DNA of 64,000 nt, from NCBI GenBank assembly GCA_963762255.1, contig CAVXKA010000001.1, forward strand, positions 1,632,001 through 1,696,000, given 5' to 3'. The position numbers and the translations under genes are program-made. Of this stretch, positions 1 through 64,000 are shown piece after piece. Source of the DNA: Candidatus Eiseniibacteriota bacterium (lineage in GTDB: Bacteria; Eisenbacteria; RBG-16-71-46; JABDJR01). A model generated the notes under the pieces. That model searched no databases, was not told the origin of the DNA, and saw only the letters and a list, made by a program, of their open reading frames with translations. Numbering within the stretch: the stretch's first letter is position 1; every line of letters begins with the position of its first letter.

Positions 1-414
1 CCCGCGGCGCCGCGGCAAGCCGATTCCTGGTTGAGAGGCAGCGAGACCATTCTCCTCGTGGAGGATGAGGAGGCGCTCCAGTTGTTGCTGAGCACGGTGC
101 TATCTCGTGCCGGCTATCGCGTGATGTCAGCCAGAAACGCACCGCAGGCGCTGACCCTGGCCGGACATGGCGTCGAGGGCATCGACCTGCTCGTCAGCGA
201 CGTAATCATGCCGGGCATGGGCGGGCGTGAGCTGGCCGACCGGCTCCTGTCGCGGCGGCCGGAGCTCAAGGTGCTCTTCATCTCGGGCTATCCCAACGAT
301 GCTTTGGGAACCGTGGGCTCGCCCGGCGCCGAATTGGCGTTCCTCACCAAGCCATTCACGGCCGATGAGCTGCTGCGCAAAGTGCGGGAGACGCTGGACC
401 GCGAATCGGCGTAA
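1..414 (+). CDS. C-terminal receiver domain of a hybrid sensor histidine kinase (5' truncated)
   Basis: Frame is open from base 1; GSETILLVEDE...LLVSDVIMPGMGG...FISGY...FLTKPF is a typical CckA-like C-terminal REC domain. Confidence 0.85.
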   Translation, partial: PAAPRQADSWLRGSETILLVEDEEALQLLLSTVLSRAGYRVMSARNAPQALTLAGHGVEGIDLLVSDVIMPGMGGRELADRLLSRRPELKVLFISGYPNDALGTVGSPGAELAFLTKPFTADELLRKVRETLDRESA

Positions 415-461
415 GGGGCAGGAATAGGGGACCGGCGCCGTCAGCGCGAGGGGATGCGCGT

Positions 462-2858
462 TCAGCGTGAGCGGGGCTTCTCGATCCCGAGCTTCTTGAT
501 CCGTCCGGCAAGCGTGGTGCGGCTCATGCCGAGGATGCGCGCAGCCGCGGTGGTGTTCCACTCGGCGCTCTCGAGCGCGTTGCGCACCCGGGCGCGTTCG
601 ATCTCCTCCAACTCCGCCGGCAGGGAACCGATGTCGTCCCCGGACGTGACTCCAAGGAAGTGGCGTGGGTAGAGGAAACCCTGGGTGCCCGCCAGCGCCA
701 CCGCGCGCTCGATGGCCAGCTTCAACTCGCGGACGTTCCCCGGCCACGATTGCCCCATGAGCCACTGCGTCGTCTCGAACGTGAGTTCGAGCGACTTTCC
801 CTGGCTCCGGTTCGCGTGCTCGACGAAGTGCTGAGCGAGAGGGGGGACGTCCCCGAGGCGCTCCCGCAAGGGCGGCAATGTCACTTCGAGGCCGCGCAGG
901 CGGAAGTAGAGGTCCTTGCGGAACCGCCCGCTCTCGACGGCCTTCACCAGGTCCACGTTCGTGGCGGCGACGATGCGCACGTCTACGACCTCATGCTTGG
1001 TGCCGCCGACCGGCCGCAACTCACCTGTCTCCAGCACGCGCAGGAGCTTGGCCTGCGCGGAGGCGGACATCTCACCGATCTCATCGAGGAACAACGTGCC
1101 TTGGTGCGCCTCGCGGAAGAGGCCGGGCTTGTCGTAGATCGCTCCGGTAAACGCGCCGCGGCGGTGCCCGAAGAGTTCGCTCTCCAGGATCTCCGCGGGA
1201 AGCGCGCCGCAGTTGATGGCGAGGAAGGATTGGGCCACGCGCGGGCTCAATTCGTGCACGAGGCGGGCGAAGAGTTCCTTCCCGGTGCCGCTCTGGCCGT
1301 GGATGAGGATCGGGACCTTGGTGGGGGCCAGCTTCGCGATGATGGAGGCCTGGTTCTCGAGACGCCTGGATGCGGTGATGATGCCGAAGCGCCGCAGGTC
1401 GACCCGAGGGAGTTCGTCGGCGAGACTTGAGCCGGCTGGATCGAGAGAGGCCGGCGCATGGTTGGCGGCGAGGGACGGACCCTCGGCCGGAAGGAATCCC
1501 AGTTCCTCTCGAATCGTGCGCCAGCGCTCGAACATGGGGCGGGCGCCGCCGGCTTCGGCGAGGTACTCGACGCGGGTCCACCATTCGTCGGCGACGTCCG
1601 GGCGATCGAGGCTGTCGGCCACGGTGACGATGCGTCGCGCGGTCAGGAGGTGCTCGTAGCCGTACCCAAGCCGGGCTGCCCGGTTCGCGTGCTCGATCAG
1701 CTTGTCGAGAGCCGATTCGCCTCCACCGTTCAGCCACTCGATCTCGGCGTCTACCCGGTCGAGGGCCAGGGTGTCCTCGGCTTCGCTGGCTGTCTCTGCG
1801 TGCTTGCGCGCGCGCCGGACGTGGAGGGTTGCATACCGAGGGTGGTCGCGCTCGACCCAGAACTCGGCGAGCCAGCGGTGGAGTTCGATGGCGGCATCAG
1901 AATGAGTGGACACGCGGCGCGCGCACCTGAGCGCCTCGGCCATCGATCTGAGCGCCTCGAGTGAACGGTCCTCCAACGCGAAACCGCAACCTAGATATTC
2001 ATGCCCTTGACCCTCCTCTCTCGGTGAGTCTAGCCGTCTCGCCAAAGCGATCGCCTCACATGCCAGCTCACGTGCCTCTGCTGCCTTGCCCATTCGCACA
2101 CCCGCGATCGCCATCCCCAGCCTTCCGCGGAGCTCTCGCATGGGCGAGTTCATGAGTGGCGACGATTGCGCAGTGAATGCGTAGCAGTCATGGGCAGAAT
2201 CCAGGGCTCCACTCTCCAAGAATGTGCTACCAAGATTGAGAGAGACTGACGCCAGGAGCGATGGTTCCTCAATGGCCAAGCAGATGGTCCTCGCTCTTGA
2301 CAAGAGCGCTCTTGCGCTGTGTGGATCGCCTTGAAGTCGGTAGGCTGAACCAAGCGCGAAGCTCGCCCGGACTTCGTCAAACTGATTGATCCCGGTCGAC
2401 GAGAAGAGAGCTTTGCTCAACTCGAGATGCGAGATCGCGGAGGCCAAGTGGCCCGATCCGAGTTCGCAGACACCCAGACCAAGCAAGCCTTCTGCTTGAA
2501 GAGCGGGTATCCCTTCCGCGCTCCCCTCCGTACGCAGAGCCTCGGCAGCGCGCTGTGCCCGATGCAGTCGACCACTGTAGAAAGGGACGTTCCAGAGTCC
2601 GTGGAGGAGTCGCACAAACTCCCCTTGCTCAGCGGGGGGAAGGGCTCGCCACACCGTGATCGCTTTGAGAGTGGCTGTCTTTCTGGCTTGAGGAGAACCT
2701 GACTCAAATTCCACACGCATCTCGTCAGCCGCGACATATGCGTCTCTACCGACCTTTGATCTCGCTGTGGCTTCAAACCCAGGACGTGGGCAAGCCACTT
2801 GCGTGGACGTCAGGTGCGTGAGTCTCTCCAGCAGTTCGCGCTCGTTCCGGACTGCCAT
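462..2858 (-). CDS. Sigma54-dependent enhancer-binding protein with N-terminal TPR-like region, AAA+ domain and C-terminal HTH
   Basis: GQSGTGKE Walker A, ESELFGH, GAFTGA, LFLDEIGE, WPGNVREL and a Fis-type HTH (AARILGMSRTTL); about 440 N-terminal aa of helical TPR-like repeats (e.g. ALGSAYRLQGD, NLGSTFLESG). Confidence 0.9.
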   Translation of the reverse strand: MAVRNERELLERLTHLTSTQVACPRPGFEATARSKVGRDAYVAADEMRVEFESGSPQARKTATLKAITVWRALPPAEQGEFVRLLHGLWNVPFYSGRLHRAQRAAEALRTEGSAEGIPALQAEGLLGLGVCELGSGHLASAISHLELSKALFSSTGINQFDEVRASFALGSAYRLQGDPHSARALLSRARTICLAIEEPSLLASVSLNLGSTFLESGALDSAHDCYAFTAQSSPLMNSPMRELRGRLGMAIAGVRMGKAAEARELACEAIALARRLDSPREEGQGHEYLGCGFALEDRSLEALRSMAEALRCARRVSTHSDAAIELHRWLAEFWVERDHPRYATLHVRRARKHAETASEAEDTLALDRVDAEIEWLNGGGESALDKLIEHANRAARLGYGYEHLLTARRIVTVADSLDRPDVADEWWTRVEYLAEAGGARPMFERWRTIREELGFLPAEGPSLAANHAPASLDPAGSSLADELPRVDLRRFGIITASRRLENQASIIAKLAPTKVPILIHGQSGTGKELFARLVHELSPRVAQSFLAINCGALPAEILESELFGHRRGAFTGAIYDKPGLFREAHQGTLFLDEIGEMSASAQAKLLRVLETGELRPVGGTKHEVVDVRIVAATNVDLVKAVESGRFRKDLYFRLRGLEVTLPPLRERLGDVPPLAQHFVEHANRSQGKSLELTFETTQWLMGQSWPGNVRELKLAIERAVALAGTQGFLYPRHFLGVTSGDDIGSLPAELEEIERARVRNALESAEWNTTAAARILGMSRTTLAGRIKKLGIEKPRSR

Positions 2859-2861
2859 CGT

Positions 2862-3167
2862 CTAGATCCACCTGAGAAGCAACTGGGTGATGAACGAGAG
2901 AACGGCCTGGGACAGAGACGCCGCGGGCCCGACCCTCACGCCAGTGTGATAAACCGTGGGGAAGAGTTGGCGATCAGGTGCTCCCCACTGATCCGGTTTG
3001 CTCTCCAGCCCCCCCCCAAAATCGCCTAGGTCCTGGGCGATGTGAGACGTCCGGGCCAGTGCAGGCTGAGGGATGAAAGACAAACTGATCATGACGACCA
3101 ATGAAACGCAGAAGGCGAGAATCAAGAGACGCGCGATCTGGTGGGTGAGACCGCGGAATATTGCCAT
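2862..3167 (-). CDS. Small secreted protein / putative signalling pre-peptide (101 aa)
   Basis: GGAGG RBS about 10 nt before ATG 3167; signal peptide (RLLILAFCVSLVVMISLSFIPQPALA); stop lies 3 nt before the ATG of the TPR-EBP gene. Confidence 0.7.
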   Translation of the reverse strand: MAIFRGLTHQIARLLILAFCVSLVVMISLSFIPQPALARTSHIAQDLGDFGGGLESKPDQWGAPDRQLFPTVYHTGVRVGPAASLSQAVLSFITQLLLRWI

Positions 3168-3290
3168 CGGGGTTGTCCTCCACTTGGGGACGGGGTCCCG
3201 GCCGAAACCGCCGCAGATGCCATCAGCGGAGCAGGTCTTGACTTGACCGCATTGGCGGCACGCCGAGGACATGGCTACAAAGTAGCCAGT

Positions 3291-3320
3291 AAGATACATT
3301 ATCTGCCGTGGGCTTGTCAA
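3291..3320 (-). promoter_or_regulatory. Putative sigma70 promoter for the peptide/TPR-EBP operon
   Basis: Minus strand TTGACA-N18-TATCTT; an inverted repeat TGGCTAC-aaa-GTAGCCA at 3272-3288 lies just downstream of it. Confidence 0.45.
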
Positions 3321-3494
3321 GAGTGACGGGATAGGAGCATCAGGAGATCTGCGAAAACATGACTATCTTGGTTGCAATTGGAGGTGACGCATGGGCCGGG
3401 TGCACCCGAGGCGAGGGCAACCGGTTGCATGTCGACGACAGAGTGCGTGTTAACCCGAGATATGCATTGACCCCCGGTCCGCGGTAACCGAAAC

Positions 3495-3530
3495 AGCGAG
3501 GCCGGGCCCATCACGGACCCGGCCATCGCT
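3495..3530 (-). terminator. Hairpin downstream of the S9 peptidase, putative terminator
   Basis: agcga-ggccggg ... cccggcc-a-tcgct inverted repeat about 35 nt after the stop at 3567; short U-tract on the minus strand. Confidence 0.45.
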
Positions 3531-3566
3531 CAACGAACTGCCAACGTCTCGTCTACCGAACTGGGG

Positions 3567-6320
3567 CTACTTCCCCGCCCCCGCCGCCGGCGTCATCGAC
3601 GTGAGCGTCGATGTCATGGTCGCGCCGCCCATCGAGGGCATCTTCTGCTCCCCGCGCACCGCGAAGTGCGGCGCCTCGCGGGTGACCCACGACTTCATCC
3701 CGCCGCCCGGCTCGTCGTCGATCGGGGTCAACTCGACCACGAACGTCGGGAACGATCCCGCGCCGCTCGATGAGATGTCGCTCCCGATAACCGCGAGCTT
3801 CATCGTTCGCACCTTCTGGCTATTGACCTCGAACACGCGAACCGTGGCGGTGTACCCCTCGGCGAGCGGCAGCGTCGCAACCGCCAGGGCGAGCCCCGAC
3901 CCGTCCGTCCACACCGGCGCGTCGAGCTTCACCTCCACCGGGAGCGTTTGCCCGCCGCCGACCAGCTCACCCGAGATCTTGTCCGCGGCGTACTGGAGCT
4001 TGATCGATCCCATGCCGCTCGCGGTCTGACTGACCGGCATCAGCGTCTTGCGATCGAGAAGCAGCGTGCTCTCCTGCATGCCCATCGGGGTCTCGATCAC
4101 GTCGTTCACGCTCCACAGCGATCGCCCCGCGTCCTTGATCGCCTCGATCGTACGCGTGATCTTGAGATCTAGCTTCTGCCCGCCCGCCTCGATGCTGACG
4201 TCGTAAGCGAGCTTGTTGTCCTTGATGAGGCTGCCATCCAGCGTGGGCAGCGCCGACGTCTTGGCCGTCTCCGCGACCTTAACGGCCGCGGCATCGGGGA
4301 GCTTCACGGACGCAGGATCGACGGTGATCTCCTTGAGCCGCGCGGCGATCTTGTCAGGGACGTCCTGTTGCACCCGCCCGCCCAGGTTCTTGGCGAGGAA
4401 TCGCTCCATGGCCACCGCCAGCGCCATCCGGTTCTCCGCCGAGCGGAACCCGTGTCCCTCGTCGGGCGCCACGATGTACTCCACCGGCATCCCCTTGTCG
4501 CGCAGCGAGACCACGATGCGATCCGACTCCGCCTGCTTCACGCGAGGATCGTTGGCGCCGTGCACCACGAGGAGCGGCACCTTGATCCGGTCCACGAAGT
4601 TGATCGGCGAGCGCGCCTCCAAGTCCTTCCGATCGTTCGGATCGGCCGGATCGCCCACGCGCAGGTACCACGAGCCCTTCAGGAACGGCCGCCAGTAGGC
4701 GGGGAAGGACTCCATCAGCGTGATGAGGTTGGACGGTGCGACGTAGGGAATCGCGCACTTGTAGAGGTCGGGCGTGAACGTGACCCCGGCCAGGGTCGCG
4801 TAGCCGCCGTACGAACCGCCGAAGATCGTCACGCGCTTCGGGTCCGCAATGCCTTCCTTGATCAGCCACTGCACGCCGTCGGTGAGGTCGTGCTGCATGG
4901 CGCCGGTGCCCCACTCGTGGTTGCCGGCGTTGAGGAACTTCTTGCCGTAGCCGGTGGAAGTCCGGAAGTTCGGCTGGATGACGGCGTAGCCCCGGTTGGC
5001 CAGGAACTGCGCATAGGGCTCATATCCCCAACTGTCACGCGCCCACGGGCCGCCGTGGGGATACATGACGAGGGGGAGGTTCTTGGGCTCGACCCCCCTG
5101 GGCAGGGTGAGCAGCGCGGGGATTTCCATCCCGTCGCGCGCCTTGTAGCGCACAGCCTTCATCTCGGCAAGGTTCTCGCTCGGTAGGTCGGGCCGTGACC
5201 GGTAGAGCAGCGTGAACTCACCGGACTGCCGGTCGTAGAGATAGATGGAGCCGGGATCCACGTCGCTCTGCACGGCGATCAGATGCCAGCGCATGTCCTT
5301 CGTGGAGGATCCCACCCCGATGTTGCCGGGCGGCAGCTTCTCGCGGATGAGCTTCAGGTCCCGCTCGAACTCCGGGGTGCGCGCATAGATGCGCTGGCGA
5401 TCGCCGTCGTACACCGTGCCGATCAACTCGTAGGTGCGGGAATCGAAGAGCGGCGCCCCGAAGTCCACCTGGTTCTCCGGATCCGACTCCACCAACTCCG
5501 TCTTGCCGGTCATCGGATCCATGAGGACGAGCCGGGTGAGATCGACGTCATCGCCCTTGTTGGTCTCGAAATAGACCTTCTTGCCGTCCGGTGTGAACAT
5601 CAGCGGGCCGGCCGCCTCGAGGTAGGAGACCTCGTAGATCGGGATCAGCTTCTCGCCCTCGACGCGGAAGAACTGGCTCCCCCCGTCCTCCTTCTGCTTC
5701 ATGGCGAGGCGGACGTTCCCCTCGAGGTCGAAGGTGTAGCCGCCGACGCTGTCCGTGTTCTTGATGAGGAGCGTTCGATCGCCGGTCGCGATGCTCACCG
5801 TGTAGACGTCGCTGAACATGGGATCGCGATCGTTCAACCCGACCAGAATCACGTCGGGCTTGTTCTCCGGAAGCGCGTAGATCGTCGCGCGCGCGCCTTC
5901 AACGGGTGTGAGATCGCGCGCCGAGGGCACGCCGCTCGCCGCTTCGGGGGCCCCCGCCGGATCCACCGAGTAGACGTGCCAGTTCTCGTTGCCGCCCTTG
6001 TCCTGCACGTACAGAACGTAGCGGCTGTCGTGGCTCCAGAAGTAACCCACGACCGGCCGCTCGTCGGCGGTGAGGGGCTTGGCCGCGTCGAAGGGCTCTT
6101 CGCGCTTCTTGACCCAGATGTTGCGCACATCCTTGTAAGGCTTCACGAAGGTGATCCACTGCCCGTCGGGCGAGATTTGGGCGCCCGAGATTTGCGGATC
6201 GCCGAAGAAGAGTTCCCGGTCGATCAGCGGCGGGAGATCGGCTCGCGCCGGCGTTACCCCGGCCAGCACGGCCAGGCCGAGCAAAGCGACCAAGACGGGA
6301 ACGAACAGCTTCCTGCACAT
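3567..6320 (-). CDS. Secreted S9 family peptidase (dipeptidyl aminopeptidase/acylaminoacyl peptidase) with an extra C-terminal domain
   Basis: Signal peptide [21 protein letters not shown]; HGGPW, GGSYGG nucleophile, NDPRV, DEGHGF; GGAGGAG RBS before 6320. Confidence 0.9.
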
Positions 6321-6500
6321 CGTCAACATCTCCTCCCAATAGAGGGGGATAGAGCCGAGGATCGGCTTGAAGGGGATCTGCGAGGGGTGGCCGGATTCTA
6401 GCGTATTGGGCGGGGGGTGACGATCTCCATTCCATTCGACTAGAATGCAGGCGGATTGTGCGGTTCGCCCACCTCTTGTCCCGAATACAAGGAGTCGACC

Positions 6501-9186
6501 ATGAGGCGCATGGTTTTCCTGTTCGCCGCGCTCGCGTTCTCCCTGAGTCTCGTCCTGGGGTGCGAGAAGGATAAGGTGACAGGACCCGGCAGCGGGAGCA
6601 GCGACCTTCCCATCCCCGACCAGATCGCGCTGTCGCGCGATATCCCGGCTCTGCTCGCCAACGGCGTTTCCACCACGCAGATCTTTGCCACCGTGGTGGA
6701 TGCGCAGAGACGAGTCTTGGAGGGCGCGGCGGTCTACTTCGTCGCCGACAGAGGGTTGGTCGAGCCGTTCGCTACGACCGATCGCACCGGGGTGGCCAGC
6801 ACCACCTACACTTCCGCGGCGAGCGCCGTGGATGTGACCGCGCGCATCACCGCGCAGGCGTTCAAGGACACGCTGGGATCGCCCCTCCCGGGCGCGCTGG
6901 TGCTGCTCAGCAAGGAACCCTTGAGTCAGGACCTCCTCGACAAGGCCGTCGACGCGCGGCGCAGCATCGTCCGCGACGGCGTGACGCTGGCGGCAGCGGA
7001 TGTCGTGGAGGACCATGTCGATGTGGAGCTCCTCGGCATTACCTTGACCGTGACTGCGACACCTTCGGCGATTCCGGCCGACGGGATCAGCACGAGTCGG
7101 GTCCGCGCCCGTCTCGTGGAGACGACGAGCAACGTGCCGCTGGACGGAGAGAGCGTCCGCTTCGGCTCCACCGCCGGAGCGATCACCGGGCGGGTGACCA
7201 CCGACGCCACCGGGACAGCGACCGCGACGCTTACGGCGACCGCGACCGGGACCGCAGGGATCACCGTCTACTACGGAAACCTCCTGACGACCACGACCAG
7301 CGTGAGCTTCAGCGCGCTCAACCTGACCCTTTCCGCCGCTCCGGCGAGCATCGTGGGCGACGGCAAGACGACGACCACGGTCACCGCGCGGCTGGTCAGC
7401 GCGCTCCTCAACCCCGTCGTCGGTGTCCAGGTTCGATTCACCACGAATCTCGGTTCGATCGCCGGCTCCGCCGTTACCGATGGATCCGGGGAGGCGAGGG
7501 CCATGCTGCGCTCGGCGAGCGGCACCGGCACCGCGACGGTTTCGGCGACCTACGAGGGCGCGCCCACTGCGACCATGACTGTTTCCTTCACCGCGATCCC
7601 GACCGCGGCGGAAGTGCTGCTCTCCGCCGAGCCAGGATCACTCCCCGCCGACGGCGCCAGCGAAGCCACCCTGACCGCGCGCGTTCTGGACGCGGGCGGC
7701 AACCCGGTGCCTGACGGTACCGCGGTGGTTTTCTCGGTCGTCTCCGGAGGCGGCAATCTCGTAGGACCGAATCGGGTCACGGTGAGCGGCGTGGCCGAGG
7801 CGATCTACGTTGCCGGGACCACCTCGGGGCTCGTGAACGTGAAGGCTCAGGTCGGCACCGTGCAGAAGACCGCGCAGGTGACCTTGACGCGCCTGGGAAC
7901 CGGGAGCCTGACGTTGACTTCGCTGGATGCCACCGTCATCGCGGACGGTCTCAAGTCGACCATCGCTCACCGCGGTGGTCAAGGACGCTCTGGGCAACCC
8001 CGTGGCCGCGGGGACGGCGGTGTCTTTCCAGACCTCGCTCGGTGCGATCGAGGACGTGAAGCCCACCGACGCCTCGGGGGTTGCCACCGCGAAGCTGCGG
8101 CCGAACCGCTTCGTCACCGGCACCGCGCGGGTGACTGCTGCGGCGGGCGGCTTCAGCCAGATCGTGGACGTGAAGTTCGTCTCCGAAACGGCGACGCACA
8201 TCGTCGTGATCGACGTGAACGAGCCAAGCATCGGCGTGGTCGAATCGGCTTCGCCTCAGGTTGCGCAGATCACCTATGAGGTCCGGGATCGCAACGGGAT
8301 CCCCGTGGACCGCGATCACGCGATTTCTCTCACTTTCGCAGTGGACCCCGGGGAACCGTCTGCGACGGACGCGGTCGTAAGCCCCACGTCGGCCACGACC
8401 AACGAGCGCGGGCGTGCGGTGGCCAACGTCCAGGCCGGGCGGGTCTCCGGATCGATCGAAGTGCGCGCGACGTCCGGTGCGCTGGTGTCCAGGCCGATCC
8501 GGGTGGCGATCCACGGCGATCTCCCCGATCCGGACCACTTCTCACTCGCCTTCCAAAAGGTCAACATCGCCGGACTCGTCTATGAGGGAATCCGCAACAA
8601 GGTGACCGCTCACGTGGGAGACCAGTGGGGGAACCCGGTTCCGGACTCGACGGTGGTTTGGTTCTGGGCCGATTACGGCATCGTCCAAGGGAGCGGGTTC
8701 ACCGATGACTTCGCGGAAGCTGTCGTCTGGGAAGTCACCTCGGCCCCGTACCCGCTCATCCCGGGGGGCGACGGACTGGTCGCCATCACGGCCCAAACGG
8801 TGAGTAAGGCGGGCCTCAAGATCGAGACTAGCGGCAACGTGATGTGGTCCGGCCCCACGATCGTGGAATTCACCGACCCCACTCCGGGCGCGGGCTTCGC
8901 CATCCTGAACGGCGGGTCCAAGACGTTCACCTTCCGCGTGCGCGACCTCAACAATAACCCGCTCACCGGAGGAACCAAGATCACGGTCGAGGCCACTGCC
9001 GGGAATCTGGCGGGAGACACCGACATCGTGTTGCCCGACACCCAGAGCGCGGAGTACACGACCTTCCACGTGACCCTGTCCGACGACGTCCCGGATGAGG
9101 ATCTTGTTCGACCAACGACCATCACGGTGAAGGTGACGAGCGAGAACGGGAACCGGGCCGCCACGATCACGGGGACGCTGAACTAG
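6501..9186 (+). pseudogene. Lipoprotein with multiple invasin/intimin-type Ig-like (Big_1) repeats, split by a +1 frameshift near 7961-7966
   Basis: AAGGAG RBS, lipobox LVLGC, repeated ADG..T.TA.V.D..GNPV..G.AV.F.T motifs; the repeat continues in a second frame (SLTAVVKDALGNPV). May be a sequencing indel rather than a true pseudogene. Confidence 0.75.
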
Positions 9187-9217
9187 AGGGCGCCGGTCCG
9201 ATCCCGGGCACGTGAAC

Positions 9218-11275
9218 ATGACCGAGACGCATCGCAGCGCCTGTCCGCTCGACTGTCCGGACAACTGCAGCCTTGCCGTCCAGACCGAGGACGGCCGCGT
9301 CACCGTTGTGGACGGCAGTGACCTGAGTCCGATCACGGCGGGCTATATCTGCGCCAAGGTGCGCCGCTTCCCCGAGGCGATGTACGGCCCCGAGCGCGTG
9401 CTCACGCCGCTCGTGCGCGCCGGCGCGAAGGGGGAGGCGGCATTCCGCGAGACGAGCTGGGATGAGGCGCTGACCCTCGTCACCCAACGCTTGTCGGAGG
9501 CGCGCGACACGCACGGCGGAGAGTCGATCCTGCCCTTCTACTACGGGGGCTCGAACGGGTTCCTCTCCCAGGATACGACCGACGCGCGGCTATTCCGCCG
9601 CCTCGGGGCATCGCAGCTCGCGCGCACCGTCTGCGCAGCGCCGACCGGCCGCGCCGCCGACGGCCTCTATGGGAAATTCCCCGGCGTCGGCTACACCGAC
9701 TACCCGCACGCGAACCTCATCGTGGTGTGGGGGGCCAACCCGGTCGATTCCGGCATTCACCTCATGCCCTACATCCAGGAGGCGCAGAAACGAGGCGCAA
9801 AGCTCGTCGTGATCGACCCGCGCCGCACCAAGCTCGCAGTGAGATCCGACCTGCACCTGGCGCCCTTCCCGGGCACGGATCTCCCTCTGGCGCTCGCGAT
9901 CATCAACTTGTTCTTCGAGCGCGGGTGGGCGGACGAATCGTTCCTGAAGGAGCACGCCACCGGCGTGCAGGCGTTGCGTGAGCGCGCCGCGCCGTGGAAC
10001 GTCCACTACGCGGCCAGCGTATGCCGCATGACGGACGCCGAGATCGAGCGCTTCGCGGAACTGTACGCGGCCACGACTCCGGCGGTCGTGCGCTGCGGCT
10101 GGGGCCTTGAGCGCAACCGAAACGGCGGCTCCGCGGTAGCGGCCGTGCTCGCGCTCCCCGCGGTGGCGGGCAAGTTCGGCGTGCGCGGCGGGGGATACAC
10201 GCTGAGCAATTCCAAGGCCTGGGGCTTGAGCGCGGCCGACGCCGCCAACGCGCCTCTGCCGGCAACGCGGACCATCAACATGAACAAGCTGGGGGAGACC
10301 CTGACCTCCGCGGACCTGACCCCACCGGTGAAGGGGCTCTTCGTCTACAACTGCAACCCGCTCGCCACCATGCCCAACCAGGAATCGGTGCGACGCGGAT
10401 TGGCGCGCGAGGACTTGTTCACCGTCGTCTTCGATCCGGTCCTGACCGATACCGCGCGTTACGCGGACGTGGTGCTCCCCGCCGCGACGTTTCTCGAGCG
10501 GCGAGAGCTGTCCCGGGGATACGGCTCGTTCACGCTGCAGGATGCGCCTCAGATCGTGCCTCCGATCGGCGCTTCCCGCGCCAACCACGAGGTATTCCTG
10601 GATCTGGTGCGGCGTTTCGGGCTGGAGCAACCCGGCGATCCGACCACAGAGGACGACGTTCGGGAGGCCGTGCTGTCGAGACTGGGCAGCGAAGACGAGG
10701 CTGCCGCGGCGCCCCGAGGCCTCCCCGATCGCGACACCGCGCGCCGCGCGCTCGATGAGACCGGCCTCATCTTTCCCAAGTACGGGACAGGACCGGTGCA
10801 ATTCGTGGACGTATTCCCCTGGACCTCGGACGGAAAGATCCATCTCGTTCCGGAGGATCTCGACCGCGAGGCCCCCGAAGGGCTCTATCACTACAGCCAC
10901 GAGCCCCGCGAATCGCGGCACCTGCTCGCACTCATCTCGCCGTCCTCCAACCGCACCATCAGCTCGACCTTGGGGCAGCTTCATCGCAAGCCGGCGACCC
11001 TGGAGATCCATCCTGCCGACGCGCTCGTGCGGCGCATTCAGGACGGCGATTCGGTTCGCGTCTTCAACGAGTACGGTGAAGTGCGCTGCCACGCGCGGAT
11101 CAACGTCGATGTGCGCATGGGCGTCGTGGAGCTTGCGAAGGGACTCTGGAGTCACAACACGTTGAACGGCGCGACGGCGAACGCGCTGGCGCCCGACACC
11201 CTCACCGATCTCGGTGCGGGGGCCTGTTTCAACGACGCGCGGGTCCGGGTGGAACGGCTGCCCGCTCCAGCGTGA
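9218..11275 (+). CDS. Molybdopterin-dependent oxidoreductase (DMSO reductase superfamily) with N-terminal 4Fe-4S site
   Basis: CPLDCPDNC...ICAK, DPRRT, DTARYADVVLPA, C-terminal molybdopterin-binding IHPADA...DGDSVRVFN. Confidence 0.9.
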   Translation: MTETHRSACPLDCPDNCSLAVQTEDGRVTVVDGSDLSPITAGYICAKVRRFPEAMYGPERVLTPLVRAGAKGEAAFRETSWDEALTLVTQRLSEARDTHGGESILPFYYGGSNGFLSQDTTDARLFRRLGASQLARTVCAAPTGRAADGLYGKFPGVGYTDYPHANLIVVWGANPVDSGIHLMPYIQEAQKRGAKLVVIDPRRTKLAVRSDLHLAPFPGTDLPLALAIINLFFERGWADESFLKEHATGVQALRERAAPWNVHYAASVCRMTDAEIERFAELYAATTPAVVRCGWGLERNRNGGSAVAAVLALPAVAGKFGVRGGGYTLSNSKAWGLSAADAANAPLPATRTINMNKLGETLTSADLTPPVKGLFVYNCNPLATMPNQESVRRGLAREDLFTVVFDPVLTDTARYADVVLPAATFLERRELSRGYGSFTLQDAPQIVPPIGASRANHEVFLDLVRRFGLEQPGDPTTEDDVREAVLSRLGSEDEAAAAPRGLPDRDTARRALDETGLIFPKYGTGPVQFVDVFPWTSDGKIHLVPEDLDREAPEGLYHYSHEPRESRHLLALISPSSNRTISSTLGQLHRKPATLEIHPADALVRRIQDGDSVRVFNEYGEVRCHARINVDVRMGVVELAKGLWSHNTLNGATANALAPDTLTDLGAGACFNDARVRVERLPAPA

Positions 11276-12302
11276 GCAGAGCCTCCTTACGCCAGAGCCC
11301 TCCACCGTAGCCCACGAGGCGTCCGTCCTTGCCCACGATGCGATGGCAGGGGATGACGATGCCGATTCGGTTGTCACCGTTGGCGTGGCCCACGGCGCGG
11401 ACTGCGCTGGGCCGGCCCAACTCTCGGGCCAACCACTCATAGGAGCGCGTCTCACCCGAGGGCACGCGTTGCAACGCCGCCCACACCGCGCGCTGGAACT
11501 CGGTGCCGGGAACCACCAGCGGCACGGTGAACTCCCGCAGCGTTCCGGCGAAGTAGCGCTCCAGCTCCGCTTCGAGACGGGCTAGATGGGGATTGCGACC
11601 CGGCGCGAACTTGGCGTTCAGGAGCTTCTGAAGCCTGGCGATCTGGGTCGGGAGCATCCGTCGATCGGAGAACTCCAGGAGGCAGACCCCCTCATCCGTT
11701 GCGGCGGCGATCATCGGACCCAGCGGCGAAGTGAGACGCGTCGTGACCACGAGCGTCACCGCGCGACTTCGACCCGGGGCGTCACCGAAGACCTTCGCGA
11801 AGGCGTCGCGAAACGCGCTCGGTGATTCATAGCCGTGATCGTACGCGGCCTCGGTGAGGTCCGCCCCGTGGCCGATGTTGGCCAGAGCGAGGCCCAACCG
11901 GCGCGAGCGCTGGTAGGCATGAAAGGTCATCCCGTGGTGGGTCTTGAACCAGCGTCGCACCCGGATCGGATCGAGTCCGCGGTCGCGCAGATCCTGCTCG
12001 GTCCATCGTCGCGCCGGATCGCGCTCGACCTCGGCCAGGATGGGGCGCAGCCATTCGGGGACGGCGCCGCGAGGCTCCATCGGCCGGCAGCGCAGGCACG
12101 GACGGTAGCCGGCGGCCAGCGCCTCGCGCGTGGAGGGAAAGAACTCGATGTTCTCCCGTCGCGGGCGCTTTGCCGTGCAGGTCGGCCGGCAGAAGATCCC
12201 GGTGGTTCGCACCGCAGTGACGAACACGCCGTCGAAGGCGCTGTCGCGGTCCAGGAACGCGCGGTACATCGTGTCTGAGGAAGGCAATCTCGTCATCAGC
12301 AT
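11229..12302 (-). CDS. ada: Bifunctional Ada transcriptional activator / O6-methylguanine-DNA methyltransferase
   Basis: GIFCRPTC and YRPCLRC Zn site, AraC HTH, IPCHRIVG active site. Confidence 0.92.
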   Translation of the reverse strand: MLMTRLPSSDTMYRAFLDRDSAFDGVFVTAVRTTGIFCRPTCTAKRPRRENIEFFPSTREALAAGYRPCLRCRPMEPRGAVPEWLRPILAEVERDPARRWTEQDLRDRGLDPIRVRRWFKTHHGMTFHAYQRSRRLGLALANIGHGADLTEAAYDHGYESPSAFRDAFAKVFGDAPGRSRAVTLVVTTRLTSPLGPMIAAATDEGVCLLEFSDRRMLPTQIARLQKLLNAKFAPGRNPHLARLEAELERYFAGTLREFTVPLVVPGTEFQRAVWAALQRVPSGETRSYEWLARELGRPSAVRAVGHANGDNRIGIVIPCHRIVGKDGRLVGYGGGLWRKEALLTLERAAVPPGPARR

Positions 12303-12361
12303 GCCGCCACGATAGCGGGAACGAACCGAGCGTCTCTACCGATTTTCGAGCGGGGAATCCG

Positions 12362-13132
12362 TCAGTTCGAACCCGTCCCGCTTCCCATCATCTCCGCGAT
12401 CTTTTGGTACTGCGTATGGACGTTCTCCACTGCTTCCGGGGCGTCGAACCAGTTCTTCGCGGTGCAGGCTTCGTTGAGGATCTTCGTGCGCCAGCAGAGG
12501 AGCGACATCTCCTGATGGAGCGTCTTCTCCTGATCGGCGAAGCGCTTGGGAACCGGCGCGGCCAGAAGCTCTTTGCAGCGCTCGGCCATGAGCGCCGCGC
12601 CGACGGCCACGTCGTCCCACTTCTTGTCCGGCAACGCATGGTGATAGATCTTGTAGAGTTCGACGTGATAGGCCTCGAGCTCCTTCATCGGCGGGCGGAC
12701 CACCCGCATGAGACCCTCGAAACCCGAGTGGAGCGCTTCGGCCGCCTTGAGGAGCCCGGGCTCGTCGTTCTTGGCCGCGGCCGTCTCGTATTGCTTCAGC
12801 GTCGTGGAAAGCACCTTGACGCCCGATCCCCACGCCTCGGCCTTGTCGCGCAGGATACCCGGGAGCACGACGGCCTGCAGCGTCGCCACGTGCTTCTGCA
12901 CCTCGGGCAGCAACTCCTTCATCATCGCGTAGTTCTTGTTGGGCCACGCCTCGTGCCAGAGGGGAAAGATCACCTCGTGGAAGGCGGACAGCGCGGGAAC
13001 TTCCGAGGAGGTCTCGTCCATGCACGAGTCCGCGGCCGCGCTCTTTGCCGGTTCCGCCGCATGCGTGCCCACCGCTCCCAACATCGCCATCATCGCGAAA
13101 CCGACCAGAATCGCCGCCAGACGCCTCTTCAT
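12362..13132 (-). CDS. Secreted helical hypothetical protein with a two-fold internal repeat and conserved His residues
   Basis: GAGGAG RBS, signal peptide MKRRLAAILVGFAMMAMLGAVG; FHEVIFPLWH/YHVELYKIYH and AAEALHSGF/AVENVHTQY repeats. Confidence 0.8.
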   Translation of the reverse strand: MKRRLAAILVGFAMMAMLGAVGTHAAEPAKSAAADSCMDETSSEVPALSAFHEVIFPLWHEAWPNKNYAMMKELLPEVQKHVATLQAVVLPGILRDKAEAWGSGVKVLSTTLKQYETAAAKNDEPGLLKAAEALHSGFEGLMRVVRPPMKELEAYHVELYKIYHHALPDKKWDDVAVGAALMAERCKELLAAPVPKRFADQEKTLHQEMSLLCWRTKILNEACTAKNWFDAPEAVENVHTQYQKIAEMMGSGTGSN

Positions 13133-13279
13133 GACCACCGGCTCCTCGTTGAATCCGTGCACTCCGCGCGCGTCCGCGCGTGGCGGGGCGCCCGCGGCTG
13201 AACCCCTCAGCCGTGCGGACAGGGAGCATAGCACTCCGAGCCGGGCCGGATGTCAGCGCACCCGGCCCGTCGGTGACGA

Positions 13280-14413
13280 TCAGGGCTCGAGCCGAACCGG
13301 CAGGTACTCGATGTCCTGCGGGTAGTCGAGATCGTTCAGGATCTGCTCGTACTCGCCCGTGCGGAGGTCGATTCGATACAACGAGTTTTCGAAGTTGATC
13401 ACCACGTACGCGTAGCTGCCGACCACGACGACGCTGGTAATGTTCCCCGCGGGCAGTGTGCAAAGCGTGATCAGCTCGCCGGTATCGGTGAATGCCTGAA
13501 CCCGCATCGACCGACACAGGTAGAGCGTGCCGCCATGGTAGTCGATCGCTCCCAGCCACCCAAGACCGTCATCCACCTTGTGAAGGATCGACGCTTCTCG
13601 CGTGGTCAGGTCGAAAGCCAGCACGCCGTCGTTTCCGTTCTCGGAGACGATCAGGCGATCGCCGGCGATAACCCCGTCCACGTTCTGCAAGTCCTCGCCC
13701 GCCTCCGGCATGGGGACGGTCTCGATCAGCGCGCCGCCTGAGCTGACGAAGTGGACCATGTCATCGTGGTTCGACAGCAACGCAAACCCGCCGTCCGGGA
13801 GCATGGCGAAGTCATACCCGTCGACGCTGTCGGGGATGTCGATCGAGGAGACAAACTGCCCGTCGTGGTCGATCTCCTCGACCACGCCCCCTGGTCCCCG
13901 GAAGATCCGCGTTCCCAGGACCTCGATAGATCTTCCCGTTGTGCTCAGGAGGAACTCCGCCCCGTAGGCGTCGACGGTGTGTATGCCCCCCCGATCCGAG
14001 ACGAGAAGCGTTCCCTCCATGACGTCCACGGAAACCGTGTCGCGGGCGGTACCGCCGTTGCCGTCGGTGACGGCCACGCGGATCTCGTGCGGGCCGTCGC
14101 CGGCCGGGGCTTGCCACCGCACGGCAGGTCCGCTCCCGATCAAGAGCCCCGTGGGCGCCGACCATGCGTAGCTCAGGTTGTCGCCATCCACGTCCTCGGC
14201 GGTGCACGCGATCGATACGGTGTCCCCGGTTGCCAGAACGGGCAGGTTCACGCTAAGAATGTCGATCGTGGGCGGATGGTTGTCGCCAGGCTTGGTCGTG
14301 TCGTCGTCCCCGCATCCATTCACGCCGAACGCGGCGAGCGCCGGCAGAAGGAGAAGGAGAGCGGTCGCGCGCGGCCCGCTAGCAAACCGGGTGCCGATGA
14401 GTCGGGCAAACAT
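13280..14413 (-). CDS. Lipoprotein with Ig/PKD-like domain and beta-propeller
   Basis: Lipobox GVNGC, NHPPTI...DVDGDNLSYAWS...VAVTDGNGG Ig-like motif, then repeated beta-blade segments. Confidence 0.75.
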   Translation of the reverse strand: MFARLIGTRFASGPRATALLLLLPALAAFGVNGCGDDDTTKPGDNHPPTIDILSVNLPVLATGDTVSIACTAEDVDGDNLSYAWSAPTGLLIGSGPAVRWQAPAGDGPHEIRVAVTDGNGGTARDTVSVDVMEGTLLVSDRGGIHTVDAYGAEFLLSTTGRSIEVLGTRIFRGPGGVVEEIDHDGQFVSSIDIPDSVDGYDFAMLPDGGFALLSNHDDMVHFVSSGGALIETVPMPEAGEDLQNVDGVIAGDRLIVSENGNDGVLAFDLTTREASILHKVDDGLGWLGAIDYHGGTLYLCRSMRVQAFTDTGELITLCTLPAGNITSVVVVGSYAYVVINFENSLYRIDLRTGEYEQILNDLDYPQDIEYLPVRLEP

Positions 14414-14552
14414 GGAAACCCCCTGTGCGTCGGCGGTCACGCTCGCCCGGGGGGGGAGCCGGATGGCCGGTGGGAGGGGCTCGGTGACCTGTGATCCCTC
14501 CTTTCTACTCGGAAGTCGATGAAATGTCCACACTCCAGGAAAGGAATTCGGC

Positions 14553-14975
14553 GTGAAATCGTACCGAGAGACACTGACATTCAACGTCCCCGTCCGAATG
14601 GATTTCATCAATGTCACCCCCGAGGTGGAGCATGCGGTGCGCAAGAGCGGGGTCAGGGAGGGACTCTGCCTGGTCAACGCGATGCACATCACCGCCAGCG
14701 TGTTCATCAACGACGACGAGCGCGGGCTCCACGAGGACTACAAGCGCTGGCTCGAAGCACTCGCCCCGCACGACCCCAGCCCCGAGCGCTATCATCACAA
14801 CCGCACCGGAGAGGACAACGGTGATGCGCATCACAAGCGCCAGATCATGGGGCGCGAGGTCGTGGTGGCGATCACAGAGGGCAAACTCGACTTCGGCCCC
14901 TGGGAGCAGATCTTCTACGGCGAGTTCGACGGGCGCCGCCCGAAGCGCGTGCTCATCAAGATCATCGGAGAGTGA
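14553..14975 (+). CDS. yjbQ: YjbQ/UPF0047 family protein
   Basis: [30 protein letters not shown] motifs. Confidence 0.9.
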
Positions 14976-14979
14976 CGCA

Positions 14980-16725
14980 ATGACAGATCGCGCGTTCAAG
15001 CTGACAGCGGCCTTGGCCGTCCTCGTGTCCCTATTGAGCGGGACAGGCGCGGTTGCCGCACAACCTTCCCGCGTCGCTTTCCACCCCGGCGGATGGGGCG
15101 GCGACGGCATGGTGGTCAGCGACAGCCGCCTTGCCTCGGAAGCCGGAGCCGCGGTCATCGAACGCGGCGGTAACGCGGTGGACGCGGCAGTCACCGCCGC
15201 CTTCGCTCTCTCCGTGACCTATCCCTGGGCGGGTAACCTTGCCGGAGGCGGGTTCGCAGTCGTTCGCGCCGCCGACGGCGCGATGACAACACTCGATTTC
15301 CGCGAAACCGCTCCCGCTGCCGCGCGCCCCGACATGTTTCTCGACGCGCGCGGCGACACCGTGCCGGGCCTTTCGCTCAACAGTCACCTTGCAGCAGGTG
15401 TTCCCGGTTCGGTGGATGGGTTGCTGCGACTCTGGGAGGACCACGGCTCCGGGCGTGTGACGCGCGCCGAGATTCTCGCCCCCGCTATCCGTCTCGCTCG
15501 CGAGGGCTTCTCCATCGACCAGGATCTTGCCGAGAGACTCAACCGAAAGCGCGCCCGACTGAACGAAGACGCGGGCGCGGCGGCAATCTTCGTTCGCGCG
15601 GACGGCCGCGACTGGCGTCCCGGGGACATGCTCTTTCAGGAGGACCTCGCCCGCACGCTGGAGCGCATTGTCCGCGACGGGCGGGACGGCTTCTACGACG
15701 GCGAGACGGCCCGGCTCATCGCTCGTGAGATGGAGGCAGGGGCGGGCCTGATCACCCCGCGGGACCTTGGCGCGTATCGCGCAGTCACCCGCGATCCGGT
15801 GCGCGGCACGTTTCGGGGCTACGAGATCGTGGGGATGGGCCCGCCGAGTTCCGGGGGCGTCTTCGTCGTCCAGCTTCTGAACATGTTGGAACCCTGGCCG
15901 CTCGAGGAGTACGCGTGGGGAAGCGCGGTCTACATCCACACGGTGGCGGAAGCGGAACGGCGCGCGTTCGCGGACCGCAGCCGTCACCTGGGCGATCCCG
16001 ACTTCTGGACCGTGCCGCTATCGATGCTGCTGGACAAGGGCTACGCGATGGAGCGTATGCGAGGCGTCTACCTGGGTATCGCCACCCCCAGCGAGAACGT
16101 GCGACCCGGCGACGCCGCATCGTGGGAGGCCACCGAGACGACCCACCTCTGCGCCGCGGATGCCGACGGCAACGTGGTGAGCCTCACCACGACGTTGAAC
16201 GCGGGTTTCGGAAGTTGCCTCGTCGTCGACGGGACCGGCGTGCTCCTCAACAACGAGATGGACGACTTCGCCGCCAAGCCCGGCGTACCCAACCTGTACG
16301 GGTTGGTCGGAGACTCCGCCAACGCGGTGGCTCCCGGGAAGAGGATGTTGAGCTCCATGTCGCCGACGATCGTGCTCCGGGATGGGAAACCGATCCTGGC
16401 GCTGGGCGCGGCGGGGGGATCGCGCATCATTACGTCTGTGACGCAGGTGATCGTGGACGTGCTCGTGTTCGGGATGCCGGTCTCCGATGCGGTGGCCGCA
16501 CCGAGGTTCCACCACCAGTGGCTCCCCGATGAACTCTGGGTGGAGCCGCTGGCACTGGCGCCGGAGGTCGCGCGTGCGCTCACCGGCAGGGGACACCACG
16601 TCGTGCTTCGCGATGCCGAACCTCTCGCCAACGTCAACGCGATCGCCATCGGCGAAGACGGCTTCTACGGGGGGCCCGAGACGCGGAACGCCGCATACGC
16701 GGCCGGGGCGTGGAGAAGGCGATGA
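14980..16725 (+). CDS. ggt: Gamma-glutamyltransferase
   Basis: Signal peptide; GGNAVDAAV, LDFRETAP, ETTH autocleavage site, LNNEMDDF, KRMLSSMSP. Confidence 0.95.
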   Translation: MTDRAFKLTAALAVLVSLLSGTGAVAAQPSRVAFHPGGWGGDGMVVSDSRLASEAGAAVIERGGNAVDAAVTAAFALSVTYPWAGNLAGGGFAVVRAADGAMTTLDFRETAPAAARPDMFLDARGDTVPGLSLNSHLAAGVPGSVDGLLRLWEDHGSGRVTRAEILAPAIRLAREGFSIDQDLAERLNRKRARLNEDAGAAAIFVRADGRDWRPGDMLFQEDLARTLERIVRDGRDGFYDGETARLIAREMEAGAGLITPRDLGAYRAVTRDPVRGTFRGYEIVGMGPPSSGGVFVVQLLNMLEPWPLEEYAWGSAVYIHTVAEAERRAFADRSRHLGDPDFWTVPLSMLLDKGYAMERMRGVYLGIATPSENVRPGDAASWEATETTHLCAADADGNVVSLTTTLNAGFGSCLVVDGTGVLLNNEMDDFAAKPGVPNLYGLVGDSANAVAPGKRMLSSMSPTIVLRDGKPILALGAAGGSRIITSVTQVIVDVLVFGMPVSDAVAAPRFHHQWLPDELWVEPLALAPEVARALTGRGHHVVLRDAEPLANVNAIAIGEDGFYGGPETRNAAYAAGAWRRR

Positions 16726-16775
16726 GATCGTGCGGCGCGCGATTGCCGCTTCGGTGATTGAGGTAGACGTGCCAC

Positions 16776-17387
16776 TCAGCCGACCTCGTGCACTTGCGCC
16801 ACCCCCGAGGTGCGATCGCGAAGCTCCTCGGTCACTCTCATGACCGCGCCCACCGGCACGTCCAAGGTGAGCGAGACGGTCTCGCCGTACTCGGAGGCGA
16901 CCGGCACCAACCCTGCGGCGGCGAGCGCGCCCTGCACCGCGCCCGAGACCTCGTAGGGGAACGACACGTTCAGGCGCCGCGTCACCCGCACCACGCGCGC
17001 CGGAGCCCGGCTCAACACCTCGTTGGCGGCGCCGCCATAGGCCCGAATCAATCCACCCACCCCGAGTTTCACGCCGCCGAAGTATCGCGACACGACCACC
17101 AGCGTGTGATGCAACCCGTGCGACTCGATCTGCTGAAGGATGGGCCGTCCCGCCGAGCCGCCCGGCTCCCCCGCGTCGTTGGTGCGAAAGGCGCCGCTCT
17201 CCGGGTCCAGCCGATAGGCATAGCAGTGGTGGGATGCATCGGCGTATTCGCGGTGAACGTCCGCCACCCGATGCTCCGCTTCGGCGGCATCGGTCACGAA
17301 CGCCGCGCGTGCGATGAACCGCGAAGCCTTGATCTTCTCGCCTTCATGCTCGAACACGCCGGCGACCGTGCGGTATTCCTCGATCAT
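16776..17387 (-). CDS. yigZ: YigZ/IMPACT family protein
   Basis: KIKASRFIA, ASHHCYAY, DAGEPGGSAGRP, RYFGGVKLGVGGLIRAY. Confidence 0.92.
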   Translation of the reverse strand: MIEEYRTVAGVFEHEGEKIKASRFIARAAFVTDAAEAEHRVADVHREYADASHHCYAYRLDPESGAFRTNDAGEPGGSAGRPILQQIESHGLHHTLVVVSRYFGGVKLGVGGLIRAYGGAANEVLSRAPARVVRVTRRLNVSFPYEVSGAVQGALAAAGLVPVASEYGETVSLTLDVPVGAVMRVTEELRDRTSGVAQVHEVG

Positions 17388-17429
17388 GTTCCTCGTCGTG
17401 ACCTCCCCATTCCGGGAAGCGGCGAACCT

Positions 17430-20084
17430 TTAATCGTTCAGGCTCGGCAGGAAGTAGATGCTGTTGAGGAAGAGCCGGTTGAGTCCGTACCAGGAGAGGC
17501 GGAAGTTGGGGTCCTCGACGTACAGGACCACATGTCCCCGGCCGACCGGTTCGTCCACGAGGAAGGGGCGATCCACGAGGCGGTCCACGTTCTCGGGCGA
17601 GGCATACCCCGAGACTCGTGGCGCGCGCGTGAACCACGCCACGTTCGTGCCGGGCGGGCCGAGTTCCAGCGCGCGATCGGAGATCTTGAGCACCCGCGCC
17701 TCGCCGGTGTAGCCGAAGCCCAACGGGTGAAGCGGATCCACCGCTACCCGGAAGATCGTCCCTGGCACCTCGCTCAAACGTTCGCGGCGCTCGCGCTCGG
17801 CCTGCGTCTCCAGCCGGCGTTCCCGGTCCTGGGCTTTCCTCTCGTCCTCGGTGAGGCCCGACTCTATTTCCTTATCCGCAGGAGGAGCCTCTTTGACCGA
17901 ACTCAACCCGGACACGTCCGCGCCGGCGAAGAAGGCTCCCCCGCCGAGGCCGACGAATACCCCGCCTCGCTGGACCCAGTGCTTCAGAACCTCGACTTGC
18001 GTGGAATCGAGCGCCGCCGCGTACGCGCGCCCTCCTGCGTTGTCGTTGGGAAAGACGAGCACGGTGTATCGAGACAGGGCCTCTTCGTCGATCTCTCTCA
18101 GCGGGATCAACGAATGCGGTACGCCGTAGAGCCGGTCGAGAAGGAACCAGCACGCGCCGGTGGACGTGGCGGACGCGGGATTGTCGCCGATCACCGCGAC
18201 GCGCGGTCGATCCAGTGCGGGGACGCGGAAGCTCCCGAGATCGGGGCCGTTGTCGGTGAGGCCGGTTTCCACGCCGAAGATGTCCGCCCCGGAGAGCGCA
18301 GCCGCCTCGGCAAGGAGCGCGGAGAGGCCTTCTCGATTCTCCGCTCGAAAGATCACGAGGGTGCCTGGCGCGAAGCGCCGAGCGCCCATCGTGAACTCGC
18401 GGGTCGCGAAGCGCAGGCGCACGTTGCGCTCCTGTAGCCACGCGGCGGCGCGGGCAGCGCCGTTGCGGTCCCAGGGGATCAGGAACGCGTAGCGCGCCTC
18501 CGGTTTCTCCACGCGCCCCGCGGCCGCGGGCGGCTCGGTGAGCCGCTCCAGGCGGCCGTCCGTCTCCCCTTCGCTCCAGAAGGCCTCGATACCGAAGGCC
18601 AGCGGCAGCGACCACGCGCTCACGTCGTAGAAGAATGTGTCGGGAAGCGCGGCCTCCGGCTCGAGGATCGCGCTCAGGAATCGGTGCAGCGGCTGGTCCA
18701 GCGGCACCACGAAGGTGCCGGCGGGGAGCGCGGTCGAGACCGGGGTGCCGTCGTACGCGTGGAGTCCGCGCGGACGGATCTCGCCGCGGGCGCGATACAC
18801 CTCGGCACCGTGGGCCATGAGGAGCGACGCGAGCTCGGCCACGCGGGCCGGGTCATCCCCGGGCGGGAAGAGGTACGCCCCGGCCGGACCCGGTTGGTCC
18901 GGCTCGAAGAAGCGATGGAAATCGAGGAGACGCGCTTCGCGGTTTGCAGCCGCCGTCCGCAGCGTGGCGAGCGATGCCACGTAGTGGTGCTCGGCGCGCA
19001 TGGCCAGCGTGAGCGTGTCCCCGGAAGCGCGCAAGAGCACCGTACCCGCGAAGCCGTGACCCGCCTGCTCGTAGGTCATTCCGATGGCGCCGTGGAAGCT
19101 CGGCCACGAATCTCCGTAGCCGGGATAGTAGAGATCGAAAGATTCCTCGGTGTAGTAGGCCCAGCCGCGGTCATCAAAGGCAGCGGCGTTGCCGCGCCCG
19201 AAGATGGTCGCCCACTTGAGGACTTCGGGCGGGAAGTAGGGATGAATCGGGCGCTCGGGTGGAAAGAAGAAATAGCTGTCGTCCGCGTACATCTCGTGAA
19301 CGTCCACGTGCACTTGCGGCCGCCAACTCAGGTACGCGGCAGCTCGGGCGCGCGTCTCGAGCTGGGTCAGCCACGCCCAGTCACGGTTGAGATCGAAGAG
19401 ATAGTGGTTGTAGCGCCCACCGGGCCAGGGCTGGTGATGCTCGCGCGCCGGGGGGAGGGGATCCGGGCGGCTGCCCGTCACGCCGAGCATCCAGTTTGCG
19501 TAGCGGTCGCGGCCGTCGGGATTGAGGCACGGATCGACGAGCACGACGGTGGACTTCAAGAGAGCCGTCGTCTCCGGATCCCGCGCGGCGGCGAGCCGGT
19601 AGGCGACCGCCATCGCTGTCTCGCTGCCCGAAGCCTCGTCGCCGTGGATGTTGTACGAGAGCCACACGGCGATAGGAAGATCGCGGCTGATCTCGCGCGC
19701 CTCTCCCTCGGAAGTCCGACGCGGATCGGCAAGCCGAGCGTACGCCTCCTTGATGCGGTCTTTCGCAGCGAGGTTCTGCGGATCGGAAACGGTGAGGAGG
19801 AGGAGAGGGCGCCCTTCGTAGGTTTCCCCGTATTGCTCGATGTCCACGCGGTCCGAGGTCATCGCGAGGGCCTGCAAGTAGTCCACGATGCGATGGTGCG
19901 GCGTGAACCTCGATCCTGCCTCGTAACCCAGGAACTGCTCCGGAGACGGGATGGTCGGATCCAGGTCTCCACCTGAGTAGAACGGCGCGGCGTCCGCGGG
20001 GGCGGACCAGAGCAGGAGGAATGCGAAGAGTCCCGTCGCCGCCCGGCGCGCCGGGCATCTCCGGAGCCGTGGCTGCACGATCAT
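17430..20084 (-). CDS. Secreted M14 family zinc carboxypeptidase-like protein
   Basis: IHGDE, NPDG, DLNRDW, DVHEM motifs; signal peptide; ATGA overlap with the upstream gene. Confidence 0.88.
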   Translation of the reverse strand: MIVQPRLRRCPARRAATGLFAFLLLWSAPADAAPFYSGGDLDPTIPSPEQFLGYEAGSRFTPHHRIVDYLQALAMTSDRVDIEQYGETYEGRPLLLLTVSDPQNLAAKDRIKEAYARLADPRRTSEGEAREISRDLPIAVWLSYNIHGDEASGSETAMAVAYRLAAARDPETTALLKSTVVLVDPCLNPDGRDRYANWMLGVTGSRPDPLPPAREHHQPWPGGRYNHYLFDLNRDWAWLTQLETRARAAAYLSWRPQVHVDVHEMYADDSYFFFPPERPIHPYFPPEVLKWATIFGRGNAAAFDDRGWAYYTEESFDLYYPGYGDSWPSFHGAIGMTYEQAGHGFAGTVLLRASGDTLTLAMRAEHHYVASLATLRTAAANREARLLDFHRFFEPDQPGPAGAYLFPPGDDPARVAELASLLMAHGAEVYRARGEIRPRGLHAYDGTPVSTALPAGTFVVPLDQPLHRFLSAILEPEAALPDTFFYDVSAWSLPLAFGIEAFWSEGETDGRLERLTEPPAAAGRVEKPEARYAFLIPWDRNGAARAAAWLQERNVRLRFATREFTMGARRFAPGTLVIFRAENREGLSALLAEAAALSGADIFGVETGLTDNGPDLGSFRVPALDRPRVAVIGDNPASATSTGACWFLLDRLYGVPHSLIPLREIDEEALSRYTVLVFPNDNAGGRAYAAALDSTQVEVLKHWVQRGGVFVGLGGGAFFAGADVSGLSSVKEAPPADKEIESGLTEDERKAQDRERRLETQAERERRERLSEVPGTIFRVAVDPLHPLGFGYTGEARVLKISDRALELGPPGTNVAWFTRAPRVSGYASPENVDRLVDRPFLVDEPVGRGHVVLYVEDPNFRLSWYGLNRLFLNSIYFLPSLND

Positions 20085-21643
20085 CGAGCCCTCCGATCGT
20101 CTGCTGTGCGGGGCACGTCGAGGCCGAAGCGCTCCCATCCGCCCGCCACGTCGATCCCCTCGTCCCATCGCGGCCGGTAGAGGACGGCGGAACCGTAGCA
20201 CGGCGAATCGACGCGGAGCACGACGTCGGCGTGCGAGTTCAGGAACGGCGCCAGTTCGCGGCGAAGGCGGGCGAACTGCGGGGCCTCGGTGAGATCCTTC
20301 GACCAGATGAGATACGCGGGCCGCGCATCGTAGAGGTCACCCGCCCGAACGCGACTCACGGAGTAGAACGGGTGATCACGGAAGGGGAGCCAAGCCAGGA
20401 AGGACCCGGCCACGCTTGCGTCTTCGGGGACGGCCTCCGCCAGAGGCCGGGCCCACGCGTCGTAGTCGCACGGTCGGTTGCGCACCAAGAGCGCGGCGTC
20501 GGCCGCAAGGAGGTTCGCCAGCCAGAGCGCCGCCAACACGGCCGCGAGCCGCGGCCGAAGGCGCATCCCGACCCATGCTGCGAGCACGAAGAGGTACGGC
20601 GCGGCCAGGGTGAGATAGAGCTCGCTCTTGTTCGGCAGGCAGGCCAGGCCGGCGAGAGTGATGCCGACAATCCATCCCAGCGCCGCCGGGGCGCGAAGCC
20701 GTACCGCGGCGATCAGCGTGCCCGCCCAGAGCACGAGCGGCAACGCGAGTCGAGGCCACGCGAAATAAGCGCCATATCTGTGTAGTTCGCGTCCCCATTG
20801 GTTCCACACGGGATACGATCGTTCCCCGTGGAGGTGAGGCGCGTTCTGTCCGATGACGTTTGCGAAATCGACGGCGCGGTCTTGGAGGAAGTACATCGCG
20901 CTGGGAAGACAGAACACCACGAACACGCCAGCGGCGGCCGCCGCATCGCGCCACGCGCCGGACCAGCTCCGTCGGCGCAAGAGAAGAACGCCGCCGGCGG
21001 CGAGGACGGTCAACACACCGTTGGGGTGCGTGAGCATCGCGAGAGCGGAGGCGGCGCCGGTGATCGGACCTCGCCAGGCGCGATGAGGATTCCAGGCTGC
21101 GCTCACCGCGAGGACGTTCCATAGCGCGAGCATCGCCTCGAAACGGATCGTGCGGTGCGCCTTCCAGAGCATGGGATCGGCGGTGAATGCCAGCGCAACC
21201 GCAACGAGGAGCCATGCGCGCCGCCGCGCGCCGCCGCGATCGTCCTCGCCGCGGGATCGATTCACCGAATCCTCGGGCTCCGCAAGCACCTCGGCAGCCC
21301 ATCGCAGCAAAACGAGAAGGGTCGCGGCGCCGAGAAGCACGGACAGAAGGCGTCCGCCCAGGAGCACAGGAATACCGGCGGCGTAGACGCCCGCCAGGGC
21401 CAGGAACTGCAGAGGGGGCATCCAATAGAGGCGGTCGGAGAAGTGGAAGAGCTCCCCGCAGGAAGGGCTTCCGAGAGGTCCCCCGGCCGCCTTGACCCAT
21501 GCGGGCTCGGCGATCCATGCCTCGTCGCCCCAGACCGCCGGATACCTCTCCAGGCCGATCAGGGTGATTCCCAGGTAGACAACCACCAGGAGCAGCAAGA
21601 GGCGGTTCCAGACGGCAAGGCCACCTAACTTATTAAATAACAA
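20081..21643 (-). CDS. Polytopic membrane glycosyltransferase (ArnT/PMT-like, GT-C); start uncertain
   Basis: First TM followed by WGDE motif, GRLLS, IRFE, many TM helices. Confidence 0.75.
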   Translation of the reverse strand: MLFNKLGGLAVWNRLLLLLVVVYLGITLIGLERYPAVWGDEAWIAEPAWVKAAGGPLGSPSCGELFHFSDRLYWMPPLQFLALAGVYAAGIPVLLGGRLLSVLLGAATLLVLLRWAAEVLAEPEDSVNRSRGEDDRGGARRRAWLLVAVALAFTADPMLWKAHRTIRFEAMLALWNVLAVSAAWNPHRAWRGPITGAASALAMLTHPNGVLTVLAAGGVLLLRRRSWSGAWRDAAAAAGVFVVFCLPSAMYFLQDRAVDFANVIGQNAPHLHGERSYPVWNQWGRELHRYGAYFAWPRLALPLVLWAGTLIAAVRLRAPAALGWIVGITLAGLACLPNKSELYLTLAAPYLFVLAAWVGMRLRPRLAAVLAALWLANLLAADAALLVRNRPCDYDAWARPLAEAVPEDASVAGSFLAWLPFRDHPFYSVSRVRAGDLYDARPAYLIWSKDLTEAPQFARLRRELAPFLNSHADVVLRVDSPCYGSAVLYRPRWDEGIDVAGGWERFGLDVPRTADDRRAR

Positions 21644-21691
21644 TGTATTCCGCCAAGTTCTTCACAGCCGCGCCGATTTTTCGTTTAGGCG

Positions 21692-21720
21692 TTGACTCTG
21701 TGCCGTTCACGACTTAACCT
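21692..21720 (+). promoter_or_regulatory. Putative sigma70 promoter of the dcw cluster
   Basis: TTGACT-N17-TAACCT about 100 nt upstream of mraZ. Confidence 0.6.
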
Positions 21721-21822
21721 CCGGTGGAGATCGCCCCCAACCCTGAACCAATGTGTCCCATATAAGGGGAGGGCGAGCCCAACCAAGGCCGCACCGGCGG
21801 CCGGAACTCGTGGGGATGGCCG

Positions 21823-22413
21823 GTGGACTCGAACACCAACAAGCCTGAAGCCTCCTTCGTCAACGCACAGGAATGCGGCGTCGATGAGAAGCGCAGGTTC
21901 AGCCTGCCTCCCCGCTACCGGCCGCTCTTCAGCCAACTCGAAACACCCTCGGGCTATTCCTACAAGGTGGTCATGCTCCCCTGGTACGGCGGCCCGATCA
22001 TGGTGATCCCGCTGGAGACCTGGAAGCGGATGGAAGCCCGGATTCTGCGGCTGGACTTTACCACTCCCGATTTCCTCGATGCCAAGAGGCAGTTCTTTTC
22101 GCGTGTCGAGTACACGCATACCGACCCGGAAGGGCGCCTGACCCTGACGACGTGCCACTACGGATGGCTGCGTCTCAATCCGAAGGGGAAGGACCGGGTC
22201 ATGGCGGTGGGGGTAGGGAGCCATCTCGAAATCTGGAACGCGACGGAATGGGATCAGGTGGAGAGCACCGGTCGCAACATGGTCGCGCGTCCCGCTTCCG
22301 AGATTCAGTACGACAAGCTGTTGGAAGAGTTGATGCGGGCGGCTCCGTCGGAGGAACCGGCATCGAAGCCCCTCGAAGGGGGCGCGCCCGCCGAAGGGGG
22401 ACCGAAACCCTGA
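21823..22413 (+). CDS. mraZ: MraZ transcriptional regulator (divergent)
   Basis: Two AbrB-like repeats (VDEKRRFSLP, TDPEGRLTL), GVGSHLEIWN; first gene of the dcw cluster. Confidence 0.85.
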   Translation: MDSNTNKPEASFVNAQECGVDEKRRFSLPPRYRPLFSQLETPSGYSYKVVMLPWYGGPIMVIPLETWKRMEARILRLDFTTPDFLDAKRQFFSRVEYTHTDPEGRLTLTTCHYGWLRLNPKGKDRVMAVGVGSHLEIWNATEWDQVESTGRNMVARPASEIQYDKLLEELMRAAPSEEPASKPLEGGAPAEGGPKP

Positions 22414-22420
22414 TCGTTTG

Positions 22421-22634
22421 AGGCGTCTCATCCCGCGGCCGAGCCCTGCTGGAGGGCATGGGGTAGGCCCAAGGTGAGACGCCACCGTGTTCGGGTCCGT
22501 CGCCCCGTGGCAACCAACCGCGCAGGGGGTCGCGGGGCGGACGGACCCGGTTCGAAGCTGCATCACCCTGGCACGAAGCCGCGAAGGCGCGCAGGGATCA
22601 CGGGCTACTGGACGGGCCCGGGATCCCGGGCCCG
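22421..22634 (+). other. Highly structured intergenic segment (candidate cis-regulatory RNA)
   Basis: Stems GGCGTCTCA/TGAGACGCC and CGGGTCCGTC/GACGGACCCG with an inner stem, and a perfect 22-bp palindrome at 22613-22634. Confidence 0.4.
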
Positions 22635-22676
22635 CACCGGCGGGACGTGGTTTCGCCGGGGCACCAAGGAGGAAAC

Positions 22677-23078
22677 ATGCTACGGGTCGACCGGTCCGAT
22701 GAAGGGCGCATCTGTCTGCTGAGTTTGGAGGGCAATCTCGGCAGTTCCGATCTGGTGAATCTTGCCGAGCGTCTTCGTGGACTGGCCGCCCGCGGCGTGT
22801 TGCGAGTCGTAGTGGATCTGCGGCAGGTGGAGCATTGGGACTACCGAGGCCTGGCCAGCCTGGCGGAGGCGGTGGATTACCGCCGCAGCGCCGGGGCGGT
22901 GACGGCATTCATTGCGCCTCGGGGGTACCTGCGCGACATCGCGGCCGCAGCCAACGTGCTGGATCGGCTGGACCTGTACGACGATTTGAGGCTGGAAACG
23001 GAAGCGGAGACGATCCCGTTGAAGGTGGTGGAACTGGTGCCGCAAGAGACCGGATTCCGCCGCGCTTCCGGCCTCTGA
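22677..23078 (+). CDS. STAS domain protein (anti-sigma factor antagonist-like)
   Basis: AAGGAGG RBS; LSLEGNL...VVVDLRQVEHWDYRGLASL matches the STAS vvlDlsgv.fiDSsGl pattern. Confidence 0.8.
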   Translation: MLRVDRSDEGRICLLSLEGNLGSSDLVNLAERLRGLAARGVLRVVVDLRQVEHWDYRGLASLAEAVDYRRSAGAVTAFIAPRGYLRDIAAAANVLDRLDLYDDLRLETEAETIPLKVVELVPQETGFRRASGL

Positions 23079-23088
23079 CGGCGCTGCC

Positions 23089-24006
23089 GTGCGCGAGTCC
23101 TCGTATCACGAGCCCGTGCTCGTGGAAGAGGCGCTCGGCACCTGGGTCGATGATCCTCACGGACGGTATCTCGACGGAACGATCGGCGGCGGGGGGCACG
23201 CCGAGGCACTTCTCGTACGCCATCCCCATGCCGAACTGATCGGTCTCGATCGGGATCCGGCCGCTCTCGAGGAATCGTCCCGGCGGCTGGCCCGGTACGG
23301 AACGCGAGTTCGGCTGGAGCGGGCGGACTTCGCGGACATCGAGGAGGTTCTCCGGCGCCTGGGCGGGCCGGAGATTCGAGGCATCCTTCTCGACCTGGGC
23401 GTATCGAGCCACCAGCTCGACGATGTCCGGCGCGGCTTCTCGTATCTGGCCGACGGCCCCCTCCGATTGGTGTTGGATCGTGACGCAACCACAGGGGCGG
23501 CCGAATATCTGGCCGCGGTCGAGGAGGGCGAGTTGAGGCGGGTCTTCGCGGAGCTGGGGGAGCTCCCCGGGGCGGGGCGTGCCGCGCGTGCGGTCGCCGC
23601 CGCACGGGAACGCGCTCCGATCATGACCACGGCTCATCTCGTGCGTGCGCTGCGCGAAGGCGGAGTGCAGAGCCCCCGGCGTCTCTCTCAGGCTTTTCAG
23701 GCGCTTCGTCTCGCCGTTAACGACGAACTCGGTTCGCTCGAGCGCGGCCTCGTCGCCGCGTCCCGCGTCCTTCCCGCCGGCGGAACCCTCACCGTCATCG
23801 CGTTCGAGAGTCTCACGGACCGCATGGTGAAGCAGACCTTTCGTCCGCCCCGCCGCGAGCGCCCGCTCCCCGGAGTCCCCGACCCCGAGCCGGACTGGGA
23901 GCTCCTGACCCGCCGCGCGGTGCGCCCGAGTGCCGATGAGACCGCCCGCAACCCCCGCGCGCGCAGCGCCCGTCTACGCGCGGCAAGGAGACTCGCTCAT
24001 GCTTAG
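23089..24006 (+). CDS. rsmH: 16S rRNA m4C1402 methyltransferase
   Basis: HEPVL, DGTIGGGGH, DLGVSSHQLD, FQALRLAVNDE, NPRARSARLR. Confidence 0.95.
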   Translation: MRESSYHEPVLVEEALGTWVDDPHGRYLDGTIGGGGHAEALLVRHPHAELIGLDRDPAALEESSRRLARYGTRVRLERADFADIEEVLRRLGGPEIRGILLDLGVSSHQLDDVRRGFSYLADGPLRLVLDRDATTGAAEYLAAVEEGELRRVFAELGELPGAGRAARAVAAARERAPIMTTAHLVRALREGGVQSPRRLSQAFQALRLAVNDELGSLERGLVAASRVLPAGGTLTVIAFESLTDRMVKQTFRPPRRERPLPGVPDPEPDWELLTRRAVRPSADETARNPRARSARLRAARRLAHA

Positions 24007-24395
24007 AGCTTCGCAGGTCCGGTCGCGCCGGCTCCTCCAACCCGCGCGTGCGAGTGCATCCGATCGTGGCGTACGGACTTCTCGCCTTCGGTCTCCTGCT
24101 GGCCTTCATGTGGGAGCAGGCGTCGGTGGATCACCTGCTCATCAGGTTGGAGCGCGCGAAGGCGGAGCGGCGCAACCTGGAGAGCCGCGTGGCGGCGCTG
24201 AGCGTGCAGGCCGACGATCTCTCGAGCCTCGTGCAGGTGGAGGAGCGCGCCGTCCGAGAACTCGGCCTGCGGCGCCCCGCAACCGATGAAATCGTCGAGC
24301 TTCAGTTCGCGGAACCCCCGAGCGGCGAGCACTTCGCCCTCGGCAAGATCGTCCCCGACGCCGACGCGCGGACCCGGAAAGGGCAGCAGGACTGA
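23999..24395 (+). CDS. ftsL: Cell division protein FtsL (RBS-bearing ATG 23999 is out of frame with the body, which opens at GTG 24048)
   Basis: Position between rsmH and ftsI; single TM, then coiled coil and LSSLVQVEERAVRELGL motif. Confidence 0.75.
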
Positions 24396-26437
24396 TGACC
24401 GGCCGTGCGGCGGAGTCCCGGCTGCGGCTCGTGGCCGTGGTGTGCCTGCTGCCGCTCGCGCTGGTGCTCGCCCGGACCGTGTGGCTCACCCTCGTCCGCG
24501 GCGACGAGCTCCGCCGGCGCGCCGACACTCAGCACCTGTATCGCGCCTATCAGCCGGCACAGCGCGGAAGCGTCCGTGACCGGGACGGCAACGACCTCGC
24601 GGTGACGGTGTACAACCAATCGGTGGTTGCCAACCCCAGGCTGGTGAAGGACCCGAAAGCCACCGCGCACATTCTGGCCGCGGCTCTCGATCTGCCGGTC
24701 TCGCAGGTGGAAAGCAAGTTGCGCAGCCTCAAGGGCGAGGTGTACATCCAGCGCACGTTCACCCCCAGCCTGGACCGGCGCGTGGATCTCTCCTCGCTTC
24801 CCGGCGTGTTCGAGCGTCTGGAGTTGAAGCGCGTGTATCCCCGAGGGGAGCTCGCCTCGCACGTCGTCGGCTTCGTGGACGCGGCGGGAATCGGGCAGGC
24901 CGGGATCGAAAAGGAGTACGAGGCCCTGCTCAAAGGGAAACCCGGCTGGGCCACTCAGCTTCGCGACGGGAACGGCGACGTCATTCAAGCCCTCGGCAAG
25001 CACCACAAGCCCTCGCAGTCGGGTTGCGACATCACGCTCACCATCGATTCGGCGCTTCAAGACGTGGGCGCCTCCGAGTTGAAGAAGCAAGCGGAAGCGC
25101 TCCATGCCAAGGGCGGGGTCTTCGTGGCGGTGGATCCGCGCACCGGCGAGATCCTTGCCATGGCCTCGTGGCCCAGCTTCGACCCCGAGCGGATGAACGC
25201 CCAAGACCGCGGCGCGATCCGCAATCGCATCGTGACCGATCCCTACGAGCCGGGCTCCACGTTCAAGGTCGTCGCCACGGTCGCCGCGCTCAAAGAGAAG
25301 CTGCTCGAGCCGGGCACTCCCATCCACTGCGAAATGGGGCGCTACTCCTTGGATGGCGCGGTCTTCACCGATCACCATCCCTACGGCACCATGACCTTTC
25401 AGGACTGCTTCGCGCACAGCAGCAATATTGCATTCGCCAAGGTGGGCAAACGCTGCGGTCCCGCGCTCTACGAAACCGCGCGCGCGCTCGGCTTCGGCGT
25501 TCCGACCGGAGTGGGCCTTCCCGGCGAATCGTCCGGGCTTCTCTACCCGCCGCGCCGCTGGTCCGGCCGCACCGCGCCCACCATGGCCATCGGCTACGAA
25601 GTGATGGTGACGCCGCTGCAGCTCGCCATGGCCTACGCCGCCGTCGCCAACGACGGCGTGCTCATGCGCCCCCAACTCATCCGAAGCATCACCGACTCCG
25701 ACGGACGCACGGTGTTCCGCAGCAGGCCCGAGCCGGTGCGCCGCGTGATGGAGCCCTCGGTGGCCCGCACCGTGCGCGCCTTCATGCGCCGGGTGATGAC
25801 CGACGGGACCGGCAAGTCGGCGAACCTGGATTGGGTCGAGGCGGGGGGAAAGACCGGCACCGCCGAGAAGCTCGTGGACGGCCACTACTCGGGCAACAAG
25901 CACTACGCCTCATTCGTGGGGATCGCCCCCTACAACGACCCCGAAATCGTTTGCATGATCCTCATCGACGAGCCGCAGGGGTTCACGTTCGGCGCCTCGG
26001 CCGCGGCGCCTGTGTTCAAGGAAGTGCTGGAGGCGGTCAGCCGTTTGCGCGGCGCCCGCCTGCGGCCCGACTACGCGACGATGATGGTGGGAGAGCCTCC
26101 CGCGAACGCGAAGGGACTCGAACTGGCCTCGGTGGAGGCCGACGAGGGGAGCCCCGAGTTCCCGCCCACTCCCTCGCCGGAAGGGGGCGTTCCCGACGTG
26201 CGCGGCCAGTCGCTGCGCCAGGCGCTCTGGACGTTGCAGATCAATGGTATGCGGGCCGACGTCACCGGGACCGGCGTCGTGGTGCGGCAGGATCCCGCAC
26301 CGGGCACCGACAGCACGACGACGGTGGCCCTGGAGTGCGCGCTCCCGCCGGCCCAAGTCGAGGATGACGAGGATGATCGGGGGGGTGAGGGCCAGGCGAT
26401 GCTCGCCTCGGCCGGTCGGGCGGGGAAGCGGCAGTAG
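24395..26437 (+). CDS. ftsI: Class B penicillin-binding protein with PASTA domain
   Basis: RGSVRDR, YEPGSTFK (SxxK), SSN, KTGT, VPDVRGQSL PASTA. Confidence 0.95.
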   Translation: MTGRAAESRLRLVAVVCLLPLALVLARTVWLTLVRGDELRRRADTQHLYRAYQPAQRGSVRDRDGNDLAVTVYNQSVVANPRLVKDPKATAHILAAALDLPVSQVESKLRSLKGEVYIQRTFTPSLDRRVDLSSLPGVFERLELKRVYPRGELASHVVGFVDAAGIGQAGIEKEYEALLKGKPGWATQLRDGNGDVIQALGKHHKPSQSGCDITLTIDSALQDVGASELKKQAEALHAKGGVFVAVDPRTGEILAMASWPSFDPERMNAQDRGAIRNRIVTDPYEPGSTFKVVATVAALKEKLLEPGTPIHCEMGRYSLDGAVFTDHHPYGTMTFQDCFAHSSNIAFAKVGKRCGPALYETARALGFGVPTGVGLPGESSGLLYPPRRWSGRTAPTMAIGYEVMVTPLQLAMAYAAVANDGVLMRPQLIRSITDSDGRTVFRSRPEPVRRVMEPSVARTVRAFMRRVMTDGTGKSANLDWVEAGGKTGTAEKLVDGHYSGNKHYASFVGIAPYNDPEIVCMILIDEPQGFTFGASAAAPVFKEVLEAVSRLRGARLRPDYATMMVGEPPANAKGLELASVEADEGSPEFPPTPSPEGGVPDVRGQSLRQALWTLQINGMRADVTGTGVVVRQDPAPGTDSTTTVALECALPPAQVEDDEDDRGGEGQAMLASAGRAGKRQ

Positions 26438-26440
26438 GAC

Positions 26441-27934
26441 ATGACCCTCGAGAGCTTGCTCCGGGTGCTTCCCGAATTCGAGCTGCGGGGGCCGGCGGAT
26501 TTCGAGATACGGTCGATCGAGCTGGACTCACGGCGGGTCGGCGGTGGGGCGCTGTTTGTCTGTCTGGAAGGGCTGGCCAGTGACGGGCATGACTTCGCCG
26601 CCGCCGCCGTGAACCAGGGTGCCGTCGCCCTTCTGGCGCGGCGCCCGGTGGGCGCGGCCGCGACCCAGGTTCTCGTGCGGGACACGCGCGAGGCCATGGC
26701 GCGGCTCGCGGTCGCCTTGTACGGCTTTCCATCGCGCTCCTTGCGGTTGGTCGGCGTTACCGGCACCAACGGCAAGACGACGTTGACCCACATCGTGAAG
26801 GGTCTCGCCGAGGAAGCGGGGGAGCCGGCGGAAGTGATGGGAACGCTCGGGAGTTCTTCCAAGGGGGGATACCGGTCCACCGGGTTCACCACCCCGGAGG
26901 CGCCCGAGTTGCAGCGGCTTCTTCGCGAGGCGGCGGATCGCGGCACGCGGTGGATCGCGATGGAGGTCTCGAGCCACGCGCTCGCACAGAAGCGCACGTT
27001 CGGAACGGATTTCGCCGCGGTGGTGTTCACGAATCTGACGCGGGACCACCTCGACTTTCACGGGGACATGCAGGCTTACTTCGAGGCTAAGGCCCTGCTC
27101 TTCGACCGCGCGCATCGCGGCTCGGAGCGGGAGGCGGTGGCGGTGATCAACTTCGAGGGCGCGGCGGGACGCGAGTTGGCGCGGCGCGCCACCGGGAAGG
27201 TGGCGAGCTACGGCCTTTCGTCCGGCGTCGACTATCGCGCCGAAAACGTGCGGTCGGGAGCCGGCGGGACGCTGTACTCGCTGGTCACGCCGCAGGGCTC
27301 CCGCGAAGTCCGGCTGCCGCTGCTCGGCGGCTTCAACGTGCTGAACGCTCTGGGCGCCCAAGCGGCGGTGATGGAAGCCGGCCTCCCGCTCGATGCGGCG
27401 GCGGCCGGAGTGCGCCGGGTGCCCCAGGTGCGGGGCCGGATGGAAGCGGTGCGAGGGACGCAGCCGTTCCTGGTGCTGATCGACTACGCGCACACTCCGG
27501 ACGCCCTCGCCCACGCGCTGGAGACCACGCGCGGCCTCGTCGGGGGTCGGCTGACCGTGGTGTTCGGCTGCGGCGGGGACCGCGATCGCGGCAAACGGCC
27601 GGAGATGGGAGCGGTCGCGGCGCGGCTCGCCGATCGCGTCCTTGTCACCTCCGACAACCCGCGCCACGAAGACCCGCAGGCGATCGTCGACGCGATCCTC
27701 CCGGGCGCCCGCCAGGGATCCGCCGAGGTATGGATCGAACTCGACCGCGAAACCGCGATCCGCCGCGCGTTGGTGGCCTCCGATTCGGGGGACGCGGTGC
27801 TGATCGCCGGCAAAGGACACGAGGACTATCAGATCGTCGGGGACGAGAAGCGGCCTTTTGACGACCGCGAGGTGGCCGCGCGGCTCCTCGGCGAGATTGG
27901 GTTTCATGCTGATGACGCATCCGCAGGCGTTTGA
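26441..27934 (+). CDS. murE: UDP-N-acetylmuramoyl-L-alanyl-D-glutamate--2,6-diaminopimelate ligase
   Basis: GTNGKTT, MEVSSH, DYAHTPD, DNPR (meso-DAP specificity), AGKGHE. Confidence 0.97.
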   Translation: MTLESLLRVLPEFELRGPADFEIRSIELDSRRVGGGALFVCLEGLASDGHDFAAAAVNQGAVALLARRPVGAAATQVLVRDTREAMARLAVALYGFPSRSLRLVGVTGTNGKTTLTHIVKGLAEEAGEPAEVMGTLGSSSKGGYRSTGFTTPEAPELQRLLREAADRGTRWIAMEVSSHALAQKRTFGTDFAAVVFTNLTRDHLDFHGDMQAYFEAKALLFDRAHRGSEREAVAVINFEGAAGRELARRATGKVASYGLSSGVDYRAENVRSGAGGTLYSLVTPQGSREVRLPLLGGFNVLNALGAQAAVMEAGLPLDAAAAGVRRVPQVRGRMEAVRGTQPFLVLIDYAHTPDALAHALETTRGLVGGRLTVVFGCGGDRDRGKRPEMGAVAARLADRVLVTSDNPRHEDPQAIVDAILPGARQGSAEVWIELDRETAIRRALVASDSGDAVLIAGKGHEDYQIVGDEKRPFDDREVAARLLGEIGFHADDASAGV

Positions 27935-29300
27935 CCGCGCCTTCATCGCGAGCGCCGCTACGGGAACGCCGGTAGGCGAGCCCGGGGGAAGTCGCGTCGT
28001 GACCGACTCGCGCGCCGACGTGACCGGGGCGCTCTTCGTTGCGCTGGCCGGGGAGCGATTCGACGGCCATGACTTCGTCGAGGACGTCCTCGCACGCGGC
28101 GCGACGGGTGCGGTGGTTTCGGCTTCATGGTGGGGAACGCGGGGAAGCGGGCGGTTCACGAACCTCTTCGTGGTGCCCGACACGTTGCTGGCCCTGCACG
28201 CGCTCGCCCTCGCCCATCGCGCCCGGTTCACGCTTCCGGTGGCCGCGGTCACCGGCTCCAACGGCAAGACATCGACCAAGGAACTCCTGGCCGCCGCGTT
28301 GTCCCCCCTGGGCTCCGTGCTCAAGACGCAGGGGAACCTCAACAACCACATCGGCGTGCCTCTCACGCTGCTCGGCCTGCGAGCGGAGCACCGAGCCGCT
28401 GCGGTGGAAATGGGCCTCAACCACCCCGGTGAACTGCGCACCCTCTCCGCGCTCGCCCGGCCGCGCGCGGCGATCATCACCAACGTCCAGGCCGCGCATC
28501 TCGAGGGGCTGGGCACCCTCGATGGGGTCGCGCGCGCCAAAGCGGAGATTGTGGAAGGGTTCGAACCCGGCGGCGTTCTCGTGCTTCCCCACGGCCACGC
28601 GAGCCTCGACACTGCGCTGGCCGCGTATCGGGGACGCCGCCTCACCTTCGGTCTCGCGTCCGACGCCGACATTCACCCCGTTCACGTAGACGACCGCGGT
28701 CTCGACGGCGTGGCGGTCGTGCTGCCCGGCGGCGCGCGCGTGGAGACCGCGCTGGCGGGACGGCACGTCGTGCTGAACCTTCTCGCCGCGCTGGCCGCCG
28801 CGCAGGTTCTCGGCGTGTCACCCGCCGAGGCCGCTCCCGCCATCGCCGGCGTCAAGGCGGTGAAGGGGCGCCTCTGCCCGCGCCGCGCCGGAGGCGTCGT
28901 CGTGCTCGACGACAGCTACAACGCCAACCCCGCAAGCCTGGCCGCCGCCCTCGACACGTTGCGCAGCGCGCGAATCGACGGGCGACGCTGGGCAATCCTC
29001 GGCACCATGCGGGAGCTGGGCCCCGAGGAGGCGGCGCTCCACCGCGAGGCGGGCGCGGGCGCGGCTTTCGTGGACGGCCTCGTCGTGGTGGGCGAACTCG
29101 GGCGCGCTTTGGGCAAAGGCGCGGTGGCGGCGGGTCTCGATCGCGCGCGCGTACGCGAGGCCGCGGACGGCGCCCGGGCCGCGGCGATGCTCCTGCCCGA
29201 CCTCCGCCCGGGGGACGCGGTGCTGGTGAAGGCGAGCCGGACCACCCGGCTCGATACCGCGGTGGAGGCCCTGATCGCGGGGCTCGGGGGAGAGGGCTGA
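27906..29300 (+). CDS. murF: UDP-N-acetylmuramoyl-tripeptide--D-alanyl-D-alanine ligase
   Basis: GSNGKTSTKE, NLNNHIGVP, DDSYNANP, LVKASR. Confidence 0.95.
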   Translation: MLMTHPQAFDRAFIASAATGTPVGEPGGSRVVTDSRADVTGALFVALAGERFDGHDFVEDVLARGATGAVVSASWWGTRGSGRFTNLFVVPDTLLALHALALAHRARFTLPVAAVTGSNGKTSTKELLAAALSPLGSVLKTQGNLNNHIGVPLTLLGLRAEHRAAAVEMGLNHPGELRTLSALARPRAAIITNVQAAHLEGLGTLDGVARAKAEIVEGFEPGGVLVLPHGHASLDTALAAYRGRRLTFGLASDADIHPVHVDDRGLDGVAVVLPGGARVETALAGRHVVLNLLAALAAAQVLGVSPAEAAPAIAGVKAVKGRLCPRRAGGVVVLDDSYNANPASLAAALDTLRSARIDGRRWAILGTMRELGPEEAALHREAGAGAAFVDGLVVVGELGRALGKGAVAAGLDRARVREAADGARAAAMLLPDLRPGDAVLVKASRTTRLDTAVEALIAGLGGEG

Positions 29301-30388
29301 TGCTCTATCATCTCCTCTACCCGCTCAGCGATATTTTCTCACCACTCAACGTTTTTAGATATATCACGTTCCGGGCCGCCTACGCCACGATCACCGCGCT
29401 CCTCCTCTGCTTCATCTTCGGCCCCGCTCTGGTGCGCCGCCTGCGTCAGTTCAAAGTCCGCCAGATCATCCGCCAGGACGGCCCCGCGACCCACCTCACG
29501 AAGTCGGGAACGCCGACCATGGGCGGGCTCCTCATCGTGGCCGCCACCGTCCTGCCGACCCTGCTCTGGGCCTCGCTCCTCAACCGCTACGTTCTCCTCG
29601 CGGTGGGAGTGACGCTGGTGATGGGCGGACTCGGGTTCCTCGACGACTACCTGCACGTGGTGCGGCGCGCGCCGAAGGGGCTTCTCGGGCGCTACAAGCT
29701 GGTCGTGCAGTTCGGCGTGGGGCTCGCCGTGGGCACGATTCTCTACCTCTACCCCGTCGAACCGAGGTTCGCCACCGCCACCACGGTGCCCTTCCTCAAG
29801 ACTCCCGGGCTCTGGGATCTTGGCCTCTTCTACATCCCGTTCGTGGCCCTGGTCATCACCGCGACCTCGAACTCGGTGAACCTCACCGACGGCCTCGACG
29901 GTCTCGCCGCCGGCTTGGCCGCGCTGGCCGCCGCCGCCTTTGCCGGACTCGCCTACGTCAGCGGCAACGTGAAGATAGCCGGCTACCTCAACATTCCCTA
30001 CATCCCGGGGGGCGGCGAGCTGGCCATCTTCTGCACCGCGCTCTTCGGGGCCACCCTCGGGTTTCTATGGTTCAACAACCACCCCGCGGATGTCTTCATG
30101 GGGGACACCGGGTCGTTGGCCATCGGGGGCGCGCTCGGCACGGCGGCGGTGATGCTGAAGAAAGAGATCCTGCTCTGTCTCATCGGCGGGATCTTCGTGG
30201 TGGAGGCGCTCTCGGTCATCATCCAGGTCGCTTCGTTCAAACTCCGGCACAAGCGCGTCTTTCGAATGGCGCCGATTCACCACCACTTCGAGCTGAAGGG
30301 GTGGCCGGAGTCCCGGGTCGTGGTTCGCTTCTGGATCGTGGGCGTGCTGCTCGTGCTGTTGAGCCTGAGCACGCTGAAGCTGCAATGA
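29300..30388 (+). CDS. mraY: Phospho-N-acetylmuramoyl-pentapeptide transferase
   Basis: KSGTPTMGG, NLTDGLDGL, FMGDTGS, MAPIHHHFE. Confidence 0.97.
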   Translation: MLYHLLYPLSDIFSPLNVFRYITFRAAYATITALLLCFIFGPALVRRLRQFKVRQIIRQDGPATHLTKSGTPTMGGLLIVAATVLPTLLWASLLNRYVLLAVGVTLVMGGLGFLDDYLHVVRRAPKGLLGRYKLVVQFGVGLAVGTILYLYPVEPRFATATTVPFLKTPGLWDLGLFYIPFVALVITATSNSVNLTDGLDGLAAGLAALAAAAFAGLAYVSGNVKIAGYLNIPYIPGGGELAIFCTALFGATLGFLWFNNHPADVFMGDTGSLAIGGALGTAAVMLKKEILLCLIGGIFVVEALSVIIQVASFKLRHKRVFRMAPIHHHFELKGWPESRVVVRFWIVGVLLVLLSLSTLKLQ

Positions 30389-31809
30389 CGGTGGAAGGAG
30401 AGAGGATCGCGGTGGCGGAGAAGACGTTCCACATCGGCTCCTGGCGCGGCCGGCGCGTAGCCGTGCTCGGCATGGCGCGCAGCGGCCGGGCGGTGGCGCG
30501 GCTGTTGGCGCGCCATGAGGCGAGGGTCCGCGTGAGCGATCTCAAGAGCGCGGCGGAGCTCGGGATCGACACCGCCGCGTGGGAGCGCGACGGCGTGGAG
30601 CTGCGCCTCGGCGGATTCACCGCCGACGCGTTCGACGGCATCGAAATCGCGGTGGTCAGTCCCGGCATCCCCAAGACCGCCCCCGTCCTCGTCGAGGCGC
30701 GACGCCGGGGAATCCCGCTCCTCTCGGAACTCGACGTGGCCGCGCAATTCGCCGCCGCTCCCATCGCTGCCGTCACCGGCACCAACGGCAAGAGCACGAC
30801 GGTGACGGTACTCGGCCAGCTCGTGGGCGCGCTCGGCCTGCCGAACGCGGTGGCCGGAAACGTGGGCACGGCTCTGAGCGAGGTCGTGGAAGAGATTCCC
30901 GCCCACGGTGTCCTCGTGGTCGAAGTGAGTTCCTACCAACTCGAGGACGTGAAGACCTTTCACGCGCGCGCGGCGGCGGTCCTGAACCTCACCCCCGACC
31001 ACCTCGACCGCTACGCCTCGTTGGACGCCTACCTGCAAACCAAACTGCGCATCTTCGAGCGGCAGACCGCCGAGGATGCCGCCGTACTCCCCGCCTCTGA
31101 TCTGCGCCTCGATCCGGTGGCGCCCGCCCTCCGCGCGCGCCTTTTCCGATTCGGGGTCGGGAGCGGGGGCGGGGACGGTGTTTACGTCTCGCGCGATCGG
31201 CTGTGGCACCGGCGCGACGGCCATGAGCGCGAGATCCTGCCTCTGGCGGAGTTGTCCCTGCCGGGCCCGCACAACCACGCCAACGTGGCCGCGGCGCTCT
31301 GCCTGCTCGAGGGGATGGGTCTGGACCCGCTCGATCCGCGCGTTCTCGCCTCCCTGCGCACCCTGAAGGGGCTGGCCCATCGCATCGAGCCGGTGGGCGA
31401 GGTGGACGGCGTGGCCTTCTTCAACGACTCGAAAGCCACCAATCCGGAGTCGTTGGAAGTGGCGCTGCACTCCTTCACCGCGCCGGTGGTGCTGATCGCC
31501 GGCGGGCGGGCGAAGAAGAGCGACTACGCCCGACTCGCGCCGCTCCTGGCGGAGCGTGTGGCGGAAATCGTTCTGATCGGCGAGGCGTCGCCGCTCCTGG
31601 CGGAGGCCTGGGCGACGGCGGGGATACCGATCCACCCTGCCGGGACCGATTTCGAAGCGGCGGTGCGGTTGGCCTTGGATCTGGCGCGCGCCGGCGGCAG
31701 GCCGGTGCTGCTCTCGCCGGGGTGCGCGTCGTTCGACATGTTTCGCGACTACGAGGACCGCGGAGACCGCTTTCGCGCGCTCGTCACGCAATGGAAGGGG
31801 CGGGCATGA
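30385..31809 (+). CDS. murD: UDP-N-acetylmuramoyl-L-alanine--D-glutamate ligase
   Basis: GTNGKST, EVSSYQL, DHLDRY, NDSKATN, LSPGCASFDMF. Confidence 0.96.
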   Translation: MTVEGERIAVAEKTFHIGSWRGRRVAVLGMARSGRAVARLLARHEARVRVSDLKSAAELGIDTAAWERDGVELRLGGFTADAFDGIEIAVVSPGIPKTAPVLVEARRRGIPLLSELDVAAQFAAAPIAAVTGTNGKSTTVTVLGQLVGALGLPNAVAGNVGTALSEVVEEIPAHGVLVVEVSSYQLEDVKTFHARAAAVLNLTPDHLDRYASLDAYLQTKLRIFERQTAEDAAVLPASDLRLDPVAPALRARLFRFGVGSGGGDGVYVSRDRLWHRRDGHEREILPLAELSLPGPHNHANVAAALCLLEGMGLDPLDPRVLASLRTLKGLAHRIEPVGEVDGVAFFNDSKATNPESLEVALHSFTAPVVLIAGGRAKKSDYARLAPLLAERVAEIVLIGEASPLLAEAWATAGIPIHPAGTDFEAAVRLALDLARAGGRPVLLSPGCASFDMFRDYEDRGDRFRALVTQWKGRA

Positions 31810-33005
31810 TCGACTGGCGGGCTTCTCTGCGGCGGGCGGCGGCGACGATGCGGGTGGATCTGGCGTTCCCGGCCCGGCTTCCCGAGGAAATGACGGCCCT
31901 TCGGTGGGATCGCGGCATCTTGATCGGCACCTTCGGGCTCCTCTTCGTGGGGCTCCTCATGGTCTATTCGGCCACCTCAGCCTCCCCGTCTCGGCCGGCC
32001 GGCCATTTCCTGAGCCAGCTCCTGCGGGTGATTTTCGGAATCGTGGCCTTCGCATGGGCCTATCGGATCGACTATCATCAGTGGGGTCGGCGGGCCCCCA
32101 TGCTGTTTCTGGGGGGCCTCGTCATGCTGGCTCTGGTGTGGGTTCCCGGTCTGGGGCACTCCGCCGGCGGAGCCCGCCGCTGGATCACCATCGCGGGCGT
32201 CACTCTTCAGCCCTCAGAGTTCGCGCGATTGGGCCTGATCATTTATCTGGCCTACCTGCTGTCGAAACCGAAGGCTCGTCTGGAGCGATTCACCACCGGC
32301 ATCGCGCCCTGCCTGGTTGCGGTGGGCCTGATCGCCGGCACGGTTCTGGCGCAGCCGCATCTCAGCATGACGTTGGCGCTGGCCGCCGTGGCCGCACTGA
32401 TGCTGTTGGCGGGGCGCATTCCGATGCGACACCTCGCGGTGTCGGGCGCAGCGGTTCTCCTGGTCCTGCCGCTCAAGGTGCATGGATACCAGCTCGAGCG
32501 GTTCTGGCGATGGTTGGACTACTTGCTGCACGGAGGCCAGCGACTGACCGGCAACTATCAGTTGGATCAGTCCATCCTGGCCATCGGATCGGGCGGCTGG
32601 CACGGCCGAGGCTTCGGCGGCAGCAGGCAGAAGTGGTCGTTCCTGCCGGAGATGCACAACGACTTTATTTTCGCCATCGTGGGAGAAGAGCTTGGACTCA
32701 TTGGAGCGGTCGTTCTCATCGCGTTGTTAGGGGTGCTTCTGTGGCGGGCTCATGACGCTGCCCGCCGCGCGCCCGACCGCTTCGGATCATTGCTCGCGAC
32801 CGGCATAGGCGCCGGGATCGCGGTGTACGCCGGCATCAACATGCTTGTGGCGACGGGGCTGTTCCCCTGCACGGGGCTCCCGTTGCCGCTGGTTTCGTAT
32901 GGCGGCACGGCCGTGTTCGTCACGCTCTTCTCTCTTGGGATTCTGGGAAATATATCCTCCCAGGGCGATTCGTCGTTCCTGGTAGGCATTGGAGAACAAG
33001 AGTAG
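31806..33005 (+). CDS. ftsW: SEDS peptidoglycan polymerase FtsW
   Basis: GARRWI, QPSEF, FLPEMHNDFIFAIVGEE, LPLVSYGG. Confidence 0.95.
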   Translation: MIDWRASLRRAAATMRVDLAFPARLPEEMTALRWDRGILIGTFGLLFVGLLMVYSATSASPSRPAGHFLSQLLRVIFGIVAFAWAYRIDYHQWGRRAPMLFLGGLVMLALVWVPGLGHSAGGARRWITIAGVTLQPSEFARLGLIIYLAYLLSKPKARLERFTTGIAPCLVAVGLIAGTVLAQPHLSMTLALAAVAALMLLAGRIPMRHLAVSGAAVLLVLPLKVHGYQLERFWRWLDYLLHGGQRLTGNYQLDQSILAIGSGGWHGRGFGGSRQKWSFLPEMHNDFIFAIVGEELGLIGAVVLIALLGVLLWRAHDAARRAPDRFGSLLATGIGAGIAVYAGINMLVATGLFPCTGLPLPLVSYGGTAVFVTLFSLGILGNISSQGDSSFLVGIGEQE

Positions 33006-35399
33006 ATGAGCGACGACAGGGTTCCACCCAACAAGAACGAAGAGCCCGCCGCGGGGAGTCCCGCGGCCGGGGAGTCCAGATCTGCATCGCGCCGCCGTCG
33101 GCGCGCCCGCCGAGGCTACGAAGGTCGCCCGGAATGGGGCGATACCCAGCGACCGCCCGAGCCCTCCGCGGACATGAGCGGGGACCGCGAGGATCGTCCG
33201 CGCCCGCCCGCGCAGCCGCCGCGGTCCCTCGCGGAAGCCGATCGCGAGGCCGCGCCCCGCGAACGCGAACCGCAGCGGCCGGAGCGTGAAGAGCCCTCCT
33301 TCGAGCGCGAAGCGCCGGTCTTCGAGCGGGAGACGCGCTCGTTCGAGCGCGAAGCGCCGCGAGAGGAGCGGGAGATCCGCACCTTCGAGCGCGAGGCGCC
33401 CCGCTACGAACGTGAGGCGCGGCCAGAGGTGCCTCTCGACGCCGACGATCATGAGCGCCAGACATCCGATTTCACCGGCGAGCCGGTGCCCCGCAGCCTG
33501 GAGGGTCCCAGCGCCGAACGGCCGGAGGTAGCTCGCGACGCCGACGATCGAGAGCGCCGCCGCCGTCGTGGCCGCCGCCGCGGTCGCGGGCGCAGCGGGC
33601 AGATGGTCTTGGGGGAATCCGCCGAGGCGCCCCCGCCGATCGAGATGGCGGGCCCGGTCGATGAACTTCCGGCGCCTCCCCCGATGCCCGCCCCGCCGTT
33701 GGAGAGCAACGAACGTATCGTGATTTCCCCGCGCCCGGCGCCCCGCGGTCTCCGCGAGCGCGAAGGCAGGCGCGGTGAGGGTTCCGGCGATCGACAGCGA
33801 TCCCAGCGCGGACGCGGGGATCGCGAGGAAGGGCGGCGGCCGTCTTCCCGCGGCGAACGCGGCGATCGTCCCGACCGCGGAGAACGTCTCGACCGTGGCG
33901 ACCGTCCCGACCGCGGAGAACGCCCGGAAGTCGGCGAGCGCAGCGAGCGCCTGGAGCGGGGGCCGCGTCCCGAACGCGGCGATCGTCCCGAACGCGGCGA
34001 CCGTCTCGAGCGCGGCGATCATCCCGAACGGGGACCGTCGCGGGATGCGATGCGCGGTCGGGGCCGAGGCGAAGGGCGCCCCGAGAGCCGCAGCTCCGCC
34101 CAAGAGGGACGCGGCGGCGGCATGCGCCAGGGCGGTGGGCCGGCGCGACGCGGCATGCGCGACATACGCGAGCGTCCGCAGCCTCTCAAACCGACCGCGG
34201 AGTTGACGCTTCCTCAGCAGCCCGTCCGAGTGATGATCGCGGGCGGGGGCACCGGAGGACATGTCGTCCCCGCGCTCGCTATCGGCGAGGCCCTCAAGGC
34301 GCGCCACGCGGAGACCGAACTCCTTTTCCTCGGCAGCAATCGCGGCATCGAACAGGACGTGATCGGAGCGGCCGGGTTCCGCCTGGAGGAATTCGCCCTC
34401 CACGGCCTTCCCCGCCGGCCCACTCTGGGCTCGTTCAGAGCGGCGCTGGGCATGTTCAAGGCCTACCGCCGTATCCGCCGGCTCATCGCCGAGTTCAAGC
34501 CGGGGGTGATGGTCGGCACCGGCGGCTATGTCACCGTTCCCGCGGTGCTCGCGGCATGGCGGGCCAAGGTTCCGATCGTCTTGCAGGAGCAGAACAGCGT
34601 GCCCGGGCGGGCCAACCGATTCCTCTCGCGGTTCGCCTCCGAGGTGCACATCCACTTCGCGGAGGCTCGCCGCCATTTCAAGGACCGCGGCAAGCTGCGC
34701 CTCTCCGGCAACCCCGTGCGGATCCGCATGTCCGAGGGGGGGGCTCTGCGCACGTTGCACCGGCTGCGTCTCTATCCGGGACGAAGCACGGTGGTGTTCC
34801 TCGGCGGCTCGCAGGGCGCTCACAGTCTCAACAAGGCCTTCCTGGATTCCCTCAACCACTTCCGCGGCGATCGCGGCGTGCAGTTCGTGATCCAGACCGG
34901 CACGGAGGACTACAAGGACGTTCTCGAGGCGGTGCGCGTCTCCGGAGTGCGTGTCGTGGCGCGGCCCTTCTTCAACCACATCGAGGATATCTACGGCGTC
35001 GCTCACCTCGTGGTGGCGCGGGCAGGGGCGATGACCCTCTCCGAGATCGCGGTGTGCGGGCTGCCGTCGATTCTCGTGCCCTATCCGCACGCGATGGACG
35101 ACCACCAGACCGTCAACGCGCGCGCCCTGGCCGACAAGGGAGCGGCGGTGCTTCTCCCCGACCGCGAACTCACGGGTGAGCGGCTGGCCGCGGAGATCAA
35201 CGGACTCCTCGCCGACCGCAAGCGCATGCGCACGATGGCCCAGAACGTGTTCATCCTGAGCCGCCCCGATTCGGCGCGGCGCATAGCGGAGGCGATCGAA
35301 CGCCTCGGCGGCGGCGCCCCCCAATCGATGCTCCACCTTCCCGAGGACTACGACAGCGAGGAAGCGCGGACCCCGACCGGGGTGGGAGGGGACGCCTAG
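33006..35399 (+). CDS. murG: MurG glycosyltransferase with ~405-aa low-complexity N-terminal extension
   Basis: GGGTGGH, GTGGY, EQNSVPGRAN, GGSQGA, RAGA, DHQTVNA from about 34221; single ORF from the ATG immediately after the ftsW stop. Confidence 0.93.
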   Translation: MSDDRVPPNKNEEPAAGSPAAGESRSASRRRRRARRGYEGRPEWGDTQRPPEPSADMSGDREDRPRPPAQPPRSLAEADREAAPREREPQRPEREEPSFEREAPVFERETRSFEREAPREEREIRTFEREAPRYEREARPEVPLDADDHERQTSDFTGEPVPRSLEGPSAERPEVARDADDRERRRRRGRRRGRGRSGQMVLGESAEAPPPIEMAGPVDELPAPPPMPAPPLESNERIVISPRPAPRGLREREGRRGEGSGDRQRSQRGRGDREEGRRPSSRGERGDRPDRGERLDRGDRPDRGERPEVGERSERLERGPRPERGDRPERGDRLERGDHPERGPSRDAMRGRGRGEGRPESRSSAQEGRGGGMRQGGGPARRGMRDIRERPQPLKPTAELTLPQQPVRVMIAGGGTGGHVVPALAIGEALKARHAETELLFLGSNRGIEQDVIGAAGFRLEEFALHGLPRRPTLGSFRAALGMFKAYRRIRRLIAEFKPGVMVGTGGYVTVPAVLAAWRAKVPIVLQEQNSVPGRANRFLSRFASEVHIHFAEARRHFKDRGKLRLSGNPVRIRMSEGGALRTLHRLRLYPGRSTVVFLGGSQGAHSLNKAFLDSLNHFRGDRGVQFVIQTGTEDYKDVLEAVRVSGVRVVARPFFNHIEDIYGVAHLVVARAGAMTLSEIAVCGLPSILVPYPHAMDDHQTVNARALADKGAAVLLPDRELTGERLAAEINGLLADRKRMRTMAQNVFILSRPDSARRIAEAIERLGGGAPQSMLHLPEDYDSEEARTPTGVGGDA
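33300..33420 (+). repeat. Coding tandem repeats (FERE-AP, 21-nt units) in the MurG extension
   Basis: ttcgagcgcgaagcgccg-like units occur four times (FEREAPV FERETRS FEREAP ... FEREAP). Confidence 0.75.
33849..34040 (+). repeat. Coding tandem repeats (RG[DE]R[PL][DE], 18-nt units) in the MurG extension
   Basis: About ten imperfect cgcggcgatcgtcccgaa-like units. Confidence 0.85.
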
Positions 35400-36797
35400 G
35401 TGTACGGGAAGATCGGCCGCATCCATATGATCGGGATCGGCGGCTCCGGGATGAGCGGCATCGCCGAGGTCTTGCTCAACCTGGGCTACGAGGTGAGCGG
35501 ATCCGACCTGGCCCGCACCCCGGTCACCGACCGGCTCGTGCGGCTGGGGGCGAAGATCGCCGAAGGACACCGCGCGGAGTTGGTGCGAAACGCTTCGGTC
35601 GTGGTGGCATCCACCGCGGTGCGCGACACGAACCCCGAGGTCGCGGAAGCCCGTCGTCTGGGCATTCCGGTCATCGCGCGGGCGGAGATGCTGGCAGAAC
35701 TCATGCGGGTCAAGCACGGCATCGCGGTGGCGGGGGCCCATGGGAAGACAACCACGACCTCCATGATCGCTTCGGTGCTGGCCGGCGGCGGCATGGACCC
35801 CACCGTGGTCGTGGGGGGGCGGCTGCGCGCCATCGGCGGCAATGCCCGGCTCGGGGCGGGGGACTTCCTGGTCGCGGAGGCCGACGAGAGCGACGGTTCG
35901 TTCCTGAAGCTCAACCCGTCCATCGCGATCATCACCAACGTGGACCGCGAGCACCTGGATCATTGGAAAGGCGGATTGCCCGAGATCCAGGACGCCTTCG
36001 TGGAGTTCGCCAACAAGGTGCCGTTCTACGGCTTGATCGTGGCCTGCAAGGAAGACGCGCGGGTGCGCGAGATTCTCCCCCGGTTCACCCGGCGCATCGT
36101 GACCTATGGTGTGACAGAGGTCCTCGACTACCGGGCGGCCGACGTGCAGGCCCACGACGACTTTACGACCTCCTTCGATGTCTTCGAGCGCGGTTTCCTC
36201 CTCGGTCGGGCGCGCATCCGCGTCCCCGGCCGGCACAACGCGCTCAACGCCCTGGCGGCGGTGGCGGTGGGGCGTGAACTGGACATGAAGGCCGGCACGG
36301 TGCTCCAGGCGCTCGAGACCTTCGAGGGCGTGGGCCGGCGTTTCGAGGTGAAGGGGGAGGAAGCGGGCGTGCTGGTGGTGGACGACTACGGCCACCACCC
36401 GAGCGAGATCGTCGCCGTCCTCGGCGCGGCCAAGGAACATGGACGCCGCCGCGTGGTGGCGCTCTTCCAACCGCATCGCTACACGCGGACCCGCGATCTC
36501 CTCCCGGAGTTCGCCCGAGCCTTCGGCGATGCCGACCTCGTTTTCATCGCTCCCCTCTACGCTGCCGGCGAGGACCCGATCGAGGGAGTAAGCGCCAAGA
36601 GCGTGGCCGACGCGATCTCGGCGGCCGGCCATCCCGCCTGCCATCTCGTCTCCGATCTGGCCGAGATGGCGTCGGTGGTCCGGCCCCATCTCACGACTCG
36701 TGATGTGGTGATCACCCTTGGCGCGGGGAGCATTCACAAGGTGGGCGAGGCACTCCTTGCCGAGCTGGCCAATCTCGGTGTTGGAGCCCCGGCATGA
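35400..36797 (+). CDS. murC: UDP-N-acetylmuramate--L-alanine ligase
   Basis: GIGGSGMSGIA, GAHGKTTT, EADESDGSF, DDYGHHP, FQPHRYTR. Confidence 0.97.
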   Translation: MYGKIGRIHMIGIGGSGMSGIAEVLLNLGYEVSGSDLARTPVTDRLVRLGAKIAEGHRAELVRNASVVVASTAVRDTNPEVAEARRLGIPVIARAEMLAELMRVKHGIAVAGAHGKTTTTSMIASVLAGGGMDPTVVVGGRLRAIGGNARLGAGDFLVAEADESDGSFLKLNPSIAIITNVDREHLDHWKGGLPEIQDAFVEFANKVPFYGLIVACKEDARVREILPRFTRRIVTYGVTEVLDYRAADVQAHDDFTTSFDVFERGFLLGRARIRVPGRHNALNALAAVAVGRELDMKAGTVLQALETFEGVGRRFEVKGEEAGVLVVDDYGHHPSEIVAVLGAAKEHGRRRVVALFQPHRYTRTRDLLPEFARAFGDADLVFIAPLYAAGEDPIEGVSAKSVADAISAAGHPACHLVSDLAEMASVVRPHLTTRDVVITLGAGSIHKVGEALLAELANLGVGAPA

Positions 36798-37711
36798 TCG
36801 TCCGCGACGCTCCCTACTCGGGCTTCGGCGACCAGGACGCACGCCGCGCGCTCGCGCGGCGCCGCCGGCGTCGCCGGCTGCGCCTCGGGCTGGCCTGGGC
36901 GGTGGTGGGGCTCGTCCTCGCCGGCGCGTGCTTCGGGCTCGCGGTGGGAGGACGCTTCGGCCTCGAATATGTCCGCGCCCACACGCGCTGGCTCGAGGTG
37001 ACGCAAGTGGATGTCGACCCCACCCCCTGCGTGCCGCCGTGGGAGGTGGTGGATCTCGCCGGAATCATGCCGGGGGACGACTTCCTCGACGTGAACCCGG
37101 ACACCGTGGCGGCCCGCATCGTCCGCCACCCGCGGATCGGTACCGCCCGCGTCGACAAGAACCTGTGGCGCCGCTCGGTCCTGATCCAGATCTCGGAGAA
37201 GCTCCCGGTCGCGATCTGGCTGGAAGGAGGGCTGGTGGAGGTCGCCGCCGACGGCACGCTCTTGGGGCCGCCGCCGACCCGCGAAGACAGCCGCTCCTGG
37301 CCGCCGCGATCCGACAGCGCCCGCCTCACTCGCGGGCTCGGTCTGCCCCTCCTCACCGGGGTGGACTCGCTCCTCGCGACATGGGGAACCCTGCGCGAGC
37401 CGGCAGCCGTCCAGGCGCTCCAGTTCCTGCAGCGCATCGAGACCTACGGCCAGCCGGGTCAGGGCTGGATCAGCGAGGTCCACGCGGCCGAACCGGAGAG
37501 TCTGGTCGCCGTCACCTTGACCGGCGTCTCGGTGAAGATCGGTGACGGGCGGCTCGGTCGCCGCAGCGTGGAGGCCTTGCGCACGGTCATCGACGAGGTG
37601 CGCAGCGAGGGAAACGCGGTGCAGTATCTGGACGCCCGCTTCCGCAACCAGGTCGTACTCAAGGGCGTCGAGAGCTCCAACGGAAAAGAAGGGAAGGGTC
37701 CCGATGCGTAG
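36794..37711 (+). CDS. ftsQ: Cell division protein FtsQ/DivIB
   Basis: Basic N-terminus, single TM, POTRA-like region (HPRI...IQISEKLPVA), C-terminal YLDARF; position before ftsA. Confidence 0.85.
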   Translation: MIVRDAPYSGFGDQDARRALARRRRRRRLRLGLAWAVVGLVLAGACFGLAVGGRFGLEYVRAHTRWLEVTQVDVDPTPCVPPWEVVDLAGIMPGDDFLDVNPDTVAARIVRHPRIGTARVDKNLWRRSVLIQISEKLPVAIWLEGGLVEVAADGTLLGPPPTREDSRSWPPRSDSARLTRGLGLPLLTGVDSLLATWGTLREPAAVQALQFLQRIETYGQPGQGWISEVHAAEPESLVAVTLTGVSVKIGDGRLGRRSVEALRTVIDEVRSEGNAVQYLDARFRNQVVLKGVESSNGKEGKGPDA

Positions 37712-38921
37712 CTACGTCGGCCTCGACATCGGCACCACCAAGGTAGCCGTGGTCGTGGCGGAGCCGGACGAGCGCGGAGCGCTCAAGGTCGTGGGGGTGG
37801 GGTACGCCCCCTCGAACGGCATCCGCCGCGGCGTGGTGGTGGACATGGAGAACACCGTCCAGTCGATTCGCATCGCGGTCGCCGAGGCCGAGCGCATGGC
37901 GGGCATCCCGGTGCGGACCGTGGTGACCGGGATCGCCGGCGAACACGTGCGCTCCATCAACAGCCGGGGCGTGATCGCGGTGAGCCGGGGGGGGAGCGAG
38001 ATCGGCGCCGACGACGTCGCCCGGGTGGTCGAGGCGGCTCGCGCGGTGGCGATCCCCGGGGATCGCGAAGTCCTCCACGTCATTCCCCAGGAATACGTGG
38101 TGGACGATCAGGCCGGCATCCGCAACCCGATCGGCATGAGCGGGGTGCGCCTCGAGGCGGAGGTGCACATCGTGACCGGGGCCGCCACCAGTGCCCGGAA
38201 CGTGGAAAAGGCCGTCCAGAGGGCCGGATTGCGCACCGGCCCCCTCGTCCTCGAGCCCCTGGCGTCGGCCTACGCCGTGCTCGCGCCGGACGAGAAGGAG
38301 CTGGGGTGCCTGCTCATCGACCTCGGAGGGGGGACCAGCGATATGGCCCTCTTCTACGACGGAGCGGTTCGGCACACCGCGGTGATCGGGCTCGGCGGGA
38401 ACAACGTCACCCACGACCTCGCCATCGGGCTGCGCACTCCCACCGAGTCGGCGGAGGAACTCAAGATCCGCCACGGGTGCGCGACCGCCGCGCGGCTCTC
38501 GCCGGAGGAGACGGTCGAGGTGCCGGGGGTCGGAGGGCGTGAGCCCCGACCCATCGCACGACAACTTTTAGCCTCGATGATCGAGCCACGTATGGAAGAG
38601 ATCTTCACGATGGTTTATCGTGAGGCGAAGAAGAGCATCTTCACGGACCTGCTCGCCGGCGGCGTCGTTCTCACCGGAGGCGGCGCGTCGATGAACGGGG
38701 TCGAGGAGTTGGCGGAGCGCATCTTCGAGATGCCGGTTCGGCGCGGCGTGCCGCGCGGGATCACCGGTGCTCGCGAAGCGGTGGAGGATCCGCGCTACGC
38801 CACGGCGGTTGGGTTGCTGCTCTACGCGCGCGAGAAGGAAGGGGGCGAGGCGTTCGAGGAGTCTCGTCTTCTGCAGCGGATCTCGGCGCCGGTGCGGCGA
38901 TGGCTCGGCGAGTTCTTCTAG
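37704..38921 (+). CDS. ftsA: Cell division protein FtsA
   Basis: GLDIGTTK, IDLGGGTSD, GVVLTGGG, C-terminal amphipathic WLGEFF. Confidence 0.97.
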   Translation: MRSYVGLDIGTTKVAVVVAEPDERGALKVVGVGYAPSNGIRRGVVVDMENTVQSIRIAVAEAERMAGIPVRTVVTGIAGEHVRSINSRGVIAVSRGGSEIGADDVARVVEAARAVAIPGDREVLHVIPQEYVVDDQAGIRNPIGMSGVRLEAEVHIVTGAATSARNVEKAVQRAGLRTGPLVLEPLASAYAVLAPDEKELGCLLIDLGGGTSDMALFYDGAVRHTAVIGLGGNNVTHDLAIGLRTPTESAEELKIRHGCATAARLSPEETVEVPGVGGREPRPIARQLLASMIEPRMEEIFTMVYREAKKSIFTDLLAGGVVLTGGGASMNGVEELAERIFEMPVRRGVPRGITGAREAVEDPRYATAVGLLLYAREKEGGEAFEESRLLQRISAPVRRWLGEFF

Positions 38922-39015
38922 AGGGAGGCAGGTGATGGCCTCCGCGGGCCGGTGATGGCCCCTGGTGAGCTCTTGGCAGAACGGATTGCGAAGGAACAGC
39001 GGGAAGGAGGGTCCC

Positions 39016-40182
39016 ATGATGTTGGAATTGGTTGAGCCCAAGACGCACGCGGTGCTGAAGGTGATCGGCGTCGGGGGTGCGGGTGGCAACGCGGTGAACG
39101 GCATGGTGCAGGGCGGGCTCATGGGCGTCGAGTTCGTGGCCATGAACTCGGACGCGCAAGTGCTCGATCAGAGCCTCGCCGGACGCAAGGTCCATCTCGG
39201 CAACGGCCTCACCGAAGGCCTCGGCTGCGGGGGCAAGCCCGAGGTCGGCCGCCAGGCCGCCCAGGAATCGATCGAGGACGTTCGTGACGCGGTGCGCGGC
39301 GCGGACATGGTCTTCATCACCGCGGGGATGGGCGGCGGCACCGGCACCGGCGCGTCGCCGACGGTGGCCCGCGTGGCCCGCGAAGAGGGCGCGCTCACGG
39401 TGGCGGTCGTCACCAAGCCCTTCATCTTCGAAGGGCGCCAGCGCATGCGGCAAGCGGACGAGGGACTCGCCGCGCTGCGCGACGAAGTGGACACGCTGAT
39501 CGTCATCCCCAACCAGCGGCTTCTCACCGTGACCGACAAGATGACCTCGCTGGTGGATGCGTTCCGCAAGGCCGACGAGGTGCTCTTCCACGCGACCCGC
39601 GGCATCAGCGATCTGATCACCGTTCCCGGTCTCATCAACCTCGACTTCGCCGACGTGCGCTCGGTCATGAGCGCCCGCGGCAACGCGCTCATGGGAACCG
39701 GCTTCGCTACGGGCGAGACCAGCGCGGAGGACGCGGCCCGCATGGCGATCTCGAGCCCGCTGCTCGAGGACGTGAGCATCGCCGGCGCGGAAGCGGTGTT
39801 GGTCAACATCTGCGGCGGCGAGGGCCTCGGTATCCACACCGTGAGCGAGGCGATGAACATCATCAACGAAGCGGTCGGCGGCGACGCCAACGTGATCTTC
39901 GGCGCGGTCATCGACCCGGAGCTGGTGGACTCGGTGCGTATCACCGTGATCGCCACCGGATTCGGCATGCCGCCTCTGGAAGAGAAGGTCACCGAGACCG
40001 TGCGCCAGTCCGCCCGCCGGTCCTACGGCGCCGAGTTCCTTCCCGGCCGTACGGCCACGGAAGGACCGATGGCGGAGAAGCGCCTGGCCGCCGCCTCGCC
40101 GGTCAACCGCGAGCGGTGGGAGCGCGTGCAGGGTCACGGAGGTCTCGACGTGCCGGCCTTCATTCGCAAGCAGATCGACTGA
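39016..40182 (+). CDS. ftsZ: Cell division protein FtsZ
   Basis: GVGGAGGNAV, GMGGGTGTGA, INLDFADV, LDVPAFIRK; AAGGAGG RBS. Confidence 0.98.
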   Translation: MMLELVEPKTHAVLKVIGVGGAGGNAVNGMVQGGLMGVEFVAMNSDAQVLDQSLAGRKVHLGNGLTEGLGCGGKPEVGRQAAQESIEDVRDAVRGADMVFITAGMGGGTGTGASPTVARVAREEGALTVAVVTKPFIFEGRQRMRQADEGLAALRDEVDTLIVIPNQRLLTVTDKMTSLVDAFRKADEVLFHATRGISDLITVPGLINLDFADVRSVMSARGNALMGTGFATGETSAEDAARMAISSPLLEDVSIAGAEAVLVNICGGEGLGIHTVSEAMNIINEAVGGDANVIFGAVIDPELVDSVRITVIATGFGMPPLEEKVTETVRQSARRSYGAEFLPGRTATEGPMAEKRLAAASPVNRERWERVQGHGGLDVPAFIRKQID

Positions 40183-40215
40183 CAGGCCGCGGAACGGCGA
40201 GAGGGGGGGCGAAGC

Positions 40216-41862
40216 GTGTCGTTCCTGAGCCGATTTTTCGGCCGGTGGGGCAATCCCCACTATGCCCGGGGGATCATGCACTTCAACCGCCGCGAGTACG
40301 CGGCGGCGGTTGCCGAGTTCGAACACCTGCTCGAAGAGGTGCGGGATCCCTCGAATCCCGACGTCGAGTTGGCGCGCTTCTATGCCGCCGAGGCCCATGG
40401 CCATCTGGGCCTTGCCCTCTATCGCCAGCATGAGCTGGCGCGGGCCCAGCAGGAATTCGAGCGCGCGGCGGCGGTGGAAGGGAATTACCCCGACCTGCAC
40501 TACTACATCGGCGTGATGGAGGAGCGGCAGGGGCATCCGGAACGGGCCTTGCCCCATTTCGACCGGGCGCTGGAACTCAAGCCGGACTATCCCGAAGCGT
40601 TGGCCTATCGCGCCATCGCGCACGACAGCCTCGGTCACACAGAGGCGCGGACGGAGGATCTCGCGCAGCTCGCCGCGCTCCAGTTCGAGGTCCCGCCCTC
40701 GGTGCGCCCCCTCGGACGCGAGCCCCTTCCCGCTCACGCCATCGAGGAGCTGCGGGCCGTGGTGGAGACCAAGGAAAGGGACAACCGCCACCTGGCTCAC
40801 GCGATCGAGGCCTACGACCGGGGAAACCGCGAGGAAGCGCTGTCGGCGCTGGCGCAGGCCATCGAGGAGAAGCCCCGATACGCCGACCTGCGCTGCCGCT
40901 ACGGGCAGGTGCTGTCGGAAGTGGGGCGTCACGAGGAGGCCCTCGCCTCGTTCGATGCCGCGCTGGCCATCAACGCGGACTACCTGGAGGCGCTCCTGGC
41001 GCGCGGCATCTCGCTCCTGGTCCTCGACCGCCCCTCGGAGGCTCTCATCCCGCTTCACCGCGCCGCAGGTCTCAAACCCTCCTACGCCGATCTGGCCTAC
41101 TACGAGGGCGTGGCGGCGCTTCGGGCCGGCCGCCCCCGCGAGGCGCTGGAGCCGCTCGCGCGCGCGCTGGCGGTCAACTCGAACTTCGGACGCGCCCGTT
41201 TCACGATGGGGCAAGCGCGGCTGGCGCTGGGCGACCGCACCGCAGGGCTCGCCGATCTGCGCGCGGGTCTCGACGCCGACAAGCGCCTGGTGCCCCAGCA
41301 TGCCTTTGCGGGCGGCGCGCACCTGGATCGAGGCGAGCACGCCACCGCTGCCGACTACCTGGCGGGCGCGGTGCGCAACCATCCGGACTACCCCGATCTG
41401 CGCGTGCAGTTGGGTCTGGCCTATCTGGGCCTCGGTCGTTTCGACGAGGCACTCGGAGAGTTCCGCGAGGCGATCCGGCTCAAGCCCGACTACGCGACGG
41501 CCCATGTTTCGCTGGGGCGCGCGGAGGTCCGGGCGGGCCGCCCGCACGAAGCGATCGCCCCCTTGCGCCGCGCGCTCGAGATCGAACCGCGTCTGGCCGA
41601 TGTGCACGAACTACTCGGCGAGGCGCTCCTGGAGATCGGGGAGATCCTCGATGCGGAACGCGAATTCCACGAGGCGCTCCGGCTTCACGAGATGTACGTG
41701 GACGCCAAGGTGGGACTCGCCGTCCTCTGCCGTCGGACCGGCCGGGACGACGAGGCGCGCCGGCTCGCGGCCGAAATACTCGTGCTCGCGCCGGGGCATC
41801 CGGCAGCGTTGAGCCTGACGATGAATGGATGGCGCTTGGCTGGGAACGGTGCGGAGGATTAA
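40216..41862 (+). CDS. Multi-TPR protein
   Basis: About 12 TPRs with recurring P.Y[AP]D[LA] motifs. Confidence 0.88.
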   Translation: MSFLSRFFGRWGNPHYARGIMHFNRREYAAAVAEFEHLLEEVRDPSNPDVELARFYAAEAHGHLGLALYRQHELARAQQEFERAAAVEGNYPDLHYYIGVMEERQGHPERALPHFDRALELKPDYPEALAYRAIAHDSLGHTEARTEDLAQLAALQFEVPPSVRPLGREPLPAHAIEELRAVVETKERDNRHLAHAIEAYDRGNREEALSALAQAIEEKPRYADLRCRYGQVLSEVGRHEEALASFDAALAINADYLEALLARGISLLVLDRPSEALIPLHRAAGLKPSYADLAYYEGVAALRAGRPREALEPLARALAVNSNFGRARFTMGQARLALGDRTAGLADLRAGLDADKRLVPQHAFAGGAHLDRGEHATAADYLAGAVRNHPDYPDLRVQLGLAYLGLGRFDEALGEFREAIRLKPDYATAHVSLGRAEVRAGRPHEAIAPLRRALEIEPRLADVHELLGEALLEIGEILDAEREFHEALRLHEMYVDAKVGLAVLCRRTGRDDEARRLAAEILVLAPGHPAALSLTMNGWRLAGNGAED

Positions 41863-41905
41863 TAGGCGGGGTGGAGACGACGAGCGGCGCGTCGGCCGCG
41901 CTCGA

Positions 41906-42130
41906 TCAAGACGCCGAAGCCGGTCCCGTCTTAGGAGCGCGGACGTTCTTCACGACCTTGCCCGAGCGCAAGCAGCGCGTACAGACCCGAAGCTTCTTGG
42001 GTACCCCGGCCACGAGCGCGCGCACGTTCTGAAGGTTGGGTTCCCACCGACGGCGGGTGAGGTTGTGCGCGTGGCTGATGTTATTGCCGAATACGGGGCC
42101 CTTGCCGCAGATGTCACATTCCTTACCCAC
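41906..42130 (-). CDS. rpmB: 50S ribosomal protein L28 (Cys-containing form)
   Basis: CDICGKGP..GNNISHAHN.TRRRWEPNLQ...VCTRCLRSGKV. Confidence 0.96.
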   Translation of the reverse strand: MGKECDICGKGPVFGNNISHAHNLTRRRWEPNLQNVRALVAGVPKKLRVCTRCLRSGKVVKNVRAPKTGPASAS

Positions 42131-42268
42131 GAGGCATCTCCTTGTCAGGCCGGGGCCACCGACGGACCCGGCTCAAAGCCGGAAGAGGCTAGCACACGCG
42201 CCGCCCCCGCTCAAGACCGCATTGTCCCGGACGGCCCCTCGGCCTAGAATGGCCCTTCCATGCGAGCT

Positions 42269-44416
42269 ATGACCCCAGAGGCCAGCGTACAGGCGCTTCC
42301 CGGCGTGGGAAAGCGGGTGGCGGAGGCCCTGGAGCGGCTTGGCGTGGCCACGCTCCAGGATCTCCTCGGGCACTACCCGGCCCGATGGGTGGACCGCAGG
42401 GAGATTCGCCCGATTCACAGCCTCACCGCCGCGGAGTTGCAGGCGACGGAGGAGGGGGAGGACGGCCGGTCGCGCCGGAGCGTCTTCACCGTCCTCGGCA
42501 CGGTGGTGGGGTCACGAGTCGCGGGGCCGCCTGCCGGGCGGCGCTGGCGTGCCTCCGCGTCCCAGCGACTCGAAGTGCGCATCGCCGACCCGACCGGGTC
42601 GGCCACGCTGGTCTTCTTCGGCGGCGCGTGGCGGCGGCAGCACTTCGCCGAGGGGGCCAAGATCCTGGCCTCGGGGGCGCTGAGCGCTTATCGCGGCGCG
42701 CTTCAATTCCAGAGCCCCGAATACGAAATCCTCGACGAAGAGGAAGAAGCGCAGATCCATACCGGCCGGCTCTTCCCCGTTTACCCCGCCACCAAAGGAG
42801 TCACGCAGCGGCAGCTTCGGCATTGGGTGCGGCTTGCCCTCGACACCTGCGTGCCCGGACTCGAGGACACCCTGCCCGCGTCGCTGCGCGCCCGCTTCAA
42901 GCTGGCGCCTCTGGCGGGCGCGCTTGAAGACATCCACTTTCCCGCCTCACCCGAGGCGCGAGCCTCGGCCCGTCGGCGCCTTGCCTTCGAGGAGATCTTT
43001 CTCGACCAGCTCTTTGTCTATGCGGTGCGGCTGCGCCGGGAGCGGGGACGGCGGGCGGACATCGTGCCGGGCGGCGGCCCGATCTTTCGTCGCATCCGGG
43101 CCGCGCTGCCGTTCCGCCTCACCCCGGATCAGGAGGAAGCCCTGACCGAGATCCTCGACGATCTGCGATCGGGGCGGCCCATGAACCGGCTGTTGCAGGG
43201 GGACGTCGGATCCGGCAAGACGGTGGTCGCGCTCCTGGCGGCCGCTGCCGCAGCGGACGCCGGCGTGCAGACGGCGTTCATGGTTCCGACCGAGATTCTG
43301 GCCGAGCAGCACCTGCGCACCCTGCGCGACCTGGGCGGCTCGTTCGGGCTGGAGCCGCGGATCCTCACCGGAAGCCTCGGTGCGGGAACCCGCCGAGAAG
43401 TGCTGCGGGTCCTCGCCGACGGCACCGCCCCGCTCGTGGTGGGCACGCATGCGCTCTTCCAGGAGGAAGTGCGGTTTCGCGACCTTGGGCTCGTGGTGGT
43501 GGACGAGCAGCACCGCTTCGGCGTGCTCCAGCGAGTGGCGCTCCTCGAGAAGGGGCGCGCCCCCCACGTGCTGGTCATGTCCGCGACCCCCATCCCCCGA
43601 AGCCTTGCCCTCGTGCGCTACGCGGACTTGGATGTCTCGCTCATCCGCCACCGGCCGGCGGGTCGGGGGCGGGTCGTCACCCGGGTGACTCCGGAGCACA
43701 AGCGCGAGGCGGTCTACGAATTTCTCGCAGAACGTTTGAGAGAAGGGCGGCAGGCCTTTATCATCTACCCGTTGGTGGAGGAGTCCGAGAAATCGGATCT
43801 GAAGGCCGCCACCACCATGGCAAAGCGGCTCGCCGCGCGGCCCGAGTTCAAGGACTTCGCGGTGGCTCTGCTTCACGGGCAAATGAAGCCCGAGGAGAAA
43901 GACGGTGTCATGGCGCGGTTCGTGGCGGGAGAAGTGCGGGTGCTGGTGGCGACGACGGTGGTCGAGGTGGGGATCGACGTTCCGAACGCATCGTTCCTCA
44001 TCATCGAGCACCCGGAGCGCTACGGGCTGAGCCAGCTCCACCAACTGCGCGGTCGTGTCGGACGGGGCAAGCACGCGTCCTACTGCGTGCTGATCCGCGG
44101 CGACGCGGTCGACGACGAGGCGGCGGCGCGTCTCGATCGGTTCGCGCACATCGACGACGGCTTCGAGCTGGCCGAGCTCGATCTGTCCCTGCGTGGGCAG
44201 GGCGATGTGGCGGGCACGCGGCAGAGCGGCCGGCCGGGCTACAAGCTGGCCGATCCGTGGCGCGACGCCCGCATGGTCGCCGTGGCGCGGGATGAGGCGA
44301 GGAAGGCGCTCGACGAGGGTGCCTTCGAGGGGGCGCAGGGGTCGGAATGGGAGCCTCTCCGCCGCCGTCTGAAGGAGATGCTTAAAACCGCCGGTGTCCG
44401 GGTCGACGCCGGCTGA
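42269..44416 (+). CDS. recG: ATP-dependent DNA helicase RecG
   Basis: QGDVGSGKT, DEQHRFG, MSATPIPR, QLHQLRGRVGRG, DGFELAELDL. Confidence 0.97.
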   Translation: MTPEASVQALPGVGKRVAEALERLGVATLQDLLGHYPARWVDRREIRPIHSLTAAELQATEEGEDGRSRRSVFTVLGTVVGSRVAGPPAGRRWRASASQRLEVRIADPTGSATLVFFGGAWRRQHFAEGAKILASGALSAYRGALQFQSPEYEILDEEEEAQIHTGRLFPVYPATKGVTQRQLRHWVRLALDTCVPGLEDTLPASLRARFKLAPLAGALEDIHFPASPEARASARRRLAFEEIFLDQLFVYAVRLRRERGRRADIVPGGGPIFRRIRAALPFRLTPDQEEALTEILDDLRSGRPMNRLLQGDVGSGKTVVALLAAAAAADAGVQTAFMVPTEILAEQHLRTLRDLGGSFGLEPRILTGSLGAGTRREVLRVLADGTAPLVVGTHALFQEEVRFRDLGLVVVDEQHRFGVLQRVALLEKGRAPHVLVMSATPIPRSLALVRYADLDVSLIRHRPAGRGRVVTRVTPEHKREAVYEFLAERLREGRQAFIIYPLVEESEKSDLKAATTMAKRLAARPEFKDFAVALLHGQMKPEEKDGVMARFVAGEVRVLVATTVVEVGIDVPNASFLIIEHPERYGLSQLHQLRGRVGRGKHASYCVLIRGDAVDDEAAARLDRFAHIDDGFELAELDLSLRGQGDVAGTRQSGRPGYKLADPWRDARMVAVARDEARKALDEGAFEGAQGSEWEPLRRRLKEMLKTAGVRVDAG

Positions 44417-44427
44417 GCGGGGGTTCC

Positions 44428-44937
44428 ATGATCGTTCGGTGTCCCGATTGCCGATCGAAGTACGAGATCGCCGCCGACAAGATCCCGGTGGGGGTCTTCA
44501 AGCTGCGCTGCCCTCGATGCAAGGCGGTCTTCCCGGTGAACACGCAGCTCGATGCGGAGACGGTCGCGGCCGAGGCGGCCGCTCCTGTCGCGCCCGCGAC
44601 TCCCCAAGCGGTGCGCGAGGTGCGCCTGCCGGAGCCGGCGGCGGCTTCCTCGCCGGTGAGCGCGCCGGTGAGCGCGCCGATCGACCGGCCTCGCATCAGC
44701 GACCCGGCGCTGGCTCGGCGCATGGCGCGGGCCATGATCTCGGAGATGGTCCTCAATCGCCGCAGCGAACGCGACGACGCGCTGGTGAGCGAAACCGTGC
44801 TGAGTCGCTTCGGACCGGCGATCGTCGCCGCCTTCGAGCTCTACCGCGGAAAGGTCTCGCCCGATCTCCACTCCGCCCCCGCGTTCTTCCGGGACGCCGT
44901 CAACGAGATCCTCGGGGGAGGGGCTGCCGTCCTGTAG
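44428..44937 (+). CDS. Zinc-ribbon (MJ0042-like finger) domain protein
   Basis: N-terminal CPDC-x17-CPRC, Ala/Pro linker, helical C-terminal domain. Confidence 0.85.
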   Translation: MIVRCPDCRSKYEIAADKIPVGVFKLRCPRCKAVFPVNTQLDAETVAAEAAAPVAPATPQAVREVRLPEPAAASSPVSAPVSAPIDRPRISDPALARRMARAMISEMVLNRRSERDDALVSETVLSRFGPAIVAAFELYRGKVSPDLHSAPAFFRDAVNEILGGGAAVL

Positions 44938-45838
44938 ACGGGAGCCCCCACACGCAGCCCACATCCCTGGCGCCGACCCGGCCACAGCCGCCGGAGCCGG
45001 CCGGGGCACAAAGGGATATGTCGAACAGGGTGTAGACCCCACGCGCCGCGTCGCAGAACTGCGGATCCACGTTGAAGTCCCCTTCCGGCGCCGCGCAACC
45101 CGTGTAGGGCCCGTTGACGCTCTCGAAGACGTCGTTACAGCCGCTCCCTTCGAGAAGCAACGCGTTCCCAACGCAGGCGATCCCGAAGTTGGCGGAGCCG
45201 GCGACGATGTTGGCGGTCAAGAGCGCGTCCGAGTCTTCGGTCAACCGGACCCCGCAATCCCCCGCTCGGAGAATCGTGTTCTGCCGGGCAATGAGATGAG
45301 TGCCGCCGGCGACGTCGACGCCGAATGAAGCTGCATCCTCCAACAGGTTCCCTTCCACCCGTACGGTGGGACTCGACCCGTCGGCATGGACTTGCACCGT
45401 CCCTCCGGTGAAGAGGCAACCCTTGATCAAGATCTCGCCGTCGCCGGTCACGTCGATGGTGGGCGCGCCGCCCGCGAACGCCACGGCTTCGATCGTGGTG
45501 CCCGCCTTGGGGTTGTCGAAGCGCAGGAAGGTGAAGCTGTCGGTGCCGGTCACGAGAGGAAGGCTCTTGTCGCCGCGGATGACCAGCGGTGTCTGATCGG
45601 AGCGAAAGGACACGGTCTGGGTCAGCGCGGGAAGCGGATAGAAGGCGCGCACGAGAAGCGTATCTCCGGCTACGGCCTCGCGGCCGGCCTCCTCGAGATC
45701 CATCTCGTCGGGCACGAGGATCGTGCGAGGCTCCCGGGTGACAGGAGGCTTCGTCTCCTCGTCGCCACAGGCCGAGACGAGGCAGAGGAGAACGAGCCCC
45801 AGTGCGCGGAGTCCGGCGGCTTGGCTGGTCGTCTTCAT
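44900..45838 (-). CDS. Lipoprotein with right-handed parallel beta-helix
   Basis: GAGGG RBS, lipobox LVSAC, beta-helix repeats, CNDV...N..VDPQFC...GCG.VGA C-terminus. Confidence 0.75.
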   Translation of the reverse strand: MKTTSQAAGLRALGLVLLCLVSACGDEETKPPVTREPRTILVPDEMDLEEAGREAVAGDTLLVRAFYPLPALTQTVSFRSDQTPLVIRGDKSLPLVTGTDSFTFLRFDNPKAGTTIEAVAFAGGAPTIDVTGDGEILIKGCLFTGGTVQVHADGSSPTVRVEGNLLEDAASFGVDVAGGTHLIARQNTILRAGDCGVRLTEDSDALLTANIVAGSANFGIACVGNALLLEGSGCNDVFESVNGPYTGCAAPEGDFNVDPQFCDAARGVYTLFDISLCAPAGSGGCGRVGARDVGCVWGLPSTGRQPLPRGSR

Positions 45839-46030
45839 GGGTGTCCCTCGAAAGCCCTGGCACGGTCTGGACTGGATTCTAGTCAGGTGGACCCATGAGG
45901 AACAAGCGAGCATTCCGGGGGAAAAGCAACGGCGGAACAGCTTGTTCAGCCGTCCCGCCGTCGAGTCCAGGCGTCGGGGGGATTAAACCGCGATGCCTCC
46001 TCGGGAGATGCAGGCCCCTCGGGGGGCACC

Positions 46031-46648
46031 TCAGTTCTTGGAGCTTCCGGCCAGGAGCGAACGGACCTCCGGGGCCACCATCTCCGATTTCGTGACCAGC
46101 AGGATCCGCAACTCGTCTGCCCCCACGTTTCGGATGATCTGGTCCTTCTGTGCCTTCACGAAGATGGAGTCGCCGGGGTCCACCACGTAGCTGTCCCCCT
46201 CCATCTGGATCTCGCACTTGCCGCGCAGCACGTACAGAAAATACTCGTCGGGCACGCTCGGCCGCGGGTTCAGGCGCAACTCGCCCGATTCCAGCTCGAG
46301 AAACATCACGTTGAACGCGCCGGCGCTGGAGCGCGCGCAGAGCACTTCGATGCTCGCGTTCTCGCGGTTCCCGGCGACCTTGCGCCCCTTGCCCTTGCGG
46401 ACCAACTCGACTTCCCTTTGACGCTCGTCCTCGAAGAACTCCGTCATCGGCACGTTCAAGGCCTGGGCGATGCGATGCAGCGTGGCAAGCGACGGGGAGG
46501 AGACCCCGCGCTCGATCGTGGAGATCTGGCCGTTCGTGATCCCCACCTGCTGCGCCAGCTCCAATTGGGTGAGGTTCTGCTCCTTGCGGAGCTTCCTGAG
46601 CTTTTGACCCAGGTACAGCATGTGAACCATCGCGTCGTTCGTGTACAT
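46031..46648 (-). CDS. XRE family HTH transcriptional regulator with cupin domain
   Basis: LGQKLRKLRKEQNLTQLELAQQVG...ISTIERG..SPSL, then cupin (EYFLYVLRG...PGDSIF). Confidence 0.92.
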   Translation of the reverse strand: MYTNDAMVHMLYLGQKLRKLRKEQNLTQLELAQQVGITNGQISTIERGVSSPSLATLHRIAQALNVPMTEFFEDERQREVELVRKGKGRKVAGNRENASIEVLCARSSAGAFNVMFLELESGELRLNPRPSVPDEYFLYVLRGKCEIQMEGDSYVVDPGDSIFVKAQKDQIIRNVGADELRILLVTKSEMVAPEVRSLLAGSSKN

Positions 46649-46672
46649 CGGACCCCCTCGTTTCGTCCAGGT

Positions 46673-46788
46673 TGGAACCAGGTTCCAGATCCCTGGTCGC
46701 GGGTTTGATGCTCCCCCTATGATCACGTTTCGTGCCAAGTCGCCGGAATTGGCAGTCATTCTTCAAGGGATTGGATTACAAGAGGTTG
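46673..46788 (-). promoter_or_regulatory. Candidate sigma54-type promoter, palindromic operator and IHF-like sites upstream of the XRE-cupin gene
   Basis: Minus strand TTGGCACG-aaac-GTGA (46723-46738, non-canonical -12); palindrome TGGAACC-a-GGTTCCA (46673-46687); two WATCAANNNNTTR-like sites (46761-46773, 46776-46788). Confidence 0.5.
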
Positions 46789-46847
46789 CAAGGGCCGGAA
46801 TCATGCCGGTCTTTAGCCGGGAGCGGATCAGACGTGAAACGACGGGA

Positions 46848-48209
46848 CTATGACTGGGAAGGATTTTTCAATCCGTACACGCGGATCTTCTTGCGAAGGG
46901 TTGGCCGGGAGATCCCGAGGGTCTGGCAGGCGCGGCCCTGGTGCCAGCCAACCGCCTCCAGAACGTGTCGGATGTGCGCGGACTCCACATCCTCGAGGCT
47001 GGCCATCGGGCCGGCCGCGGCGTCCACTTCCATACCCAGGCCGGAGTCCAGGCTGTGCTCGGGGAGCGCCAGAACCTCGCCCTTGCTGAGGACCACGGCG
47101 CGAGTGAGCACGTTCTCCAACTCGCGCACGTTGCCGCGCCAGTCGTAGCGGACGAGCTGCTCCAGCACCGTGCCGGGCACCTTGAAAACCTCGCGATGGA
47201 CCTCCGCGTTGATCTTCTGGAGGAAGTGCTCGACAAGAAGCGGGATGTCTTCCTTGCGCTCCCGAAGCGGCGGCACGTGAACGGTGATGACCTTGAGCCG
47301 GTAGTACAGGTCCTCCCGGAACGCGCCCTGCGCGACCATGCCCTCCAGGTTGCGGTTGGTCGCGGCGATGACCCTTGCTTCCGTGCGCAGCACGTCGCGC
47401 CCCCCCACCCGCGTGAACTCGCGTTCCTGCAGGACGCGCAGGAGCTTGGTCTGGAGGTTGGCCGACATGTCCCCGATTTCGTCGAGGAAGATGGTGCCGT
47501 GCCCGGCCAGCTCGAACTTCCCCTGCTTGCGATACGTGGCGCCGGTGAACGCGCCCTTCTCGTGTCCGAACAGCTCGCTCTCGAGAAGGGTCTCCACGAT
47601 CGCCGAGCAGTTGACGGAGACGAAGGGCTCCTGAGGGGTGGCGTTGCTGTGGACCGCCCGCGCGATCAACTCCTTCCCGGTGCCGCTCTCCCCGGTGATG
47701 AGCACGGTGGTGTTGCTGGCCGACACCACTCCGATGGTCTTGTAAACCTCCAGCATCGGTTTGCTCTTGCCAATGAGCACGTTGGCGCGGATCGGGACGT
47801 TCCGCTCGGCTTGGAGTCGGCTGATGGCGAGGGTCAGGCGGCGATTCTCGCGCGCCTTGTCGACGACGATCTCCAGCTCCCGCGGCTCGAAGGGCTTGTG
47901 AATGTAATCGAAGGCCCCTCGCTTGATCGCCGCCACCGTCGTGTCCATGTCGTCGTAGGCGGTGATCATCACCACGTACGCGTCGGGGTCCAGGTCGCGG
48001 ATCTGTTTGAGGAGATCGAGGCCGGTCCCGTCGGGAAGGTGGACGTCGCAGATCACGAAAGCGGGGCGTGCCTCGCGGTACCGCTCGATGCCTTCCCGAA
48101 GAGATAGGGCGGTGTAAGTTTCGAAGCCACGGGCACGGAAGAACTTCGAGAGCATGCGCGTGAGGGCGACCTGGTCGTCGACGATGAGGAGCCGCTCGGG
48201 GGCACTCAT
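46848..48209 (-). CDS. NtrC/AtoC-family sigma54 response regulator
   Basis: REC domain, GESGTGKE, GAFTGA, WRGNVREL, HTH. Confidence 0.95.
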   Translation of the reverse strand: MSAPERLLIVDDQVALTRMLSKFFRARGFETYTALSLREGIERYREARPAFVICDVHLPDGTGLDLLKQIRDLDPDAYVVMITAYDDMDTTVAAIKRGAFDYIHKPFEPRELEIVVDKARENRRLTLAISRLQAERNVPIRANVLIGKSKPMLEVYKTIGVVSASNTTVLITGESGTGKELIARAVHSNATPQEPFVSVNCSAIVETLLESELFGHEKGAFTGATYRKQGKFELAGHGTIFLDEIGDMSANLQTKLLRVLQEREFTRVGGRDVLRTEARVIAATNRNLEGMVAQGAFREDLYYRLKVITVHVPPLRERKEDIPLLVEHFLQKINAEVHREVFKVPGTVLEQLVRYDWRGNVRELENVLTRAVVLSKGEVLALPEHSLDSGLGMEVDAAAGPMASLEDVESAHIRHVLEAVGWHQGRACQTLGISRPTLRKKIRVYGLKNPSQS

Positions 48210-49327
48210 GCCGGCACCCCCGGATGGTCGGGCAGGTCCAGCGTGACCACCGAGCCACGTCCGGGGACGGACTCGATGCGCACCTCGCCGCCGTGGAGTT
48301 CCATCACCCGTCGCACCATGGTCAACCCCAGTCCGAGCTGGCTCTCGTTGGTGGTGAAGAAGGGTTCGAATACGCGATCCCGAAGATTGGGGGAGATCCC
48401 GCTCCCGTCGTCGTGGATCTCCACGAGCCAGCGCGTCTCCGCGGCCAACGGCTGACGCTTGATCACGATGTGCACGGCGCCGGGACGCTCCATCGACTCC
48501 GCGGAGTTCTGCACCACATGAGCGATCGCGCGGGCGAATTGGGCCCGGTCGAGCCGCAAGGTCGGTGGATCCGGCGGGAACTGTCGCTTCACCGCCACCG
48601 ACTTGAGGCGGAGGATGGGTCGGGCCTCGTCAAGCCCCTGGTTGACCACCTCGGCCAGGTTGACCTCCTCGAACTCCGGCGCGGGCGGCAGCGCATAGGC
48701 CGCCAGAGAATCGAGGAAGAGCCTAATCCTGTGCATCTCCTGGCGAATCGTATCGATCTGCTTGGCACCCTCGTCGGCGGGGGGCACCAACTCCTCCAGG
48801 AAGTACAAGCTCATGTTGATCGATGCGAGGTGGTTGCGCACCCGATGGGCTACGTTGCGCGCGATGAGTCCCAGAGTTCCCGCCTTCTCCTCGGCGATAA
48901 GGCGCGCCTGCAAGGAGCGCTGCTCCGTGATGTCGCGGGCCACCGCCAGGATGAGGGGCGATTCGCCTGCGGGATCGCGCAGCACGCTCGTCTCCAAGAA
49001 AGCGGGGAAGCTGGAGCCGTCCTTGCGGACGCACGTGACCTCACCCTGCCAGCCGCCCGCCAGCGAGCTGTCCAGAATCTCGCGGAACTGCTCCTCGCTG
49101 ACCGTCCCCCCCCCCAAGACGTCCAGCCCGGCCCCTTCGATCTCCGCGCGGTCGCGCCCGATCCACTCCAGTGCCCGCCGGTTGATGTGTAGCACGCGCC
49201 CCTTGGTGTCGGTGACGGCAAGGCCGAGAGGGATGGCCTCCATAGCCCGAATGATGTCCGCGAGCGGGTCCGGCAGGCCTGAATTGGGTCGAAGTTGAAG
49301 ATGAAATTTGCTTTCCAAATTCGGCAA
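48206..49327 (-). CDS. PAS sensor histidine kinase with atypical H-box; start uncertain
   Basis: PAS/PAC, AHRVRNHL H-box, DDGSGI, FEPFFTT, GLGLGL; ATGA overlap with the response regulator. Confidence 0.88.
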   Translation of the reverse strand: MPNLESKFHLQLRPNSGLPDPLADIIRAMEAIPLGLAVTDTKGRVLHINRRALEWIGRDRAEIEGAGLDVLGGGTVSEEQFREILDSSLAGGWQGEVTCVRKDGSSFPAFLETSVLRDPAGESPLILAVARDITEQRSLQARLIAEEKAGTLGLIARNVAHRVRNHLASINMSLYFLEELVPPADEGAKQIDTIRQEMHRIRLFLDSLAAYALPPAPEFEEVNLAEVVNQGLDEARPILRLKSVAVKRQFPPDPPTLRLDRAQFARAIAHVVQNSAESMERPGAVHIVIKRQPLAAETRWLVEIHDDGSGISPNLRDRVFEPFFTTNESQLGLGLTMVRRVMELHGGEVRIESVPGRGSVVTLDLPDHPGVPA

Positions 49328-49365
49328 GCTCCAACGTGGTGGGAGCGCCCTACAGCAACACTGTC

Positions 49366-49394
49366 AACATAAGCGATCAGACCGCAATTTTCAA
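49366..49394 (-). promoter_or_regulatory. Putative sigma70 promoter of the HK-RR pair
   Basis: Minus strand TTGAAA-N17-TATGTT in an AT-rich patch. Confidence 0.5.
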
Positions 49395-49455
49395 GATAAG
49401 CAGGGGGCCGACGAGGGGGGCTGGACCCCAAGCGGGGGAGGAGGCGGGCAGGCGA

Positions 49456-49650
49456 TCAGGCCTGCGGTTGGTGACCCACCATCCGCGCCTTGGCCGGGGC
49501 ATCTCCGAAGGCGGGGCACTCCGGGCGCAAGGGGCAGTCGCACGGCCCCCCCTCGATGGGGCACCCACCGACGACACGGTTGTCGTGGCGGCAATAGAAC
49601 GAGGTATTGCCTCCGAGCGGTTCGTTCTTCCGGGTCCAGAAAACTCGCAT
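49456..49650 (-). CDS. Small Cys-rich protein (64 aa)
   Basis: GGAGGG RBS before ATG 49650; five Cys; canonical sigma54 promoter about 50 nt upstream. Confidence 0.65.
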   Translation of the reverse strand: MRVFWTRKNEPLGGNTSFYCRHDNRVVGGCPIEGGPCDCPLRPECPAFGDAPAKARMVGHQPQA

Positions 49651-49701
49651 GCTCCCTCCGGTCGGGATCGGGCTGCTGACCGTGCTTCGCCCACAAACCC
49701 A

Positions 49702-49717
49702 TGCAACGCACGTGCCG
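49702..49717 (-). promoter_or_regulatory. Sigma54 -24/-12 promoter
   Basis: Minus strand CGGCACG-tgcg-TTGCA. Confidence 0.75.
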
Positions 49718-49944
49718 CTGTAATGAGAGCGTCGCCACGGAAAGGGAGGGGATCCACCGAATCGCGGAAGCTGTTGTCGCCCGTCGGATTGGCAGCTCGG
49801 AAGGAACATCGGCGAGGCGGCGGAGCCCGTGTCCCGGAATTGGAACTACCCGAGCGCCGGGCCCGCTGGTGGAAAATGCCCCACCGGCACCGGCTGATTT
49901 CGTGCCTGTGCCGCTGGCGGCGGTGCGAGGGAGGAGAACTCCCT

Positions 49945-49972
49945 TCAAGTCCCCTCCTCTATCCGCCGATAT
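49945..49972 (+). promoter_or_regulatory. Sigma28 (FliA/SigD-type) promoter upstream of the MglA-like gene
   Basis: TCAAG-N15-GCCGATAT, about 75 nt before the ATG. Confidence 0.65.
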
Positions 49973-50045
49973 TCATACGTACGGGAAAACGCTTCCGGCC
50001 CGCCGGTCGCAGCAACACTCCAACGCAACGCAGGGGGTTCTTTCC

Positions 50046-51320
50046 ATGGTCGTCGTGTCGTATTCGGGGAAAGAGATCAACGCGAAGCTGGTCTATTACG
50101 GCCCGGGCTTGAGCGGAAAGACGACCAATCTCGAGTACATCTATCAGAGCGTTCCCACCAATAACCGCGGCAAGATGGTCTCGATGAAGACCCGGACGGA
50201 GCGGACCCTCTTCTTCGATTTTCTCCCCGTCGACCTCGGCGAAATGGGTGGTTTCAAGACACGGTTCCTTCTGTACACCGTTCCCGGACAGGTCTACTAC
50301 AACGCGACCCGCAAGCTCGTGCTGCGCGGCGTCGACGCCATCATCTTCGTTGCCGACTCGGCGCGCGGGAAGATGGACGAAAACGTGGAGTCGCTGCAGA
50401 ACCTGCAGGACAACCTCAAAGAGTACGGACTCAACGTCGAGGAGTTCCCGCTCGTCCTTCAGTACAACAAGCGGGACGTGGACGACCCGTACACCATCGA
50501 GGAGATGGAGAGCGCGCTGAACCCGCGCGGAATGCCCTACTTCGAGGCTGTGGCGACGACGGGGAAGGGCGTCTTCGAGACGTTCCGAGGCATCTCCCAG
50601 GTTCTGCTCCAGAAGCTGAGCAAGGAAGTCCGGCTCGGCGAGACCCGCGCGACCCATTCCAAGCCGACCTCCAGACCGACCCCCGTGGCCGTCGCCAGGC
50701 CGGCTGTTCCGCCCCCCCTTGCGACGAGGAGCGCCGCTGCGCCCGTCGTTCCAGTGACAGACACGCCGCCGGCCCCCCGGGCGGCAGAGCCCCTTGCGCC
50801 GCCGCTCCCGTTGGTCGAGGAGCGCCTCGCGGTTGCCTCGGAGCCGATTCACTTCGAAGCTCCTCCCCCAGAGCCGGTCCGGGAGCCGGAGGCTCCGGTC
50901 GTGGAGGAGGTGCTGGTCGAGGCTGCCGAGCCTGCGAGCGAAGCTCCCGCGATCGAGCCCCTGACCCTCGCACCGGAGCGCGCGGCGGTCACGGAACCCC
51001 ATCTCGTCGAGGTGGAGGCCGTGGTGTCGGCCCCATCCCTGGACACAGACGAGCATCGGGGCGGGTTCTGGAGCAAGTTCCGGCGCCACAAGGTGCAGCC
51101 GCCGGAGCCGGTGCCCGCGTCCGCCCCGAAAGCGGAGCTGGCCCCGGTCGAGATCCCTGCGGTGGGGGGCTCGGGGGACTTCGCCCCGGTCACCATCGAG
51201 CGACGCATCCAGGTGCCGATCACCCTCGGCCCGGACGAGGTCGTGCGCGGCGCCCGGCTTCGCCTCGTGCTCGAGATCAAGGTCGAGGCAGCCGCGGAGA
51301 AGCACTCCAAGGTTGCCTAG
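50046..51320 (+). CDS. mglA: MglA-family small GTPase with Pro/Ala/Glu-rich C-terminal extension
   Basis: KEINAKLVYYGPGLSGKTTNL, ERTLFFDF, YTVPGQVYY, QYNKRD, EAVA motifs. Confidence 0.9.
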   Translation: MVVVSYSGKEINAKLVYYGPGLSGKTTNLEYIYQSVPTNNRGKMVSMKTRTERTLFFDFLPVDLGEMGGFKTRFLLYTVPGQVYYNATRKLVLRGVDAIIFVADSARGKMDENVESLQNLQDNLKEYGLNVEEFPLVLQYNKRDVDDPYTIEEMESALNPRGMPYFEAVATTGKGVFETFRGISQVLLQKLSKEVRLGETRATHSKPTSRPTPVAVARPAVPPPLATRSAAAPVVPVTDTPPAPRAAEPLAPPLPLVEERLAVASEPIHFEAPPPEPVREPEAPVVEEVLVEAAEPASEAPAIEPLTLAPERAAVTEPHLVEVEAVVSAPSLDTDEHRGGFWSKFRRHKVQPPEPVPASAPKAELAPVEIPAVGGSGDFAPVTIERRIQVPITLGPDEVVRGARLRLVLEIKVEAAAEKHSKVA

Positions 51321-51351
51321 ATCTCGCAGATTATTCGGAACCGACCTTCCA

Positions 51352-51378
51352 CGGCGGGGACCCAGCGGGTCCCCGCCG
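51352..51378 (+). terminator. Perfect 12-bp hairpin after the MglA-like gene
   Basis: CGGCGGGGACCC-agc-GGGTCCCCGCCG; no strong U-tract. Confidence 0.5.
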
Positions 51379-51486
51379 CTGTATAAGGGCCCGAGGAGGC
51401 GATCGTGGCGCCGGTCGGTTGACTCGGCTTCGCTCTCTCCCTTACTCTCAAGCGCAACCACTTCTCGGCTTGGAGCGGAGATCATC

Positions 51487-52044
51487 ATGATGCGTTCCGG
51501 CGGTTTCGGTTCTTCCCTGCGTGTTTCCCGCCTCGGTGCGGGTTGGATGAGCGTGATCGGGTGCCTCGCCGTGTTGGCCTTCGCAGTGGGCCCCGCTTCC
51601 GCCGGCGATACCGGGGCGGCCGTGCCGCCCGCGCTGCAGGGCTTCGCCAGCACGCCCTCGGCGGGTCTTCTCAACTCAGGGTTGATCGATCTCTCTCGCT
51701 TCGACGTTCGCCACAGCCTCAGCTACTCGATGTCCTCGGGAAGCGGCTACCGGTCGCAGTCGGCGGGTTTGTGGCAGAGCGAACTCGGCTACCGCATCTC
51801 GGATCCTCTGCGCGTCTCGCTCAGCGTCGGCGCCACCATTACCCCCGGCGGCGAGTCGCTTTTCAACGAGAGAAGCGTGTTCCTGCAAGGGTTCAATCTG
51901 GACTACCGGCCGAGCAAGAATTTCATGCTCAACATCTCCTACATCAACATGCCTCCGGAAGCGGCTCAGGCGCTCGGCTATGGTGCTGCGCCGTACCGCT
52001 ACTCCCGCCGGCCCTGGGATTCGCCGCTGGATCCCGACCGTTGA
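51487..52044 (+). CDS. Secreted hypothetical protein, beta-strand rich
   Basis: GGAG RBS, signal peptide (CLAVLAFAVGPASA), alternating-pattern strands (LGYRISDPLRVSLSVG, LDYRPSKNFMLNISY). Confidence 0.7.
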   Translation: MMRSGGFGSSLRVSRLGAGWMSVIGCLAVLAFAVGPASAGDTGAAVPPALQGFASTPSAGLLNSGLIDLSRFDVRHSLSYSMSSGSGYRSQSAGLWQSELGYRISDPLRVSLSVGATITPGGESLFNERSVFLQGFNLDYRPSKNFMLNISYINMPPEAAQALGYGAAPYRYSRRPWDSPLDPDR

Positions 52045-53183
52045 GACTGCGCGGCTCCCCTCCTCCGTCCCTCAGTGCAACCGTCTCCACCCGCGATCTC
52101 AAGGACCGCGCCGAGGACACTGCGCGTCGCTTGCGCCAGGAGCCGGGACGCCTCGATCTGGCCATCGAGCTGGCCCAGACGCTCGAACGCCTCGGCGAAT
52201 ACCACGACGCGCTCCGAGTGCTCGAGCGCATGGCCGGACGCGGGGCCGCCACTCCCGAACTCGCGCGGCTGCGCGCGGAGTGCCTGCGCCGCGTGGGCAA
52301 GGCCGCCGATGCGGTGGCGCTTCTCGACGAAGCGCACGACATCCTGCGCGAGAGCGCTCCGGGTTGGATCACGCGCGCACGCTGTCTCGCCGACGCGGGC
52401 CGCTCCGAAGAATCGGTAGAGGCCGCGCGCGAGGCGACCCGACTCGAGCCGGAGAGCGCGGAGGCACAGTACGCGTTCGGTGTGGCGCTCGCGCGCGCGG
52501 GTCGCGCCCACGAGGCGGAGCAGGCCTATCACCGCGCGCTGCGCGTCGATCCCGATCTCGCCAAGGCGCACATCAACCTCGGCATCCTCTACGACCAGCT
52601 TGGACGCAAAGAGGACGCGGTGGCCGCGCTGCGCAGGGCCACGGTGTGCGACCCCGACTGCGCGGCCGGGCACGCGAACCTCGGCGCGATCTACGGCGAA
52701 CAGGGGCGGCGTGAAGAGGCCTATGCCGAACTCGAGCGCGCGCTCCAGATCGACCCGCGCGCGACCGAAGTGCTCTTCAACCTTGCGTTGCTCTATCTGG
52801 ACGACGGCCGCCTCGAGGACGCGATGATCGCGCTCGAGGAAGCGCATCGCTTCGCACCGGAAGACGCGCGCATTCTCTACTACTCGGGCGTGCTCGCGCT
52901 GCGGCAGGGGCGCTACGCCGAGACCGCGGAGATCTTCGCCGAGTACACCAAGCTCATGCCCGACGACGCTCGCGGCCACTACCACCTGGGTGTGGGGCGC
53001 CTGCGGCTCGGCAGCCTCAGCGACGCCGTGCGCAGCCTGCAGCGCGCGGTGACGATCGATCCAGCCCACCAGCGCGCGCACTATTACCTCGGCGTCGTCC
53101 TGGATCGCCAGGGACTGAAGCACGAGGCCCGTCGCGCCTATCAGGCCGCCGATCGTCTGGATCGCGGCTCCTCGCTGGAATAG
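52041..53183 (+). CDS. TPR protein; start uncertain
   Basis: About nine canonical TPRs (AHINLGILY, GHANLGAIY, AHYYLGVVL). Confidence 0.85.
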   Translation: MRLRGSPPPSLSATVSTRDLKDRAEDTARRLRQEPGRLDLAIELAQTLERLGEYHDALRVLERMAGRGAATPELARLRAECLRRVGKAADAVALLDEAHDILRESAPGWITRARCLADAGRSEESVEAAREATRLEPESAEAQYAFGVALARAGRAHEAEQAYHRALRVDPDLAKAHINLGILYDQLGRKEDAVAALRRATVCDPDCAAGHANLGAIYGEQGRREEAYAELERALQIDPRATEVLFNLALLYLDDGRLEDAMIALEEAHRFAPEDARILYYSGVLALRQGRYAETAEIFAEYTKLMPDDARGHYHLGVGRLRLGSLSDAVRSLQRAVTIDPAHQRAHYYLGVVLDRQGLKHEARRAYQAADRLDRGSSLE

Positions 53184-53188
53184 CGCGC

Positions 53189-53986
53189 GTGACACCCTTC
53201 GACGCGCTGTGGCTGGGACTCGTCCAGGGACTCACCGAGTTCCTGCCGGTGTCCTCCTCCGGGCATCTCGTTCTCGCGGGACGCCTGCTCCACCTGACCA
53301 TGAACGGCGTGGCGTTCGAGATCTGGCTCCACGTGGCCACGCTGAGCGCGGTGGTGGCGGCCCTGTGGCGCGACATCGCCGGCATCGTGCGCGGCGTTCT
53401 TCCCGGCGCACCGCGGGAGGCCAAGCGCTCGGCATGGGTGTTCGTGGGTGCCATCTTCGTGGGCACGCTTCCCGCGGTGGCGGTCGGACTCTTCGCCAAG
53501 GACGCGGTGGAGGCGGCGTTTTCCAGCGTGCGGCTGGTGGGGATCGATCTTCTCATCACCGCGGTGATCCTGAGTCTCTCGCGGTTGCGGCGGCCGGGCG
53601 ATGCGCCGCTCACGCTCAAGCGCGGGTTCCTGATCGGCGTGGCGCAGGCGATAGCCATTCTTCCTGGGGTGAGCCGCTCCGGCTCCACCCTCGCCGCGGG
53701 TTCGCTGCTCGGCCTGCGCGGGGCTGACGCCGCACGCTTCTCGTTCCTTCTTTCTGTCCCCGCCATCCTCGGCGCCGTGGTGCTGGACGCGCACGAGCTG
53801 AGCGCGCTCGGGCAGAACGAGCCTCTGGCGCTAGCCATCGGGTTTATCGCCGCAGCGGTGAGCGGCTACCTCGCGATCCGAATCGTGTGGCGGGTCATGG
53901 AGCGGGGACGCCTCGCCGTGTTCGCCCCCTATTGCGCGATCGTGGGGATCATCGCCATCCTGATCGGCGGCACCGTTCCCCGCTGA
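53189..53986 (+). CDS. uppP: Undecaprenyl-diphosphatase
   Basis: GLVQGLTEFLPVSSSGHL, PGVSRSGST, AARFSFLLSVP. Confidence 0.96.
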   Translation: MTPFDALWLGLVQGLTEFLPVSSSGHLVLAGRLLHLTMNGVAFEIWLHVATLSAVVAALWRDIAGIVRGVLPGAPREAKRSAWVFVGAIFVGTLPAVAVGLFAKDAVEAAFSSVRLVGIDLLITAVILSLSRLRRPGDAPLTLKRGFLIGVAQAIAILPGVSRSGSTLAAGSLLGLRGADAARFSFLLSVPAILGAVVLDAHELSALGQNEPLALAIGFIAAAVSGYLAIRIVWRVMERGRLAVFAPYCAIVGIIAILIGGTVPR

Positions 53987-54009
53987 GCGATTCGCGATCG
54001 GAGCCCGGC

Positions 54010-54867
54010 ATGACTTCCTCGCTGATTCTGGGTTGCGGCTACCTGGGCGCGCGGCTCGCCCGAGTCTTGATCGCGCGAGGCCACGAGGTGGTGGGCACGA
54101 CGAGGAGCGGCGTCCCGCGTCCGGTTGACGCGAGCGGCGGTGCGACGCCCGCACGCTGGGATAGCGCCGCTCCCGACGCCGAGCCCACGCTCGAAGCGCT
54201 CGCCCGCAACGCGGCGTGGGTGTTCTTCACCGCGGCGCCCTCGGCGGGTGCGAGCTACGAGAGCGTCTACCGCGCCGCCGCGCTGCACATGGCCGCAGTG
54301 ATGCCGCGCACCGCGGTGCGGGCGGTCGTGATGATCTCGAGCACGTCGGTGTATGGTGTGGCCGACGGATCGTGGATCGATGAGGACACGCCGGCCGAGC
54401 CGACGCGCGGTGGTGGCGCGATCCTTCTGGCGGCCGAGCGGACACTGCTTGAAGTTGCCGGTCTTCCCGCGCGCATCGTGCGCGCCGCGGGCATCTACGG
54501 GCCGGGGCGGGCGCCGTTGTCGCGTGTGCGTGAGGGCGCGCCTGTCTCCGGCTCCGGCGCGACGCGGGTGAACCTCATCCACGTGGAAGACCTGGCGACC
54601 ATCGCGGTCGCCGCGGCGGAACGCGGCGTGGACGGGCGCATCTACCTTGCCGCCGACGGCGCACCGGTGCGGCGCGCGGACTACTACGCGGAGGCGGCGT
54701 GTTTGATCGAGGCGCCCGAGCCCCTCTTCGCCTGCGGCGACGCGGGGCCGCATGCCGAGGGGTTGGGCAAGCGTGTCAGCTCGCGGCGCACGCTCGAGGA
54801 GCTGGGGGTGACGCTGCGATATCCTGACTACCGGGCGGGGTTGCGCGCGTCGCTGCCGGGCGAGTAG
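54010..54867 (+). CDS. NAD-dependent epimerase/dehydratase (atypical SDR, YeeZ-like)
   Basis: ILGCGYLG, ISSTSVYG, GIYGPGR, NLIHVEDLA, GKRV...YPDYRAG. Confidence 0.88.
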   Translation: MTSSLILGCGYLGARLARVLIARGHEVVGTTRSGVPRPVDASGGATPARWDSAAPDAEPTLEALARNAAWVFFTAAPSAGASYESVYRAAALHMAAVMPRTAVRAVVMISSTSVYGVADGSWIDEDTPAEPTRGGGAILLAAERTLLEVAGLPARIVRAAGIYGPGRAPLSRVREGAPVSGSGATRVNLIHVEDLATIAVAAAERGVDGRIYLAADGAPVRRADYYAEAACLIEAPEPLFACGDAGPHAEGLGKRVSSRRTLEELGVTLRYPDYRAGLRASLPGE

Positions 54868-55138
54868 TCGCTGCGCTTCGTGTGCCGCTTAGCGCGATGT
54901 CGCCGTGCGTGCTCGCGAACGGGTCCCGCTAAAGCGCCCGTCCGCTGCGCGCGCACGGCGAACCTCGCGCTCGCGGCACTCGATCCCGCTCACCACCGGC
55001 CGACCCGCGAACACGCTACGCGCCGCGCGCATGACGGCGCCAGTTCACCCCATCGAGCGTCGCGTTGCGCCCGCCGCGCCTCAGAGGCCCTTCGTCGTTC
55101 GCGGGGCGATCCGGCTGCGCCGCGCCCGCGCACCCATC

Positions 55139-55246
55139 AGTCCACCCGGCTGGACTCGTGCGATGCGTGATGATCACCCGGGTGATCATTGGCGCACTCG
55201 CGCGGCCACCCGGGTGAGCGCGGCCGACGGGCGACCCACCCGGGTG
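55139..55246. repeat. Array of four palindromic CACCCGG[GC]TG cores with ~32-bp period
   Basis: Cores start at 55143, 55175, 55207 and 55237. Confidence 0.75.
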
Positions 55247-55417
55247 CCGGCGCGCCACCGCCCGCTCCGCTCTCGCTATCGGACCGGCCCCCGGTTAGCT
55301 AGAATGCGGGGGTCTTGCGGCGTCCGGCCATGAGGAGGGGGTTTCCGTGAAGGCTGAATTCCTGCTCGCGGAGCGCTTAGCGGCGGCGGTCATCCGCCGC
55401 GCACGCCGGGCTGCACG

Positions 55418-56617
55418 GTGAACGCCCCGAAGGATTCCGGTCTCGAGAAGTCCGCTCTCATCCGGGAGCTGGCCGACCTCTCGCGCTTCACCGAGGGGAT
55501 CCTGCGCACGATGGGCTCCGCGGTGATCGCAGTGAACCCGCAGGGGCGCATCGACTATGTGAACCCGGCGGCGGAGTCGCTTCTGGGGCGCGGGGCGGTC
55601 GATCTCCTCAACCGTCCCGCGGACGACGTTCTCCGCACGCGCGGCGGCGGGAGCCTCCTCGGCGATCTCGCGCAACCGGGCGACGCCTCCGGCGAAGTCG
55701 ACTTGAAGCTCGGCGACGGCCGCATGGTCACCGTGGACGTGCGGGTGAACCGGCACGAAGGGAAAGACGGCGAAGAGGAGGGGGTCGTAATGATCCTCAC
55801 CGACCGCACGGATCTCAAGCGGGCTGAGGAAGAAGCGCGCCGCAAGGATCGTCTGGCTTCCCTCGGTGAACTCTCGGCGGGAATGGCCCACGAGATCCGT
55901 AACCCGCTGGCGGGGATCGCGGCAAGCGCGCAGCTCCTGCACAAGCGGCTCGCCGAGGACGACACGCGCCGCCGCTTCGCCGAGGTCATCCTGGAGGAGG
56001 CGGCCCGCCTCGACCGCATCGTGGACAGCCTGCTCCGCTACGCGAGCCCTCCGGCTCCGCAGTTGGCGGAGGACAGCATGGCGCGCTGCGTCGAGCGCGC
56101 GCTGGCGCTGGTGCGGGACGATGCCGAGCGCTTCCATATCGCGGTGACGCGCGACTTCGACACCGAGCTGCCCAGGATCTGGATCGACGGGGACCAGATG
56201 GTGCAGGTCGTGCTCAATCTCCTTCGCAACGCCGTGCAGGCGATGGAAGAAGAAGGGGGCACGTTGCGCGTGGCGCTGCGGCGCGAGAGCCGGCGGCCCT
56301 ATGTCCGACGCCGCGTCGGCCGTCGCGAGGAGGACGGGGGCGGGCTTCCGCGGGGCCAGGCTCCACTTCAGGACTGGGTCGAACTCGAGATTTCCGACTC
56401 GGGCCACGGCGTCCCCGCCGAGGCGCTGGAACGCATCTTCGATCCCTTCTTCACCACGCGGCGGTCGGGCACCGGCCTCGGCCTGCCCATCACGCAAGCC
56501 ATCGTGCACGAGCACGGGGGTATGATCACCCTGAGCAGCGAACCCGATCGGGGGACGACCGTGCTGGTGGATCTTCCCCTTGAAAAGCGGCAAGGCCGCC
56601 GCCGCGACGGCGTGTAA
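55418..56617 (+). CDS. Cytoplasmic PAS sensor histidine kinase (NtrB/AtoS-like)
   Basis: PAS, AHEIRNPL, NLLRNA, DSGHG, FDPFFTT, GTGLGL. Confidence 0.93.
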   Translation: MNAPKDSGLEKSALIRELADLSRFTEGILRTMGSAVIAVNPQGRIDYVNPAAESLLGRGAVDLLNRPADDVLRTRGGGSLLGDLAQPGDASGEVDLKLGDGRMVTVDVRVNRHEGKDGEEEGVVMILTDRTDLKRAEEEARRKDRLASLGELSAGMAHEIRNPLAGIAASAQLLHKRLAEDDTRRRFAEVILEEAARLDRIVDSLLRYASPPAPQLAEDSMARCVERALALVRDDAERFHIAVTRDFDTELPRIWIDGDQMVQVVLNLLRNAVQAMEEEGGTLRVALRRESRRPYVRRRVGRREEDGGGLPRGQAPLQDWVELEISDSGHGVPAEALERIFDPFFTTRRSGTGLGLPITQAIVHEHGGMITLSSEPDRGTTVLVDLPLEKRQGRRRDGV

Positions 56618-56630
56618 GCGAGGAGCGCGC

Positions 56631-58049
<1,419 letters not shown>

Positions 58050-58240
58050 GCGCGAGGGGCCCGCGGTCCCTTCCGCGGAGGACCAGGCTATAGGAACCGG
58101 CGCCCCCCCGTGGGTGGTCGAATTCTTACCAGTGCCCCGTGGAAGAGCCGGCGTTCGGCCAGTTCCTGACCCCCCGGCCTGCCCGATTGAACCGGGTACT
58201 CTCCCGGGAATGGGGCGTCGAATCGTGGAGGGGTCCTGGT

Positions 58241-58336
58241 CTTTAACTTATTATTTGTAATTGAGTTATCTCCGGTCAGTCGCGGCTTCCTTGCCGGACT
58301 CATCCCCTCTCCCCGAGCCCTGGCCCCCTCTTTGCA
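58241..58336 (+). promoter_or_regulatory. Sigma54 promoter with upstream AT-rich (IHF-like) tract driving flhG-fliA
   Basis: CTGGC-cccctct-TTGCA at 58320-58336 (GG-N10-GC); AT-rich ctttaacttattatttgtaattgagttat at 58241-58269. Confidence 0.6.
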
Positions 58337-58449
58337 AATGAAGAAACCCGCGACCGGCGAGGCAACTTGACCTGCCGATTGCGGGGGGCCCGGCGCCGCC
58401 AGGCGACCGGGATTGCGAGAGGCCCGACGAATCCCAGGGGAGCCCACAC

Positions 58450-59394
58450 GTGAGCATGACGCCCGATCCTCGACCTTCGATGGGATCCTCGAACGCGTCG
58501 CGCCCCAGCCTTCACCTGGTTCGCGGGGGGAAGCCCGCGGCCCCGGTTTGCGCGGCGCGCGTGCTTGCGGTGGCGAGCGGCAAAGGCGGGGTCGGCAAGA
58601 CCAGCCTCGCCCTCAATATCGGTCTCGCGCTGGCCGGCCTTGGCCGCCGCGTGCTGCTTGTCGACGGCGACCTCGCGCTCGGCAAGCTGGACCTGCTTCT
58701 CGGTGAAGAACCCACGGCCAACCTCGGCCACGTCTTGAACGGCGAGTGCCCGGTGGAGCAGGCGGTCTTCGCCGCGGCCGGGGGGATACGGGTGCTCGCC
58801 AGCCCTTGCGGTCGCGACGAGTTCGCGGTGCTCGACCCCGCGCGGCGCGAACGCTTCTGTGCGGCCATGGCCCGCGCCGGCGCCGCTGCGGATCTCGTGA
58901 TCCTCGACCTCGCCACCGGCATCGGACCGAACTCCATCGAACTGGCCCGCCGGGCCGGCGAACTCGTGGTGGTCACCACCCCCGAGCCGACCGCCAGCAT
59001 CGACGCGTACGCCTTGATCAAGATCCTCGGTGGGGCGCATGCAGCCGCACCGCGGATCGTCGTGAACCGGGCGCGATCCTCGGAGGAGGCCGGCGAGGCC
59101 TTCGCCCGCCTCGCCCACACCGCGAGCCGCCATCTTCGCACCGAGCTCGTGAGCTGGGGGCACGTGCTGGAGGATGTCGCGGTCGAGGACGCGGTGAGAC
59201 GGCAGAGGCCGTTCATCCTGGGCGCCCCCGACGCCCCCGCATCCCGCTGCGTGCGGGATGTGGCGCAGCGACTTCTCTGCGGCGACCGGCCCGACGAGAG
59301 CACTCGGATCCCCGTCCCCGCGAGTTCACCTTCCCTACCCCCGGGCCTCGGCTTCTTCCGTCCCGCCGAGCGCTGTGTATGGGAGGCAGCATGA
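58450..59394 (+). CDS. flhG: FlhG/FleN-like MinD-family ATPase
   Basis: VASGKGGVGKT, LLVDGDL, VTTPEPTASIDAYALIK, VVNRA; directly upstream of a sigma28 gene. Confidence 0.85.
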   Translation: MSMTPDPRPSMGSSNASRPSLHLVRGGKPAAPVCAARVLAVASGKGGVGKTSLALNIGLALAGLGRRVLLVDGDLALGKLDLLLGEEPTANLGHVLNGECPVEQAVFAAAGGIRVLASPCGRDEFAVLDPARRERFCAAMARAGAAADLVILDLATGIGPNSIELARRAGELVVVTTPEPTASIDAYALIKILGGAHAAAPRIVVNRARSSEEAGEAFARLAHTASRHLRTELVSWGHVLEDVAVEDAVRRQRPFILGAPDAPASRCVRDVAQRLLCGDRPDESTRIPVPASSPSLPPGLGFFRPAERCVWEAA

Positions 59395-60209
59395 GTCCGT
59401 CCCCCCGAACCGTGACAAGGAGAGACCGTCCCATGGCAACGCAACGTGCCGCCCTCGTCGAGGTCAGTCCGGCCGAGACCCCGCGTCCCAAGGCGTGGAA
59501 GAAACCCTCGAAGGATGAGGCGTTTCGGCGTTACGCGCCGCTCATGAAGTACGTGGTGGATCGCGTGGCCTCCAACGTTCCCAAGTACGTGGAACGCGAC
59601 GACCTTCTCAATGCCGCGGCCCTCGGCCTCTTCGATGCCCTGGAGAAGTACGACTTCGGCAAGGGCACCAAGTTCGAGACCTACGCGGTGTGGCGCATTC
59701 GCGGTGCGGTGCTCGACGAGCTGCGCGCGATGGATTGGGCCAGCCGCTCGGTGCGGCGCAAGGCCCGGCACGTCGACGCCATGACCCGCGACCTGGATCA
59801 GCGGCTCGGTCGCGCGGCCAGCGACGACGAACTTGCCGAGACCATGGACGTCTCCTCGGTCGAGATGGCCCGTCTTCTCGAGGAAGTGCGGGGCGTCGTG
59901 CTCCTTTCCCTCAACCAACCGGCCGGGGACGGCGAGGAAGGGCACTCCGGCGGTCTCGCCGAGGTCATCGAGGATCCCAACACCGAGGACGCGCTCAGCG
60001 AGCTGGAGCGCGCGCAGATGTCGGACATCCTCGTGGACATCATCAGCGATCTCACCGAGCAGGAGAAGCTCGTGCTCGCGCTCTACTACTACGAAGAGAT
60101 GACGCTCAAGGAGATCGGGCAGACGCTTGGCATCTCGGAATCGCGCGTCTCGCAGATCCACACGAAAGCGATCGGGCGGCTCCGCGGCCGCGTGCGCAAG
60201 GCTGCCTGA
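59391..60209 (+). CDS. fliA: FliA/WhiG family sigma28 factor (alternative start 59433)
   Basis: KFETYAVWRIRGAVLDELRAMDW, LYYYEEMTLKEIG..LGISESRVSQIH. Confidence 0.93.
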   Translation: MSPSPRTVTRRDRPMATQRAALVEVSPAETPRPKAWKKPSKDEAFRRYAPLMKYVVDRVASNVPKYVERDDLLNAAALGLFDALEKYDFGKGTKFETYAVWRIRGAVLDELRAMDWASRSVRRKARHVDAMTRDLDQRLGRAASDDELAETMDVSSVEMARLLEEVRGVVLLSLNQPAGDGEEGHSGGLAEVIEDPNTEDALSELERAQMSDILVDIISDLTEQEKLVLALYYYEEMTLKEIGQTLGISESRVSQIHTKAIGRLRGRVRKAA

Positions 60210-60238
60210 ACCACCATCCGAACCGGGGGGACGATCCA

Positions 60239-61561
60239 GTGAAAACCACGACCACGAAGCAATTGAACGGCAGCGCGGCGCCGCGCACCAAGGCGACGGC
60301 GCCCTCGGCCAAGACCGCCACGCCCTCGGCCAAGACCGCCGCGCCTTCGACGAAGACGGCGCCCACCTGCGCCAAGGCCATGCGCGAGAAGAAGGCCCTG
60401 GTGGCCTCTCTCCAGGGACTCGGTCTCCTTGCGGACGACGCCGCCGAGCGCCTGGAGCAGAAAGCGGACAAGCTGGCCGACGCCAACGGCGACGCGCTGG
60501 CTCAGGCGTCCGGATGGGATCACGCGCTGGCAACGACCCTCAACGAGTTCGCGGCGGACGGCGGTGACAGCCGCGCCAGCGATTCACTGAACGCGCTGAT
60601 CGCGTGGCACAACGCGCTCGACGCGCTGCCCGCGACCGAAGAGGGCCTGCGACACGCGATCGTCACGCTCAAGCGCGCGATCCCCCACGATGGCGCTTCG
60701 ATCTACTTGCGCGACTCCGACGCCGCGACGGTGTCACCCTTTCTCCATCAGGGCATCGAGGTGGAACTCATCGGGCGCATCCGTTTCACGGAGGGGCAGG
60801 GCTTCTCGTCCTGGGTGGCCGGGCGTCGTCGTCCGGTCCTCTACACGTCCGTGCACCGCAACGAGGCGCCCACGGCGATCCTGGTCCGATCGTTCATCGC
60901 GGTGCCGCTCGTGGTGGGCTCCGACTGCCTGGGCGTGCTCCAGATCGGGAGCCTCAAGGACGGCTACTTCACACCGCGCTCGCTACGCGTGGTCATCCTC
61001 GCCGCCGCCATGCTGGCCGGCCTGGTGCAGCGGTACATCGCTCGGCGCCAACTCGCCGCGCGCGAGATCCGCGACGCCGTCACCGGGCTCGCGACTCCGG
61101 ACTACCTGCGCCTGCGCCTCGACGAGGAGGTGGCGCGCTGCAGCGAACTCGGGCACTCGATGAGCGTGGTCACCCTGCGTCTCGACGGCCTCGACGCCCA
61201 CGTCGAACGTTTCGGTCCCGACTATCGCGACCGCTGCCGGGCCGAACTGGCCGAACTGGTCAACGCCTGGCGCGGGCCCGCCGAGCTGGTGGCCCTCGAT
61301 GCCTCGGGCAAGATCCTCGCCCTCCTTCCCTCCAAGCGGCGGGACCGTGCCGGTGAGCGGGTGGCGGCTCTGGTCGCCGCGGTCGAGAAACATAACTTCC
61401 CGCGCCGCAAGCGGATGTCCCTCCTGGCCGGGATATCGGCGTACCCCGCCGATGCCGACGATGCTCAAGGCCTGCTCTCGCAAGCCGATAATGACCTGTA
61501 TGAATCGACTCGGGCCGGCGGGCAGGAGCCCGCGGCACTCGAGACGGTGGCCTTGTCCTAG
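60239..61561 (+). CDS. GAF plus degenerate GGDEF-fold protein with Lys/Thr/Ala-rich N-terminal repeats
   Basis: GAF (GQGFSSWVA, SFIAVPL); RDAVTGL...L.EEVAR, AGISAYP...LLSQADNDLY; GGDEF signature replaced by LDASGK. Confidence 0.8.
   Translation: MKTTTTKQLNGSAAPRTKATAPSAKTATPSAKTAAPSTKTAPTCAKAMREKKALVASLQGLGLLADDAAERLEQKADKLADANGDALAQASGWDHALATTLNEFAADGGDSRASDSLNALIAWHNALDALPATEEGLRHAIVTLKRAIPHDGASIYLRDSDAATVSPFLHQGIEVELIGRIRFTEGQGFSSWVAGRRRPVLYTSVHRNEAPTAILVRSFIAVPLVVGSDCLGVLQIGSLKDGYFTPRSLRVVILAAAMLAGLVQRYIARRQLAAREIRDAVTGLATPDYLRLRLDEEVARCSELGHSMSVVTLRLDGLDAHVERFGPDYRDRCRAELAELVNAWRGPAELVALDASGKILALLPSKRRDRAGERVAALVAAVEKHNFPRRKRMSLLAGISAYPADADDAQGLLSQADNDLYESTRAGGQEPAALETVALS
60301..60363 (+). 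repeat. 21-nt tandem coding repeat (PSAKTA[TA])
   Basis: gccctcggccaagaccgccac / gccctcggccaagaccgccgc / gccttcgacgaagacggcgcc. Confidence 0.8.
61465..61491 (+). promoter_or_regulatory. Internal sigma28 promoter upstream of the REC-GAF-kinase gene
   Basis: TCAA-N15-GCCGATAA, one mismatch from the TAAA-N15-GCCGATAA consensus. Confidence 0.6.
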
Positions 61562-61585
61562 CCCGATAGGGTGAAGCGGGATTCC

Positions 61586-63325
61586 ATGACCCAACCATCG
61601 GACAAAGTCGACCCCAAGGCGGCGCAGCCCAGGCTGTTGATCGTCGACGACGAAGAAAACGTCGTCGAGATCCTCGCCGATCTGTTCTCCGAGAAGCCGT
61701 ACGACGTCGACACCGTCAACACCGGTGAAGAAGCGATCGAGCGCCTCGGCACGGGCCGATACGACCTGGTTCTCACCGACATCAACCTCCCCGGGGTGAA
61801 CGGCCTCGAGGTCGTCGGTGCGGCCAAGAATGCGGACCCCGAGATGGTCGTGATCGTCATCACCGGGTACGCCTCCACCGGCACCGCCATCGATGCTTTG
61901 CGACGCGGTGCGTACGACTACATCACCAAGCCCTTCGATCTCTGGGAAGTGGAGCAGATCGTCGGCCGCGGCCTCGAGGGGCGCCGGCTCATTCATGAGA
62001 ACCGCCGCCTCGTTCAGGATTTGCAGTCGGCGAACGAAGAGCTGCGCCGCCACGAGGAGATCCTCAAGGAGAAGGTCGCGGTCGCCACTCGCCGCATCCG
62101 CACGCTCTACGAGATCAGCAAGGACGTCAACGCGAGTCTCGATGTCGCCAACACGCTGCACTTCATCGTCAGCCAGGCGGCGGTGCTCAGTCACGCCCGT
62201 ATGGGGCTGCTCTTCCGCCGGCGCGAAAACACCGATACCTTTGTGGCCGAGACCGGATTCGGACCGGCCGCGGAGCTGGTCGGCACGGCCACCGTCCACA
62301 CCGGCCGCGGGGTGATCGGAAAGGTCGCCGAGACCCTCGTGCCGGCCTGCGCCGACGACACGGAAGCGCGCGGCTTCAGCGAGGGGTTCCTCGCCGACTT
62401 GAGCGTCTGCACGGTGCTCGCGGTTCCGCTCCAGCACAAGGGCCGCCTCCTGGGCGTCCTGACCGTGATGGAGAAGGAAGACGGGGTCTTCACCGACGCG
62501 GATCGCGATCTTCTCGAGTCCTTCGCGTCTCAGGCCGGCATGGCGCTGGGCAACGCCGAACTCTACGAGACGGCTCGCGAACTCGACCGCATGAAGTCGG
62601 AGTTCGTGGCCGTAGTCTCCCACGAGGTGCGCACGCCGCTGACCTCCATCCAGGGATCCCTCGAACTCGTTCTGGACGAGCGTTACTTCGAGATGGTCCC
62701 CAAGATGCGCGAACTCTTGAGCATCTGCCAGACCAACGTCGAGCGCTTGCGGCTTCTCATCAACGACATCCTCGATTTCTCGAAGATCGAGGCGAGTCGC
62801 TTGAGCCTGAACTTCTCGCCGATGGCGATGGGTGAGCTGGCCGGCGAAGTGGTCGCCTCCATGGAGGCGCTGGCCGGACAGAAGGGGATCGTGATGCGCG
62901 TGGACGTCGCCGACGATCTGCCCTCCATTCAGGCCGACCGGATTCGCGTGGGGCAGGTTCTCGGCAACCTGCTCGGCAATGCGCTCAAGTTCACTCCCAT
63001 GGGCGGGCAAGTGGACCTGATCGTGGATGCCACTCCGCAGGGCGGGGTGCAGTGCGTGGTGAGCGACACCGGAGCCGGCATCGCTCCCGAGGACCTGGGC
63101 AAGCTCTTCCAGAAATTTCAGCAGATCGACTCCTCGCTCACTCGCAAGCAGGGGGGAACCGGTCTCGGATTGGTGATCTCGAAAGGGCTCGTCGAGGGGC
63201 ACGGCGGCCGCATATGGGTCGAGAGCCAGGTCGGAGTGGGCAGCCGCTTCTGCTTCAGTCTCCCCTCGGTACCTCCGGACGCCGCGACGGACGGAGAGGC
63301 CCAGGAATCCGCGAAGGCCGCCTGA
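61586..63325 (+). CDS. Hybrid signalling protein: REC-GAF-HisKA-HATPase
   Basis: LLIVDDE..LTDINLP..YITKPF; GAF; SHEVRTPLTSI, NALKFT, DTGAGI, GGTGLGL. Confidence 0.93.
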   Translation: MTQPSDKVDPKAAQPRLLIVDDEENVVEILADLFSEKPYDVDTVNTGEEAIERLGTGRYDLVLTDINLPGVNGLEVVGAAKNADPEMVVIVITGYASTGTAIDALRRGAYDYITKPFDLWEVEQIVGRGLEGRRLIHENRRLVQDLQSANEELRRHEEILKEKVAVATRRIRTLYEISKDVNASLDVANTLHFIVSQAAVLSHARMGLLFRRRENTDTFVAETGFGPAAELVGTATVHTGRGVIGKVAETLVPACADDTEARGFSEGFLADLSVCTVLAVPLQHKGRLLGVLTVMEKEDGVFTDADRDLLESFASQAGMALGNAELYETARELDRMKSEFVAVVSHEVRTPLTSIQGSLELVLDERYFEMVPKMRELLSICQTNVERLRLLINDILDFSKIEASRLSLNFSPMAMGELAGEVVASMEALAGQKGIVMRVDVADDLPSIQADRIRVGQVLGNLLGNALKFTPMGGQVDLIVDATPQGGVQCVVSDTGAGIAPEDLGKLFQKFQQIDSSLTRKQGGTGLGLVISKGLVEGHGGRIWVESQVGVGSRFCFSLPSVPPDAATDGEAQESAKAA

Positions 63326-63404
63326 TAGGATCATCGGGCTTGGAGCCGGGATACGTGATAGACTGTGTCTTGTTTATCCCCGCCTCCCGAGAACGACGAT
63401 AACC

Positions 63405-64000
63405 ATGAGCCAACCCATCCGCCTTGAGCCACCCGCCGAGCCCTCGGCGAGCTTCCCGCACGCGCGGGCTCACCGGCGCGTGGTCCCGGAGGACGTGCTC
63501 CTCGTCCTGACCTACCGCTGCAACTCCCGGTGCGTGATGTGCGGCATCTGGGAAGGCGACCAGTCGGGGAAGGGGGAGCTCACCCCCGAAGAGTACGCAA
63601 AGATCCTCCCCGCCACGCTGCGCGACATCAACCTCACCGGCGGCGAGGTCTTCCTGCGCAACGATCTTCCCGAAGTGGTCGCGGTGGTGCATGGGACCGT
63701 GCCCAAGGCCCGCATCGTGATCTCGACGAACGGTCTGCAACCCCGGCGGACCGAGAAGATGCTCCCCGAGATCCTCAAGGCCGCCCCCGGGATCGGGTTC
63801 GCGATCTCGATCGACGGCGAGGAAGGGGTTCACGACAAGGTGCGCGGCATCCGCGGCGGGTGGAAGAAGGCCTACGAAACGGTGCAGCTCATCCAGGCGG
63901 CGGGCGTAACCAATCTGCGGATCGCGTTCACCGCCACCGTGACCGAGGTCGCCGACAACACCTCGCACCTGGGCAAGATCTACGACCTCGCCCGGCGGAC
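63405..64000 (+). CDS. Radical SAM protein (3' truncated, absent from the ORF track)
   Basis: Own translation from ATG 63405: LTYRCNSRCVMC (CxxxCxxC), INLTGGE.FLR.D, ISTNG, ISIDG...HDKVRG. Confidence 0.9.
   Translation, partial: MSQPIRLEPPAEPSASFPHARAHRRVVPEDVLLVLTYRCNSRCVMCGIWEGDQSGKGELTPEEYAKILPATLRDINLTGGEVFLRNDLPEVVAVVHGTVPKARIVISTNGLQPRRTEKMLPEILKAAPGIGFAISIDGEEGVHDKVRGIRGGWKKAYETVQLIQAAGVTNLRIAFTATVTEVADNTSHLGKIYDLARR

Follow-up and report, generated by a model that had tools for sequence, protein, structure and literature searches.

A putative exported small protein encoded beside TPR-containing sigma-54 activators across a diderm phylum: a possible RRNPP-analogous pair

We identified a 101-aa ORF directly upstream of a gene for a sigma-54 activator with an N-terminal TPR domain in a Candidatus Eiseniibacteriota genome (the window analyzed is a stretch of 64,000 nucleotides). 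As the initial annotation of this locus had expected, a small signal-peptide ORF was found directly 5' of the TPR-activator gene and in the same orientation in 56 of 58 genomes (chosen by best match and, as relatives, non-independent samples), drawn from 15 of the 18 families in the phylum. Homologous regulators lacking an adjacent small ORF, the outcome named in advance as counting against the pair, did not occur; the two exceptions were decayed copies, with both genes broken in G006 and the small ORF interrupted in G101. This recurrent pairing indicates that the ORF did not arise by chance, and on sequence evidence it is a real, conserved gene. Our preferred reading, a tentative one that we consider possible though short of probable, is that a cognate pair of peptide and TPR sensor, encoded by the small ORF and the activator gene, drives sigma-54-dependent transcription. 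The likeness of such a pair to RRNPP systems is an analogy, and homology is not claimed. The locus comprises the following features:

462..2858, minus strand: sigma-54 enhancer-binding protein, 798 aa plus stop
489..611, minus strand: Fis-type HTH_8, residues 750-790 (Pfam, 8e-12)
684..1382, minus strand: AAA+ sigma-54 interaction domain and lid, residues 493-725 (Pfam Sigma54_activat, 2.4e-64; AAA_lid_14)
1140-1157, minus strand: GAFTGA, residues 568-573, read in the sequence
1494..2858, minus strand: TPR sensor domain, residues 1 to about 455, about 10 helix pairs (AlphaFold2, pLDDT 89.6)
2862..3167, minus strand: small ORF, 101 aa plus stop (ATG at 3167, TAG at 2862-2864), putative exported pro-protein
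2868..2921, minus strand: C-terminal hydrophobic basic helix, residues 83-100 (AlphaFold2, pLDDT about 80-86)
2982..3002, minus strand: acidic-proline motif SKPDQWG, residues 56-62, candidate ligand or recognition motif
3054..3167, minus strand: signal-peptide-like segment, residues 1-38, with a basic start, 19 to 20 hydrophobic residues and PQPALA followed by RT
3177..3181, minus strand: GGAGG ribosome-binding site, 9 nt 5' of the small-ORF ATG
3272..3288, no strand assigned: perfect palindrome TGGCTAC-N3-GTAGCCA, just 3' of the -10 box
3291..3320, minus strand: sigma-70-type promoter TTGACA-18 nt-TATCTT, 5' of the small ORF

The 101-aa ORF, its GGAGG site and a signal-peptide-like start ending in ALA had been described previously, and all were present in the sequence; an identical protein was predicted by public gene callers. 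Positional orthologs were found in G001, a member of the same genus, and in G004, G007 and G003. GGAGG also preceded the G001 small ORF, with a spacer of 8 nt. A 152-aa reading from TTG at 3320 was rejected, because the similar upstream DNA of G001 is in another frame.

The sigma-70-type promoter was the only promoter-like site in 300..3700 (shuffles give 0.3). G001 has the same TTGACA and TATCTT with a 17-nt spacer, and comparable -35/-10 pairs were read by eye 5' of the small ORF in G004, G007 and G003. No sigma-54 -24/-12 element was found before the small ORF, and a weighted consensus scan for sigma-54 promoters gave 494 sites genome-wide, none of them convincing near the locus. The palindrome, a possible operator or 5' hairpin, occurs as a single exact copy in the genome, with 8 sites at two mismatches or fewer; six of its seven arm positions pair in G001. 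This one promoter precedes the two genes, with no terminator-like site between them or elsewhere in 300..3700 (shuffles give 1.5). The activator ATG (2858) lies 3 nt past the small-ORF stop, a spacing that fits coupled translation, and the final small-ORF codons, AGG TGG, serve also as the Shine-Dalgarno sequence of the activator. Across 55 pairs the gap ranged from -35 to +80 nt.

Cleavage of the small protein is predicted after A38, and residues 3-30 were modeled as a helix (AlphaFold2, pLDDT about 90). In the family, a hydrophobic run of 14-32 residues (mostly 16-24) was followed by a small-x-small site in all 55 members under a simple permissive rule applied without a control, and Pro or Gly often preceded this site. 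From these features we infer that the protein is probably exported. Its core is DLGDFGGGLESKPDQWGAPD, within which the SKPDQWG region was modeled as disordered (AlphaFold2, pLDDT 53-58), and its tail is AVLSFITQLLLRWI. Family tails had a mean net charge of +2.7, as against -2.1 for the middle region, and a mean hydrophobicity of 0.16 with interspersed Arg. The C-terminal helix noted earlier was reproduced by the model, but its proposed amphipathic character was not, since amphipathicity was no higher than in shuffled tails (median z 0.18 at 100 degrees, 55 members). Compared with G001, dN/dS was 0.51 for the whole small ORF, 0.36 for the signal-peptide-like segment, 0.33 for residues 40-66 and 0.93 for residues 67-101. 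The small ORF was 51% identical to its G001 ortholog versus about 81% for the partner activator, and thus diverges faster.

Sequence and Pfam agreed with the earlier description of the neighbor, 3 nt away, as a gene for TPR repeats, an AAA+ domain with GAFTGA and an HTH. TPR_12 was matched at 2.6e-12, Pfam detected no receiver domain, and the protein has no membrane segment. The AAA+ domain with GAFTGA plus HTH places it among the sigma-54 enhancer-binding proteins. The host genome contains rpoN and encodes Omp85 family proteins, which indicates a diderm organism with sigma-54, as had been supposed. The TPR part was 68-85% identical to that of G001 and the AAA+ part 94%, implying faster evolution of the TPR part; R280 was invariant in the TPR alignment, and R315, R328 and R368 were nearly so.

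Structural comparison of the TPR model (VIA-align) gave Z 28.3-29.4 and rmsd 3.7-3.9 over 346-354 residues for pheromone-bound Rap, Z 28.0 and rmsd 3.7 over 344 residues for MalT domain III, Z 26 for APPBP2, Z 25 and rmsd 6.5 for LGN, Z 24.2 for NprR and Z 22-23 for AimR; the lead of Rap over MalT domain III, APPBP2 and LGN is small for repeat proteins. Among 313 PDB matches to the sequence profile of the domain, LGN, kinesin light chain and designed TPRs were best, and Rap and NprR chains were absent from the best 60. By sequence, the domain is of the LGN/kinesin-light-chain type and not of the Rap or NprR type.

Family small proteins are 85-145 aa long when the true starts of the relatives are used. 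A profile of 55 members retrieved 382 cluster representatives at E<=0.001 (197 at <=1e-10) among 1.84 billion, and the 150 matches listed were 101-158 aa long and nearly all aligned over most of their length. Within this genome, a strict feature filter selected 2 of 1198 long ORFs, both of them TPR-activator genes, and a loose filter selected 154. Three pairs of small ORF and TPR-activator are present here, and the paralogous activators are larger (about 1020-1070 aa), with an added GAF domain. G014 has six intact pairs with ATGA stop/start overlaps, plus truncated copies. Each paralog has its own small ORF, which duplicates as a unit with the activator. In G034 the pair was kept although the AAA+ part had lost GAFTGA, which suggests that the small ORF and the TPR domain are the functional core. 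Across the 15 families the small ORF was the only constant neighbor of the TPR-activator, other neighbors varying by family.

A conserved core motif in the adjacent ORFs, also anticipated, was found in the form of a short acidic-proline motif in the disordered region. P58 is the sole nearly invariant residue in the 55-member alignment, and the family-wide motif can be written [G/S/A]-[D/K]-P-D-x-[P/W/F]. SKPDQWG is identical in G001, and the corresponding sequences are GKPDEWS in G004 and SKPEEWS in G007; several small ORFs carry P-D/E-x-W or G-D-E-W, and 4 of the 55 contain at least two motif copies. The three motifs of this genome (SKPDQW, GDPDAF and ADPDTF) vary around a common P-D. In family f10, GDPD-x-P is almost fixed, with 14 different residues at x. 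This near identity of the motif across f10 genera and G014 paralogs is odd for a discriminating signal. A PEP-CTERM/exosortase signal, in which a transmembrane helix and a C-terminal Arg cluster come right after P-E-P, was considered and rejected: the motif lies about 20 residues from the tail, and further in many relatives, and Arg is scattered through the tail. No match to a PEP-CTERM-type sorting domain was found in NCBIfam or Pfam.

If the two proteins are a cognate pair, the 101-aa product would be exported by Sec and cut after ALA38, leaving a disordered acidic middle that bears a short linear motif, here SKPDQWG. This motif, probably released by proteolysis and taken up via an oligopeptide permease, would bind the concave face of the N-terminal TPR superhelix of the activator. 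Upon binding, the influence of the TPR domain on AAA+ ring assembly, whether restraining or promoting, would change, and sigma-54-dependent transcription would be switched as a result. The overall loop would be to secrete, process, re-import and bind, with an LGN/kinesin-light-chain TPR scaffold and a sigma-54 ATPase output in a diderm phylum. The conserved basic hydrophobic tail may hold the protein at the membrane or act as a pro-domain. Uptake of a peptide is possible, given the Opp/Dpp-type binding-protein genes in the genome (family matches in seven stretches, four of them full-length). Against this reading, the listed Opp-type genes are far from the locus, the long pro-protein keeps a tail that the model does not need, and the peptide would have to cross the outer membrane twice. 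A precedent is NprX, whose minimal active peptide, SKPDIVG, comes from within the propeptide and has an Asp that a conserved Arg recognizes, according to the available text of PMC3763537; the TPR alignment of the present family also has the conserved Arg residues noted above. The SKPD-x-x-G likeness to NprX was noticed post hoc and spans seven residues. A wider version of the hypothesis, in which a whole diderm phylum independently invented signaling of the RRNPP kind, with Sec-exported pro-proteins, cytoplasmic LGN-type TPR receptors wired to sigma-54, several private channels per genome and, as the channel code, the residues that vary around the invariant P-D of GDPD-x-P, SKPDQW and ADPDTF, is open to considerable doubt.

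Several other explanations were weighed. The two proteins may share an operon simply for joint production and not bind each other, the small protein being an envelope factor, for example in the periplasm or at the membrane surface, or a modulator of another sensor and the TPR domain sensing a different protein or a metabolite. We regard this as doubtful. It agrees with the predicted export of the one protein and the lack of a membrane segment in the other, with the Rap-like score of MalT domain III, which senses a sugar, and with the GAF domain, a small-molecule sensor, in the larger paralogs. In addition, the activator gene and a gene for a hybrid histidine kinase converge tail to tail in all five f1 genomes with sequence there (this genome, G001, G004, G007 and G006); however, the kinase is not conserved outside f1, whereas the small ORF is constant over 15 families. 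The small ORF also duplicates with every paralog, overlaps or abuts the activator start codon and stays with the TPR part after loss of GAFTGA, a pairing pattern typical of mutually acting proteins.

A second possibility, which we consider unlikely, is an export-coupled switch: the unexported precursor would bind the TPR domain in the cytoplasm through its tail or acidic motif, Sec export would remove it, and the activator would report export capacity or envelope stress, just as sigma-28 is liberated by export of FlgM or type III chaperones by secretion of their substrates. Coupled translation would provide one-to-one synthesis for such a switch, re-import over two membranes would be unnecessary and a function would be assigned to the conserved tail; responses to envelope stress are known from sigma-54 systems, PspF among them. 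However, because Sec export is constitutive, the switch would never change state, a single generic stress would hardly call for three to six or more paralogous pairs in each genome, and the tail is near-neutral by dN/dS between this genome and G001.

It is also conceivable, with a low probability, that the TPR ligand is the cytoplasmic N-terminal tail of the uncleaved small protein or its released signal peptide, and that the activator stays at the membrane until something in the periplasm, such as cleavage or degradation of the outer part of the small protein, releases it, in the way that the anti-sigma factor RseA retains sigma-E. Conservation at the start of the protein greatly exceeds that of a generic signal peptide: most f10 genera share M-R/P-R-F-x-x-N-R-W-W, and the proteins of this genome and G001 differ at one of the first 13 residues, a conservation in f10 that the peptide-signal reading leaves unexplained. 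The hydrophobic run is also long, short linear peptides are ligands of TPR domains, and 23 of the 55 family tails terminate in F, W or Y, as do the outer-membrane protein ends read by periplasmic PDZ proteases. Yet the small-x-small site in every member under the permissive rule speaks for a signal peptide that is removed, the G014 paralogs have a short, generic start, and the cytoplasmic tail would have just about 8-13 residues. Finally, a secretion-monitor leader, in which the small-ORF ribosome would stall until pulled by export and so tune activator translation in cis as in SecM, MifM (similar in length to the small ORF) and VemP, would explain why a small ORF that begins with an export signal and has a conserved C-terminal segment lies directly 5' of a regulated gene, but is most improbable: no stable or conserved hairpin covers the activator ribosome site, junction folds being no stabler than shuffles in four orthologs (z +1.58, -0.18, +0.71 and -0.31), gaps of 3 nt and ATGA overlaps are consistent with simple coupling, conservation of the tail is not strict, f1 tails lack a Pro/Gly end of the arrest type, and the downstream gene encodes a transcription activator and not a secretion factor.

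Peptide signaling via cytoplasmic TPR receptors is regarded as a specialty of Gram-positive Bacillota, and our literature searches found no published description of the pair reported here. Detection tools would skip this family, as they were built for Bacillota and for receptors of 250-500 aa (available text of PMC10075063). If the cognate-pair reading is true, RRNPP logic would extend to double-membraned bacteria and enhancer-binding proteins would gain a new class of input; in its wider, phylum-level version it would be the first case beyond Bacillota of peptide-pheromone signaling through a cytoplasmic receptor, and the first enhancer-binding protein gated by a peptide. If the small protein is instead part of an export-coupled switch or a membrane tether, this would still be an undescribed form of sigma-54 control. 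In either case, the partners of about 100 aa, the defined 7-residue motif and the natural paralog sets for specificity swaps make the family a clean test object.

Among known systems, RRNPP(A) pairs (Rap-Phr, NprR-NprX, PlcR-PapR and AimR-AimP) resemble the present one in the adjacent gene for a small, here putatively Sec-exported, pro-protein, the predicted cytoplasmic TPR receptor and the presence in one genome of more than one pair, some copies being tandem or decayed. SKPDQWG is also similar to the active NprX peptides SKPDIVG and SKPDTYG (available portion of PMC3763537). The signature used by RRNPP_detector, as given in the available text of PMC10075063, comprises a propeptide of 10-100 aa, a Sec/SPI signal, a receptor of 250-500 aa, TPRs and adjacent genes. 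TPRs and direct adjacency were found here; with regard to the Sec/SPI signal, a basic start, a hydrophobic run and a small-x-small site were seen under a permissive rule, together with a modeled helix at residues 3-30. In contrast, the propeptide is one residue over the size range (85-145 aa in relatives), and the receptor, with 798 aa, exceeds it, the TPR module alone being about 455 aa. The RRNPP-like pair claimed in the initial annotation is partly supported: constant adjacency, co-duplication and structural alignments headed by Rap favor it, whereas the two sizes and the TPR sequence type do not. The output also differs, being a sigma-54 AAA+ ATPase with a Fis-type HTH here and an N-terminal HTH or a phosphatase function in RRNPP systems, as far as described in the same source. 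RRNPPA families have been described in Bacillales and Lactobacillales (PMC9765709, in its available text), whereas the present host belongs to a diderm phylum. At least one pair was present in nearly every genome examined, so that the system is not accessory, and the pro-protein is longer, with its conserved basic hydrophobic tail. To our knowledge, RRNPP propeptides are not known to carry such a tail.

LGN/Pins and kinesin light chain (TPR_12 type) provided the best natural PDB sequence matches (E 3e-38 to 1e-19), and the concave groove of their TPRs accommodates short linear motifs from disordered partner proteins; kinesin light chain reads acidic tryptophan motifs. These proteins, however, are eukaryotic scaffolds without a transcription output, and their superhelix fits worse than that of Rap (rmsd 6.5-8.5 vs 3.7-3.9). 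MalT domain III is likewise a helical-repeat sensor joined to an oligomerizing ATPase and a DNA-binding domain, but the domain order is reversed, the ATPase is a STAND NOD and not a sigma-54 AAA+ domain, the ligand is a sugar and there is no partner small ORF. The term TPR did not occur among the 12 enhancer-binding-protein papers listed in a literature search. The activator shares with NtrC, NorR, XylR/DmpR and PspF the AAA+ domain with GAFTGA, the lid and HTH_8, and its N-terminal domain presumably gates ring assembly as well. It differs from them in that the sensor is a 450-residue TPR superhelix in place of a receiver, GAF, PAS or V4R domain, and in that a dedicated, putatively exported small protein is encoded alongside it.

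The small ORF and the TPR-type sigma-54 activator of the window form a closely spaced gene pair. The features of the locus are as follows:

462-2858, reverse strand (2858 to 462): activator ORF, 798 aa, starting three bases past the small-ORF stop
2862-3167, reverse strand: small ORF, 101 aa, from ATG at 3167 to a TAG stop at 2862-2864
3272-3288: perfect palindrome TGGCTAC-TTT-GTAGCCA, downstream of the -10 box
3320..3291, reverse strand: sigma-70-type promoter match, TTGACA-18-TATCTT
3567-6323, reverse strand: S9-family serine peptidase gene, flanked by the small ORF and the Big_1 gene; its product starts with a signal-like stretch and carries additional sequence at the C-terminus

GGAGG is located 9 nt before the small-ORF ATG. 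The product begins with a basic stretch, followed by 19 to 20 hydrophobic residues and by PQPALA, after which comes RT; its middle is rich in Gly, Asp and Pro and includes LESKPDQWGAPD, and its C-terminal end is AVLSFITQLLLRWI. AlphaFold2 (55-row alignment) predicted helices at residues 3-30 and 83-100, with low confidence in the middle (pLDDT 53-58). The activator matched the Pfam domains TPR_12 (2.6e-12), Sigma54_activat (2.4e-64), AAA_lid_14 and HTH_8 (8e-12) and contained GAFTGA at residues 568-573; no receiver domain was detected by Pfam. Sequence, Pfam and AlphaFold2 confirmed each item of the locus as described in the initial annotation (ORF, ribosome-binding site, signal-like start, core, C-terminal helix, TPR/AAA+/HTH order and lack of a receiver), apart from the claim that the tail is amphipathic: helical and strand hydrophobic moments of the family tails were not above those of shuffles. 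A longer, 152-aa reading from TTG 3320 shows no conservation at the protein level, the corresponding stretch of a genome of the same genus (G001) being alike as DNA and in another frame. The activator reached no named equivalog cut-off in NCBIfam, the small ORFs gave nothing over chance level in Pfam and NCBIfam, and Rfam had no match on 2700-3700. In the ESM Atlas, the small ORF was without a usable match and the sensor hit generic TPR clusters only.

Each of 151 genomes taken from across the phylum matched the TPR sensor profile at E<=1e-50; one of them (G054) is unpublished. In the genome set used, the phylum consists of one class with 18 families, represented by mostly fragmented assemblies. 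A small signal-peptide ORF beside homologous activators, the check proposed with the initial annotation, was found in 56 of the 58 genomes in which DNA upstream of TPR-activators was read (picked as best matches, not at random), the intact pairs coming from 15 of the 18 families (all but f5, f16 and f18). Within f1, the window's own family, five pairs were intact (G000, which holds the window, G001, G004, G007 and G003) and both genes were broken in G006. The small ORF was also present in 7/7 more distant genomes, in all 19 from f3, f4, f9, f10, f11, f12, f14 and f17 (two by eye only, one with an uncertain start codon) and in 5/5 from f6, f7, f8, f13 and f15; the pair was intact in 20 of 21 new f10 genomes, with an interruption in G101. 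Feature-based ORF detection mis-picked loci L020 and L093 and missed L045, L050, L053, L056, L081 and L091, which were excluded from alignments or read by eye; a locus search with a single protein as query led to the G001 contig only, and the TPR alignment contained no stretch of sufficient conservation for such a search. The small ORF aside, neighbouring genes vary from family to family.

Two further pairs occur in G000 outside the window, with activators of ~1020-1070 aa, at least one of which adds a GAF domain:

Contig C1, 1440290-1443854: second pair, a small ORF with GDPDAF twice, then a TPR-GAF-AAA+(GSFTGA)-HTH protein of ~1040-1070 aa
Contig C3, ~620000-626500: third pair, a small ORF with GGGLEADPDTF, then a 1018-aa TPR-activator

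Six intact pairs with an ATGA stop/start overlap, together with shortened copies in tandem arrays, were present in G014 (f7), and these arrays suggest rapid gain and loss. The arrays (loci L089 and L090) include truncated activators, and some of their small ORFs are followed by a shortened activator or by none. At locus L091 of G034, a 734-aa TPR protein starts 3 nt after a family-type small ORF and has an AAA+ part without GAFTGA; here the sensor pair is retained without evident sigma-54 output. Read by eye, this AAA+ part looks degenerate, with a Walker A that has no lysine, and no HTH is evident. Both G004 and G007 possess a second, paralogous small signal-peptide ORF upstream of the first (L006 3495-3929 and L007 3458-3790, reverse strand), with three and two motif copies, respectively.

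Compared with G001, the small ORF has unchanged length, 51% identity and an overall dN/dS of 0.51; the signal segment gives 0.36, residues 40-66 give 0.33 and residues 67-101 give 0.93. The exact 101-aa protein is present in public gene calls. Of 1.84 billion cluster representatives searched with the profile of the 55-member family, 382 matched at E<=0.001, and 197 of these at <=1e-10. Among the 150 matches listed, which were 101-158 aa long, nearly all aligned over most of their length, and the matches sampled were called "hypothetical protein" or unnamed. As a control, the same detector was applied to all 1198 long high-GC3 ORFs of G000. Because 154 of these (12.9%) had, close before their start codon, the end of a 75-170-aa ORF with signal-like features, this loose rule is by itself a weak discriminator. 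When an acidic-proline motif and a hydrophobic, basic tail were required, two of the 1198 remained, both of them TPR-activator genes (the window's and that of the second pair at C1:1440290).

Mean column identity among the 55 aligned small proteins was 15%, and P58, which lies within the acidic-proline motif, was alone nearly invariant. The architecture was constant: a signal segment, the motif, a linker and a tail. Under a simple and permissive rule, all 55 begin with a signal-like segment that includes a small-x-small site, and 53 had the motif by a broader pattern; the linker is Gly/Ser/Pro-rich with a net charge of about -2, and the tail is hydrophobic with a net charge of about +2.7, ending in F, W or Y in 23/55. 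The motif reads SKPDQWG in the window's genus, GKPDEWS in G004, GDPD-x-P in f10, f12 and f17, S/T-PDETL in f9, I/L-PDQ-E/D in G014, and GDEW or GDDW in f14, f6 and f8. In f10 the GDPD-x-P frame is almost fixed and x is represented by 14 different residues. The three small ORFs of G000 carry SKPDQW, GDPDAF (twice) and ADPDTF; two or more motif copies were found in 4 of the 55 primary small ORFs. The start of the f10 proteins is unusually conserved (M-R/P-R-F-x-x-N-R-W-W). A twin-arginine signal was rejected, RR occurring in some f10 members only.

TTGACA-18-TATCTT is the only sigma-70-type promoter match in 300..3700 (shuffles give 0.3); identical hexamers precede the G001 orthologue, and comparable pairs stand before the G004, G007 and G003 orthologues. 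No terminator-like site was found in the same interval. In f1, the activator has its Shine-Dalgarno sequence in the terminal codons of the small ORF (AGG TGG or GGG TGG), which in part accounts for the conserved terminal Trp in this family. Given the single promoter match, the lack of a terminator-like site, the spacing and the overlapping Shine-Dalgarno sequence, we conclude that the two genes constitute one sigma-70-driven unit, spaced for coupled translation. A sigma-54 promoter before the small ORF was considered, as TGGCTACTTTGTAGCC has GG-N10-GC, and was rejected: this sequence is palindromic, lies after the conserved sigma-70-type promoter and is absent in G004, G007 and G003. A strict regex detected no sigma-54 site in the G014 arrays. 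A two-mismatch copy of the palindrome at C1:928860 of G000 is likewise located after a TATAAT-like box, and the two sequences may represent a shared operator.

In all four f1 orthologues, G+C over the initial 1.2 kb of the operon is lower, at 0.54-0.65, than the 0.667 of the genome. Over ~1950-3500 of the window (promoter, small ORF and first 300 TPR-domain codons), G+C drops from ~0.68 to ~0.59, a dip shared with the G001, G004 and G007 orthologues. Since all four have it, recent horizontal transfer was ruled out as its source, and the dip is a property of the segment. RNA-library contigs of sequencing run X20 cover the activator at 773-1016 and 1448-1740 only (96-97% likeness, DNA carry-over being possible), leaving the small ORF uncovered, a result with no bearing on whether the small ORF is expressed; in the read search, every run gave at most one fifth of the sampled words.

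The S9 peptidase has weak Dpp5 and lasso-isopeptidase-like NCBIfam matches. It was rejected as a processing enzyme: nothing in the G004, G007, G006 and G003 loci matched it, and the G001 locus stops short of this point. In run X2, one DNA contig connects the end of the peptidase gene to the small ORF with ~94% likeness. The Big_1/invasin-like lipoprotein gene (6456-9186, forward strand) consists of two overlapping ORFs (6456..8279 and 7927..9186), both matched by orthologous DNA of G004 and G006; the overlap may be due to a frameshift or to misassembly, or there may be two genes. Tail to tail with the activator is the gene (1-414, forward strand, and on upstream) of a 914-aa hybrid histidine kinase whose receiver is C-terminal, an order kept in G001, G004, G007 and G006 and not in other families.

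The sensor was predicted by AlphaFold2 as a confident superhelix of ~ten helix pairs (pLDDT 89.6). Foldseek placed LGN/Pins first by E-value, with TM-scores of Rap proteins among the highest listed (0.58-0.61 / 0.75-0.77). In VIA-align, the pheromone-bound Rap of phage phi3T had Z 28.3-29.4 (rmsd 3.7-3.9 over 346-354 residues, nearly the full Rap chain), followed by MalT domain III (28.0), the Rap-peptide complexes 4gyo, RapF 4i9c and phi105 Rap (26.6-27.1), APPBP2 (26), LGN (25, rmsd 6.5), NprR (24.2 and 23.6) and AimR (22-23). As Z gaps between these chains are small for repeat proteins, the model is best described as having Rap/MalT-like geometry, which is not proof of kinship. A sensor sequence profile searched against all PDB chains found designed TPRs, LGN/Pins, kinesin light chains and AfsR; the top 60 of its 313 matches include neither Rap nor NprR. 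Sequence change is faster in the sensor than in the ATPase (identity of 68-85% versus 94% to G001, and 32-55% versus 73% to G004).

The two genes stay adjacent although everything around them varies, are spaced for coupled translation, and duplicate and decay together, and the small ORF and TPR core outlast the loss of GAFTGA; this is the pattern expected of two proteins acting specifically on each other. The most economical reading, a tentative one, is that of a peptide and its receptor, because a conserved short motif in a region predicted to be disordered and exported is paired with a TPR groove domain of Rap-like shape. The small protein would be exported, cleaved, processed, taken up and bound by the TPR domain. 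G000 has Omp85-family proteins, sigma-54 and Opp/Dpp-type binding-protein genes. Somewhat less probable is co-expression of the two proteins without binding. Complex prediction for the TPR domain (467 aa; alignment of 55 rows) and small-protein residues 40-101, a segment that excludes the signal peptide, scored 0.01 in both runs, was made without controls and carries no weight on either side of the binding question. Three features fit the peptide-signal model poorly: the conserved tail, the conserved f10 start and the near-identical motif among G014 paralogues. A switch in which the cytoplasmic precursor is the partner of the TPR domain, relieved by export, ranks slightly lower and is unlikely, and binding by the conserved N-terminal tail, or a membrane tether, is more doubtful still. 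An arrest-peptide monitor is very improbable, with no hairpin over the ribosome site of the activator.

In the open literature searched, at the level of listings and abstracts, no paper was found that pairs a TPR-type enhancer-binding protein with an exported small protein or that deals with diderm systems of the RRNPP kind. The gene pair thus seems to be undescribed, and it is open to direct testing. PMC10075063 defines five criteria for RRNPP systems, in which TPR receptors of Gram-positives bind peptides. The pair has TPRs and adjacency, and a Sec signal is plausible for the small ORF; its 101 aa fall narrowly outside the 10-100 aa of a propeptide, and the activator, at 798 aa, lies outside the 250-500 aa of a receptor. 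A detection tool based on these criteria and aimed at Gram-positive genomes would pass over the pair. The seven RRNPPA subfamilies are assigned to Bacillales and Lactobacillales, and propeptides with several pheromone copies are described (PMC9765709). The cognate peptide-receptor pair proposed in the initial annotation finds partial support as an analogy, and not as membership in the RRNPP family. According to PMC3763537, SKPDIVG, which lies inside the propeptide, is the shortest active form of NprX; SKPDTYG is a variant, and contact between Arg126 of NprR and the peptide's Asp is important. SKPDQWG of the window has the S, K, P, D and G at matching positions, a striking but post hoc observation on seven residues.
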